A stretch of 64,000 nucleotides of DNA from contig JAQFVV010000007.1 of assembly GCA_028023455.1 (NCBI GenBank), positions 19,778,001 to 19,842,000 on the forward strand, in the 5' to 3' direction. The position numbers and the translations under genes are program-made. Below are positions 1 through 64,000 of this stretch, piece after piece (the stretch's first letter is position 1; every line of letters begins with the position of its first letter). The stretch is from Epiperipatus broadwayi (lineage: Eukaryota > Animalia > Onychophora). Below the pieces are notes generated by a model, which worked only from the letters and a program-made list of their open reading frames with translations, had not been told where the DNA came from and did no database searches.

Positions 1-21
1 TCTGCATGGATGCCATCTTGG

Positions 22-1120
<1,099 letters not shown>

Positions 1121-1194
<74 letters not shown>
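1121..1194. repeat. poly(C) tract, 74 nt (possible sequencing/assembly artefact)
   Basis: Pure C run between the LINE 5' end and a (CTA)n tract. Confidence 0.9.
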
Positions 1195-1416
<222 letters not shown>

Positions 1417-4250
1417 AAAGAAGAAGAAGAAATTGAAAGTGCATGAACTTTATAAACTTTTAACAAAATTATGTGAACTTTATAATATCTTGCGAAAATC
1501 TATGCAGAATTATTTAACAAAATCTAGAAACTCTCAGTTCAAGTTATATTCTGCTTATATAAAAGTCAGGTTAAAACAAGAGAATACATGTGTACTTTAT
1601 TATGCTATATTTTAAATTACTATGTAATGATAACTTTGTCTATTGTTTATGCTTATAAAAATAAAAATGTTTTATTAAAGAAATAAGTATGTGACTTACA
1701 AAGGATTAATTAATTACTACTATTTATTCAATGTATATGCTTAAGTTGAGTGGAAAGACATGGATATTGGATATTTCTCATTCTCCTCGATGCATGGGTT
1801 TATTATAAAACAAAATATTATTGCTTAAGGAATTGCGGATTACATGTGAACAATTAATTAGCAACTGACCACAAAATAATTATGTGTATGCTAACTTATA
1901 AATTATGGAAGCAAATGTTTTTTTCTTACAGAAACCTGTTAAACTACTGTTGAGTTAAATATTTCTAGAATTGCTTAAATGAGAAAGATTAAATTAATAC
2001 ATAGCTGAAACTATCTTTTCATATTTCTATTATTATAAAAATTTATTACTGCATGTGCTATATTAGTAAACTCAATTAGCTTTTGCTAAGAACATTGGAG
2101 ATTACTGAATTAAATTTAAATCGTAAACATTTGTCATATAGGAATTTGTTTTATGTTTCATGCTTTTATTAACAAGTACTCATTTGGAATCATCTTTGTT
2201 GTCTACATATGATTCAGTAAACTTTGGAAAAGAAACATTGCAAGTGAATTTTTCTTTTAAGTTAAAAGAAGAGTGACTTTTAGTTTTTATTTGTTGTTAT
2301 TGATATATCATAGCTAGCTAGATAGATTTATAATTATGTGTTTGCTTATTTAATTATGATAAGGCCTGAACTTCTAGACTATCACAGATTAGTGTATTTG
2401 GAAATTGCAAATATGCTGGTAAATTATTATTTAAATGGGATTTTTTTTATATGTAGAGGATACATTCATTTTTTTTGGTATTTTATTAAAGAGGGATTTA
2501 TTTTATATATTTTTTCTTTTATCTCAAAGCAATGGCTTTCAGAGTAGCTAGCATATGAAAGAAATATTGTGTCAGAAATAGTAAAACCTTGTTCATAATA
2601 ATTATTGCTATTTAAATTTTTAAAACAGCTGATAGTCTATTATAAGCTAAAAGTTTATATTTTCAATTTCCCATTTACTTTACCGCAATATTTGCATATC
2701 ATATAATTTGGAATTATTTTTCACACTCTTATTTATGCATATGTGTGTCTATCTTATGCAATTATTTAATTTAATTAGTAAATGTTCAGTTTTATAACTG
2801 TTTCTCTTTATTAATTTCGGATAATGTCGTATTCTAAAAGAATTGAAGGAATTAATGATTTACCTGTATATGTATTTATCTTTCAATGTATAGTATGAAA
2901 TGTATAGAGTAGCTATGAGAAAGAAAGTTATTTTTGATATGTTCTATGTTTTTTGGGCTGGGGGATTCTCTTTCTTAGTATATTTTTAAGTATTTGCCAT
3001 GAGTGATGTATTATAAAATGATAATTTATGAAGTTACGTGATATATTTCCCCATTGTTTTGTTGGTGAGACAAGTTCCACACCAACAGTGTATTTTGGAG
3101 CGAGGTAGTTGTCATTTGATTTATTAACCAAAAGAGATTAGTTATTCCTTATGTGCTAAGATTTTTCTTGAATGTCTATTTTTTTTTGTTACCATAGAAA
3201 CATAGCTGTATGTAATTTAGTTTAGATATTGGTCAGATTAAATTCTTTATTCAATATTAAAGTAGATATAGTGTTATGTTTGTTGGTTGGTCTATGACAT
3301 TGTCTGTAATAAAATACTTATTTAATAATGCATAAGTAAATTGACAATATGTAAAAATATTGATTTTTTTTAATTATAGCATAAGATGTGACACATACGT
3401 AAGGCAAATAATATCGCAAATATGAAAGTATAATACTGTTAAATTTATATATCGGGAAGTAAATATTTTGAATCATATCATATTAATTTATGCAAGCTTT
3501 AATCATCAAATCATCAGAATGATTTTTTTTTCTGAATGCTTGAAAAGTGTAGATATTTAAAGGGATTATTTAATTGAGCTATTTAAAGTTACTCTCTTGA
3601 CAGACAAATTCATTAAGTTGCTTTATCCTAATAATTAAGTGTGACCTCTCAAGCTTGTATATTGTGCCCATAATATGATATTTAATTTACCCAGTGTTGT
3701 TTGCTAACAATAAAGAAATGTTAGGGTTAATTAACAGCCCAAATGTATTTGAAGTCAGAGTATGAGGGCAATATTTATTTATTAATTTATATCTTGTAAG
3801 TATCTAGTCAATAAATAATGTGATGAAATATGTAACAAAAGAGATATTAAACTCATATTAGTAATGTATGTGTAAATCTAAGAATTAGGACAATAGTCCA
3901 ATGTGAGCTAATTATATTTATTCCAATTGCAAATGTAAATAAATGCTTTATTTATTATTTAAAACTTTGTCTCCAATTGTTCTTATATGCATTCGTATTC
4001 TAGTTTCCACATTCTACACATCTATTACAACATAAGTACATTAGTTTGTAAATTTAATAATAAATATACTTAAATCTGATAATATTGTTTTCTTGATGCA
4101 AACATTATATAAAATATTTTACCATTTAGTAAACTTATAAAAAGGTCACATACTTAGTTATTATTTAGACAATGATGTGAAATTAAAAAGTACCCCATTT
4201 TCTTCATTATCTAATTGCTAGTCCAGTGAAACATCATCCAATTCATTCCA

Positions 4251-4271
4251 TCATTATCATTATTATTATTA

Positions 4272-4369
<98 letters not shown>

Positions 4370-4463
4370 TTATTGTTAATGTTATTGTTTTGTTATTGTT
4401 TTTGTTATTGTTATTGTTGTTGTTGTTGTTATTGTTATTGTTATTATTATTATTATTATTATT
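4251..4463. repeat. compound (ATT)n/(GTT)n microsatellite
   Basis: Seen directly in the sequence. Confidence 0.95.
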
Positions 4464-4654
4464 AAAAAAATTTCATTCTATAACGGTTTAAAAAATATTG
4501 TCTTTCTAACAATTAAAATACAAATAAATAAATAAAATGAATTAAATTTAAAAATAGTTTAAACTGAAACAAATCTTATTATTATTATTTCAATTTTAAA
4601 TTGAATTTTTAAATATAGCAGAAAGTATTAAAATTAAAAAGAAGAATTTTGACT

Positions 4655-5830
4655 ATGGTTGGAACACATGTGTGGTTTATGTAAAGGACTTATATTTGGT
4701 AAGCAAGTAAGAATTAGATCCAATATATGTAATAAAAAATTTCATGAATCCTGTGTAAAACTCACTGTGACATTTCAACATAAAAATGAAGAAGAATTAA
4801 AATGTTATATATGTGAACAATATGATAAGGACTCAAATGTCAAAAACAAAATGGAAGATATTGGAACTACTTTAGTTGATTTAGAAAAACTAAAAAATTC
4901 AGTAGAACAAATATCATTAAAGAAAAATATTAATCTGGAAACTACAGAAGATAAAATATCTGATCAACTCAAACAAAATAAAGATTTTATACAATCAAAC
5001 ATTCAATTGTTAAACAAAAAAAAAACTGATCAAGTTAAACAAGATACTATAAAACAAAGAACAATATGTGCTCATTGTGACAATTTAATATATGAGAAAC
5101 AAGAAAGGATTTGTTGTAAAATATGTGAACAAAACATTCATGCTACTTGTTTTAAGAATTGTCATTTGGATTCTTCAATCAATTTAAGGGAAATATGTGG
5201 AATTTGTAAAAACATTATTACTCGTGAATTTCAGAAATATATTGAATGTAATGGTATTAGTGGTAATAAATTTCATTTAAAATGCGTTAATTTAAAAAAA
5301 AAGATTTACAATTATTAACCAAAAATGGGAAAAATTATTATAAATGTTTAAAATGCTCTTATAGTGATTTAATAAAACAACAAAATTTAAAAATATTCTC
5401 TAGTGAATCAATAAATATATCTAATGATTTATCTACTGATACAGAAATAAAACAAAGTGAAAGTTCAATTATGAAAGATAATGAACATTCTGATATAAGT
5501 TGTTGTGATAATAAAAATATTTAAAGGAAATACTGGCCAAATTAAATGATGTCAATAATTCTTTAATGCAAATTAAAGCTGAAAATAATTTTTTTAAATC
5601 ATTTATTTTGAAACATTTTGATAAAATAGAATTCAAGAGTGATGTTGTTACACTTGATAATGATCAAGTTACTTTGGAAACAAAAAAATGTCTTGTATCT
5701 ACAGAAAATAATTGTGAGATAATAAAGAAGAATATTTCCAATCAAGATAAGAAAGAAAATGATGGGAAAGATGATAACTATTTTTTAATTAAGAAAGTTA
5801 TTAAGCCTTTATATAAAGATATTTTAAATT
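4655..5830 (+). pseudogene. disrupted ORF with three PHD-type zinc fingers; probably LINE (CR1/L2-type) ORF1
   Basis: ORF 4659-5318 has repeated C-x2-C...C-x2-C-x4-H-x2-C...C-x2-C patterns (CGLC..ICNKKFHESC..CYIC; CAHC..CCKICEQNIHATC..CGIC; ECNGISGNKFHLKC). The ATG at 4655 is out of frame, and the frame breaks again after about 5300. The LINE ORF1 assignment is inferred from known PHD-bearing CR1/L2 ORF1s. Confidence 0.55.
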
Positions 5831-5879
5831 GATATTTGAGAAATTGTGCTATTATTCAAATGCAGACAAAAAAGAAATA

Positions 5880-6290
5880 GAACATCACCAGCATTTTAAT
5901 AAAATGATGAATAATAAGCCATTAAATGCCAAATAGGAAATCAAGAAAATTTAAATCTGTTATAAATTGCCATGCAAGGTGTTCTGGCAAAATTAATAGT
6001 GCCACTTGACTGAAGAGCTACTGTCTCAGCCCTGAAAGGGTGATGACTTAATCTACTTACCTGTATAATGTCTAAAGAAACAGCAAATGTCCTACACTAA
6101 ATGTCTAAATGGATTGAGGATAAAAGCTACTGCAGAAAATGGATGTAATATTATTTCCAGTGCATTGTCAAGGAATTCCAACAAGTGATAAATAATTTAC
6201 CAGAGAGTGTTCTGAAGAAAGACTATCCACAAAAGAGATTATTGCCAAACTCATGGATATTTACCAAGATGACCTAATGAAAGTTCTGAT
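5880..6290 (+). repeat. dispersed repeat, copy 1 (decayed coding-like, possibly a LINE RT C-terminus)
   Basis: Aligns by eye with 10650-11070; shared blocks include CAAATGTCCTACACTAAATGTCTAAATGGATTGAGGA and AAAAGAGATTATTGCCAAACTCATGGA. Confidence 0.8.
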
Positions 6291-7899
6291 TTAATTAAGT
6301 ATGTATATATATGTTTGTAAAATTCTAGTTTTATTTTATTTCCACACTTGGGAGTGAGTCTACAAGTTGGGAGAGTCCATTATGAGTGAAAGCATCAAAA
6401 TTAAAGGGGAAAACTAAGTTAGATATAACTTTTCTTTATGTTAAATAAAGTTTACATCAATTTTCCCTCCATAGCAACTTGATATTCATTATCATCATGA
6501 TATGGAATAAAGTAAGATCTTTGAGATTATTCCACATTAAGCACATTCACTTATTACGAAACAAAATTCATGATTTTGTTTGTTGATAACTAACAATTGT
6601 TTATATTTTTTGGTATAAATGATAATCTTCTTGTATGCATGTCAGGGAACCATACATAGATAAGGGGTTCCCAAAAAGATTGAATTGGAAAATGAGGCTA
6701 CTACAGATATACCTGTATAATATTGTAAATTAGCTTGCTAGCTTTATGGTCGATTTAATAATAATTTTTTTTATTTGTTTTGTAAATAATTACTGCCATG
6801 TAATGTCTCTTTAGCATGGGTAAGGGTTTGGAGTAATGAACACATTTAATTATTGATATGGTAGAAATACATCCTGGACCCACACAATTATATTGTTTCA
6901 TCATGTTAAAATTTTCATTTTTTTTTTGTTTTATTTCATAAATGTTGTCAATTTGATTTATATTAAAATGCTCTCTAGTTTATCAAAATCACCTTCATCA
7001 ACTGATAACTGAGTATACACACACACACCTTTCACTCATATAATAACATGATAATATGCTTGGATAAATCTTTAAATCAACTGGAACCTATATAGAGGTG
7101 CAACAGTTGCTATGTAGTGTATGTTCAACCCTGAAGAAAGCCAAAAACAGATTTCTCCCTGAGTTCAAATGCTGAGGCATAATACAGCCCAAAGGAAGGG
7201 TGAGGTATGAATGAAGTAGCCCAAACTGTGTCTAAATTTAATGTGTAAACATAGAGCTAGCCCATTGGAGGTAGGCACAATCATAGGCTAAGCACTTCAT
7301 CACATCATTAATAGAATCCTACCAGAAGGCCTAGGTTTGACCATAGTGAGATGTGTTTCCCCTCTTTTATGGTAAATCCCTGGCCTGTCATATTTGGCAC
7401 CCAATGGGAGCATGAAACAGGAAGTTTCTAAGAAGATTTAGCCATTGGACTGGTAAATAAAAAAAAGTTTTTTCTTTGAACTTTTTTTTTCTATCAAGCT
7501 TCCACAGTATACAGCTCTGATGAATTTGCCTTAATAGCAACCAATTGATATACCCCATCATATCAGAGTGAGACTCCTGAATTTAAACCATTTATAAGTA
7601 AATATGTCAAAAAACATAAACCTTGTGTGAAACATTGAATACAAGGTAACTGATGAGAATGAAATGATAAACTGAGACCAATAAATAATTAATTAATAAA
7701 CCAAATTAAAATAGATGAGTTAGGCAGATAAAATGACAGGCTAAAAAGTAGGCATTAAAAACAACATATACACAAAAAATAGATAAAAGATAAACATAAG
7801 CACTGAATGGTAAGGAGTAGCAGAAGGTCCTATAACATATATTTATTTATATCTTGAAAAAAAAAAGAAATAACTATATTTAACTATTGAAAGGAGATT

Positions 7900-10500
7900 T
7901 GATGATAATCAGATATGGAAAACAATTATCAAGCATAAATATGAAACATTCTGAGGAATCACAAAGTAGTAGTAGTAGTGAGGTGGAAGCTGCTATTATT
8001 ATCAGTGGGTAAGGGTCTTCATGAATGGGTCTATGACAGGTAAATCACCATTCAGATGTACATCTTATGGATTGAGTGACACCTTAAACACAAGGAGTCC
8101 TCTACAATGAGATGGCTCAAGTACACAAGATTGAAATAACACAGGCTACAAGAAGTCAGATGACCATGGAACAAATGCTCTAAGGGATTATGAAAATGAA
8201 CCAGAGCATGAAGGAAGAAATGAATCAGAGTATGAACAATAATGTGAACAGCATAATAAGTGAACAGTATGAAAGAAGAAATGAGTAATAGGGTGAACAT
8301 ATGGAGGAGAATTTAAAAGCAAATATAAATGATGTTAGAGCACATTTAAAAATAAAAAGAAAAGATATAGAAACTAGACTGTCCATTGACATGGAACAAT
8401 TGTCAATAACCTAAGCAGTATCCAAAAAAACAACACTGAAATAAAATAAGCACTAGGTGAGATGAAAAAAGGAATAGATGAGAAGGATGTGCAATGCCAA
8501 TGCCAATTTGAGGAGTTCAAGTACAGCATTGTTAGTTAAACATTACGTGTGATGAGGTATATAGGAGCTAGGAGATTTTTAGGAACAAGGTAAGCATAGA
8601 CAGGAGAAGCTCCAGTCAAGGTCAAGAGAGAGTTCCAGAACATCCACTCAAAGATGGACCAACTCTGTACATGGCAAAACACTGAAACATGCATGACAAG
8701 ACATTAGAGATCCTCAATCATAATATCAAACATCTCAAGGACACAGGCCTCAACAGAAACCAAAGTAATCTTGGTCAAGGCAACTTTGAAGAAACTGGTG
8801 GAAAATGTGACAGAGAAACTGGTGGAAAATGTGACAGACACATGATCAGATCACCTGGATGAATGAAGCCATCAACCAGAGATTTATAGTGATCAAATTA
8901 CAGCTCTGTCAAAGGATGCAAGCCATGAAGATGCAGAAGACTGAAATAGACCACAGTATTCAGATTAATAAGGAGAGATGGAAAGACACAAGAAACAATC
9001 CAGAGATCACCTTCAAAGACCCAAATAGAATGAGTGACCAGTGTCAGGAACCCAAAATGTACTCCTGTTACAAGGTTTTCAAATACAGTGACAGCCTTTA
9101 GAGCAGATCAGTATCAGTTTAAAAGACTGCCATGGAAGAAAACTGTCATGACCACCACATTTGTTTATGAAGGTCAGATGAAGACAATTTGCCTGACCAT
9201 CTTAGATGTCTGATAGGGCACTTAAAATCCCTCCACCATGTAAAAGATGATCCAAATAGGGAAGCTATTAGATCATGATAATGAGTGCCACACCACAAAC
9301 CACCAAATGATTTTACCTGGAACACATAAACTGAACAACCCCAAAGAAATAAACCCAAATATAATGTTTTCTAAAAAAAGGAAAAAACAACCGAATATGA
9401 TGCAGACGCAAGGAAAAAATATTGAAAAGCAAGTAGGGCATGGATAGATATACCTACATGTTTCACTAAACCACAGCTTATGGCCATGCAACCCAACATA
9501 TGATATAGGCCATCCAAGCAACCCATGAGTGCCATGAAAGCATCCAAGTACCAACCCACAGTTAAACATACTTAAAACAACATAAAAAGAATACATCAAC
9601 AGCATATAAACACCTCATGGATAAGGCTGAGCAGATGAATAAAAACAAGAAGAGAAGTACACACAATTTTAAGATAGGAATATGTTTTTATAAAACACCC
9701 CAACTGAATAGGCAGCAGGAAAATAAATACCAAACATTTTACAACACATACAGGACCATTCACTATTGTGAAGCAATCAGGTCAAAAAATGTTTTGGATA
9801 GATATAGAAGGAGTTTAGGAGTGCATATAACACCCACATTTTGAGTCCATATTTTGGTCAATCTGAGTGACCACATAAGTAACATACTTAGCTTATATGC
9901 AAGTTAAAAAATAGAAGCTTTAGTTGAAATAAGAAAGAAAAGGGGGATAACATCAAAAAAAATGAATAGGGTCATTAATTTGTGATGAGGGTATACCAAC
10001 ATAAGCATTCAAAAGCAATTACTGGGATACTTTAGACCTAACCAAAACACAAAATGATGGACACTCCAATGTTTCATTTAGATCTTTAAAAAATTCAATA
10101 AGTCTCAAAAGGGAGCAGGATAAAGGCTAATGAGTTAAACTATATGCCATCTGCAATAGAGACACATTACTGGTTGAATTCAGGCCATATGATCATCAAA
10201 AAATGATACCCATATATAAATCTCACTTTAATGTAGTTAATTATGTAGGAACATGGGTATAGTTGAGGAAGTATCAGAAAATATGATGAGTAGGCTTTGT
10301 AACCCTTTTTTTTAAAAAAAAGAGACAATCCAAAGGGTAAATGAATGCATACACTACTTAAGTGTTAAAATTTTGATTATATCATAAAATTTGAACCCTG
10401 TAAGGATAAAGAAATGGTAATGGTAGCTTACAATTCTATCAAAACCAGCCTTTATTTATCCACACCACCAAACCAAACCCATTCAAAACATAAACTTAAC
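7900..10500 (+). mobile_element. heavily decayed gypsy-like internal region (coiled-coil gag, protease and RT N-terminal remnants)
   Basis: Purine-rich coiled-coil-like stretch at 8150-8350, an IEALVE protease-like motif near 9910, and GIVEEVS..KKRDN-like RT N-terminal remnants at about 10250-10340; many stops and frameshifts. Confidence 0.4.
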
Positions 10501-10570
10501 TAATTGGTAGTTGAATATGCACTATCTTGTCTTTTAAGCATATTATATATATATATATATATAATATGCT

Positions 10571-10618
<48 letters not shown>

Positions 10619-10649
10619 GGTTTGCATTGTTAAATACCAACTTAAACAA

Positions 10650-11070
10650 AGGTCACCACCATTTAAATAAAATGATGAAGTAACTTTTTATAAGCCATTA
10701 AAGGTCAAATAGCATATCAAGAAAAGTTAAATTGGTTATCAACTGCTGTGCCTTGTATTCTGTCTAAATTAACAGTGGCATGGGACTGAAGTGCTACTGT
10801 CTTAACCCTGGAAGTGCGATGACTTAATTTACTTACTTGTATAATGGCTAAAGAAACACCAAATGTCCTACACTAAATGTCTAAATGGATTGAGGAGAGC
10901 AACTGCAAAAAATGGATGTATTATTATTTCTAGCACATTGCCAATGAATTTTCAATGAGTGGTGAATAATTTTCCAAAGGAGAGTGACCTGAAGAGAGAT
11001 AGACTGTATCCATAAAAGAGATTATTGCCAAACTCATGGACATTAACCAAGATGACCTAATGAAGATTTT
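10650..11070 (+). repeat. dispersed repeat, copy 2 (same family as 5880-6290)
   Basis: See copy 1. Confidence 0.8.
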
Positions 11071-14000
11071 GATAGCTTAAAATAATTAGTAATGTATTTT
11101 CAAAGTTAATAGTATTATTGTAATCAAAATTTATTTTCTAAAATGTTTTTAGAAAGCTAATATTAATCTTAAGTTTGAAAACTAAGTTCAACCCTTACAT
11201 TTAGGTTTGCTAATAATTAAATTGGATTTATAATGTATTAATCTAATATCAATTTTAGCACAGAATATTACAATTAAATATTTAGAGTTATTTACTCACA
11301 AAAGATGAAATTTAAAGTAGTAGATAAATGAATGCCTGTATGAATGAATAAACATAGGATTTAATTTTAACATTTATTTAGTTTAAAGTACTTGTTAAAT
11401 GTATCATTTTAAAAGGCAATTTAAAATATATTCTGACAAACATTTATTGGTTAAAATTAATGGTAAATAAATTAAATATTATGGGTAATATTTATTTTAT
11501 TTAAGCAATGTAAATTTAAGTAATATTTTATTCTTGTATTTATATTTGTAAGTAATTATTGTAATAAGAATTATCTTCCTTGTTTTCAATGGAACATGGA
11601 TTCTAACCAATAAAAGAAAGAGGGCATAGATTTAAATATCAATAGTCAGTGTTTTAAAGTGGTCACCTGGACCAATATATATATGGGTGAAATTAATACC
11701 TACACACATACTTCATTTTGACCTTTTACACTTTACTTCTTCACTTTATTTATATTTAATATTTTTGTTTATTGCATTTGTATTTTAAAACTTCATTTTT
11801 AATAAGTGTAAATTTATTTAAATATTTTTATTTTTTTAACTTAAAGTAATGTTAGGGTAGAACTTATCATGGCATAGTATCTAAATAGGATTTTAAGGGA
11901 CAAAAAATCTCCATTCCAGCAAATATTATTGATAAAATTTGTTAATTGTTACAATGTTTAACTTACTTTAATTTAAATTTTGTGCATTGATAAATTTTAA
12001 TAGACATTATTATTATCACTATGGTAATACATAAACTATTATTAATTTCAAAATATATTTAAAAATTTCTCTAATATTTAAATTTGTTAAAAATACTGGA
12101 AATTATCAGCAGCAACCATATTTTTAAATATCTTGAATAACTTTATGTTTTTACTAAAAATACTCATTCATATACCAGTATCTGAAATTAATTTACAGTA
12201 TGTAAAGAACTTTAAAATTTCATTTAATAAAAACTTATTTATGATGGGTATAGTTCATCAATTGTCTATAAAATCATTCTCATATCTACAAGAAAAAAAA
12301 ATTTGACGTCATTAATAATGTACTGCTAAAATAGACTGTTGTTTTTGGCTGTTAATATAACAACATGGTGTCCACTGCTCGCTACAGAATTAAAGAAGTT
12401 TCATTTGTTATGCCTATTTTCACTCAGAGGAAAAGAATCATTTTCTTGGATCCAGAAAAGACAAAAATGATGGGCATATTTTTTAAATATTGTGAAACAT
12501 TAGAATAAATGACTTATGTTAAAAATGAAAATATAAGATAGTTCTGAAAAGTAATAGCATATTTAAATTGAATTTCAAAGAACTTTTTCTGAATTAAGTA
12601 TAACACTCTGCATACTCTTTTTTTTCTCATTGTTGTTATGAAAACTGTTATATTTTAAAATACAATATTTGAAAAGAAAGGGGTATTTTTCCTGCTTAAT
12701 ACTATTTTTGTTGTTAATTAATAAAATGTTTTAAAGAATTATGTTTTGAATGTCTCAACTGATTATAAAAAATATTTTATTGCAATTTAATAAATATTAT
12801 TATTTAATTCAGGGAAACCTGCTCAATGAATGGCCATATTTATTTACTTTGCTAGCATCATTTATTTTCAATCTTATTTAAAAATAATTATGAAGCACTT
12901 TTATATTTTAATTACATTATATTTGTGTGTTGAATATCTTTACTATCCATAGAACTTTATTGCATATAAGACTGTTCCCATTTCTGTTAATGAAAGAAAA
13001 ACAAAAGAAACAGAAGGACTTTATTTTTTATATTTATTTAAAATGATAAAAGGATTAATGTTTTATTTATGTTTATGATTTTGCATATAATCTTTTTATT
13101 CAGATGCATATTATTTTACATGTTTTATATGCTGTTTTAAGAAATAACTTTTGAATGAAAATTCTCCAAATATCACTGTACATTTGCATATTTTAAAATA
13201 GTATGTGTTGTTTTTATACAAATTATTTATTTATCAAAGGTATATTATGTTGAATGCAACATAAATAGATGTATGTTTTACCTATTATTTTATTTTATTT
13301 CTTGTTTATTGCCTAATTTTAACTAAACTATGTTTTGCATTAAGTATTACTTATCAACTTTCACATCCATTAATTATAGTATTTTTGCTTAGACATTGTA
13401 TTTTTAGTTTCTCTCTTTATTTAGCAATGCTTATTTTGCCAGTATTGTTAGAGAAGATATTTTGTATGAATTTTATTGATATTATTATATCCAAAGCAGA
13501 TGATGCTTTATTAAGACAACCCTAATTAATATTTTGTCCCTGGTCTGCATTCTCATCATTTCTTGATTAGTGATAAAGTCCTAGATTATTTTATACCTGC
13601 TCTGAAAGATAGGTGCATTTATTTACGAGCTATGCCATCATATATTAACTTTGCATTTTCTCACTTATTTCAATATGAATTCAGTTTGTTGTTGGTAATG
13701 CATTTTGTAAAGCATGTGTAATATTTTATAATGGCTTTATTTTGGCAAGTAAGTTGTTTATATCTAAGCATTAAGAATTGCCACTCTTACCTGTTGGAAC
13801 ATTCTTGGTTTATTTACATGTGTATTATATATTGTTGATGTATGGATCTTGTATTTAAGCTTTGCTAGGACCTAAAAAATGATTGCTGAATTGGTAAGCT
13901 TGTATTATTAAGTAATGTTAAATATTCATAAAAGGGATACAATTTGTAAAAAGGATACTATCATTATGATAATGCTTTTAAAGTAATAGAATGTTTATTT

Positions 14001-16311
14001 TGCCCTCTTAGATAATTTTTACTTAGACAAATTTATTTATTTTTTATAAATCCATTTGTAATTTTAACTTTCTGAGTAATGTTTGTGAACACCCTTGGCT
14101 TTGTGGACTTAAAAAATATATTATATTTGTGATTTGCTATTATTTGATTTCCTGTGAAATAAATATTTGTTTTTCTTATTAGAAATTTCTTATAATCATT
14201 TTTCCACATCATCCACTCATTAACCAGAAATCTAAATAATTGTAAGAGTATAATAACTTATCTTAAATGTTTTGTTTTGAGAGTACATGAGCATTGAAAT
14301 TAATATAAAAATCACTTTAGTATTAGGATTACATCTAAGAAAGATGTATTTTGCTTAATAAAAATTGCAATTGAGCATTATTATTTGAAGTCACTTCAGC
14401 CAATTTAGTTTGCTTATTAAAAGATCATCAGGTTTATTTATTATAAAATTATCTCCCATAAATATTAAACTATATGTGTTATGCCATAATTAATTTAGAT
14501 TATGAAAGGACTTAGTTAAAATTTAAAAGATATTTAAGTAGATTTATTCTATGATATTTAGAATGCTTATAAAATCTCTTACTCATCCTTAATATCTGAA
14601 TGTCATCCTAGGAATTTATTATTTATCTTATTCTGAATTAAGAGATCATGTTGTGTTTTACTTTAAATTAATATTATTAATATAATTGTGATAAGACATT
14701 AACTTAGGGGTAAGTATATGTTTTAATTTTATTTACTAGGGTTTCATTGTATGTTGAATAGATCTTAAAAGTCAACGGTAATTTATTTTATGATTTAAAT
14801 CAATCATATTATCGTGGGATACTCTAATTTGTTTTATGGACCATATTATTTAATTTATTTTGCTAAAAAAGAAATTATGTTTGTAAAGATTAATCTTTTG
14901 TGGCAAAGATTTAAGATAACACTTCCTTATTTTATGAAATTAAATATGTTTTATCTGATCATAGCAATGAGATACTTAAGATATGAATAAGAAAGATGTA
15001 ATGGTAGTAGATGTTTGTAAGAGAAGGATTTTAAATATGACCTTAATGGTCTATGCTTGCAATACCAGGAGTCTAGTATTTGTACTAGAATGAGTCAAGA
15101 GTTCTTCATTTGTTTAAATATTGCTTTGTATTTTAATGATACTTTATTGTAATTGCTTACCTCTGTTTCTCATTTTTTTGTGGCCTACAGCATTTTTCCT
15201 AAACTTGCTGAGCTTGGCTTATAATATATTTCTTTATTAACCGCAATTTACTAGGTTACAATTTGGCCTGCTCAACATGTTGCCCATCAATCGACTGGAA
15301 GTACTGATCGATTGTCCTGGATACACATTGTGGATATTTCATCAATTTGTTTCTTTATTTGTGGTGGATATATTGCTAATATTTTTTTCAAGATATCTAT
15401 TAAAATTAACTTTTTTATTTTGGGACTGAGTTGCCTCAAAATCTGCACAAGTGGATTCCAAAAGTTTAAAACCTGATTTGTTTAGACAATTTAAAATAGA
15501 TCATGGAAAATCATTATTTACTGAAACAAATAATGTCTTTGTATTCCATCTGCCTGAGTGAAATGTTCTTCTTTTCTGACAATGCACATTAGCTTAAGTC
15601 TATTTATTTTAAAACTTAACAACCTTCTCACTTTTTATTTTCACATCTCTATTGGCTGCCATAGAAATTAAAATCACAATAAATATATAAGTATTGAAAA
15701 TTATATTCTCTAAGACTAATTAGAATAGAAAAATCCAACTGCATTAAAAAGTGTTTGAACATTTATTTAGATATTATTTATCAGAATAGAGATTACATTA
15801 TTTGAATAATGCAAAACTCTATATTTGATAATTATCTCTTTTATAAATTTGAACATCTAACAGTCAATATGAAATTCTTTTTAATTATATGTTCTTTGTG
15901 CTTCATTTCTATATAATTATTATTATCAGACTGCAAGGAAAAAATTAAACTTTCTTTTCATATAAAGTTTTCATTATTGAGTATGATTAGTTTTTACAAC
16001 TAAAAAGATTCTATTCTATATTGTATTAGTTTACTTTTCCTATACAATTGTAATTGATATAATTGTTTAAAAGTACTGAATATGAAAATCTTAACAATAA
16101 AAAGTTTTATTATAGTATGCTGAGCAGTGATCTTACTCTTAATATTAAATCATTAAACATCACATGATCACTATTCTTTATGCTTATAAAAGCTGTTTAC
16201 ACAAAGGCAAAATGCAATATACAATAGCACCACCCAGTACAAGCCAGAGTAAGCAATGGATGCAGAAAGTTTTATGCATAAAATCCATTTCTAGTGCCTA
16301 CTCATCCAATA

Positions 16312-16354
16312 TCTCCAGACTAGTATCTGGTTTGTGGCTTTTATCAGTGAGAAA
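16312..16354 (-). ncRNA. degenerate type I hammerhead motif (family A, left arm)
   Basis: Minus strand reads TTCTCA CTGATAA AAGCCACAAACCA GATAC TA GTC TGGAGA; the family consensus is TTCTCA CTGATGA AAGC CACAA GCYA GAAAC TA GTC TGGGAA. Confidence 0.55.
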
Positions 16355-16506
16355 CCTTGGATTTGGGAGCACTTCACCTAGATCATAGTATCTAATATGT
16401 TTTCATTTTTGACTCAAAGCTTTAATTAGCTAAAAAGATAAAAGGTTGCTACTAGATGGTTGCATTAGATTCTAATACCTAGGTGCAGTGCTATAAGATC
16501 CAATGC

Positions 16507-16550
16507 TCCTCACTGATGAAAGCCACAAGCTAAAAATTAAACAGAAAATG
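16507..16550 (+). ncRNA. degenerate type I hammerhead motif (family A, right arm)
   Basis: CTCCTCA CTGATGA AAGC CACAA GCTA AAAA; the 5' core is intact and the 3' half is decayed. Confidence 0.5.
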
Positions 16551-17149
16551 TTTGATGAGTAGGCACTAGATAGAAATTTTATAAACAAATCTTCCTGCAT
16601 CCATTGATTACCCTGACTTGCACTGACTGGTGCCAGTGCATAGTATGAGTTTTACCTCTGTGTTGATCTTAACATCATACTCATAGTAATGACTAATGAA
16701 TTGTGGGTAAAAGATATAATGTAAACTGTATACCAATAAGTTACATGGCTGACTTTGTAGAGAGTGGAAAATAGAACTTTTTTTATTTATCAAGTTAGCA
16801 GAGTTTCCTTTATCTTGCATTTAGAATTATTTTTTTGATACAAGCAATGCTAGTCGATGTATGCTAAAATGTGTGACTGAATCATTTTCAAAATACAAAA
16901 TAATTCCAAATTGCTATAAAGCCAAAATAAATTACACAATTTTAACTGAATTGCATTAAAATTTTAGCCCAACTACAACTCATCCTATTCAACAGAATTA
17001 TAACTATGTGTATAAAAACTGAAAAAGAAGAAAAGGTAACAATGTAAGAGTTGTTTAATACAAGATATACCACTCTAAATAACTGATAAATGCAATATTT
17101 ATTTAAAGCTAAATTCTAAATTTGCAAATATACTAATGTCTTTAGCAAA

Positions 17150-20100
17150 TAAGAAAGAGAAATCTCCCCTCCCACTACCTGAAGTTTTGTCAACATGACT
17201 AACAACTCTTCACCTAATAATATAAAAAACATCTTAGAATTTGGACAGCAATTTGTAGGTAGAGGCTGGAATAATCCAACATGGAAATCATTACTAATAT
17301 AAAATCCAAGTTCTCAGATAATACAAACCCAAATAAGGTTATCAGTCTAATTGCTCAATTGACTAGACACAAGTCTATGAAAATAAATAATTATAATTGA
17401 ATAAGGGATATAAATACCACTGAACATTACTTTACAAAATAACAGGATTACCTGCATAAAAGAAAACAAAAGAAACAGACTAGTATCTAAATAAACAAGA
17501 GTACTTAGATAAAATGAACACACAGATTAACAAATTAAAATTTAAGTTAATACCATTATACAACTTCAAAAGAAATATGAATAAATTTATATCAGTAATT
17601 TGGGAAAAACACAGTAATAGCACATTCACAAAAAGTAAATATTTTAAATTTTATTCTTCAGCAGCCTCCCTACCTCCCTTGAATGTTTGCAAATGCAAAA
17701 TTACACTTACCTGACTATCTGCTCAGATGAATGATAGAATTTGGAGGATTCTATTTAAAATTATAAATGTGTGGTTCACCAACTAATTATGATATGGTTC
17801 ATTGTTCTATTAGTTTGATTATATCCACATAATCAAAAATATAACTATCAACAATTAATTTAAAATAGCATTTCTAGTTATCACCTAGCTTTATGGATCA
17901 ACAAACAGGAAAGTACCAATCAAGATTATCAAATATGCAATCACATCTATCTACATACAGAAAAAAATAGCTTTATTCTTGATTGTCTAAATTGGATTGA
18001 TCAAGTCATAACTGCTCTCATCAATGGACAACATTATATTGTGGAAAATGGCTGGCCAATGGGACTGTCAACAAGCAGAATATTATCAATCATTATTTTC
18101 AGTAGTACTGAGATTGATTTTTTCATCAAATGCTTGGAACTCATAACTGGGATACTATTTGTGGTATGTTTGTGACATCTTCATCTGTGTTCCTGAGCTC
18201 CAAATCAATAATATCAAATATGTTCTTGCAGAAAAATTTGCATTAGCCTGAACCATAGAACATAAAGATTTCTTCAAAAGAATAAAGTTTCTAAACTTAT
18301 GTATCCAAAAGGACAGTACCAAATTAAATTACAAAATAATAATTAAATCTATCAAAATCAACAATATTATATATCCTGAATTTATAAGTCCCAGTTTACA
18401 CAAATACATTGATATGAAAACATTTCTACATAGAAATCTAAACTTGTGCAAGTTTGAATCAGAATGTAAGTATAACACTGAAAAATACATTAATATGTTG
18501 TGCCTTGCTGTGTTCTAATACAAGATACTTATTAATATTCTCAATAAATTCTACAAGAAGATCAGAGCTACATCTTCACCAACTGACAACACACCTTAAA
18601 TATCACTCCCTACATCTCTAAAATCTTCTAAAGTATAAAGAAAATTTGCACTGATGCATATAGAATCAACATTTGAAACCAACCCATTGTAAACTGGTTG
18701 ATTAATTATTCTAAAGATAAACTTCCCACTGAACAAAACCCCATACCTTTTACAAGATTTCTTGCAAGCAAACAAACTGCAGTGATGTTTACTTTAAAGA
18801 CATACCATGTGATGTGATGTGATGTATTTGGCTTCTCCTTAAATGAAGTCAAGAATATCTCAGCAATTATGCCCAGATAAACCTGTTAGCCATTTTATTT
18901 TCCATTCCCCACTCTAAGTCTTCCCACATTCTGCCCAATCCCATTTCCACAACATAATCTTTGTCAACTCTATGGCCTTTATATTTAAATCCCCCTTATC
19001 TTTTCACAAACCCAGCATAAAAACTAATAACTCACTAATAACTCACATTCTGTATAGTCACTTTGTTTATACCTATTCTCCCATAACTTCATTATCTGTG
19101 CCCTTTCTGCTTTCAAGCATTTACATTCAATCAACAGATGCCTAATATTTTCTATACATTATTTACACAATTTGCACACTAAATCACCCATAGTTTTTTA
19201 TTTACATGTATATTGTCTTGTTGCTAAAAATCCCATTCGAGCCTTAAACAAGAAACTACTTTTTTTACTATTATCATAAATTAACTCACGTCCAATATTC
19301 CATTTACTTCTATATCTATTTAAACTCTTCTTACCCTCCATACTAGTTCTCCATCTCTCTAACTCCCTATTTTTTATTAATGTTTCTATTCTTTTATCCC
19401 ATTCCTTACCACTTTAACACTCAACAATCCTCCTAACACAATCATCCCACCTTTTATACAAGTATACTGATATAAATTCTTTATCCAAATCTTTTGCATA
19501 CTGCATTACCTTTCTCACCCATCTTGTTACCTGCCCTTTACTCTTAATCCAATTAAACACTATTTTGGCTATTCTTTTACTATCCATAAACTGCAACCTA
19601 CAAAACATTTTCATTTTACTTTTAGCATCTCTCATATAAAAACTTGACCATCCCATTTTTCCTTGAATTGCCTCCTTTGCTGTCCACATCTCTGCATCTA
19701 ATGCATGTCTTCCTACTTCCCTTTGTACTTTCTCTAAATAATCTAAAACCCTTTTACTAACACATAATGCATCATTACCATATGTTAACCCTGCTACTGC
19801 AACTCCCTTCCATACAATTCTAGCTACATCATATTTATTATATGAAAATATTGTTAGTTTCTTTACCAAACTTTTTCTTTTCTTTGCTTCATTTACCAGC
19901 CAACAACAAGATTGTCACGCCACCTATATCTCTATAGAAGGGCTAAAAACAATCCACATCACAAATCCATATTTCTAGAGCATGAAAACAACTCAGCCAC
20001 ACATTCAAACCTATATTAGTTCACATTGTATGTATATAAAAGAATGATTCTAAACACAAGATAAATGAGACTTTGTATATCACCAACAATATGAACTCTA

Positions 20101-20300
20101 TAAATAAAAATGAATCTGCCTCCCCCTCTAAAAAGCAGGCCATGTAACCTATTTTTATACAATTTACATAATACATTATATCTCTTACCCAAAATCCTCC
20201 CATCCAGTAAACACTGCTATGAATATAATATCAAGATTAAGATATCAAAAGCTATTCAGCATAATATAATAAAACTTTTTATTGTTAAACTTTTCTTACT
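17150..20300 (+). mobile_element. decayed Penelope-like element (RT + GIY-YIG), interrupted by a LINE fragment
   Basis: INGQHYIVENGWPMGLSTSRILSII from 18020 (PLE RT G.PMG motif); FYKISCKQTNCSDVYF at about 18748 (GIY-YIG start); KHKINETLYITNNMNSINK at about 20050-20110 (GIY-YIG end) after the interruption. Confidence 0.65.
18850..19900 (-). mobile_element. non-LTR retrotransposon ORF2 C-terminal fragment inserted antisense into the Penelope element
   Basis: ORF 19414-19869(-), VWKGVAVAGLTYGNDALC..LEKVQREVGRHAL..EAIQGKMGWSSF, a typical post-RT thumb region; continues decayed with LFKARMGFL. Confidence 0.7.
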
Positions 20301-20763
20301 CAGTGTTTCACAGCACTTGCATTAATTAAATATTCTATTGCAAAAAAGCTTCTTCAAAAAGGAAACAAATTAAATAAAAAGCAGCAAAATTTAAGATTTT
20401 TTTAAATGTCTAATTCTAGGCATAGAAACACCTAGATATCTATTTATTATCTAATGAATGCCAATTATAGTAGAATCCGGCAATAAGTTTAAAACATCTA
20501 ATAGAAAACCATAAGTGAAATGGATGGATAGAATAAACAAGTTACAGGCGGGATTTTGAGAAAAGAAGCCATAGCATTTGGGGGAAATATTTTCATCCTG
20601 CAGGGAATTAATAATGGCTGAAAATAAAAGATGATGAATTAAAATGTGCTTGTAACTTCTCGATTACTACGAACTATAATATAATCTATTAAGTGATATT
20701 ATTTTGAGCATAAATACATTCATGATTCTTTATATATATGTTATGTTTAATGTTTTCACAGTT

Positions 20764-21152
20764 ATATGAGGTAAATAAAGTAGTTTTGGGGTTAAACCAT
20801 ATGTTATTTTTGCTTACTTCCCCAACGTTTCGATGAAATAAAGCTTATAAAACAACGTATTCCAGCCCTTGAAGACTACTTATTTTATCTTTCTTTTAAT
20901 ATAAACTTGAAAACAATTAATGGTGAAGCTGAAAAAAATAAACATTTTTTTAATTCACATAATCTGAATCCTAAACTACTTCACCTCAATCTCATTTTAA
21001 ATCACACACTCAATCGCATTACTATTTGAGATCTAACGGTTTTTCTTTGAAAAGTTAACTTTGACATGGCAAATGCTATTTTGGAGGAACATTGGAAGTA
21101 AGCAAAAACAACACATGGTTTAATCCAAAACTTTTACTTTATTTACATGTAT
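20764..21152. repeat. ~70-bp imperfect inverted repeat with CGAAACGTTGG (Penelope pLTR-like remnant)
   Basis: The reverse complement of 20764-20832 matches 21087-21152 (GGAAGTAAGCAAAAA..CATGGTTTAA..CAAAACT..TTTATTTAC). Confidence 0.55.
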
Positions 21153-21972
21153 ATATATTGTATCATTAAAAAAAACCCAGTTCAGAACTTTCAAAGGTTT
21201 TTTATTAATTTAGTTTTTTTTTTAAATGTCAGAACAAATTCTACAACGGTAAGATCAATATTAATATCAAGGGAATGACTGCAGACAGAGAAAATGTCAA
21301 TATTTATAACTTTTAAAGCTGATAACTAAAAGCAAAGTCATTTACAAACAAACTTTATGATAATGCAAAAGTTAAAATCAAAGTAATCTATCCTCGTATA
21401 TTTTTCTTAAGAATTAATCTCAATTATATTTAATGTTTTTATAAGATTTCGAAAGATAAAATTTCTATTTTATGTAAAGGTAAAACTTTCAGAAGCAAAT
21501 AATTGAATAATATTGATTTTTTTTTTAAATTTCAAATCACAATTTCATAAATGTAATTATCTTAATATATATCGTTATTTAAACTTAAATGCTTTACTTT
21601 TATTATTGATTTATCTTTGATTTCTATATTGTATATTAGTTTTTCTGTTTATTGCTCAATGATTTCGCTTAATATATATGATTTACAGGGCCGAGGCAGC
21701 TACTAATTTAGGCACATAGAAAACTAGATGTTCATAATTTTCATTTCTAAAAAAATTAATCATCAAAATACAAAATCATAGGTCAGTGTTTCAGAAAAAT
21801 TAGTTCAGTTGTCAACTTGTTCAAGATCATTGCTTACAATTTAAAAATGAGTGGAATCTTATTTATTTTAGACAGATTTCATTTCTCTTATTTTAAAGTA
21901 TAAAAATATTTTATATACATTTAGTATACTGTTGGTGTATTTGATATACACTATATATATATATATATATAT

Positions 21973-23997
21973 TGTAACAGGTACTGGGTTCAAACCCTGT
22001 TACAAAAGGAACGAGAATGTAGTTGTATATAATTTTTATTTATTTATTAGTATTAGATAATTATTTATAAAAGTCGCACATACCAAGCGCATGTGTAATT
22101 GCTGGAACGAGGGGTATGGGTATATATTATGAGTGGCATATGCATATGTAGGTAGATATTATTGTTGAGAACAGGAAAGTAGAAATTTAGAAGACTTTAA
22201 AGCAGGTAAAAGAAAAGTTTCTTTTGTGAGTATAAACTTCCTGAATGAATTGGCCAAATGGATCGCATTGTTCAATAAAAAGAGAGAAAAATAAAGAAAG
22301 CAAAATCCAACTGCTTGAATGGATATATATATTTTTTGTGTGTGTGTTTGTTTTAACTAAATGGATTTTTCAAAAATAATTTTGATTAAGAAAAATGAAC
22401 ATGGAATGCCATTAGTTATTGAACCATTTTTCGATCTCTTTTGTGTGGTTAAAGTTGACAAAAGAATTTGTAATTAAAAGTTCAGGAATTTAAAAAGAAA
22501 AAGAGAGATATGTAAAAGTCAAGATTGCCAAGTAGTTTTCCTTTTGTTTGACATTTTTGTAAGAAAATCTATTTTTTAAACAAAGGAATACCAGCAATCA
22601 GGTGGGAGGCAACTGGAATTAATTTGAAAAAATGGACAGTTGAGCTCTGCTAGTCTTACGTGCAAGATATTCTAAATTTTAGTTGAAAAAAATTTATTAG
22701 CTGAAAAGAGGAAAGTTGGAAAAGCAAATTGTGTGAACTAAACTACATATATGAGTGACCTCATGGATCGCATGGGGTAGAATCACCATCGTGCTTGGTC
22801 AGTATTCGGACCCTAGCCATTTTAATATGCCATGTTAATATATTCTACAATCAACATCTCCAACTGCCCTACATAACTAAAGCTATTTGAATCCAGTGTA
22901 GATCACATGCCATTCCGGAATTAAGCTGAAAGAATAAAGAACTGAAGATTGAATATGCCACTTTAGAGGGACTAAAGGAATGAAATGTTAAGTGGAAGCG
23001 ATGAATGCCATATTGGCCTAGGTAGGATTCCCGGAATCTTTTTGCAAGTGCACTCGAAAACACATACACCAGTTATTCAAATTATACTATACCGGTAAAT
23101 ATACACTTATTATGGCATTTTCAATTTTTAAAGTTAATCCAACCTAATTGCAAGAATATTTTATACTATACCTGTATTATTGATTTTTTTTATTCTTCTC
23201 CTGAATAATATTTCATTAAAATATTTATTATATGCATATGTGTGCCATTTATTGATTGTGTTTTTTAAATAAGTAATAGTAGATCTGTAGCTAAATTATT
23301 GATTTAGTGCAATACACATTATAGAATTTATGAGTTCCAAAATCTTATACATGTGTGTGCTAGTGTGAATTTAATGATAATTTATAGTGAGACAGATTAG
23401 ATAGCAAAGTATATGAGGATTGTAAAAGATTTAGTTTAAACTTTAATGGGATAACAGAAATAGAAAGATAAAGAATGAATTGATTTGAAATTGCATTCCC
23501 TTTCGTTTCTTCTCTGGCACATGGTGCTACCACACCCTGAGCATTAAGACGGGCAACTAATTAAAAGGCTGAATCAAATAAATATTTAATGGACCCTACA
23601 ATTCTTGTTGAATAACAAGTTTGGTACTTGGCAATGAACAAAAAATAATACATTCATTGTCCATAAACGTAGAGGTCTAGTTAAAGTTAAGTTAAAGCTG
23701 GGAGTGTTTTATCTCATTACCTGATGTGTATGTGTTTTGTTGTCAGTTGCTTCAATTATCCTGTTGAATGACCCAAAGTTTGGGAAAACTTCACGTAAGG
23801 GATGAATGATTCGATTTGTTTTCAGGAAAACTTTGTATGGGAAGGGCCATTAGTAATATATATGCATCACTGTAAAAATTCACCCTCGGAAAGAATAACT
23901 GTAGAAAATTTGGTTTGATAAAAGTAAAGGTTTGAATTCAGTTAAATTATAATTTTAAAAATGTAAACAGTACTCAGAAAAGGGGTAAATTGTTTCA
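21973..23997 (+). repeat. host 5' LTR (2025 bp)
   Basis: TGTAACAGG...TGTTTCA; colinear with 25391-25463 plus 30417-32370, with scattered substitutions, many CpG-type. Confidence 0.95.
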
Positions 23998-23998
23998 A

Positions 23999-24016
23999 TG
24001 GCGCCCAACATGGGGC
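23999..24016 (+). other. primer-binding site, tRNA-Lys(CUU)-type
   Basis: TGGCGCCCAACATGGGGC one base after the LTR; 17/18 match to the canonical Lys1,2 PBS TGGCGCCCAACGTGGGGC. Confidence 0.9.
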
Positions 24017-24412
24017 TTTTGAAGAACGGAGATCAATAGGGTGAATGCGGCTGAAGGATATAGAGGGTGCATAAATCAAATGGAGAAAATTTTTTTTAAA
24101 AAAAAAAAAGAAAGAGAGGAAATATAGTTATTTTTTTAAGTGTAAAAATGAATGCTGTTTAGATAAATATTTTTTTCTGGGAAGAGAAAAATAATAATGG
24201 AATTTAATGGTAAATAGACAAATAGGGCAAAAACAAAAAGGGGGGAAATAAATACTACATGGAGAAATGGTTGGGGGCTGGGACATTGAACCTGGCACGT
24301 ATTGTTAATCGCATTAAACAAAAATAACATAAAATTAAAATCAGATAAAAACTAGGTCACAGAGCAACATGGATTCAGAAACGTCAGGCAAGGGAAAGGA
24401 AATGGACATGAA

Positions 24413-25200
24413 ATGAAAGAAAGGTTACAAAAAGAAATAAGGGAGGTAAAGGTAGAAATGAATGAAAGGTTATCAGAGATGCAGATAGAAAATAAAAAGA
24501 GTTTGGCAGAATTAGAGAAAAAGTTGCATGAAGAAATAGGAAGCAGTAAGGCAGAGGTAGGGGAGAGTGAAAAGCAAGCGACAGATAAATTAGAAGTAGA
24601 GGAAAATACAGAGGAAAATAAAATTAAGATGGGTCAAGTCATAATAGGAGAGGGATAGGTAGCCAGACAAATGTTAACCAATTCCTTAAGATCTGTTCAT
24701 TCTCCAGTCAAATAGAAGAGGCGCCAGTAGAGCACCTTAAGAGCCTACAGAGGTACTTTAATGTAAACAAAATGTCAGAAGGGAACAAGGTAATAATAGC
24801 ATGTAGCAACTTGGCAGGGAGTGTGTTGTCATGGTGGGAGTCTCTATTTTGCCAACCTCGAATGTTTAAAGAGTATACGGAAGCTGTGTGTGAAACATTT
24901 TGGTCGGAAGAGTGGCAAGAGGTCGTTAGATACCGTATAATGCAGGAAAAATATAGAGTAAATGGGCAACAGAACTACATGCAATTTTTTCAGTGACAAG
25001 TGGCTAAATTGCAAACCTTGGACGAATGCAATATGATGGAGTGACATATAATTAGAATCATCAGACACAATTTGCCAACAAGGATCAAACAGATGCTGAT
25101 AGGGAATGGGAGGTCATGATTGAAGAGGTGGCTGAGATGTTAGGTGCTATAGATATGAGTGAAAGCAAACAGGATAAACCTATAGATTGAGGCAAATGGA
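24413..25200 (+). pseudogene. disrupted gag (coiled coil plus Ty3/gypsy capsid)
   Basis: Coiled-coil ORF 24413-24658; then VNQFLKICSFSSQIEEAPVEHLK...LSWWESL...FKEYTEAVCETFWSEEWQ...RHNLPTRIKQMLIG...EEVAEMLGAIDMS, with an in-frame TGA at 24994 and a frameshift near 25115. Confidence 0.8.
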
Positions 25201-25377
25201 GAAACGATGATCAAGGAAAGGATTCTAACCACCAAAAACCATAGCAAATAATAAAATGAAGTTTATGGGGAACAGAAGAGAAGAGAAATGACATGTAAAT
25301 ATGGGAAAGGGTTAGGGTCAGAGTTTTTTTTTTTTGGTAGTCTTCAAAATGAAATAAACCTCGTTTTGAAGTCTTTC

Positions 25378-25390
25378 AAATGGTGGGCAT
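25378..25390 (+). other. degenerate polypurine tract of the host element
   Basis: AAATGGTGGGCAT immediately before the TGTAAC of the 3' LTR. Confidence 0.6.
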
Positions 25391-25463
25391 TGTAACAGGA
25401 ACTGGGTTCAAACCCTGTTACAAAAGGAATGAGAATGTAGTTGTATATAATTTTTATTTATTT

Positions 25464-27016
25464 TGTAACGGGTGTGCTCGTATACCGTATACTTATTTGT
25501 TCTTATCTTAAATAAAAAAATATCTATTTTTTTCTTTATGAAGCCAAATAGTGATAAGAAAATTCGTATTTCTCTCACAGCATATTTATGGACGTCAATC
25601 ATTGACTCCAAGCGCCAAACTTACTTTTTACATAAGTATTATGCTGGAAGAGAAGAATACGATAGTAATAGGGCCTCTCTACTAGCTCAGTACTCAGGGC
25701 GGGTGGCTAATAAACCGTAGGAAAATGTACGGGAGACACTCTATGCAATCAACAACGAAACTCGGATCAATCGTCTAAATTTATGAACTATATTCCATGA
25801 GTCAAATAATAAAACACACACATGCAATATACCTTAAAATAACATATCTTTTATTACAATATTTTCTGCTTTTAATAAAAATATATTTCCCGCACCCTTT
25901 AACATTTATATAACCCAATAAAACCTATATATGTATTCTGTGTGGACTTTCAATAGAATAAGAAAAACGAACGTATACACAGATAAAATCTAATCAGCTG
26001 TATTCAAAATGGCCTTATCTTAAAAAAATATAAGTCTCTTGCCTTGGTTCGTTCTCCTTGAGGGTTTCAGAAAACGTAATAATATTTGGAAAATAAAATA
26101 TCTTAAGTTCATATTACCTGCAATTTTTGTCCGATGTGATCCCCGGGGATATCAAAATAAGAAGAAAAACACATGAAATCCGAAGTAAAACGTACGAGAC
26201 AGTTCATCACGCTTCAGTTCATTCCGAGTCGGATCGATTCCCTTGCGAAAAGTTGATAGGTCTCCGGTAGATGTTCTCCGGTCACTGCCGCATGGCCTCT
26301 TCGGGGCAAGGTCCAGAAATCCCAGCACGCTTAAGCCTTTACCCCACTGTACTCATATTCGGCCGTAGCCTTAGCTATTCTTCTTCAATATATATAAAAA
26401 AAAAATGAAAATATTTCTTTTTCTTCTTTCCTCTTTGAAGACCAAAAATAATCTGACACTAGTTTAAAAAAAAAACTACATCTCACTCTCCCTGTCACTT
26501 TTTCCTTTTCCTTTGTTTTCGCAAACACAGTCCGTCCCCTTCTTCCCCACCACGTGGTATAGATGGCCAGTTAAGCTAATAAGCAGAAAGAACTTTTCGC
26601 ACCTTCGGACATTTTGGCAATTAACATTCCGGAAACTTTTTACTTCAACCTTCTTTTTAATTTTCATTCAAATTCCCCAGATAAGATTTTCGATGTTTAA
26701 TATATTTCTTTTTTTTCTTTTACTTACAATAATCTCTTATCTTGGATCCAAAATGTATTCATACGTTCGTTTTCTAAAATTGTCTATCCACACCGCAAAT
26801 ACATACATATACCACTTTTACAAAAACAAAACGCAAATCCCCCCCCCCACCCCCCTCTTTTCTTACTTTAATAAAATCTTAAACATTTTCTCCCACTAAC
26901 AAAATAAATACTAAAACGAAATAAAATCAAAATTATATGAAACTAATTTTAAAACTATATAACATATGTGTGCGCCTTTCTACCTTGTAACTAGGGTTTA
27001 AACCCGACTAGTTACA
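25464..27016 (-). repeat. nested element 3' LTR (1553 bp)
   Basis: Direct repeat of 28862-30412 with only a handful of visible differences. Confidence 0.97.
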
Positions 27017-27029
27017 ATACCCTCCTCCC
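27017..27029 (-). other. polypurine tract of the nested element
   Basis: Minus strand GGGAGGAGGGTAT abutting the LTR. Confidence 0.85.
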
Positions 27030-27843
27030 GGAAGCCTTTAAATACGGTCTACGTATTTGAACGGCTCATGCCTAACTTATCAAATAAAACGATACATCCT
27101 TAAATCTTTTACCTTTATAACTTTCTGCCCTGCGGCTCTAGAACAAAAGAAATAAACGACCATCAATCCCAACGATATGTTATAAGTTCAACCACCAACT
27201 CACACGCATGTGATATGCAACGCACCGAACACAAATAATTCCACACAGACTTATTTGGTTATGTGACCGGAAACACAAAAAAAAATTTAAAAAAAAAAAT
27301 CTCTTTTTTTTTTCGTACGTGTCAGGACTTTCTAACCGCACTCTGCTACTTCAGAGTCTTATGAGCGTGGGTAACTAGCACAAAAATCCGACTTTTAAGC
27401 AGGAGTCGTCCCAGACCTTGCTCGCTTTTGGAGTTTTGTGGGTGGGACGGTATGTGAGTGCCGTGCTCTCTTTGGAGACTTATTGGCTTAAGTTTAATAG
27501 GTCGGTCAACCATGTCGGGAACAACATTTATATACAGGACGCTACACACCACATGCCCAATCCAAGCAACCAAACCCGCCATCCACCGTACTCATATTCG
27601 ATAGACCGCTCCCATCTCAAATCTCCCTAGCCACCTTTATCTAACTCTCTAGCCTACAAAACAATGGAGGAGAAAAAAAAATCGACACACATATATAACT
27701 TCAAATGTGGCCTTATATAACGGCCCCTATACTTAATAATATCATTGTTAAATATTAAACCCACACCCTAATAAAATAATTTAAACAAACACCCAAAAAA
27801 AAAACTTTCAGCATATGTCCAATTACGTGTATATATCTTAACT

Positions 27844-28539
27844 CTATCGGCTATCCTTTTTCTCGGATGAACTCGAAATCTTTCCCTGTCCATAATTCGG
27901 CTTGCGTGGCGGTCGTGGCTCTTCATGTTCATACTGCCATTTCAGTCTAGTATTACCATCCCCTCGTTCGGGATCCTGCAAGTTCCAATCCGACCCTCCT
28001 TCTTCCGTCCCAAATTTCACAACTCGAGTATCGTGAGTTTCTTTTCCTCGCTCTATCGGTAAATTATAATCATAGGTGCTCATATCAATCGCATTAAGTA
28101 GCTCAGCTACCTCCTCCATGGACGCTTTCCTTATGCCTAACATCATTTGTTCCACGGGAGCTTCTCCCATTTGGCCGGCAAATGGCCGAACCTTTAAAAA
28201 TTGGTTTACATGGGCCTGTGCTGGTACGTACTTCGTCACGGCTTCCCTTTCTTCTGCTATTTTTGTCTTTTCGCCCTCAACCTGTTTCTCATCTACTTTC
28301 TTTCCCTTAGACTTCTCGTCTTTATCTATACTTCCTTCCTTCTTTGACTCTCCTTCGTTCTCTTCTCCTTGATTAACTCCTGTTATTCTTTCCATTTGCT
28401 GCTCTAATTTTCGCAGCCTTTCCTCAAATCGATCTTCGAATTTTTGAAATCTTTGTTCCAATCTTTCCAGAATGACCTCCAAAATCTTCGATTCTTCCTT
28501 CTTTTCTTGGTCCATTTTCTTTTGGAGTCTTGTTTTCAT
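27844..28539 (-). CDS. internally deleted gag-like protein (231 aa; coiled coil plus capsid remnants)
   Basis: Open ORF with an N-terminal coiled coil. VNQFLKVRPFAGQMGEAPVE joins directly to QMMLGIRKASMEEVAELLNAIDMS, two blocks that are 119 codons apart in the host gag. Confidence 0.75.
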   Translation of the reverse strand: MKTRLQKKMDQEKKEESKILEVILERLEQRFQKFEDRFEERLRKLEQQMERITGVNQGEENEGESKKEGSIDKDEKSKGKKVDEKQVEGEKTKIAEEREAVTKYVPAQAHVNQFLKVRPFAGQMGEAPVEQMMLGIRKASMEEVAELLNAIDMSTYDYNLPIERGKETHDTRVVKFGTEEGGSDWNLQDPERGDGNTRLKWQYEHEEPRPPRKPNYGQGKISSSSEKKDSR

Positions 28540-28842
28540 TCACACTATATTTTACTAAATATATTTTGATATCTTAAAAAAAAAATCGTAGTAATTTGTT
28601 TTGACTGCTTCCAAAATCACAACGTGGTAGGTTTTCTCTTCCCCCCCCCAAAGCGCCATGCTACGTGTCTAATTTCTTTATCAACCACTCGGAAAACTAT
28701 TTTCTGTCTTTCAATAAACTATTTTAATCGAAAAAAAAAAAACTTCACGTCTCTCTAATATTTCTATTTTACTCCCCCTCCTTTCCCTTATCGAATTTTT
28801 AATCTTTCTACTCGGGCCCCCATACATTCCATTCTTCATAAA

Positions 28843-28860
28843 GCCTTAGTTGGGACGCCA
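28843..28860 (-). other. primer-binding site of the nested element
   Basis: Minus strand TGGCGTCCCAACTAAGGC one base from the LTR; primer identity ambiguous (Asn versus bulged Lys). Confidence 0.75.
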
Positions 28861-28861
28861 T

Positions 28862-30412
28862 TGTAACGGGTGTGCTCGTATACCGTATACTTATTTGTTC
28901 TTATCTTAAATAAAAAAATATCTATTTTTTTCTTTATGAAGCCAAATAGTGATAAGAAAATTCGTATTTCTCTCACAGCATATTTATGGACGTCAATCAT
29001 TGACTCCAAGCGCCAAACTTACTTTTTACATAAGTATTATGCTGGAAGAGAAGAATACGATAGTAATAGGGCCTCTCTACTAGCTCAGTACTCAGGGCGG
29101 GTGGCTAATAAACCGTAGGAAAATGTACGGGAGACACTCTATGCAACCAACAACGAAACTCGGATCAATCGTCTAAATTTATGAACTATATTCCATGAGT
29201 CAAATAATAAAACACACACATGCAATATACCTTAAAATAACATATCTTTTATTATAATATTTTCTGCTTTTAATAAAAATATATTTCCCGCACCCTTTAA
29301 CATTTATATAACCCAATAAAACCTATATATGTATTCTGTGTGGACTTTCAATAGAATAAGAAAAACGAACGTATACACAGATAAAATCTAATCAGCTGTA
29401 TTCAAAATGGCCTTATCTTAAAAAAATATAAGTCTCTTGCCTTGGTTCGTTCTCCTTGAGGGTTTCAGAAAACGTAATAATATTTGGAAAATAAAATATC
29501 TTAAGTTCATATTACCTGCAATTTTTGTCCGATGTGATCCCCGGGGATATCAAAATAAGAAGAAAAACACATGAAATCCGAAGTAAAACGTACGAGACAG
29601 TTCATCACGCTTCAGTTCATTCCGAGTCGGATCGATTCCCTTGCGAAAAGTTGATAGGTCTCCGGTAGATGTTCTCCGGTCACTGCCGCATGGCCTCTTC
29701 GGGGCAAGGTCCAGAAATCCCAGCACGCTTAAGCCTTTACCCCACTGTACTCATATTCGGCCGTAGCCTTAGCTATTCTTCTTCAATATATATAAAAAAA
29801 AATGAAAATATTTCTTTTTCTTCTTTCCTCTTTGAAGACCAAAAATAATCTGACACTAGTTTAAAAAAAAAACTACATCTCACTCTCCCTGTCACTTTTT
29901 CCTTTTCCTTTGTTTTCGCAAACACAGTCCGTCCCCTTCTTCCCCACCACGTGGTATAGATGGCCAGTTAAGCTAATAAGCAGAAAGAACTTTTCGCACC
30001 TTCGGACATTTTGGCAATTAACATTCCGGAAACTTTTTACTTCAACCTTCTTTTTAATTTTCATTCAAATTCCCCAGATAAGATTTTCGATGTTTAATAT
30101 ATTTCTTTTTTTTCTTTTACTTACAATAATCTCTTATCTTGGATCCAAAATGTATTCATACGTTCGTTTTCTAAAATTGTCTATCCACACCGCAAATACA
30201 TACATATACCACTTTTACAAAAACAAAACGCAAATTCCCCCCCCCACCCCCTCTTTTCTTACTTTAATAAAATCTTAAACATTTTCTCCCACTAACAAAA
30301 TAAATACTAAAACGAAATAAAATCAAAATTATATGAAACTAATTTTAAAACTATATAACATATGTGTGCGCCTTTCTACCTTGTAACTAGGGTTTAAACC
30401 CGACTAGTTACA
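28862..30412 (-). repeat. nested element 5' LTR (1551 bp)
   Basis: See the 3' LTR. Confidence 0.97.
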
Positions 30413-32368
30413 ATTTATTAGTATTAGATAATTATTTATAAAAGTTGCACATACCAAGTGCACATGTATTTGCTGGAACGAGGGGTATGGGTATATATTA
30501 TGAGTGGCATACGTATATGTAGGCAGATATTATTGTTGAGAACAGGAAAGTAGAAATTTAGAAGACTTTAAAGCAGGTAAAAGAAAAGTTTCTTTTGTGA
30601 GTATAAACTTCCTGAATGAATTGGCAAAATGGATCGCATTGTTCAATAAAAAGAAAGAAAAATAAAGAAAGCAAAATCCAACTGCTTGAATGGATATATA
30701 TATTTTTTGTGTATGTTTGTTTTAATTAAATGGATTTTTCAGAAATAATTTTAATTAAGAAAAATGAACATGGAATGCCATTAGTTATTGAACTATTTTT
30801 CGATTTCTTTTGTGTGGTTAAAGTTGACAAAAGGATTTGTAATTAAAAGTTCAGGAATTTAAAAAGAAAAAGAGAGATATGTAAAAGTCAAGATCGCTAA
30901 GTGTTTTTCCTTTTGTTTGACATTTTTGTAAGAAAATCTATTTTTGAAACAAAGGAATTCCAGCGATCAGGTGGGAGGCAACTGGGATTGATTAATTAAT
31001 TTAAAAAAACAGACAGTTGAGCTCTGCTTGTCTTACGTGCAAGATATTCTAAATTTTAGTTGAAGAAAATTTATTAGCTGAAAAGATGAAAGTTGGAGAA
31101 GCAAATTGTGCAAACTAAACTACATATATGAGTGACCTCATGGATTGCATTGGGTAGAATCACCATCATGCTTGATCGGTGTTTGGACCCCAACCATTTT
31201 AATATGCCATGTTAATATATTCTACAATCAACATCTCCAACTACCCTACATAACTAAAGTTATTTGAATCCAGTGTAGATCATATGCCATTCCGAAATTA
31301 AGCTGAAAGAATAAAGAACAGAAGATTGAATACACCACCTTAGAGGGACTAAAGGAATGAAATGTTAAGTGGAAGTGATGGACACCATATTTGCCTAGGT
31401 AGGATTTCCAGAATCTTTTTGCGAGTGCACTCGGAAACACATACACCAGTTATTCAAATTATATTATACCAGTAAATATACACTTATTTTGCCATTTTCA
31501 ATTTTTAAAGTTAATCCAACCTAATTGCAAGAATATTTCATACTATACCTGTATTATTGAATTTTTTTTTTATTCTCTTCTCCTGAATAATATTTCATTA
31601 AAATATTTATTATATGTATATGTGTGCCATTTATTGATTGTGTTTTTTAAATAAGTAATAATAGATCTGAAGCTAAATTATTGATTTAGTGCGATACATA
31701 TTATAGAATTTATGAGTTCCAAAATCTTATACACGTGCATGCTGGGGTGAATTTAATGATAATTTATAGCAAGACAGATTAGATAGCAAAGTATATGAGG
31801 ATTGTAAAAGATTTAGTTTAAACTTTAATGGGATAACAGAAATAGAAAGATATAGAATGAATTGATTTGAAATTGCATTCCCTTTTGTTTCTTCTCTGGC
31901 ACATGGCATTACCACACCCTGAGCATTAAGACAGGCAACTAATTAAAAGGCTGAATCAAATAAATATTTAATGGACCCTATGATTCTTGTTGAATAATGA
32001 GTTTGGCGCTTGGCAACGAACAAAATAAATACATTCGTCCATAAACGTAGAGGTCTAGATAAAGTTAAAGCTGGGAGAGTTCGATTTCATTACCTGATGT
32101 GTATGTGTTTTGTTGTCAGTTGCTTCACTTACCCCTTTGAATAACCCAAAGTTTGGGAAAACTTCGCATAAGGGGTGAATGACTCAATTTGTTTTCGGGA
32201 AAACTTCGTATGGCAAGGGCCATTAGTAATATATATGCGTCACTGTAAAAATTCACCCTCGGAAAGAATAACTGTAAAAAATTTGGTTTGATAAAAGTAA
32301 AGGTTTGAATTCAGCTAAATTATAATTTTAAAAACGTAAACAGTACTCAGAAGAGGGTTAAATTGTTT

Positions 32369-32440
<72 letters not shown>

Positions 32441-32443
<3 letters not shown>

Positions 32444-32760
32444 ATATTCAACCTCTGCAGGATTGTCTTCAATTTTAATTCAGTTTTTCCAGTCTGTAGC
32501 TTCTCTTCTCCACATCATATGAATAAGCTTTGTTATTTTATCCATCTCACATATGGCCTCTTTTTATGTCTTTTTACAATCTTTCGGCATCCAGTTGAAA
32601 TTTTAATTATCAATTTATTATTATCTTTTTTAACAATAAGTCCAGACTAGTTCCATTTTAATATCTGCATTTTTTATGGATATTCAATATGTACAACTCA
32701 GAATAAGATTCATATTTATGATAATTAAGTTGGAACATGTTATTACTAGAATTTACAAGT
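32441..32760 (-). mobile_element. decayed RTE LINE 3' fragment
   Basis: The reverse complement resembles the last ~300 nt of the RTE ORF at 52400-52715; the antisense ORF 32363-32650 parallels 52370-52753. Confidence 0.7.
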
Positions 32761-33199
32761 TTGATTGTCTAAAGATAATTTTTTAACAAATTTACAGTTG
32801 ACAACCACTTTTTCATATCCATATAAGTTGCAACAAGTTTGCTAAAAAATGAAGCTTTGGGATTTTGACTGTAATCTTGTATTCAGACTTAGATACATGT
32901 GAATAAAAGTATATATGCACATGCTTTTAAGTGTGTGTGAGTGATTATAATGAATTTAATATGTAATTAATGTGCAATAACGCTACATAAGAATTAAAAT
33001 ATGAATTAATGTTAACATACAATCTATTTATTTTGCTTTCTGAAAGAGTTCTATTCACTTTATTCTAAAATCATCCTTTATAATTTCGAAATAAACAATA
33101 AATATCAAATGGCAGTGCTTTATGGCCATGATCTCAGAATAGCTTCTGACTTATAGCTATTATTAATGGGAAATTGTGGATCTAATACATTTATTTATA

Positions 33200-33276
33200 T
33201 GTCAAAGCGAGAGGTGAACCCGGGCCAGCTTCTTGGTAGGCAGCTATGCTAGCCGCTAGGTCATTAATGCTTGACA
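33200..33276 (-). repeat. tRNA-Gly(TCC)-derived short repeat / SINE head (decayed)
   Basis: Minus strand TAGCATAGCTGCCTACCAAGAAGCTGGCCCGGGTTC closely matches eukaryotic tRNA-Gly(TCC) TAGCATAGCTGCCTTCCAAGCAGTTGACCCGGGTTC; flanked by TGTCA...TGACA. Confidence 0.65.
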
Positions 33277-34169
33277 TTTTACATCAATAAGCGACTTTCA
33301 ACTAGTTTTTATATATTAAGTTAATAGATTAATATTTAAAAATGCCAATTAAAATTTTGAACTAGTTATAATTATATTTTTTCTTTTTTTAGTTATTATG
33401 ATATGCATATCAACTAAATAATGTGACTTTCTTCTGACTATATATTGAAAATGTTTCTAATCTACTACCAGAGTGATAGAAATATAAGAATTTTTTGTTG
33501 TTTTATTTTCTAGTCCTAAGAAAGATAATTTTATATATACAGCATAAATATTTTAATTTAAGTTAATAATTGATTTTTGGTCAAACTTATATAAAAATAT
33601 TCTTTACCATACATTAAACATATTGATCACTTAACGTTTTACCTGCTTGGTTTATAGCACAATGATAGAGAAACATAGTCTTGAAATTCAAAGTCCATTT
33701 ATTACAGGCCTGATCTGTCAATTTCAGAGCTTTAACTTCCTATGAACTTCCAAAAACCATTCGATTGAAGTTTTTTAACAAGATCTCAATAAACAATATA
33801 AACAATTGCATGGCCAACAGTATATATATATATATATATAGGATATATTTCATAATATATATATATATATTTGAAATTATCCCGATTAGTAGCCATTAGT
33901 AAACAAATACCTTCTGTTTTTAATGTGATTATGCAAATTAAAGTTTACCACAAGCACTTCCTCTTATATCATATGTTAATCATTTAATATGTTTATCAGG
34001 CCATGTTATCTATTAGCTGTACAATAAACGTTTTTTCTAAAGGCCTTTACTATCTTATCTAATTGTAGCCATCTATTTTACTATATTCTTGGCTTTATCT
34101 ACTTAATTAAATCACTGAATATACTCTGCCACTCATGGCAAACATTCAAAGATATCTGTTGTTAAGCAA

Positions 34170-34700
34170 GTAATTGCATTTCAAAAGCATTTCTTTAGAT
34201 GATCCATTTTCTAATTTTTTCTTGCACAACATAGTTTTGAAATGGCCCCTAAGTGTGAAAAGATTAGGGGTTCTCATAGGCCATTCTATGGGGCCATCAA
34301 TCCTTTGTATGGCAATTTTTGAAACACCCTGGATAATAAAATACCTTATATGTTAAATCATTAAATATAACAGGAATACATTAGAGTAACTTGCATCTGC
34401 TATCTCAAAAGTACTAGAATATTTAGATTGCTTCATAATCTAATGTTAATACTCATCCAAGCTAAGAATTTCTGAAGGTTTGTTAAATAATGAAACATCT
34501 AAAATGTTTGAGTATTAATTATTAAAAAAAATAACAATTTGTAGATCAGACTTTAAAATAGAAATAATTAGCAATCATAAGATGAAATTAATATTTTCTT
34601 TTTAATGTGCTCAAGTTAAAAATCCAAGGAAAACTTATTTCACATCCTAGTGCTTGGGTTGTGAAACTACCTACAACTAACTGTTTGAAAGATCTCCAAA
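34170..34700 (-). mobile_element. decayed Tc1/mariner-type transposase fragment
   Basis: Minus strand reads RIDGPIEWPMRTPNL..LRGHFK at about 34220-34310, resembling the WIGRGGP..WPPRSPDL..LWG.LK motif. Confidence 0.4.
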
Positions 34701-35939
34701 CCCATCCATGTTTAACAACTGTTTTCAATATTTTGCAATTATAATTATTAATAATAATACTTCCCGTCTGGCAACAAGCTTGGTGTAATATACTATGAAT
34801 AATCTTCCGTGGAAAATCAACTAATTTTGTATATATATATATATATATATATATCCACAAATCGTTTTAATCAAAGATGGTCAAATTTCTTCATCAAATA
34901 CATGAAATAAAAATCAAAAATAAGAATTTTGTTTATATTTTATTTTGATTGGATTGGCAATGAAAACTATATCTATTGTTTTTAAATCTCTAAAATCACA
35001 TTGAGTTGCTAGTAATTAGCCATGAAACATTTATTCAATAAAATGTAATTACTTTTACTATATTTTCAATTTCTTCTGTTTTTTAGCAATACTTCCTTAT
35101 ATTAGCTTCAACATATCACAGCCACCCATCAGCACAAAATACTCAGTCTACCCTTTATCACTGCACATTATTTTAAAAATAGTTTTAGATAGAGATAAAT
35201 TTGAGATATTAAAGATGTAAGACTCCACATTGTTGAGCTTAATCCTATGTTAAAGAAATTTTAGATATTTTATATTTCTAGCAAATAGTCTGAATTTTAT
35301 GTAAATGCAGTATAGTGAAGTTGAGATGATAAAAGCACTGATGTAAACAAATAAATACTTTTTCTATATTGGAGAGCAAGGTTTTTCTCTCATCAATCTC
35401 TTTTTTGAATTTCCATCTGACTTTAAAACTTCAATTCTTATATCCAGCATTTCACTTTTAGACCATGCTTGTGTGACTCTCAAATTATATAAATTTCAAA
35501 ATCGACACCACTCTATAAGTTTACATTTAATCAACAATTTCCTACAGAATTCATATTAACTATAGATGACTTTTTTAATATGATAATTTCAGATCATTCT
35601 ATCATCAGCTACAGTACCTTTTTTAGTTGAAACTTGGTTTTCAAAAATAATTAAATAATTGCTGCTGCAAGAGATTAACAAGTTATGAGTCAAATAATTT
35701 CATAAAACAGTGTATTGATGACAGATTCAACCATGCAAACCTTTTCTCAAATGAGTGCTGCCAAAGCTTAAATCTGAAGCACGTCAATTGATAACACTTT
35801 TTAACCAGAATGCAATAACACATAGATTAAAAAGATTATACCAAATCTCTTGGAGCACATAAGAACCAATGCAAGTTATATATGATCAACTTCTTCTTAA
35901 ACTTTTGGTATTTCTATTTTATCAAAAGATAACTTTTTT

Positions 35940-37520
35940 TTTTCTGGTACCAATCTTGACATGGAAATTCTTAAGAACTTAAAATCTAGTCTAATAGTAG
36001 CTTATCAATATTTTCCCATTACCCACTACAAAACACAATCTCCTCAAAAAAAATTTATTAAAAAGCAACAAATATACCAAGAAATCATGCATCTTGAAAC
36101 ACACACCTTTCTAACTATAGATTTTATCCCAGCTAATGTCTTCAGGCAGCTTAACTATATCATAATTTTTGCATAAATTCTAAAATCTATTCTCCTCGAG
36201 CAACCATAACATCCCCAGCTTTCTACTAATATAATATTTTACCTGTCATAAATCAAATACAGTCTACCATTCTGTAAATAACTCAGTGTCTCATTATACT
36301 TGAGGATATTGATAAAAGAAATCTTTATGAGAATAATTTTAAAGAAGCTAAATGAACTTATTCTGCCAAAACTATCAATTTTACATTGTACAGCAAGACA
36401 TTGCTGTGCCTCTCAAGATCTTCTTTTAGTACAAGAATCAATCTTATTTGCCAAAGAAAACAAACTTACAGATTTTGTTGCATGTCAAGTCAACTTTAAG
36501 ACAGTTTTGATCTAGTCTCTTAGAAATACTTTTTCACTGCTATACACAAACATCTCTTGGAAGACAATAATCTGATAATTGCTATCCAGAACAACCTTAC
36601 TAATAGATCAATTAAACTGAAGCATTATATGTGACTGTTGGCATCTTTTAAACCTAGTTTTGGCATTCCACATGAATTATTACTTGTTTCATTGCTATTT
36701 GCAATTTATATAGATTATCTGATATTAAGGAAATTAAACACTATCAAAGCCATGTCCTTCATTGAGGATGTCCTGATAATCTTCAGAAATCTTTTAAAAC
36801 ATTCCCATTTTTAATATTTTAAGTAAATTCCAAATATCAATTGGTTCCATAATACAAGTTTGCAATTAATCTTTGTATCAATTGTCTACAAAAACTACCA
36901 TGCTTTATTCAGGAATAACCCCTTGCTGTTTCTCTGCATCCCAATTAATCTGCCTAAAATGCAATTAAGCTGTAATTTAAAGTCTCATCATGAACACATT
37001 CAGTACAAAAATGGATGTATTTTACCTTAAAATGCTGTATGCCTTTGTGAAAGTTTGTATAATGAATGCTATGCTTAGTGGAATACTTACTTACTATATA
37101 TAGCTAACGAGTGTGGCTTTTTAACAAGACATTATAAACTTCTATCTGTAATAAAATCATACAACTGAGGCTCAACTTCATATATTTTATCCATCAGAAC
37201 ATCATGCTTTCCTCCATGCAAAGGAAAGTTCAATTTGATATGTATCAAATCTTTTGCAATTTATATTAGGGGCAAAATATATATTGTCATACTTATTATT
37301 TCAATATTTAGAGCCATTCCTCCTCCAATATTATTGCTTCTTTCAATTTCTTATGTCAAGTGCTTCTTTTTCACAGATCATTTCATTGAACATGTTGATC
37401 TATTAGACTAATATAACATCAAATCTTTCATTAGTATATCATTTAAACATTTAAATAAGATGACTTATCCATCCAGACATCTATAGACAACCTTTCCAGT
37501 TATTCAAATTCTAACAAAGT
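35940..37520 (+). mobile_element. decayed L1/Tx1-like RT
   Basis: ORF 36300-36515, RILIKEIFMRIILKKLNELILPK...QESILFAKENK...CQVNFKT, follows the KIL.KIL..RL...DFxKAFD layout; LLFAIYI and DD-like remnants lie downstream. Confidence 0.55.
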
Positions 37521-38228
37521 TCTAAAATCTTTGTGCCTTTCAATGACTGTTGAAATTTCTTTTTACTTTATTACAGGATACAATTTCAACAAAAATGTTT
37601 TTAATAAGCAATTCAAGCTAATTCATGAATCTATGTGTCTTGTGCAACAATTATCCAGAAGAAATCAAAATTGCACATGCTTCTCATCTCTACATGTATT
37701 TGGATTTCATAAGCATGCAATCAAGCTCAAGTAAATATATAAAATATATACAAAAATACTTTCAGCCCCTTTAATGCATTTGTAATTATTCACATACAAA
37801 GAGCCATGTGGCTTGCATGTTATTCCATAACATTTGACAATAAGAAATGCAATGCACTCAAAAGAAATAACTAAGAATGGTTCAATTCATATCTATATTC
37901 TCTCATTTTTTTATCCAAGAACATCATGACCAAAACTTGGCAATCAACAATCTGTCTCAGTTGTGCTCTCTAATAGCTTAGACCTTTATTTCCATTAACA
38001 TTTCCCATCAGATTTCATTTTTGAAAATAAATACCTAAATTCTTTTTCAGTTTAGTCATCGTGATTGTATTATAATATGACACTCCTCAAATTTGAATTA
38101 CAATTCATTGAAGTTAACAACTTATCATTACAGCTGTAGTTTCATTAAACTTTTCCTATGTAACATAAATTTATTCTAGCAAATATATATTCAAATTTAA
38201 ATGTATTAACTATAATAAACCTAATGTA

Positions 38229-38572
38229 ATTAGTAGGAACTTGAACTCAGACTTTCAATCTCTTTACAACTATACACTCATTCTTTTACAACTAATACAA
38301 ATGACCACATAATGTGAAAAAAATAAATGATCTCCAATATACATACTTCATGCTGAACCGCACATATATGTGGTCATATGTATAGGTTGTTAAGATTGAG
38401 TGCGTAGTTGTAAAGAGCTTTAAAGTCTGAGTTCAAGTTTCTTCTAATTATTTTATTTGAGTAATGGGTCAGCATGAAATATGTATATTGGAGATCGTTT
38501 ATCTTTTTCACATGTATGTGGTCATGTGTATCAATTGTGTAAGATTGAGTGCATAGTTGAAAACCTGAGTTT
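38229..38572. mobile_element. fold-back family B, rearranged copy
   Basis: Inverted termini at 38229-38290 and 38397-38448. The left arm stops in hammerhead stem II (CATGCTGAACC), and an extra right-arm piece GGGTCAGCATGAAATATGTATATTGGAG lies at about 38466. Confidence 0.75.
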
Positions 38573-39242
38573 TAATAAATATATTAATATTTGTATATAG
38601 TTTGTTATTAATAAACTTTTTCAATAATAATTATATATACATTTAACAATGATATTTTTATAATAGTTGCTACAATCGTTTTATTTCTTTTATAAATTGG
38701 AATATTTGAAACATCCTTAAAATCAGATAATATAATAAGTTCTTGGTTCCAATATTGCAAAAATAAAAAATAAAAACAATTGTTTTGAAGCTAACTTCCA
38801 TGTATAATCACTGTTACAAAATCATCATGGTAAAAATAAAAAGATTTAAACCTTTTTTTTTTAAAAAAAAATAAATTATTTTACATAGTCAATATGTTAC
38901 AATATATAATTTTCGTCTTTTTATTGTTAAATGAATATTATATTAAAAATGATTTTTTATTGCTTATAAAATTGAATTAAATTCAAATTTTTTATTATGA
39001 AAGTAATTGCTATTTTTTATGCTTGTTCATATTTTATTCAATAAAAAAAATATTAAAAGTAAAGCTTCATTATTATATAATATATATTAAACATTTGCTT
39101 TGTGTTAATTTAATAATTGCAAGCATAAACGTTCGTGATCAGTAGCTATTAAATTTTACGTGCATCAATGCAATATTTTTTAATCTATCTAACTTGTTAA
39201 TTAACGTGCCAATTTTACATTTAATTAATTGAAAATTATGAA

Positions 39243-40324
39243 TCATCATCATCAATTATCGATCATTGCAGTGAATATATCTCCAAGTTCAATCCAGTTC
39301 TCCAGTCTCCTCCGCAACATACCAGCAAACTGCATTATTTCATCCATCCATCTTACATATGATCACCTTCTAGATCTTCTGAAATCTCTTGCAATTCTTT
39401 TAAGATTTCAACTGTCCATCTATTATAATCTTTTATAGAAACATGACCATCCCAGTTTTATTTCCATTTCTTTAGTCTTTCAATGATGTCAATAATACCT
39501 GACTATTTTCTCACCTATGTATTTCAATTTTCAATAACTTCTTGTTACTTCTAATATACATCTCTCCATATTTTGTTGAATGATATGAAGACTCTGAATT
39601 TGCATTTTTGTTAATAACTTCCTTTAGGATATTTATATCCATAAATAAGAACTTGTAAACTTCCTTTATCAAACACTTAGGATATTTCCTTTTAATGTTA
39701 AGTTATTTCTATCAAGAGCACGCCAACAGAGTTAATTTTATGATTAATTTCATCCATTATAATTTCAACTGTAGTAATAATCTGACCAAAGTATTTGTAA
39801 TTGTTAATTGTTTATAATTCATTATTATTAAACTTTATTTTCTTCTTCTGAGAAAATCTTTTGAATATTAGTTTAGACTTTTTAGCATTTATTTTTAGTT
39901 CTACTTTCTGACTTTTATTTAATAACTCTTGCAACATTTCCTGAAGCTCTAAAGCAGTGGCTCTCAACCTTCCTAATGCTGTGACCCTTTAATACAGTTC
40001 TTTATGTTGTGGTGCTCCCAACCTTTAATTTTGCTATGTTGTGAATCAAAAATGTGTTTCCAATGGTCTTAGGCAATCCCTGTGAAAGGGTTGTTCGACC
40101 CTCAGAGGGGTCATGACCCACAGGTTGAGAACCACTGCTCTAAAACATACATCATCAACAAAGTCTAGATGACTTAAATAATCTCCATTTATTTTTAATT
40201 CCTTAGCTTCCCATTTCAATCCATAAAATACTTCTTGCAAAATTGCTGCAAAAAGGTTTGGAGATATGGAGCCACCCTGTCTCACCTCTTTTTTAATGTT
40301 AATCTTCTTAGTATCATCATGCAT
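39243..40324 (-). mobile_element. decayed RTE LINE 3' part, interrupted by a hAT MITE
   Basis: (TCA)n tail at 39243-39253; ORF 40046-40324(-), KINIKKEVRQGGSISPNLFAAILQEVF..HLDFVDDV, is nearly the same as the RT of the 49.9 kb element. Confidence 0.85.
39955..40137. mobile_element. hAT (Charlie group) MITE resembling SPIN/URR1
   Basis: 16-bp TIRs CAGTGGCTCTCAACCT / AGGTTGAGAACCACTG; 8-bp TSD CTCTAAAG / CTCTAAAA. The internal sequence (CCTAATGCTGTGACCCTTTAATACAGTT...CCCTGTGAAAGGGTTGTTCGACCC...GACCCACAGG) matches my recollection of SPIN non-autonomous/URR1 consensus. Confidence 0.85.
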
Positions 40325-41043
40325 TATTTTAATTAAATTACTTATAAATTTTTAATCTTAGCAATTAGGTTAATTTTAAAATGGATTTTTTTAATATTAA
40401 ATTTATAATAATTTTGTTATTGTTAAATAAAAAATACTATGCCACTGATAAGAAAGCAGGGCTTATGGATATACAATGGCTAACTAAGTAGGTCAAAGGT
40501 GTTGTTCAAATGAGTCTATATATTAACCAAATAATTTTGATAAAAAAATTATAATAAAAAAAATTATAATTTTTGATAATGATAAAGTTTATAGTTTTAT
40601 ATATTATTAATATTTGAAATAATTGAAAAAAAGTAATAAAATAATGTTTATTGATAAATCTGAAATTATATCGATACACACTTTGACAATCATTCAGAAG
40701 AAAAACAATTACAGACCTGAACATTGTTTTAAAATGAATGTGTATTACTCATCCTTGGATGTAATTGTAAATCAAAATTATAATGATTTCAAAGAATGAT
40801 TCAAATAATTACTATATTTTCTTTTATATTTATGAAAACATAACTCTCTTTCATCTGAAAATAAATTAAACTAGCAAAATTTTTTGCAAACATATACTGA
40901 AGATTTTATAAAGATGTTTATTTTACTGTTTTGAACATTACGCAATTTATTTAAAACGAAACTGCTATACGTGATGTGGTTGCACATCTGTTAAACTTAA
41001 TTGTTATAAAAAATGTACTTACATCATCATTTAAGCTAATAAA

Positions 41044-41290
41044 TATCACATGATCACCATTTCTTATGGTTGCTTTTAACTGTTATTAAGACAGGCAAAA
41101 CTCTCTATACGTATTGCCACTCAGTGCAAGCCAGAGTAACCAATGGATGCCAGAAGGGATGTGCATATAATCCCCATCTAGTGCCTACTCATCCAATATT
41201 CCCAGACTAGTTTCTGGCTTGACCAGAAACTAGTCTGCTCTGGCTTGCACTGAGTGGCAATACATATAGAGAGTTTTGCCTGTTTTAATA
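41044..41290. mobile_element. fold-back family A, internally deleted/rearranged copy
   Basis: ~55-bp IR (41085-41136 / 41238-41290) plus a perfect 15-bp hairpin CAGACTAGTTTCTGG-cttga-CCAGAAACTAGTCTG (41203-41237). Confidence 0.8.
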
Positions 41291-42069
41291 TCATTTCATT
41301 AGAGATTGTTACGATAATACTATTTTTGATTTCCCCATGATTGTAGGAGGTATTGAACGATTATTTTTTGATATTAAAGCAAAAAATTCAAGTTCTCTTG
41401 CTCAAATTAAACTGACTTAAGTATATTATATATTCAAAGTAAAATCGTTAAATCTCTTGGTGTAAAAAATATAAGTGTATTTGCTGTTGCTAAAGTTAAA
41501 AAAATATTCAAGTATTTGAGTTATTAATCGACATAATGAAAATTATAAAATTAGTTCCAATATTTTGTTTTATTATATATACAATCATCAGATAAAATAA
41601 TATTTAATAAAAAAACACAAATTAATGTCATAAAAGACCTATAAATAAGAACTATAGCTAGCTTATGATGTGACTATCATACCCTGGACCATTCGGAAGG
41701 ACAATCGTGCCATAAACTACTCTGTACCTTTTATTAGTTTATTGATGTGTATATATATATAGTAGAGTAAACTATGCCATTATTACACCTAATATAAAGT
41801 ATGTAGTTAAATGTTAATTTTATAAACAAAGTACACCTTTAACACATTAATCTCATAATAATAATGTAACAACCAAACGTTTTTTTTTACTCGGAGTTCA
41901 TAAGTAGTTTAAGCACCGGAAGTGACAGAGTAGGGATTTTGAGTTTTACAGTCTACAGCATTATCATTGCCCTAAACCACACAGGGCAACATCATAATCA
42001 TTGCTATCATTACAATTTAATGTTTAATATTTGAATACAAGCATAATTTATATACTTTGAGTTTAGATG

Positions 42070-42675
42070 TAATTATAAAGGATTTGAACACAGACTTTCA
42101 AGCTCCCTTCGATTATCCACTCTATCTCATACAACTGATAGATATCACACACATGTGAAAAAGATAAATGGTCACCAATATATTAATTTTGGGCTGATCC
42201 AGCACTCATTAGTTGGACCAGATCATCATCTTCCACACACATATATAATCAGTTTTCCGTTTATATTAAGATAAAAAATCTTCAAACTTTAATAGACATA
42301 ATTCAATGTACTTCACCCTCCAATTCTTCAGACATCCTGCCCATCCCACATGGACATAACAATAACACTCTCATCAATAAGATATTTGAGCATTCTATCA
42401 TCAGATATGAATGGCTGAAGAGTTGAAGGGTGAATAGATTCAAACCTGTCCATTAAAGTTTGAAGATATTCTATCTTAATCTGAGTACTGAGTATATATG
42501 TGTGGGAGAGATTATGATCTCAGCCAAATAAGGAGTGCTAGTTCAGTATAAAATGCATATATTAGAGATCATTTCTCTTTTTCATATGTGTGTGGGTCAT
42601 TTATATCAGTTGTATAAGATAGAATGGATAGTTGAAGGGAGCTTGAAAGTTTGTGTTCAAATTCTCTATAATTAA
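42070..42675. mobile_element. fold-back family B, complete unit: ~270-bp inverted arms with decayed hammerheads
   Basis: TTTGAACACAGACTTTCAAGCTCCC... mirrors ...GGGAGCTTGAAAGTTTGTGTTCAAA; hammerhead remnants at 42174-42218(-) and about 42520-42568(+). Confidence 0.85.
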
Positions 42676-42949
42676 ATTTAGTATTCAATATTGATAAATC
42701 CATTTATTTATTTACTTCAATACTGTTGGTTCTCTGATGCTTCACATTATTTTGCATATTAAACCAAGATTTTTTTTATTTTTCTCTTTCTATCATTTTT
42801 TCTTCATAAACTATCTCAACAACTCCAGATCAAACTCTTATTATTTCTCATAATTCTAAAATATCGTACATTTATAATGCTGAGACATTCTTTTGCTTTA
42901 TTTCATGTTATTTTCTTATAGTATGCTAGTGTCATATGATATGATTGGC

Positions 42950-43900
42950 TGCACCTTACAGTATATGTGGCATTAAATTGGTCCATCTTATCTATATCTT
43001 TTGTATTATTGATTAACTTATTCAAATTCATAGATATCGTAAAACCCACATTGAATTTCTCTTCACATAACAATCCAACTCTATTTTAACACTAAATACA
43101 TCCATTTCTAACTTTTACATTCTTGCAAATATTTATTTTAAACTACTCATATTAAAGGGTATCAGTTTTTCTAAACCAGCCATTACTATAGCAATAATAT
43201 AAATTTCCGAATTGTCTATTTTTCAGACTTGAATTTTCATAAGTAATCATTTGATGCAAAAAAGCTCTTAGTTCTACAAATTATTGCGATTCTGGAACGT
43301 GAGACATCACATTCTCACATCCCCCTAATCTCAAATGGTTTATCATTTTATACTTAAGTTATTGTCACTACACTTTATTTTTAAATCTAAGTAATAATTT
43401 TTTCATTTTTTCAAAGCTCTTTGATACAATTTAGTTATGATCTTTTATTTAATTCTTCAAACTCACGTTCAGTAAAGTCCTGTGGTATACATACAAAAAC
43501 GTCATTCATAATCCATACATGGTATATGCACTCACAGTTATTATAATAATTTAATATGAAAATTATACTATTCTCTTTGTCTGCCAAAGCTATACTTTAA
43601 GTTATTGATAATTTCACAGGCCAAGTTTTTATCATTTCATAAACATTCCCTCTAAACCTAGATATAATATCATTATCGATCCATGCCCATTTGTATTCGT
43701 TAATACTTTAATTAATTAATAATTCACCAATTACTTTATCCACTGATCAATATATGTCTGTTACATCCATAATTATTATTCTATATTCACTTTGGGATTA
43801 ATGCCTTCTCAATAAAGTCAACAAATTCATATTAGATTGTTTAATTTGTAGTTTTAATAATATCTTGTTTAATTGGAATTTTATTTTTATTTATAGTTGT
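42950..43900 (-). mobile_element. decayed Penelope-like RT fragment
   Basis: Minus strand WIMNDVFVCIPQDFTEREFEELNK, then YLDL.IK-like and IKW.KP-like PLE RT motifs with stops. Confidence 0.5.
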
Positions 43901-44134
43901 TTAAATATATGTTGTCTATATATAACTATATCAAGCTATTTAAAGTAGAATCATCTTTTTTAAATCGTTGCTATGTAGTTGTAAATGAGAGCTGTTGAAG
44001 TTTAATAATATTTCTGTAGTGTAATTTTCTCTACACCACTCTCACGCAAGATAGAGAATGTATTTTATCTGCTTTTAACATCTTGGAGGAGGGGTCCTAA
44101 AAATATGATCAAAAATGTGGAAAAGATGTATGAG

Positions 44135-44181
44135 CTCCGAGATGCACATTTCGTGCTGAACCAGCACTCATCAGTTGTTCC
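44135..44181 (-). ncRNA. type I hammerhead motif, family B-related, intact catalytic core
   Basis: Minus strand GGAACAA CTGATGA GTGCTG GTT CAGCAC GAAA TGTGCATC TCGGAG: perfect 6-bp stem II, 3-bp stem III, AUC triplet; stem I is mismatched in this copy. Confidence 0.7.
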
Positions 44182-44554
44182 AAATAACGTTCTTTTGCAT
44201 ATATCATTATTATTATTCAATTGAAGTCCATTGTTTTAACAATGCGTGTTTGATCGTTTTTTTATATATATTTCCTCCAGTGACCATTATTTGTTAGATA
44301 TTATACATATATATGCATTGAATATTACATATATTATTCTTTGGTATATTTCGGGGCATTATCAATAGAGGATTTACGCTTCAAAAATGTAGATTACCGT
44401 TTATGATCGTATATTTGAAAATTTCAATTATTTGCTTCTACAATCGCTCATTCGCTGATCTCACCAATAAATAACGATGATGATGTGGTTTGCATTATTA
44501 CAAATCAAGCTGTTTGCTAACGTTGAAAAGTATTGTTTTTTGTTTTTTTTTAAG

Positions 44555-44650
44555 TGTCATAGCATTGGCCGGGACGCGAACCCGCAACCCGGGCAACTGC
44601 CGGCTAGTGCAAGGCAGTCGCGCTGACCTCTCGGCCACCAATGCAAGACA
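44555..44650 (-). repeat. tRNA-Gly-derived cassette with extended terminal stem
   Basis: Minus strand GCATTGG TGGCCGAGAGGTCAGCGCG ACTGCC TTGCACTAGCC GGCAGT TGCCCGGGTTGCGGGTTCGCGTCCCGG CCAATGC: Gly-type acceptor and T arm, enlarged anticodon loop, duplicated CGGGTT; not a canonical tRNA. Confidence 0.65.
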
Positions 44651-45788
44651 AGTATTGCTTTTTAAATATCAAATGTTTGTAGAATTATACTAATAAAATA
44701 CAGTATTTATATAATATTCTTATAAAGTAAATATTGAGGGTGAACATAATTTTAATAACATTTGTAATTAATTATAAATGATTATGTAATTCTTTATTTA
44801 ATTATTATATTTTACAAGGTTATTAATAATTAGGATTCAAAAAATATTTAATTTGCTTCTTATGAAATATATACGACTTATGAATAAAGTGGCCAATATA
44901 ATATTTTTTGGTATATAATATAGTAATTTATAATATTTTTTGCTTTTAATCAGTTATATTAGAAGTAAAAACCTTTAAAATTTAATATAATATGATAAAT
45001 GAAAAAACTTTCAATGATTATTTTTTTTAATTAGTTGTGCTTTTATAAAGCAGTTTTTTTTTTTATTATTTTATTTTAAATGTTAATGAAAACCCTTTTT
45101 TGTCGTCTTTGTTTATTTTACCTACATAATTTTTATTATTGTTAAATGAATATGATTTTGCTTTATAATTTTGAATATTATGAATCAATGCTTTTTAAAT
45201 TAAATGCCAAATAAAATAAAGGAAAAAATAATACCGCTCATTAATATATATGTTTATACGTAATGTAAGAATAATATTTATTATTATTTTTATAATAAAA
45301 TATCAGGCTATGTATTTAAAAATTAAAATTTATAATACCTTCGCTTTACTAAATTTTGCGAGTGTCGTCATCCGTTACCTTTTTTTTTTTGTATTCCGTA
45401 TAAACTAATTGCACCACGCAATGATAGAATAATGGTGGCATGAGTTAAAGATTTTTGAATTGAGTCTCAACCTATCACTTCTAGTGTCTGAACTGAGGCT
45501 CAACTTGTCATTTCTAATGTCTGAACATTTGTTGACCTTCTGTGCAACCAACCTTTGGTTATCTTTTTATATTTGCTTTTTTAAAAATTACTGTAACAAA
45601 TAGCCCTTATTTTGAATGGAATGCTACTTATTGTAAATTTTCTTTATAATATACATCTGGTTTTTTATTCAAGAACTTCTGACTGGAGTGATCCTATGAG
45701 TATCTAAGTTCACTGTCAAAACCCTCAGTTTAGTTTTTTTAAAGTCTATAAACTACACTATTGAGCTAAAAATGAATTAATTAAAGTC

Positions 45789-45927
45789 GATTTGAACACA
45801 GATTTTCAAGCTCCCCACAGTCATCCACTCTATTCAATATAACCCATACATATGACCACATACAAGTGCAAAAAATAAATGATCACCAATATACATATTT
45901 CATGCTGAACCAGTACTTATCGATATA

Positions 45928-45958
<31 letters not shown>

Positions 45959-46555
45959 AATAAAATGTCCGTTAATTAAAAAACAATATTGTAATTATAA
46001 ATGAAATAATAAATTTAACGGTTTACAAACTATTACAAACAATCCTTAAATCCGCGCAGAAGTACTTTCGGTTAATTTGTTAAACCTGCTTCAACTGCCA
46101 TTAAATTAAAAAAAAAAAAAGGCAGTTGAGGCAGGTTTAAGAAATTAACCGAAAGTACTTCTGCGGATTTAAGGAATGTTTGTAATAGTTTGTAAACTGT
46201 TAAATTTATTATTTCAATTATATATATATATATATAACATAATATTGGCATCATCAAAAACTTTGAGCATTCCATCATCAGATTTTCAGTGATGTGGATG
46301 GCTGAAGAGTTGGAGAGTGGAGAGGACTAAAGCCTGTCCAATAAAGTATGTAGATTTGCTATCTTAATATGAACCAAGCACTGATTATAAATATGTGTGG
46401 GAGATGATGATCTGGATCAACTGATGAGTGCTGTTTGAGTATAAAATACATATATTGGTGATCATTTATCTTTTTTACATATATGTGGTCATGTGTATCA
46501 GTTACATTTGATAGAATAGGTGATTGTGGGGAGCTTGAAAGACTGAGTTCAAATC
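45789..46555. mobile_element. fold-back family B copy with a nested hairpin element
   Basis: Left arm 45789-45920, spacer plus right arm 46240-46555; hammerhead 5' core GGATCAA CTGATGA GTGCTG at 46414-46433(+). Confidence 0.8.
45996..46222. mobile_element. ~230-bp MITE-like fold-back (~100-bp arms, 21-nt A-rich loop)
   Basis: The arms differ at only about 5 visible positions; loop 46100-46120; flanked by (GT)n and (TA)n. Confidence 0.8.
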
Positions 46556-47068
46556 CCTTTAATTATATCTAGGTTATTTATATACATTACACTTGTATTT
46601 CAATATTCATTACTAAGATAGTAGTTACTTGTTTGTGAGTGTCTGAAGATGGTGATGATTTTCCTGAAAACACTTTATAATTACAAATATATCTTATATT
46701 TTAATTCTTTAATACTTTTATTAAAACTCTTAGCACAAATAATTTTTTAGTGAAATAAAATTGAACTTAAATTTAAGTTTATTAAAATAGAAAAAGTGTA
46801 CATTTTAACATATTTAAATGTAGTCAGTTTTGATCATGTCTTTATTTTAATTAGCCAAGGTCTTATTGAGGCAGTTGTGATGCTCTTAATTAATTTCTTA
46901 TCAGATCATTGATATATAGTGTTTCACCTGATTAATGTATTCTATCATATCCCTTAGACCAATTTAATTGGACCAGTTTTTTTTTTTTTAAATATAGCAT
47001 ATTCCACATTGTGTACTAAAAATTGTAATGAGAATAATGTGTGACATACACAGCGAGAGAGAAGAATA

Positions 47069-47874
47069 CACTCTGCAGTCCATATTTAAATATATTAATT
47101 GAATATCAATAGTCTGATGCTGAGGCAACACTCATTGTTTTAGATAGTAAATTGAATATATGATTTTAGACCAAGATAATAAATGATTCCACTAGATTTT
47201 ATTTATCATACAAAACAATAAGTAAAACCATGACAACAGATTGTTGATATTTTATTGGTAGATTTAAGTATTGTTAGTTATTGGCACTTATGGTTTTAAT
47301 TTAAAATATATATCTTAAGAAGAGCATTTTTCAAATAATTCTTTTATTAGTGAATAACAGTTAGAATGAAGACATTTTAAAAATTAATGAAGAGAATATA
47401 GTCAAAAGTTGATATAATTCACTAAAAACTTATATAAAGTCTGAAAATATAGATGACAAAAAGAGTGAAGATAATGATTAGAAATTAAGTATTTGGACTT
47501 TAGCATCACAATAATAAGAATGTCTTTGAGCAACCTTTAAATCAAATGATAGGTTGTTGGTTTGGCAAAATAGATCCATATGATTATTAGAAATCATTTA
47601 GAGGAAATGGAAAAAGGAAAAAAAATCTATGTTTAACTGTTCGAACCCACTTCAAAAATTGAATAATAATTTACATGTATTCTTGTCAGACTCACCAACT
47701 GTTGGGGGTGGAATTGGTGGTGAAAATTTATTTTCTTTCATTTTATGTTATAATTGCAACAACTAGATACTGTTTAACTAGATTATTATCTGGCTAAGTT
47801 ATAGTCCAGAAGCATGAAGACAAATTTCTAAGCATATTAAATCTGGATTGCTTAGATAAATGAAGTGCAGAGTG
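47069..47874. mobile_element. possible non-autonomous DNA transposon with short TIRs and TA flanks
   Basis: TA|CACTCTGCA...TGCAGAGTG|TA; only 9 perfectly inverted bases, so weak. Confidence 0.3.
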
Positions 47875-48017
47875 TAATATAGTGGACACATTATTACTTT
47901 TCTCTAGCACAGTGGTCTTCTTCTTGCTTCTACTATTGTTAACATCCCTTCTAATTGTCAACCTATTATATAAATCTTACATAAAAATAATATTACACAC
48001 ATTGTTTTTATCATGCA

Positions 48018-48102
48018 CTGTGTACGGTGAAGAATTGATTATTGTTTTTAACTCTATTACACTGTGTAAGGTGAAGAATTGATTATTGTTTTTAACTCTA
48101 TT
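48018..48102. repeat. ~44-bp tandem duplication
   Basis: GTGTAxGGTGAAGAATTGATTATTGTTTTTAACTCTATTA occurs twice, head to tail. Confidence 0.9.
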
Positions 48103-48394
48103 AGAGAGGGCATATAGCTGAAGTAGAATATATAAATTACTAATCTGAAATCAGATCTGCATAAATACTCAGGCAAGTTTATTTGGGTTGAAAACATGAG
48201 AATGTTTTGAATTTTCAGGGTTGGTTTAGTTTCTGAATGTGTAACTGCATTACTTTCACATTTAAATCCTAAGATACATTAGTAAATGTAAAGTCAAAAC
48301 CTTGAAATAGGTATTTAAATATTTTATTATCTGGTAATCCTTGATTACTCTCAATCTTATTATAAATAAGTTTAAAGTGAAAAACTTTTTATTT

Positions 48395-49034
<640 letters not shown>

Positions 49035-49430
49035 CCATGTATAATTAATAAATTAAACTAACTATTTTATAAATAAAATATCTATTTGATTAAGGTGCTG
49101 CATGTTTGAAAAGAAATGAGATTAAATACACACATACTATTATGTACACAGTTAATTAATTATATATAAATCACATGATACAGCCAAGTCTTGAAATAAA
49201 CCAACTATATGTTATCAATATGCTGTTAATGGACTACTCAAATAATTTCCATTACTTATCTGAATATTATCTTGATAATGGATTGTTGATATTCTATTGG
49301 TTTATTTTAAGTAATGGCTGGGTTCTTGCCATTTTTTATGTATTGTAACAGATCGTAGTAGTTTTTTCTTTTACCTTATTAAGTCACACTTGGATAGCCA
49401 AATATAAAGGGATGTGATATATATATATAT

Positions 49431-49593
49431 GGCTGCAGAAAGGAGTTTGCTATTAACTGAAAGGAGACCCTTTGATTCCTCTTGGAGGCCTTAAAGGAAC
49501 CGAGAAGGGCAAATTCCTAATGTCCACTCCATACGTTCTTGTCGTTGCAGCTGTTATTACTATGTGATTATTCATATAGTATACGAACATGGA
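49431..49593 (+). ncRNA. HDV-like ribozyme at the RTE 5' end
   Basis: P1 GGCTGCA/TGCAGCT (49431-37/49546-52, G.U first pair); P2 TCCAT/ATGGA (49528-32/49589-93); P3 ACG/CGT with L3 TTCTTGT; P4 ACTATGTGA/TCATATAGT; J4/2 CGAAC with catalytic-C candidate 49584. Confidence 0.75.
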
Positions 49594-49883
49594 TGGGCTG
49601 CTCACCAACATGCATTAGTCAGCGTGGTGAGTTTATTGGCTTTTTACCTCTGAGTTTAAGATCAAGAAACACCATGGTCTTTCTTCTCAGTGCCTGATAA
49701 GGCAGAATGAATGTTTGTGTAAATGATAAATATTTTTCCAATACATATATACAATTATGACAGACAAAAATAAAGCACGGCCCTTAATTCCCAGGAGGCT
49801 GTAAAGTCACCAACCAAGGGAGCGGTTGGTGGTCGAAGGCAGAGGGTGCTAAGAATCCCCTGATTGCGGACCCAGGCTGCCAT

Positions 49884-52715
49884 TTGATGATGACTTTTTA
49901 TTTAGGTTCTTACAACTGCAGATCACATTCAAGTGAAGGAAGATTGCAAGAATTAGAAGAAGAACTGTCTTATATTAAATGGGACATTATTGGACTTTGT
50001 GAAGTTAGAAGAAAAGGAGAAGAAACAATTGATTTAAAAAGTGGACATATACTCTATTATAAAGGCACATGTATTGGAAATACAAGTGGAGTAGGATTCA
50101 TTATAAATAAAAGGTGGAAGAACAATATTGTGGAGATTGATGGTGTATCGGACAGAGTGGCAAGATTAGTTATACAACTTAATAGCAGATACCAAATGCA
50201 GATAATTCAGGTTTATGCCCCAACAAGTTCTCATAGTGATGAAGTAGTAGAAGATTTTTATATGGATGTACAAAAGGCTTTTGATCAGAGTAAACAACAT
50301 TTTAAAATTGTTATGGGAGACTTTAATGCTAGAATTGGTAGACAAATGAAAGATGAAATTGCTGTAGGTAATTTTGGTTATGGTAATAGAAATGAGAGAG
50401 GACATAGACTTGTGGAGTTTGCAGAAAAAGAAAAACTTTATATTATGAATTCATTTTTTGAGAAAAATGTTAAAAGGAAATGGACATGGAAGCATCCAAA
50501 TGAAGGTACAGCAGAATTGGATTATATTTTGACTAACAGAAAATACATATTTCAAGATTGTAATGTTCTTAATAAATTTAACACAGGAAGTGATCATCAA
50601 TTAGTAAGGTGTAAGTTACGTGTTAATGTAAAACTAGAAAGACAAAAATTATTAAGAAAAACAATATTTACAGTTGATATTCCTAATTTTCAGAAACATT
50701 CTAATGAATTTAAATTAGAACTTACAAATAGGTTTCAAGTGTTAGGAGATTTTGAACATGATACAGATTTGAATGAAATTAATATGAAAATAACTGATAC
50801 ACTTTTAAAAACTGCAACAAACATAGCTGGTAGAAAAAAGCAGCAATTGACTAATAAAATTTCTACTGAGACTAGAGAATTTATAAAGAAAAGAAGGAAT
50901 ATGAAGATATACAAAAATGATGTATTAAGAAGAATTGAATATCTCGAATTTTGTAAAATGGTACGGAAAAGAGTTGAAAATGATATAAGAAAGTATAACT
51001 GTGAAATAGCAAGGAAAGCTGTAGAAGAAAATAAAAGTCTCAAAAATGTTAAACAACATTTTGGTATTGGTAGGAAATTTATATCTGCAATAAGAAAAAA
51101 AGATGGAATTATTACTAAAAAGAGAGATGACATCATGAAATTGGTAGAAGATTTTTATCAAGAATTATATGGTAATAAAGAACAAGTACCTCCTATATCT
51201 ATTACATCTTCCGAATTGCCCAGAATTTTAAATGAAGAAGTGAGACATGAAATTAAGTGTATGAAGAAAGGAAAGGCTCCAGGAAATGATGGACTTATAA
51301 TTGATATATTAAAAGAAGCTGGTGAAGAAATAGAAACAATTTTAGCAAAGTTATATACCAAATGTCTAAATGATAAAGATGTACCAGAAGATTGGAAGAA
51401 TGCAGTAATAATATTAATATTTAAAAAAGGTGATAAAGAAGATATTAGAAATTACAGACCTATCAGCCTTTTATCAGTTTTATATAAAATTTTTACCAAG
51501 ATAATTTCAACTCGTCTACAGAGAACTTTGGATTTCCACCAACCAAGAGAACAAGCTGGATTTAAAAGTGGTTTTAGTACAATAGATCATATCCAGGTAT
51601 TGAGAGAAGTCATAGAAAGGACAAACGAATATGAGTTGTCATTATGTTTTGGATTTGTAGATTATAAAAAGGCATTCGATTCTATACACATTTCTTCAGT
51701 GATTAAAGCATTGGATCAACAAGGTATAGATCCAGGATATTTTCATATTTTAAAGAATATTTATAAAAATGCAACAGCAACAATTAGATTACATTATGAT
51801 ACTGGAAAAATCAACATTGAGAAAGGTGTAAGACAAGGTGACTCCATATCTCCAAAACTCTTTACAGCAGTGCTGCAAGAAGTATTTTGTGGATTAAAAT
51901 GGGAAACTAAAGGAGTGAAAATAAATGGAGAGTATTTAAGTCATTTAGATTTCGCAGATGATGTAGTTGTTTTTGCAAATAATGCTTCAGGGCTGCAGGA
52001 AATGTTGCAGGAGTTAGCAGATGAAAGTAGAAAAGTAGGACTAAAGATAAATGTTAAAAAGACTAAAGTAATGTTTAATCGATTTGCTCAAAATATGAAA
52101 ATAAAGATTGATTATGAAGAATTAGAAGAAGTTAACAGTTACAAATACCTTGGTCAGATTATTAATACAGATGGAAACATAATGGAGGAAATTAATCATA
52201 GTATTAAACTTGGTTGGAGTGCTTTTGGTAGAAATAACTTGATACTAAAAGGAAATATGCCTATGTGTTTGAAAAGAATGGTTTTTAACAAATGTGTTTT
52301 ACCAGTTCTTACTTATGGATCTGAGACTTGGACACTTAATAGAAGAGCAATACAGAGACTTCACACCACTCAAAGGAGTATGGAGAGATGTATGTTGGGA
52401 GTAACAAGAAGAGATCGAAAACACAATGTATGGGTAAGACAACAAACAGGTGTTACTGACCTTATTGAAAAAATTAAAAGATTGAAATGGAGTTGGGCTG
52501 GACATATTGCTAGAAGAGATGATAATAGATGGACAGTTGAAATTTTAAACTGGATTCCAAGAGATTGTAAAAGACCCAGAAAGAGACCACATGTGAGATG
52601 GATGGATGAAATAAGAAAATGTGCAGGGTTGTTGTGGAGAAGAGAAGCTAAAGATCGGAGAAGATGGATTAAACTTGGAGAGACCTTCATCCTGCAGTGG
52701 ATTGATAATGGTTGA
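49884..52715 (+). CDS. RTE ORF: APE endonuclease plus reverse transcriptase (943 aa)
   Basis: EN motifs SYNCRS, DIIGLCEVRR, GDFNARIG, LDYIL, SDH; RT motifs YRPISLL, DYKKAFDSI, GVRQGDSISP, FADD, YKYLG; RTE-type C-terminus KWSWAGHIARR; no stops. Confidence 0.97.
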   Translation: MMMTFYLGSYNCRSHSSEGRLQELEEELSYIKWDIIGLCEVRRKGEETIDLKSGHILYYKGTCIGNTSGVGFIINKRWKNNIVEIDGVSDRVARLVIQLNSRYQMQIIQVYAPTSSHSDEVVEDFYMDVQKAFDQSKQHFKIVMGDFNARIGRQMKDEIAVGNFGYGNRNERGHRLVEFAEKEKLYIMNSFFEKNVKRKWTWKHPNEGTAELDYILTNRKYIFQDCNVLNKFNTGSDHQLVRCKLRVNVKLERQKLLRKTIFTVDIPNFQKHSNEFKLELTNRFQVLGDFEHDTDLNEINMKITDTLLKTATNIAGRKKQQLTNKISTETREFIKKRRNMKIYKNDVLRRIEYLEFCKMVRKRVENDIRKYNCEIARKAVEENKSLKNVKQHFGIGRKFISAIRKKDGIITKKRDDIMKLVEDFYQELYGNKEQVPPISITSSELPRILNEEVRHEIKCMKKGKAPGNDGLIIDILKEAGEEIETILAKLYTKCLNDKDVPEDWKNAVIILIFKKGDKEDIRNYRPISLLSVLYKIFTKIISTRLQRTLDFHQPREQAGFKSGFSTIDHIQVLREVIERTNEYELSLCFGFVDYKKAFDSIHISSVIKALDQQGIDPGYFHILKNIYKNATATIRLHYDTGKINIEKGVRQGDSISPKLFTAVLQEVFCGLKWETKGVKINGEYLSHLDFADDVVVFANNASGLQEMLQELADESRKVGLKINVKKTKVMFNRFAQNMKIKIDYEELEEVNSYKYLGQIINTDGNIMEEINHSIKLGWSAFGRNNLILKGNMPMCLKRMVFNKCVLPVLTYGSETWTLNRRAIQRLHTTQRSMERCMLGVTRRDRKHNVWVRQQTGVTDLIEKIKRLKWSWAGHIARRDDNRWTVEILNWIPRDCKRPRKRPHVRWMDEIRKCAGLLWRREAKDRRRWIKLGETFILQWIDNG

Positions 52716-53004
52716 TGATGATGATGATGATATATATACATAAGCTTTACCACTTCATGTTGTCCGTATGTATGCTTTTAATTGGCAGACCAATTAGATT
52801 TCTCAATATTGTTTTTATGCCATTTAACATATGAGTAACATAATGATGAAAGATCAGTATATTAATGAGTGCTAGCCATAATAGACATTATGATGTCTCT
52901 ATCACCATGTGACAAATAAAACCCATTTCTAAAGATCTGTTGTCACCAATAATTCTGGCTCTTATCGTTCTAATTTACCTTTGTATAAAGTTAAAAATCA
53001 CATA

Positions 53005-53492
53005 TGCACATAGGCAAAACTCTTCATATAGTATCCACTCGGTGCAAGCCAAAGTAATCAATGGGTGCAGGAAGATTTGCACATAAAATCTTTATCTAGT
53101 GCATTTTCATCCAATATTCCCAGACTAGTTTTTAGCTTGTGGCTTTCATCATTGAGAAACTTTGGATCTGAGTGCGCTGTGCCAAGATTTTAGGATCCAA
53201 TGCAACCCTCCAGCAGCACCTTTAATATTATTAGCTAACTATAAAATTTTGAGTCCAAAATGAAAACACAGTAATGTTAGCAATTCAAGTTCATTAGCTT
53301 GCATAGTCATATAGATCAACTCAGTTCAACATCCATACGTTTTGGTGTCTTTGGTTCTTTAATAATCACTCTCACCATAATCTTATTGATTATTCTGGCT
53401 TGCACTGAGTGGCACTACTATTCATAGAGTTTTGCCTATGTGTAAACAGTTGTGTAGGCATAAAAATGGTGATCATGTGATGTTTAGTGGTT
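53005..53492. mobile_element. fold-back family A copy; hammerhead remnant at 53116-53159(-)
   Basis: The left arm matches the 16.2 and 41.1 kb copies. Minus strand reads TTCTCA ATGATGA AAGC CACAA GCTA AAAAC TA GTC TGGGAA. The partial right arm at 53385-53492 ends in GGTGATCATGTGATG. Confidence 0.8.
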
Positions 53493-54469
53493 AAATTACA
53501 CATACACTACTTTACATCTTAGATTAAAATATATTTATATCTATTTTGAAGTGCAGCCAAAAAAAAGAATACACTGATCCTAAATTTCAATAAAAACTAA
53601 TAATTTAATAAAATTAAAAAGAACAATATAAACGCAGTTTAAATCTCAATTACCTAACAAATAAATAAGCATTTTCTTAATTAGACAATATATAAATTAT
53701 GCCAAAATATTTCATTTTAAACATTTTTAATAACATTAATTCTGTTTATTTATCTATTGTCTGATATATAACGTGTAAAATAACACATAAAAAATGTATG
53801 TACAAACAAAAAGGATATTACTCTCACACTTGTAATATGCATTGAAAATTAATTATTTTGAATATATGAAGAGGGGGAATATCACTTTTTTATATTGTGC
53901 TCAATTAACAATATTTAAAAATGTATGTATTTTTATATCTCTATCCATTCATATTTCATGTGCGCACATATGGTTAACCAGTTATTTAGTAAACAAGTTA
54001 CACAGCATGCTTAGCATCTTGTAAACCATTAAACAATTTTTTTTAGTATATGCATTGTTTATGTTCTAATATTAAATCCAGTATTTAACATGCTTTTGTT
54101 GTTTGGGAACTCAGCTCCTATAGTTTCACATCTCTGGTAAATATGACTATAAGCAGCTTTCCAATTTTCTGGATTTTTATATTGATTTTTACTCCTTCTA
54201 ATTTAATTTTACTTCACATATAAGGCAATCATCTGTAGATCTGATCATTATGGGTAGTGTTGAATATGAGGATATTTGTCTTAATGCTAGTCTTTCATTC
54301 TCACCCCCCACCTCCTTTTTAGCAGGTTATTTTATAATCTCATTTTATGCAGATGTCCTATTGTTGTTATTTTATATAGAAGGTTCACATTTTATGGTCA
54401 ACATGTAGAAGTTGGTACTTATTTGTTATTTTAAAAAAATACTACCCTTTATTTTTAAATTTATATAAT

Positions 54470-54885
54470 AACATAATAAAATTAATGTTGATTAGTTATA
54501 TTTCCCAGATATCTTACACTACCTATAATTATATGGAAATTGATTTATATTTTATTTTGACTTCCTCAATGCATATTTATGAGCACTGATTTTCTATCAG
54601 CCTTATGCACCAATTCTTAACTAAATAAAAAATTGGGCAATAAAGGAATACATATAAAAACATGCATTAATTCTTGGTATGGAAATTCCCTACATTAGCC
54701 CATCATTATATTCTAGCTCTGGTATTGATAAGCAATTGGAAATAAAGACACAGAATGACATTAATCTTTGTCAATATTCACTCATAATATTTACTAACAA
54801 GTTATGGAAACGACTGATTGCCAACTATGTATTTTATTAATTCTATCAATTTATTTCAAAATATTTTTTCTTATATTTCAGTGAC
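54470..54885 (+). repeat. dispersed repeat, copy 1 (second copy at 58055-58435)
   Basis: Shared blocks TTAGTTATATTTCCCAGA, GACTTCCTCAA, CAATTGGAAATA.AGACACAGAATGA and TATTTTATTAATTCTATCAATTT. Confidence 0.8.
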
Positions 54886-57800
54886 AATCTTTCCAAGCAT
54901 AAACATGTATCAAAAACATACAAACAATATACATCACCAAACTAAAATATGCTTTGCTATTGTACCGGTCAAAAAACCACCCACAACAACAAGACTCAAC
55001 CGCAAAGCCAGATTCAAACTCAGTCGAACCAAACTGAATTCAAACCCAACTCATGAGCTCATATCAAATCACTGGATGACATATGTCGATGGTACATGAC
55101 TATGTGCCAAGGAACTAGCTCAATGGATGATGATGGTTTGAGACCCCTGATCTAACTCGAATAATGTATAATAAAATAACTATGGCTATTTATGAGTTAA
55201 TTCACATATATGTATGTTCGGGTTGCCAATACAGACAGCGAGCATTAGTATTAAAATAATTATTGAATAATAAAGTTAAAAACCAAATGTGTTAATAAAA
55301 TGTTTAATAATAATAATAATTTTGTTCAACTTTTAGATTATGATTATATAGATTACCTCTAGTCTTTAAACGGAATTTATAATTTACAATAAGAATGGCA
55401 GTCCTTATTATATGCCAATAACTATTATGCAATATTCTAGAAGGATTATATATGTCTATGCCCCGACAAGAAAATAAAAGTAGATAAAGGTATTTGGCTA
55501 TGACAGAAATTATTATTCTAGTTCTAAAAGAAAGAATGTGAGATTCATTTCCATATTCGTAAATTAATTTATGAAGAGCAAGATATGTATTTAGGGCATA
55601 ACTTTAATATTTAACAGAAAACTTATCTAATTAGAAATGAATAAAAATTTGTTCGACTTTAATGAAATCAATTCATCACGATTTACAAGCATGAGAGTGG
55701 GGCTTTATTTGGGCTGAGAAGTAAATGGTATTGATGTCTTATGAGCTATAAAAACGAATACAAAAAATAATGGCTTGTCTGTGATTTAAATAGGAGGATG
55801 ACTTGTGTTTTGCAAGTCTTTCTGCCCTGTCAAGGAGATGTGGAACACAGGGAAAGCCAGGTCGGGTCATAGCCGCATATCTTTGGTGTTCCAATATAAT
55901 AAAGAATGAGCAAGTGGAGGAAGTGGTTTCTTCCTCAGTAATTAAAGTAAAAATAGTATCACTGATGACAAGCCTATGAAGCAAGAGATGGCTTGTGCCA
56001 GTAATGTTCGAAAATGATGACTCGATAATCATCGAGTGTAATTAATAAAACCCATTTTATATAAAGAACGCTCTACGTGATGACCTGATCATGGAATTAA
56101 AGTCAAATGAGCTTTAATACAGAAATACTTAACGTAATTATAAAATTATATTAATTATACCCTAAACATCATGCTCTCCCCGAATATTATTAGAAAGCAT
56201 AAAATTTAAATTAGAGGATATTCATTTAATTCCTTTATCGACCTTTTTGCAAAACATTTTAACATTATATATGAATAAATAAATATTGGTGAAACTCAAG
56301 AAAATAGCAGGGGTGTAGGTTAGAAATAGCTAATAGTTAATATCAGCTGTTAGTAAAATAGTAAACATTTAATAAATTCTTTTGACTTGATGATTAATAG
56401 AATGGTATTAATCTAATTCTAATGGGTGAGAATTATTATAAGACTTAATATTATATTACTTGCATAAGGCAAATGAAACAAAGGAGATCATCGAGTCGAA
56501 GGATTATTGGCATATAATAGAAATAAATGACATTAATGATTATTTAATATATATAGTAAGGTTAGATAAATGAACCTCCATTGTAAGAAAAAAAAAGGAA
56601 ATTAACATAATACCAATTTTAAAGACTAGAGACTAAGAGAATTACTGCATAATTTAAGATAGCATAAATAAAAGAAGCTTTTATAGTAGATAGCTTAAAA
56701 GGTGGTGTAAAATAAAGTTTGGAAACTGGCCAGAAAGTTGTGGTTGTTTCAAGAAAAATATTACCATTCCTTCATGGTTGGTTTTTTAGATTACACATGG
56801 CAGAGTCCAGTTGGATGAAATGTAGTTGCACATTTTGAACTTTTGAATGGCATTTGAATTGATTATATCATGTTTTGGCAGCACAATTGGTCCGGAAAAG
56901 GTTTAGTTTAGCAGCTTCTTTGAACATCTTCTGGGGGCTTTGGGCCCAGCAGTCAGACTCCCAAAGTTTAGCCCCTCACCATGATGGAGACACTATTGAA
57001 ATTCATAATTTAAAGATGCACATAGATTATAGTAGCACTTCTTTAAAACAAATAAGGCTTCCTCCTCTCCAAACTTTTCCAGGCTATTTATACTGTCCTT
57101 GGGTTTCCTGCCTGTTCTAGATGCCTTCAGGCTAATGCTTCTTGCATTATCAAAATTACAAATTTTCCTAATTGATTTTAGATACATTCCTTCGATAAGG
57201 CTTTCAAACTCGTTAACTTTGAATTCATTTTCTAATTAGAAAATGAATTTACAAATCTAAAAAAACGATTTTAATTAGGAACCATCCTTACATTTTAAAT
57301 TATTATCTTTTTGGTAATTAATAAAACTTTCCCCATTGTCTTTGGAAAAGGACAATCTGAAAGCTTATCGAAAGTCGAAAGAATGTAGCTTTTAATCACT
57401 AAAATTTGAACAAACTGTTTAAAAGTAAAATAAAACATTCTGACACAATGAAACTTTATAATGAATATATATATTTAAATATTTTTAAATATATATGCAC
57501 AATCCATGCAGTTATAATATATATAAATTCAGAAATAATTTTATCATGAATTTATTAATGATATTGACTAGTTTGAATTCAAACTAGTTAGTTTTAACAT
57601 ATTTTTGTATAATACTATTTTTTTAATGAAACTAGCATGTATTGAATGTATAAAGCCCCATTGCATTGGAAATTCATGGCTAGTACTAGGGTTTGAAGTG
57701 GGCTTCAGGTGAGATATCATAAAGCTGGGATCAAACTTAGATCTGACTGCTTCATTATATCACAAATTCACTTTTCCATACCTTTCATGTTATTCCAAAG

Positions 57801-58054
57801 TGTGCCAAACATTACTGTGCTGCATCTTTTTAAGTTATTTGAGCCCAACCAAATTGTGTGCTAAAATTACTGCACTGGTCAACACCTCCTTACATGTTAT
57901 TTATACAACAGATTGAGAGAAATATCCAAACCTTTCATGCTTCAAATGATAATAATCTCTTTGATACACATATGGTTTTATTGAAAGTTCACTATTTAAA
58001 AAACAACAACATACTACTCCTTATTTCTAAATTTATATAGTAAAGGTAACTAAA

Positions 58055-58435
58055 CTAATGTTAATTAGTTATATTTCCCAGACATTTTATGTGTACCTAT
58101 AAATATATGTAAACTAATTTATATTTTGTTTTGACTTCCTCAAGGCATATTTATAAGCACTGATTTTCTTAATAGCCTTAAGCACCAATTCTTAAATAAA
58201 TAAAAAATTATGCAATGAGGAATACATGTAAAGAAAATACACATGATAACTCTCAAGATACATGGCATTAATAAACAATTGGAAATAGAGACACAGAATG
58301 ATATTAATCATTGGCAATATTCACTTATAATATTTAGTCACAAATTATGGAAAAGAGTGACTACCAATAATGTATTTTATTAATTCTATCAATTTGTTTC
58401 AAAAAATTTCTTTTTTAAAAAATATCATTTCAGTA
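58055..58435 (+). repeat. dispersed repeat, copy 2
   Basis: See 54470-54885. Confidence 0.8.
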
Positions 58436-58645
58436 AACAAACAATTAATAATGAATCTGACTAAATTATAATTTTCCCCAAATACATGTTTTTATATATT
58501 TCTCTTTACCCAAACCCAAATGAAAAATAAATAAAAAATACAATCTACCTAATAAGTTCCCATTACTATTATCCAGATGTACATTAAATATAATATTCTA
58601 TACTGGCAGTTAATTCAAAAACACCTTCTCTTTCTTCATTTATCA

Positions 58646-58679
<34 letters not shown>

Positions 58680-60599
58680 TGTCTGTGGAATGGTGTACAC
58701 TTGCACATATACATATGTGCTTTTTACGTTCTTTTATTCATTCAATAATAAAAAAAAACATGAAAAACAGAAAACAAAATTTCATGATCAATCACAGAAT
58801 TAATAATACAAAAAAGCACAAAATTATGCAAAATAAAAGGTAAATTTTCACCTTATTTCCTAGGATTATAACAACAAATATCGGTAAGCTTACCTACATA
58901 TGTAAATTTTATGTGACTTTCTTGTTTCCCCATAGAATGTTCATATCTTTTGGTAGCAAAATTAATCTTGTCCTTTTGTGGATTTTAGGCTAACTTTCAG
59001 TAATAGGCAATCCATGTATTTATAGTTCACAAGAACCTTTACTATCTTTTTCATTAGGTATTTATATTGAATTCCATTTTGGCAAATTGTTAATCAGATA
59101 GCAGACAGATGGCAACAGAAATAACACAATCACATGGCTAATACAGATCTGGCATATTTCTGTTTTTCTACTCCATGATATTTATTATTTGGCAATTAAT
59201 ATTATATGTTTCACATATATATATATTTCAGTGAACACAGAATACTTACTCCCAATAATTACCTATTTTTTTTATCAAAAATCTCCTTAATTCTTTCAAA
59301 CTCCATGTAATTTAAGATTTCCCTTTAGTGTTCTGTTAAAGTCTCAATTTTTCTCTGCAAAAGTTCTTTTCTTCTCCCCTTCCCTCCAAAGAATATAAAT
59401 TCAACAAAAATAGCAGCCAAAGAGACATCTGTATGAAGCAAAAGTATACATTTTTTAACAATATACTTCCCTTACATAAACAAAATATGCTGACTCATCA
59501 TTTTGTCTCTCTTTTTATCTTGTACAAAAAATAACAGATAAAGAAAAATTCCCATTTTTTTTATCATGCAATCTTTAAATAACATATAATTATAAACTTT
59601 TTAATAAGGTTCAATCACTTGATTAGAGTACAAACAAAAGAAAAATAGTATATATTGAATCAATATCAGATTTATTTTACATTGATAAAAAAATTTTTTA
59701 CTAATTAATCCATTATTGGGTCTATACATACTTTTACCCTTTATATATAAAAAACACTAAAATAATTTTATCATTAATAACATTCCACATACCATTTAAT
59801 AAATTTTTTATATAATTACTCATAATAATTAACAAAATGTAGTAAATGAATTAGTGATATTTTTTTCTTTATATTTTATAAAGTTTAAATAAAATAAAGT
59901 TAAAAAAATATTACATCTTAAAAAAAAATATTAATGTTAAAAAAAATTTTTTTGTATCACAATAAAACAAAATGCCAAAATAAAATATAATTTATATCCT
60001 CTGTGTACAAACCTTTAATCTATAGACACATTTGTAATTACTTCAAGCCCTTTTTATTTTCTCTGGCTAAGATTTATTTATATTAAAATATTTTACACCT
60101 TGTGAAGAGGTTCAAATCTTAATCCCCATCACAATATTTATAATAAGTTAATCTTCTTACATATTTGAAATTAATTAGACTTGTTTGTTTATTCCCATGT
60201 TAAAAGAAAGATTTAATATAAAGCTGTAAAAAGTATTTTAACTTCAAACAAAAATGGTATAAGATTTTACTTTTTTAAAGAGATTTAATAAACACCTTTT
60301 TTACAATAATAACGTAGTGAGTTATTTATATAACATTATGTTTTAATCTGTAGCAAACACTAGGATCACCCACTGTACATGTGCCATGTGCTATAAACTA
60401 ATAAACAATTTTAAATAATACTCTTCATTCCAAGCATAAGATAAAGTCTTTTGAAAAGATATAATGAATCCATTCTACCTTTTTAACCTAAACTTCTATG
60501 TATAGACAAAACTTAAACATTTGAAAAAGTGCATGAAAATATTAATTAATCACTTTAAATTCCATAGCTATGTTAATAATAATATAATAAATAGAAAGA

Positions 60600-60900
60600 T
60601 TTAAACTCAGGACTTTTTCAGTCTATTCATCCTCCACTCCATCTCAAACAATGAATAGACATAATTACACATATAAAAAAAGATAGATAATATTCAATAT
60701 ATAAATATTTTATGCATATCCAGCACTGATGAGTTGGGCCACATCATAATCTCCCACACATATATACAGTCAGTGCTCAGTTTATATTAAGATAGAAAAT
60801 TTGAAAACTTTAATGGACAGGCTTTAATCTTCTCACCCTTCCAATTATTCAGTTATTCATTTCATTGAAAAACTGATAATGGAATATTCAAGCCACACAA
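60600..60900 (-). mobile_element. fold-back family B, single arm plus spacer
   Basis: Matches 42090-42400 (CCAGCACT..AGTTGG, CTCCCACACATATATA, CTTTAATGGACAGG). Confidence 0.7.
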
Positions 60901-62229
60901 GATTTTATATATAATTTAATTATATAAATTAAACTTTTATGAATGTAACTTAAATATTTATAAAACGTTTATGTAAAATTCTCTTTTTTTTAATTAAAAA
61001 AAATGTCCATTTATTTTAATGAAGTAAACATGTATGGGTTTCCAATCAATGTAGCATAATGCACTGGTTTTTGGGTTTAAATCCATTTAATAACTTGGGT
61101 TTGCAGCACAAGAGAACCTCATTTCACTTTAACAAAAAACCTTAAGAGAAGTGTCATTATAGGTTAATGAAAGGAAATTGTCAGTTAGTAATAGGTGATA
61201 GTTTCCTGGCAACATCCAAAGGTAAAAAAATATTTCTTCTTACATGGATATAATCTCTTTACTGCTATTCTTTATTATAATAATGGTCAATGAAAATATT
61301 TAATTCAATATATAAACACATCATTAAGATAAGAGTAAATTCAATAATATTTATTTATTGCTTTAATCTATATCACAAAATAGATATTTGTATTCATTAA
61401 TCAAAAACCAAATGTTCAACCCAACATTTTATGGCTCCAGAATTTGGATATCTCACTACTTTTTCCAGTATCCTTCCAATATCAATGGATCTTCACTCTT
61501 TATAAGCTTGCTTTTATTTATATATATTCTGTTAATATTAATGTATACATTGCCATCTTTTCTGATTACAATTGTGTCTCACTTTAATGCCAAACTAATG
61601 ACTCTCATAGATCTCCATACTTACATACAAGCTATGATGATGGAGGCTAAATTACTGCTTTGCCCAATTTGATGCAAATTCAGTAATATTACAAATCTAA
61701 TATTAAAAAATTAATTTTGTGAGCACACATGGAATTAATAAATGTTGTCTCTGATTGTTGATTTACACATATACTTAATACTTAATATCTGACTTTAAAT
61801 GAAAAATCTTACAAAAAATTCATGATGATTTTCTCAAATACTATTAGTTTTATTTATTCATTTTAAAAAAACTTGATGGGACTAATAAATTGACGAAAAA
61901 TAATTGCTATACATTGCTATTTTATTTTGAATAGTTATTCAGAAATTATATGGTACAATTTTAAACTACTGTTTAATATTAAAATTCAGTGCTCATCAAA
62001 ACACATAACTGATTGCAAAAGGAAAAACCATTTTTCCGACAACAAAACTAAGATATATTGCATTGCAGAAAATTTCCAAATGAAACTAAATATGTTTTGG
62101 CAATGAGGATTTAATTATAATGAAAAGGGGGGTTTTTAATAGATGTGTTTTACTGGTGCTTACTTAAGGATCTGAAAGTTGAACACTGTTGCCAGTTCTT
62201 AAGTATGAACCTGAGACTTGAGCACTTAC

Positions 62230-62450
62230 CAGAATAGCAACACAAAGACTTCAAATCATTTAATGAAGTATAAAGAAGTTATATGTTGAGAATGACAAGA
62301 ACAGATCAAAAAACAAACCGGCATTACTGACATCATTAAACAAATTAAAAAACTAAAGTGGTATTGAGCTAGATATATTTTTAGAAGAGGTGATAATATA
62401 TGGAAAGTTGAAGTTTTAAATTGTACCCCAAGAGTATGTAAAAGATACGA
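62230..62450 (+). mobile_element. decayed RTE 3' fragment
   Basis: The antisense ORF 62256-62453, LGVQFKTSTFHILSPLLKIYLAQYHF, parallels LGIQFKISTVHLLSSLLAICPAQLHF in the antisense of the intact RTE. Confidence 0.7.
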
Positions 62451-62888
62451 CAAATATTTGAAATAAATATAGCAGTTTGCTATTGTGATGAAAAGATGCT
62501 ATTGATTTAAGAAAGTGGATTAAATGTGGATAGATAATGGTGTAAAATGCTAGAATGTAACAAATTTTAATATTTTTATAGATATAATAATTAACTGTGC
62601 AAGTGTATAATTTATTGATTTCAACTGAGTGCCAATGACATGAACTATAATTCTTTAAGTCATTATTAGAGAAACTAAATGGATTTGTCATAAATTTTTC
62701 TTGAACACTTCATTAGATAACAGATAAATAATTAACAATTTTAAGCCATTCTTTATGTTAAACCAGTTGAACTTAATGAATGATATTTCTGTAGTGCAAT
62801 TTTCACTTCATCACTCACATGCAAGTTAGGGACTGGTTCCTATATACTTTAAACATTTTGTGGAGGTGTATACTCATAAACATATGAC

Positions 62889-63101
62889 TAATAATCAATA
62901 AAGCAAGTCATATATAGCATGACATTGCTTTTATGAGCTTGTATTTGTAAATATGTAATATAGGGAGCACACCAATACCTCAAACAAGCTTTTAATTAAT
63001 AAGTGTGGTAAGAGATAAATATTTAAAATCTCTATCTAGAACATTATCACCCAGATCAAAAACAATGTCATGCTATATATGACTTGCTTTATTGATTATT
63101 A
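62889..63101. repeat. perfect 39-bp inverted repeat with a 135-bp spacer
   Basis: 62889-62927 TAATAATCAATAAAGCAAGTCATATATAGCATGACATTG is the exact reverse complement of 63063-63101. Confidence 0.92.
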
Positions 63102-64000
63102 TAATTTTGGCTTTATGGCCTTGGCAATACTAAGGCTCTTAATATATGGTAGACCTGAATTTGGTTTAGTCTCATATGGCTATTTAAATTAGAAAGCTGG
63201 AGTTAAAGACATTTTCATGTCCAAAAATTTCAGAGTTTCTACTTAAATGTTACATATTAAATAAGTGCTGTTTTTTGCATTGATATTTTAGATTTAGTGT
63301 CTGAATATTCTAGCTCCTCACTAAGTTGAGCCAAAATCTTGAAACAAATTGGTCTGGGGATGGGAATGTTCTAATCGAGATTTTAAATATTTTTCTCTTA
63401 CCACACTTATCAATTAAGAGCATGAGCTATTGGTATGCTCCCTATTGTAACATTTTTACATTTTGTTAGGCCTTTTATTACACACTAGAATGTGGAAGTT
63501 AATCAAGTTATGAAGAAGAAAAATATTTTGTTCATATTTTTAACAACATAATTATATTTCCTGATTAACTCTACCTAATAATTATTATGATTTGAATTGC
63601 TGGCAGAATCAGTTTTTAATTTATAAAACAGGGTACCAAAGTTGTTAGACTCACTGATTTTGCATGAAGCACATTGTAACTTATAAAGCAAATGCTTACA
63701 AATATTGGGATTATGATTTTCCATCAATTAATTATTTTATTTTAAGAAGCTATTTCTCCTAGGACTTAATTAATAAAGCATATTGTCAAGGTAATTTATA
63801 CACTTTTATAAGACTAAACAACAAAATCTAACACTCAAAATTAATAAAGTAACTAATTAAAAATTAAGCACATACCAGGAAAGTTTTAGATTAGTAGTAA
63901 TGGTTTTGTTATGACACATTAAACATTTAAACATTTATAGTAATAATAAAATTATAATATTGAGTAAACACATACACGTGTACTCACATAATTATCTTAA

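Follow-up and report, generated by a model that had tools for sequence, protein, structure and literature searches.

The window, a 64,000-nt stretch of contig JAQFVV010000007.1 of Epiperipatus broadwayi, comes from a genome of 5.6 Gb and has a GC content of ~28%. Within it, a fold-back element of ~660 bp spans positions 42019-42680. An earlier reading made from the sequence alone (the sequence-only reading) had reported an inverted repeat at 42070-42675 with copies at several other sites, and this was borne out: the segment 42064-42680 matches its own reverse complement at 75% identity over 617 bp, and all of the copies are related. Three nested arm pairs can be distinguished, namely 42064-42153/42591-42680 (86% match), 42146-42263/42477-42594 (78%) and 42265-42310/42435-42480 (83%). 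The inverted arms are real, but their extent had been drawn too narrowly, as the left edge lies ~45 bp beyond the earlier-reported start and the left arm continues to 42019 as a 45-bp tail. As RNA, the element is predicted to fold into one long hairpin, with z = -18 against shuffles. Its parts are listed below; unit coordinates refer to a majority consensus of nine copies of the repeated monomer, which serves as a coordinate system only.

42019..42063, minus strand: the 'tail' of 45 bp, which takes the left arm, and this arm only, beyond the usual end into monomer positions 46 to 1
42064..42337, minus strand: left, shorter arm, a 5'-truncated monomer (unit ~201-476) with its 3' end leftward
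42160..42233, minus strand: left-arm hammerhead relic, core CTAATGA (G5 to A) and CAAAA (G12 to A), predicted inactive
42338..42347, no strand: inner junction, the meeting point of two 5' ends, without a foreign spacer
42348..42680, plus strand: right, longer arm (unit ~130-476) with its 3' end rightward, without a tail
42385..42406, plus strand: the motif TTTGAGCATTCTATCATCAGAT, monomer ~167-188, within the longer arm
42505..42578, plus strand: right-arm hammerhead relic, CTGATGA changed to ATAAGGA and G12 lost (TAAAA), predicted inactive

The left arm and its tail (42019-42337, minus strand) align with the unit from 201 through 476 and on to 46 at 87%, and the right arm aligns with the unit consensus at 81%. 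The sequence-only reading had described an element free of ORFs in which each arm bears a degenerate, outward-facing hammerhead, and this description holds, the relics lying on both arms of a unit that is itself without an ORF. The predicted fold of the left-arm relic lacks hammerhead architecture. With core bases lost on each arm, both ribozymes of this copy are predicted to be dead, in agreement with the earlier view that the window copies are mutated fossils; the left arm has G5A and G12A, and the right arm is altered at several core positions. The conserved spacer that had been placed between the arms does not exist as such: the motif at 42385..42406 is monomer sequence, and the spacer region as a whole corresponds to unit 130-188, inside the longer arm.

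Further copies of the family in the window are as follows.

38225..38561, no strand: short rearranged fold-back, minus-strand unit 333-473, then plus-strand 381-457 and 330-433
44115..44213, minus strand: isolated fragment of the hammerhead module, ~90 bp, with the best-kept core in the window, CTGATGAGTGCTGGTTCAGCACGAAA
45778..46607, no strand: interrupted fold-back, minus-strand arm 45778-45921 (unit 328-471) and plus-strand arm 46239-46607 (unit 144-476 plus the tail to 39)
60588..60885, minus strand: lone 5'-truncated arm without an inverted partner

The arms of the interrupted fold-back are kept apart by a (TG)n tract and a nested 227-bp palindrome. At least four fold-back copies had been counted previously; all are indeed related, but the one at 60588-60885 is a single arm and that at 38225-38561 is short and rearranged. 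The 3.7-3.9-kb spacing of three window copies suggested a tandem segmental duplication, which was rejected given that nothing outside the elements repeats at that spacing. The sequence-only reading had also set this family (family B) apart from a second one (family A) as unrelated in sequence, rightly so, in that the two have no detectable sequence in common.

The repeated unit and its ribozyme

A genome-wide search returned 9765 first-look candidates, and loci were fetched as two sets, 20 centred on the arm and 30 picked by an exact 26-nt hammerhead core. The real unit of the family is an AT-rich monomer of ~476 bp without an ORF, which is seen singly, in direct tandem and head-to-head, the last being the commonest arrangement in the sample. 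Direct tandems at four loci (L015, L032, L046 and L040) have a period of ~460-474 bp, and the 130 bp between their arms are conserved and run on continuously from the arm end. This rules out the 343-bp arm as the entire unit and identifies the monomer of ~476 bp in its place. A younger sister family with a ~410-bp period has only the 82-bp ribozyme module in common with the 476-bp family. A reading of the 476-bp unit in terms of Pol III A and B boxes was unconvincing by eye.

The genome-wide consensus of the ribozyme, ACCAA-CTGATGA-GTGCTG-GTT-CAGCAC-GAAA-TAYRTATA-TTGGW, agrees with the one drawn up by eye in the sequence-only reading. It describes a type-I hammerhead in which helix II has 6 bp and is closed by the pair G10.1-C11.1, helix III is reduced to 1-2 bp and helix I is extended. 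Of the stems proposed by eye, the 6-bp stem II stands, while the 5-bp stem I runs on, through a UGG bulge and then a further 7 bp. Genome-wide, the exact 26-nt core is found 3857 times and the reversed control not once, and most of the matches belong to the ~410-bp sister family; CTGATGA and GAAA are both kept in the family consensus and in 19 of 60 sampled family-B copies. Across an alignment of 68 modules, 89.8% of cells are paired, compared with 28-56% in slid controls, helix II reaching 90% and the extended helix I 94.7%. Compensatory changes are found at two pairs of the extended helix I, 10-67 (GC 40, AU 16) and 12-65 (UA 54, CG 7). These represent only two inherited changes, and the covariation backing for the hammerhead is modest. 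Centroid folds of good copies (L072 and L057) form helices I and II.

The helix III region reads GAAA-UA(CG)UA-UA, followed by UUGG. Its loop dinucleotide is CA in 25 cases, TG in 15 and CG in 5, and the C-G12 step is TG in 23, CA in 18 and CG in 12; both sets of counts follow the pattern of CpG decay, which points to an ancestral palindromic loop, UACGUA. Cleavage is predicted after A359, at U358-A359, a U-H site. In the type-I hammerheads of metazoans, helix III is short and palindromic and the ribozymes work as dimers (PMC4209133); by analogy, the palindromic loop and tiny helix III seen here imply that this ribozyme, too, would act as a dimer. The Rfam hammerhead models gave zero matches at E <= 10 in the window or in the loci with an intact core; at gathering and at E <= 10, Rfam returned only sub-threshold scores to miRNA hairpins, caused by the palindromes. 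The hammerhead models expect a real helix III, and this blank is taken as a limit of the models and not as evidence against the motif. The minimal hammerheads of Penelope-like elements (PLEs) and metazoans were found with RNAmotif descriptors (PMC4209133).

Marks of insertion and competing explanations

Neighbouring copies no more than 150 bp apart lie head-to-head in 36 cases, tail-to-tail in 1 and in direct orientation in 2, and an inverted partner is present at the 5' end in 15 of 26 loci that were not selected as fold-backs. The arms directly adjoin each other, overlapping by 0-7 bp or leaving small gaps. Their 3' ends are bimodal, 78 of 101 segments ending in one of two zones ~45 bp apart (unit 451-476/1-10 and unit 31-50), and no poly(A) or microsatellite tail was found at them; one insertion (L013) sits in a microsatellite. 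The 5' ends are spread over the unit, indicating variable 5' truncation, with no concentration at the cleavage site (unit 359/360). The tail, 37-46 bp long, is carried by exactly one arm in 22 of 25 fold-backs whose ends are canonical, by neither in 3 and by both in 0. Flanking direct repeats (TSDs) of ~9-15 bp surround the whole pair: 13 of the 25 fold-backs score 8 or higher, compared with 17% of the mismatched controls (Mann-Whitney p = 9e-6). Published PLE insertions show 5' truncation, are often partial tandems and often have an inverted 5'-truncated copy beside the 5' end (PMC8557442); they also carry a 30-40-bp tail at one end only and a hammerhead in the pLTR (Craig et al. 2021, PMC8557442), and the tail has been called unique to PLEs (PMC11167929, PMC8557442). 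The Penelope-like mobilisation put forward in the sequence-only reading is in keeping with the marks seen here, i.e. the head-to-head arrangement, the one tail, the TSDs and the fixed 3' ends, and the window element is probably one old, dead insertion of an abundant non-coding hammerhead repeat, laid down head-to-head in the style of PLEs. Its potential to form a hairpin would, on this explanation, be a by-product of insertion. Two observations on the insertions themselves count against the PLE explanation: the 5' ends cluster at unit ~130 and ~176-204, and, for all the signal in the family, the window copy has no convincing TSD, its best score of 6 equalling the control median.

It might be supposed that the fold-back itself is mobile, a master inverted repeat being transcribed from either strand and copied whole. 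Of 40 scored candidates, at least 14 show the layout of the window element, with arms from ~130 and ~176-204 and a total of ~610-650 bp, and the 'spacer' is common to two window copies. Nevertheless, the 14 look-alikes came from a search favouring full-length matches to the fold-back query, and hence this layout, and when they are aligned on their centres the junction position and sequence differ in all 14. In less biased samples the junction pairs are widely scattered (e.g. 19/409, 50/162, 288/292, 437/165 and 78/64). Arm identities between loci are 0.808 for long against long, 0.798 for short against short and 0.802 for long against short, and this equality indicates that there is no arm-specific lineage. 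The tail, moreover, is found on either arm (the long one in 4-5 loci, the short one in ~8), and single or tandem monomers are closer to the query (83-84% identity) than full fold-backs (72-76%). Within a locus the mean arm identity is 0.835 and rises to 0.966 at L002, where the arms have 21 non-consensus changes in common against 9 private ones; both arms agree in their subfamily markers in every fold-back typed. Given the differing junctions, the lack of arm lineages and the concordant markers, the fold-backs are independent events with arms from the same kind of template. Judged from these sequence comparisons, the fold-back is not the replicating unit; the monomer is. Copying of the whole fold-back is thereby largely refuted and very improbable, and the notion of a fold-back design forming an inverted-repeat counterpart of retrozymes is not supported. 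The outcome comes close to what the sequence-only reading had named as contrary to its own proposal, independent inverted pairs with variable junctions, except that their source is a short non-autonomous family and not decayed full-length Penelope insertions. A microhomology hairpin was considered for the recurrent ~130/188 junction; only a 4-bp CCAT/ATGG match was found, which is unconvincing. The family is very abundant and clustered, with four copies within 23 kb and several multi-copy loci, as two separate adjacent insertions in opposite orientation, or a local inverted duplication, would have it; at the family level such an origin is refuted by the 36 head-to-head pairs against 1 tail-to-tail, by the abutting arms, by TSDs that surround the pair and not each arm and by the source-specific variants and subfamily markers that the arms have in common, and it can be given hardly any weight, though for the window copy, whose own TSD is unrecognisable, the argument is less direct. 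Equally remote is a MITE or Foldback DNA transposon with long terminal inverted repeats in which the hammerhead is incidental. The long inverted arms, small size, high copy number and lack of an ORF would suit such an element, as would the weak miRNA-hairpin-like scores that are all Rfam returns, as it does for MITEs. The features tested refute it: arms also occur alone and in direct tandem; they are unequal, with variable inner and fixed outer ends, i.e. 5' truncation, a mark of reverse transcription; the TSD length is not uniform (~9 to 15 bp); one arm reaches further outward than the other by the 45-bp tail; and there are compensatory changes in the hammerhead.

The identity of the enzyme gives rise to a further alternative, in which the family is a SINE-like dependant of an APE+RT LINE and the LINE reverse transcriptase produces the fold-backs through snap-back or by switching templates. 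Several observations favour a LINE and count against the PLE explanation, or leave the latter without a partner at hand. A degraded APE+RT LINE ends ~40 bp from a sister-family hammerhead module (L078), and the ORFs at L055 and L078, considered as a PLE beside a hammerhead, proved to be of this degraded LINE type instead. In the window the only long ORF is that of a LINE, an intact frame of 975 aa at 49788-52712, and no PLE ORF was found there. Linkage to Penelope ORFs, suggested as a check in the sequence-only reading, did not emerge, as none of 26 distinct loci sampled by hammerhead core has a PLE ORF within 1.5 kb. The one PLE 3' flank compared (L079) has neither similarity to the family nor a CUGANGA...GAAA motif, so that a PLE with an ORF sharing the 3' region or hammerhead of the 476-bp family was not found in that comparison. 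However, an origin from a LINE is unlikely on several grounds. Neither poly(A) nor a microsatellite follows the 3' ends; these fall at two discrete positions separated by 45 bp and, with the single tail per fold-back, correspond to the 'tail' of PLEs (PMC11167929, PMC8557442); and a head-to-head arrangement with a 3' end on both arms is typical of PLEs, not of LINE twin priming. Snap-back, furthermore, would give a tail on both arms, which is the case in 0 of 25 fold-backs. PLEs themselves are plentiful, with 10241 candidate GIY-YIG endonuclease domains genome-wide and open frames of up to 901 aa, and autonomous PLEs here pair in the same way: among the matches listed, 20 of 20 close inverted GIY-YIG pairs are (-,+), the geometry of family B.

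Proposed mechanism and implications

It is suggested that a single retrotransposition event, carried out by a PLE reverse transcriptase/GIY-YIG endonuclease, would make each fold-back. Two cDNAs from the same kind of template would run towards each other and be joined at or near their variable 5' ends, which would leave both 3' ends and both ribozyme copies facing outward. Any activity of the ribozyme would be confined to the sense RNA of source copies, where it would probably work as a dimer within multimeric transcripts. The two ribozymes of a fold-back are then one sense-strand motif present twice, set on opposite strands by the mode of insertion, and the analogy with the ambisense ribozymes of viroid-like RNAs, drawn in the sequence-only reading, finds no support.

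In vitro, the anole PLE enzyme cuts and extends both target strands (Mob DNA 2024, PMC11167929), and it starts reverse transcription from two adjacent internal sites, the interval between them being the tail (PMC11167929). This raises the possibility, a doubtful one at present, that the regular asymmetry of the pairs, with one tail each, arms from the same type of template and 5' ends joined directly at variable points, may be the footprint of a dimeric PLE enzyme that primes both target strands with a different start site on each. As a weaker addition to this dimeric-enzyme reading, the family, more than half of whose insertions are hairpin-forming, could seed its own small-RNA silencing. If dimeric priming were true, it would provide direct structural evidence for the mobilisation of animal retrozyme-like repeats by PLEs, as well as thousands of natural products with which to dissect the mechanism of PLE integration.

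In genome annotation, elements of this type belong with the complex insertions of a single PLE-dependent hammerhead repeat; neither a new fold-back class nor the label MITE is appropriate, and any tool based on the Rfam hammerhead models will overlook them. With 9765 first-look candidates, the family provides many naturally occurring products of PLE-type insertion that derive from a short template. The single tail, the arms from the same source and the variable junctions bear on how PLEs assemble tandem and inverted copies, and on whether retrozymes use PLE enzymes.

Comparison with known systems

MITEs and Foldback elements resemble the family in being small and non-coding with long, hairpin-capable inverted arms. 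The outer ends here are the 3' ends of a retro-copied unit, however, the inner ends and the TSD length vary and the arms also occur alone or in tandem, so the family is not a member of that group. The likeness to PLE insertions is closer and takes in 5' truncation, partial tandems, an inverted truncated neighbour, a tail at one end, a hammerhead and insertion in a microsatellite (L013). Unlike PLEs, the family has no RT/EN ORF and must for that reason be mobilised in trans, and its tail measures 37-46 bp compared with the published 30-40 bp.

The non-LTR retrozymes of metazoans consist of tandemly repeated non-coding units of 150-450 bp that carry type-I hammerheads; PLEs have been proposed as their mobilisers (Cervera and de la Pena 2020, PMC7229834), and a 2026 preprint by Li, Clavereau and Pollet argues that they are PLE derivatives (10.64898/2026.07.22.740005). 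The present family is likewise non-coding, AT-rich and high-copy, with a type-I hammerhead, tandem monomers of a few hundred bp, TSDs longer than 4 bp and PLEs in the same genome. It differs in that its monomer of ~476 bp is slightly above the 150-450 bp range and that the commonest arrangement in the sample is head-to-head, not a tandem array. [quoted passage not shown] Inverted pairs or a one-sided tail are described in neither PMC7229834, from which the word 'inverted' is absent, nor 10.64898/2026.07.22.740005, and the literature search found no paper joining the retrozyme or PLE topic with 'head-to-head'.

The ribozyme has the features of the type-I hammerheads of PLEs and metazoans (PMC4209133): the CUGAUGA...GAAA core, the G10.1-C11.1 pair that closes a helix II of 6 bp, and a 1-2-bp helix III ending in a palindromic loop, ancestrally UACGUA. 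It departs from them in its longer helix I (5 bp, the UGG bulge and 7 bp), which bears the compensatory changes. In summary, the family is most probably a non-autonomous, non-LTR retrozyme-like dependant of PLEs, a known kind of repeat rather than a new class of element.

Sister hammerhead family and CpG decay

The sister family, a further hammerhead repeat of the genome, has in common with family B the 82-bp hammerhead module only and is younger, its copies being 91-95% identical to one another. Most of the 3857 exact matches in the genome to the 26-nt hammerhead core belong to this family, inverted segments are also present inside it, and its hammerhead has a predicted helix III loop of UGCA and a predicted UC cleavage site. 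At locus L078, the end of a LINE ORF lies ~40 bp ahead of a sister-family hammerhead module.

Loci L048-L077 (e.g. L050:1328-1628, L076:1000-1954): sister family copies, period ~406-414 bp
L078:3242-6287 = G000:C1:16357000-16365500, - strand: frameshifted LINE, APE endonuclease and RT

In the alignment of 68 hammerhead modules, the module's two CpG sites (columns 43-44 and 51-52) are now mostly TpG or CpA, and this decay suggests that the hammerhead repeats are, or formerly were, cytosine-methylated in the germ line.

Family A and other features of the window

BLAST of family A (window 16155-16685), the other double-hammerhead inverted-repeat family, against family B and against the sister family gave no similarity; CTGATGA-type motifs are seen by eye in both of its arms. 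Separately, the inverted repeat at 41078-41296 looks similar to part of the family A sequence context (GCCAGAG...CTCTGGC).

41078-41296: inverted repeat, arms of 59 nt, 93% complementary, 101 nt between
44561-44644, - strand: tRNA-like match, sub-threshold (26.5 bits, cut-off 29)
45996-46222: near-perfect nested palindrome, 227 bp, arms of 60 nt at 95% and 48 nt at 94%
49788-52712, + strand: uninterrupted ORF of 975 aa, endonuclease/exonuclease/phosphatase and RVT_1 domains

The 227-bp palindrome sits between both arms of the family B copy at 45778-46607 and has no relation to family B; its miRNA-precursor scores are sub-threshold (55 bits for MIR5185, where the cut-off is 101.7), and it looks like a MITE. 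The 975-aa ORF is that of an apparently intact LINE.

Arrangement of Penelope-like elements and a family B insertion site

[quoted passage not shown]

G000:C12394:20942626-20950119, strands -,+,+,+: autonomous PLE copies, period ~3135 bp

One fold-back of family B lies within a (TA)n microsatellite (L013:1450-1494), a position that fits the bias of PLEs towards microsatellites in published reports.
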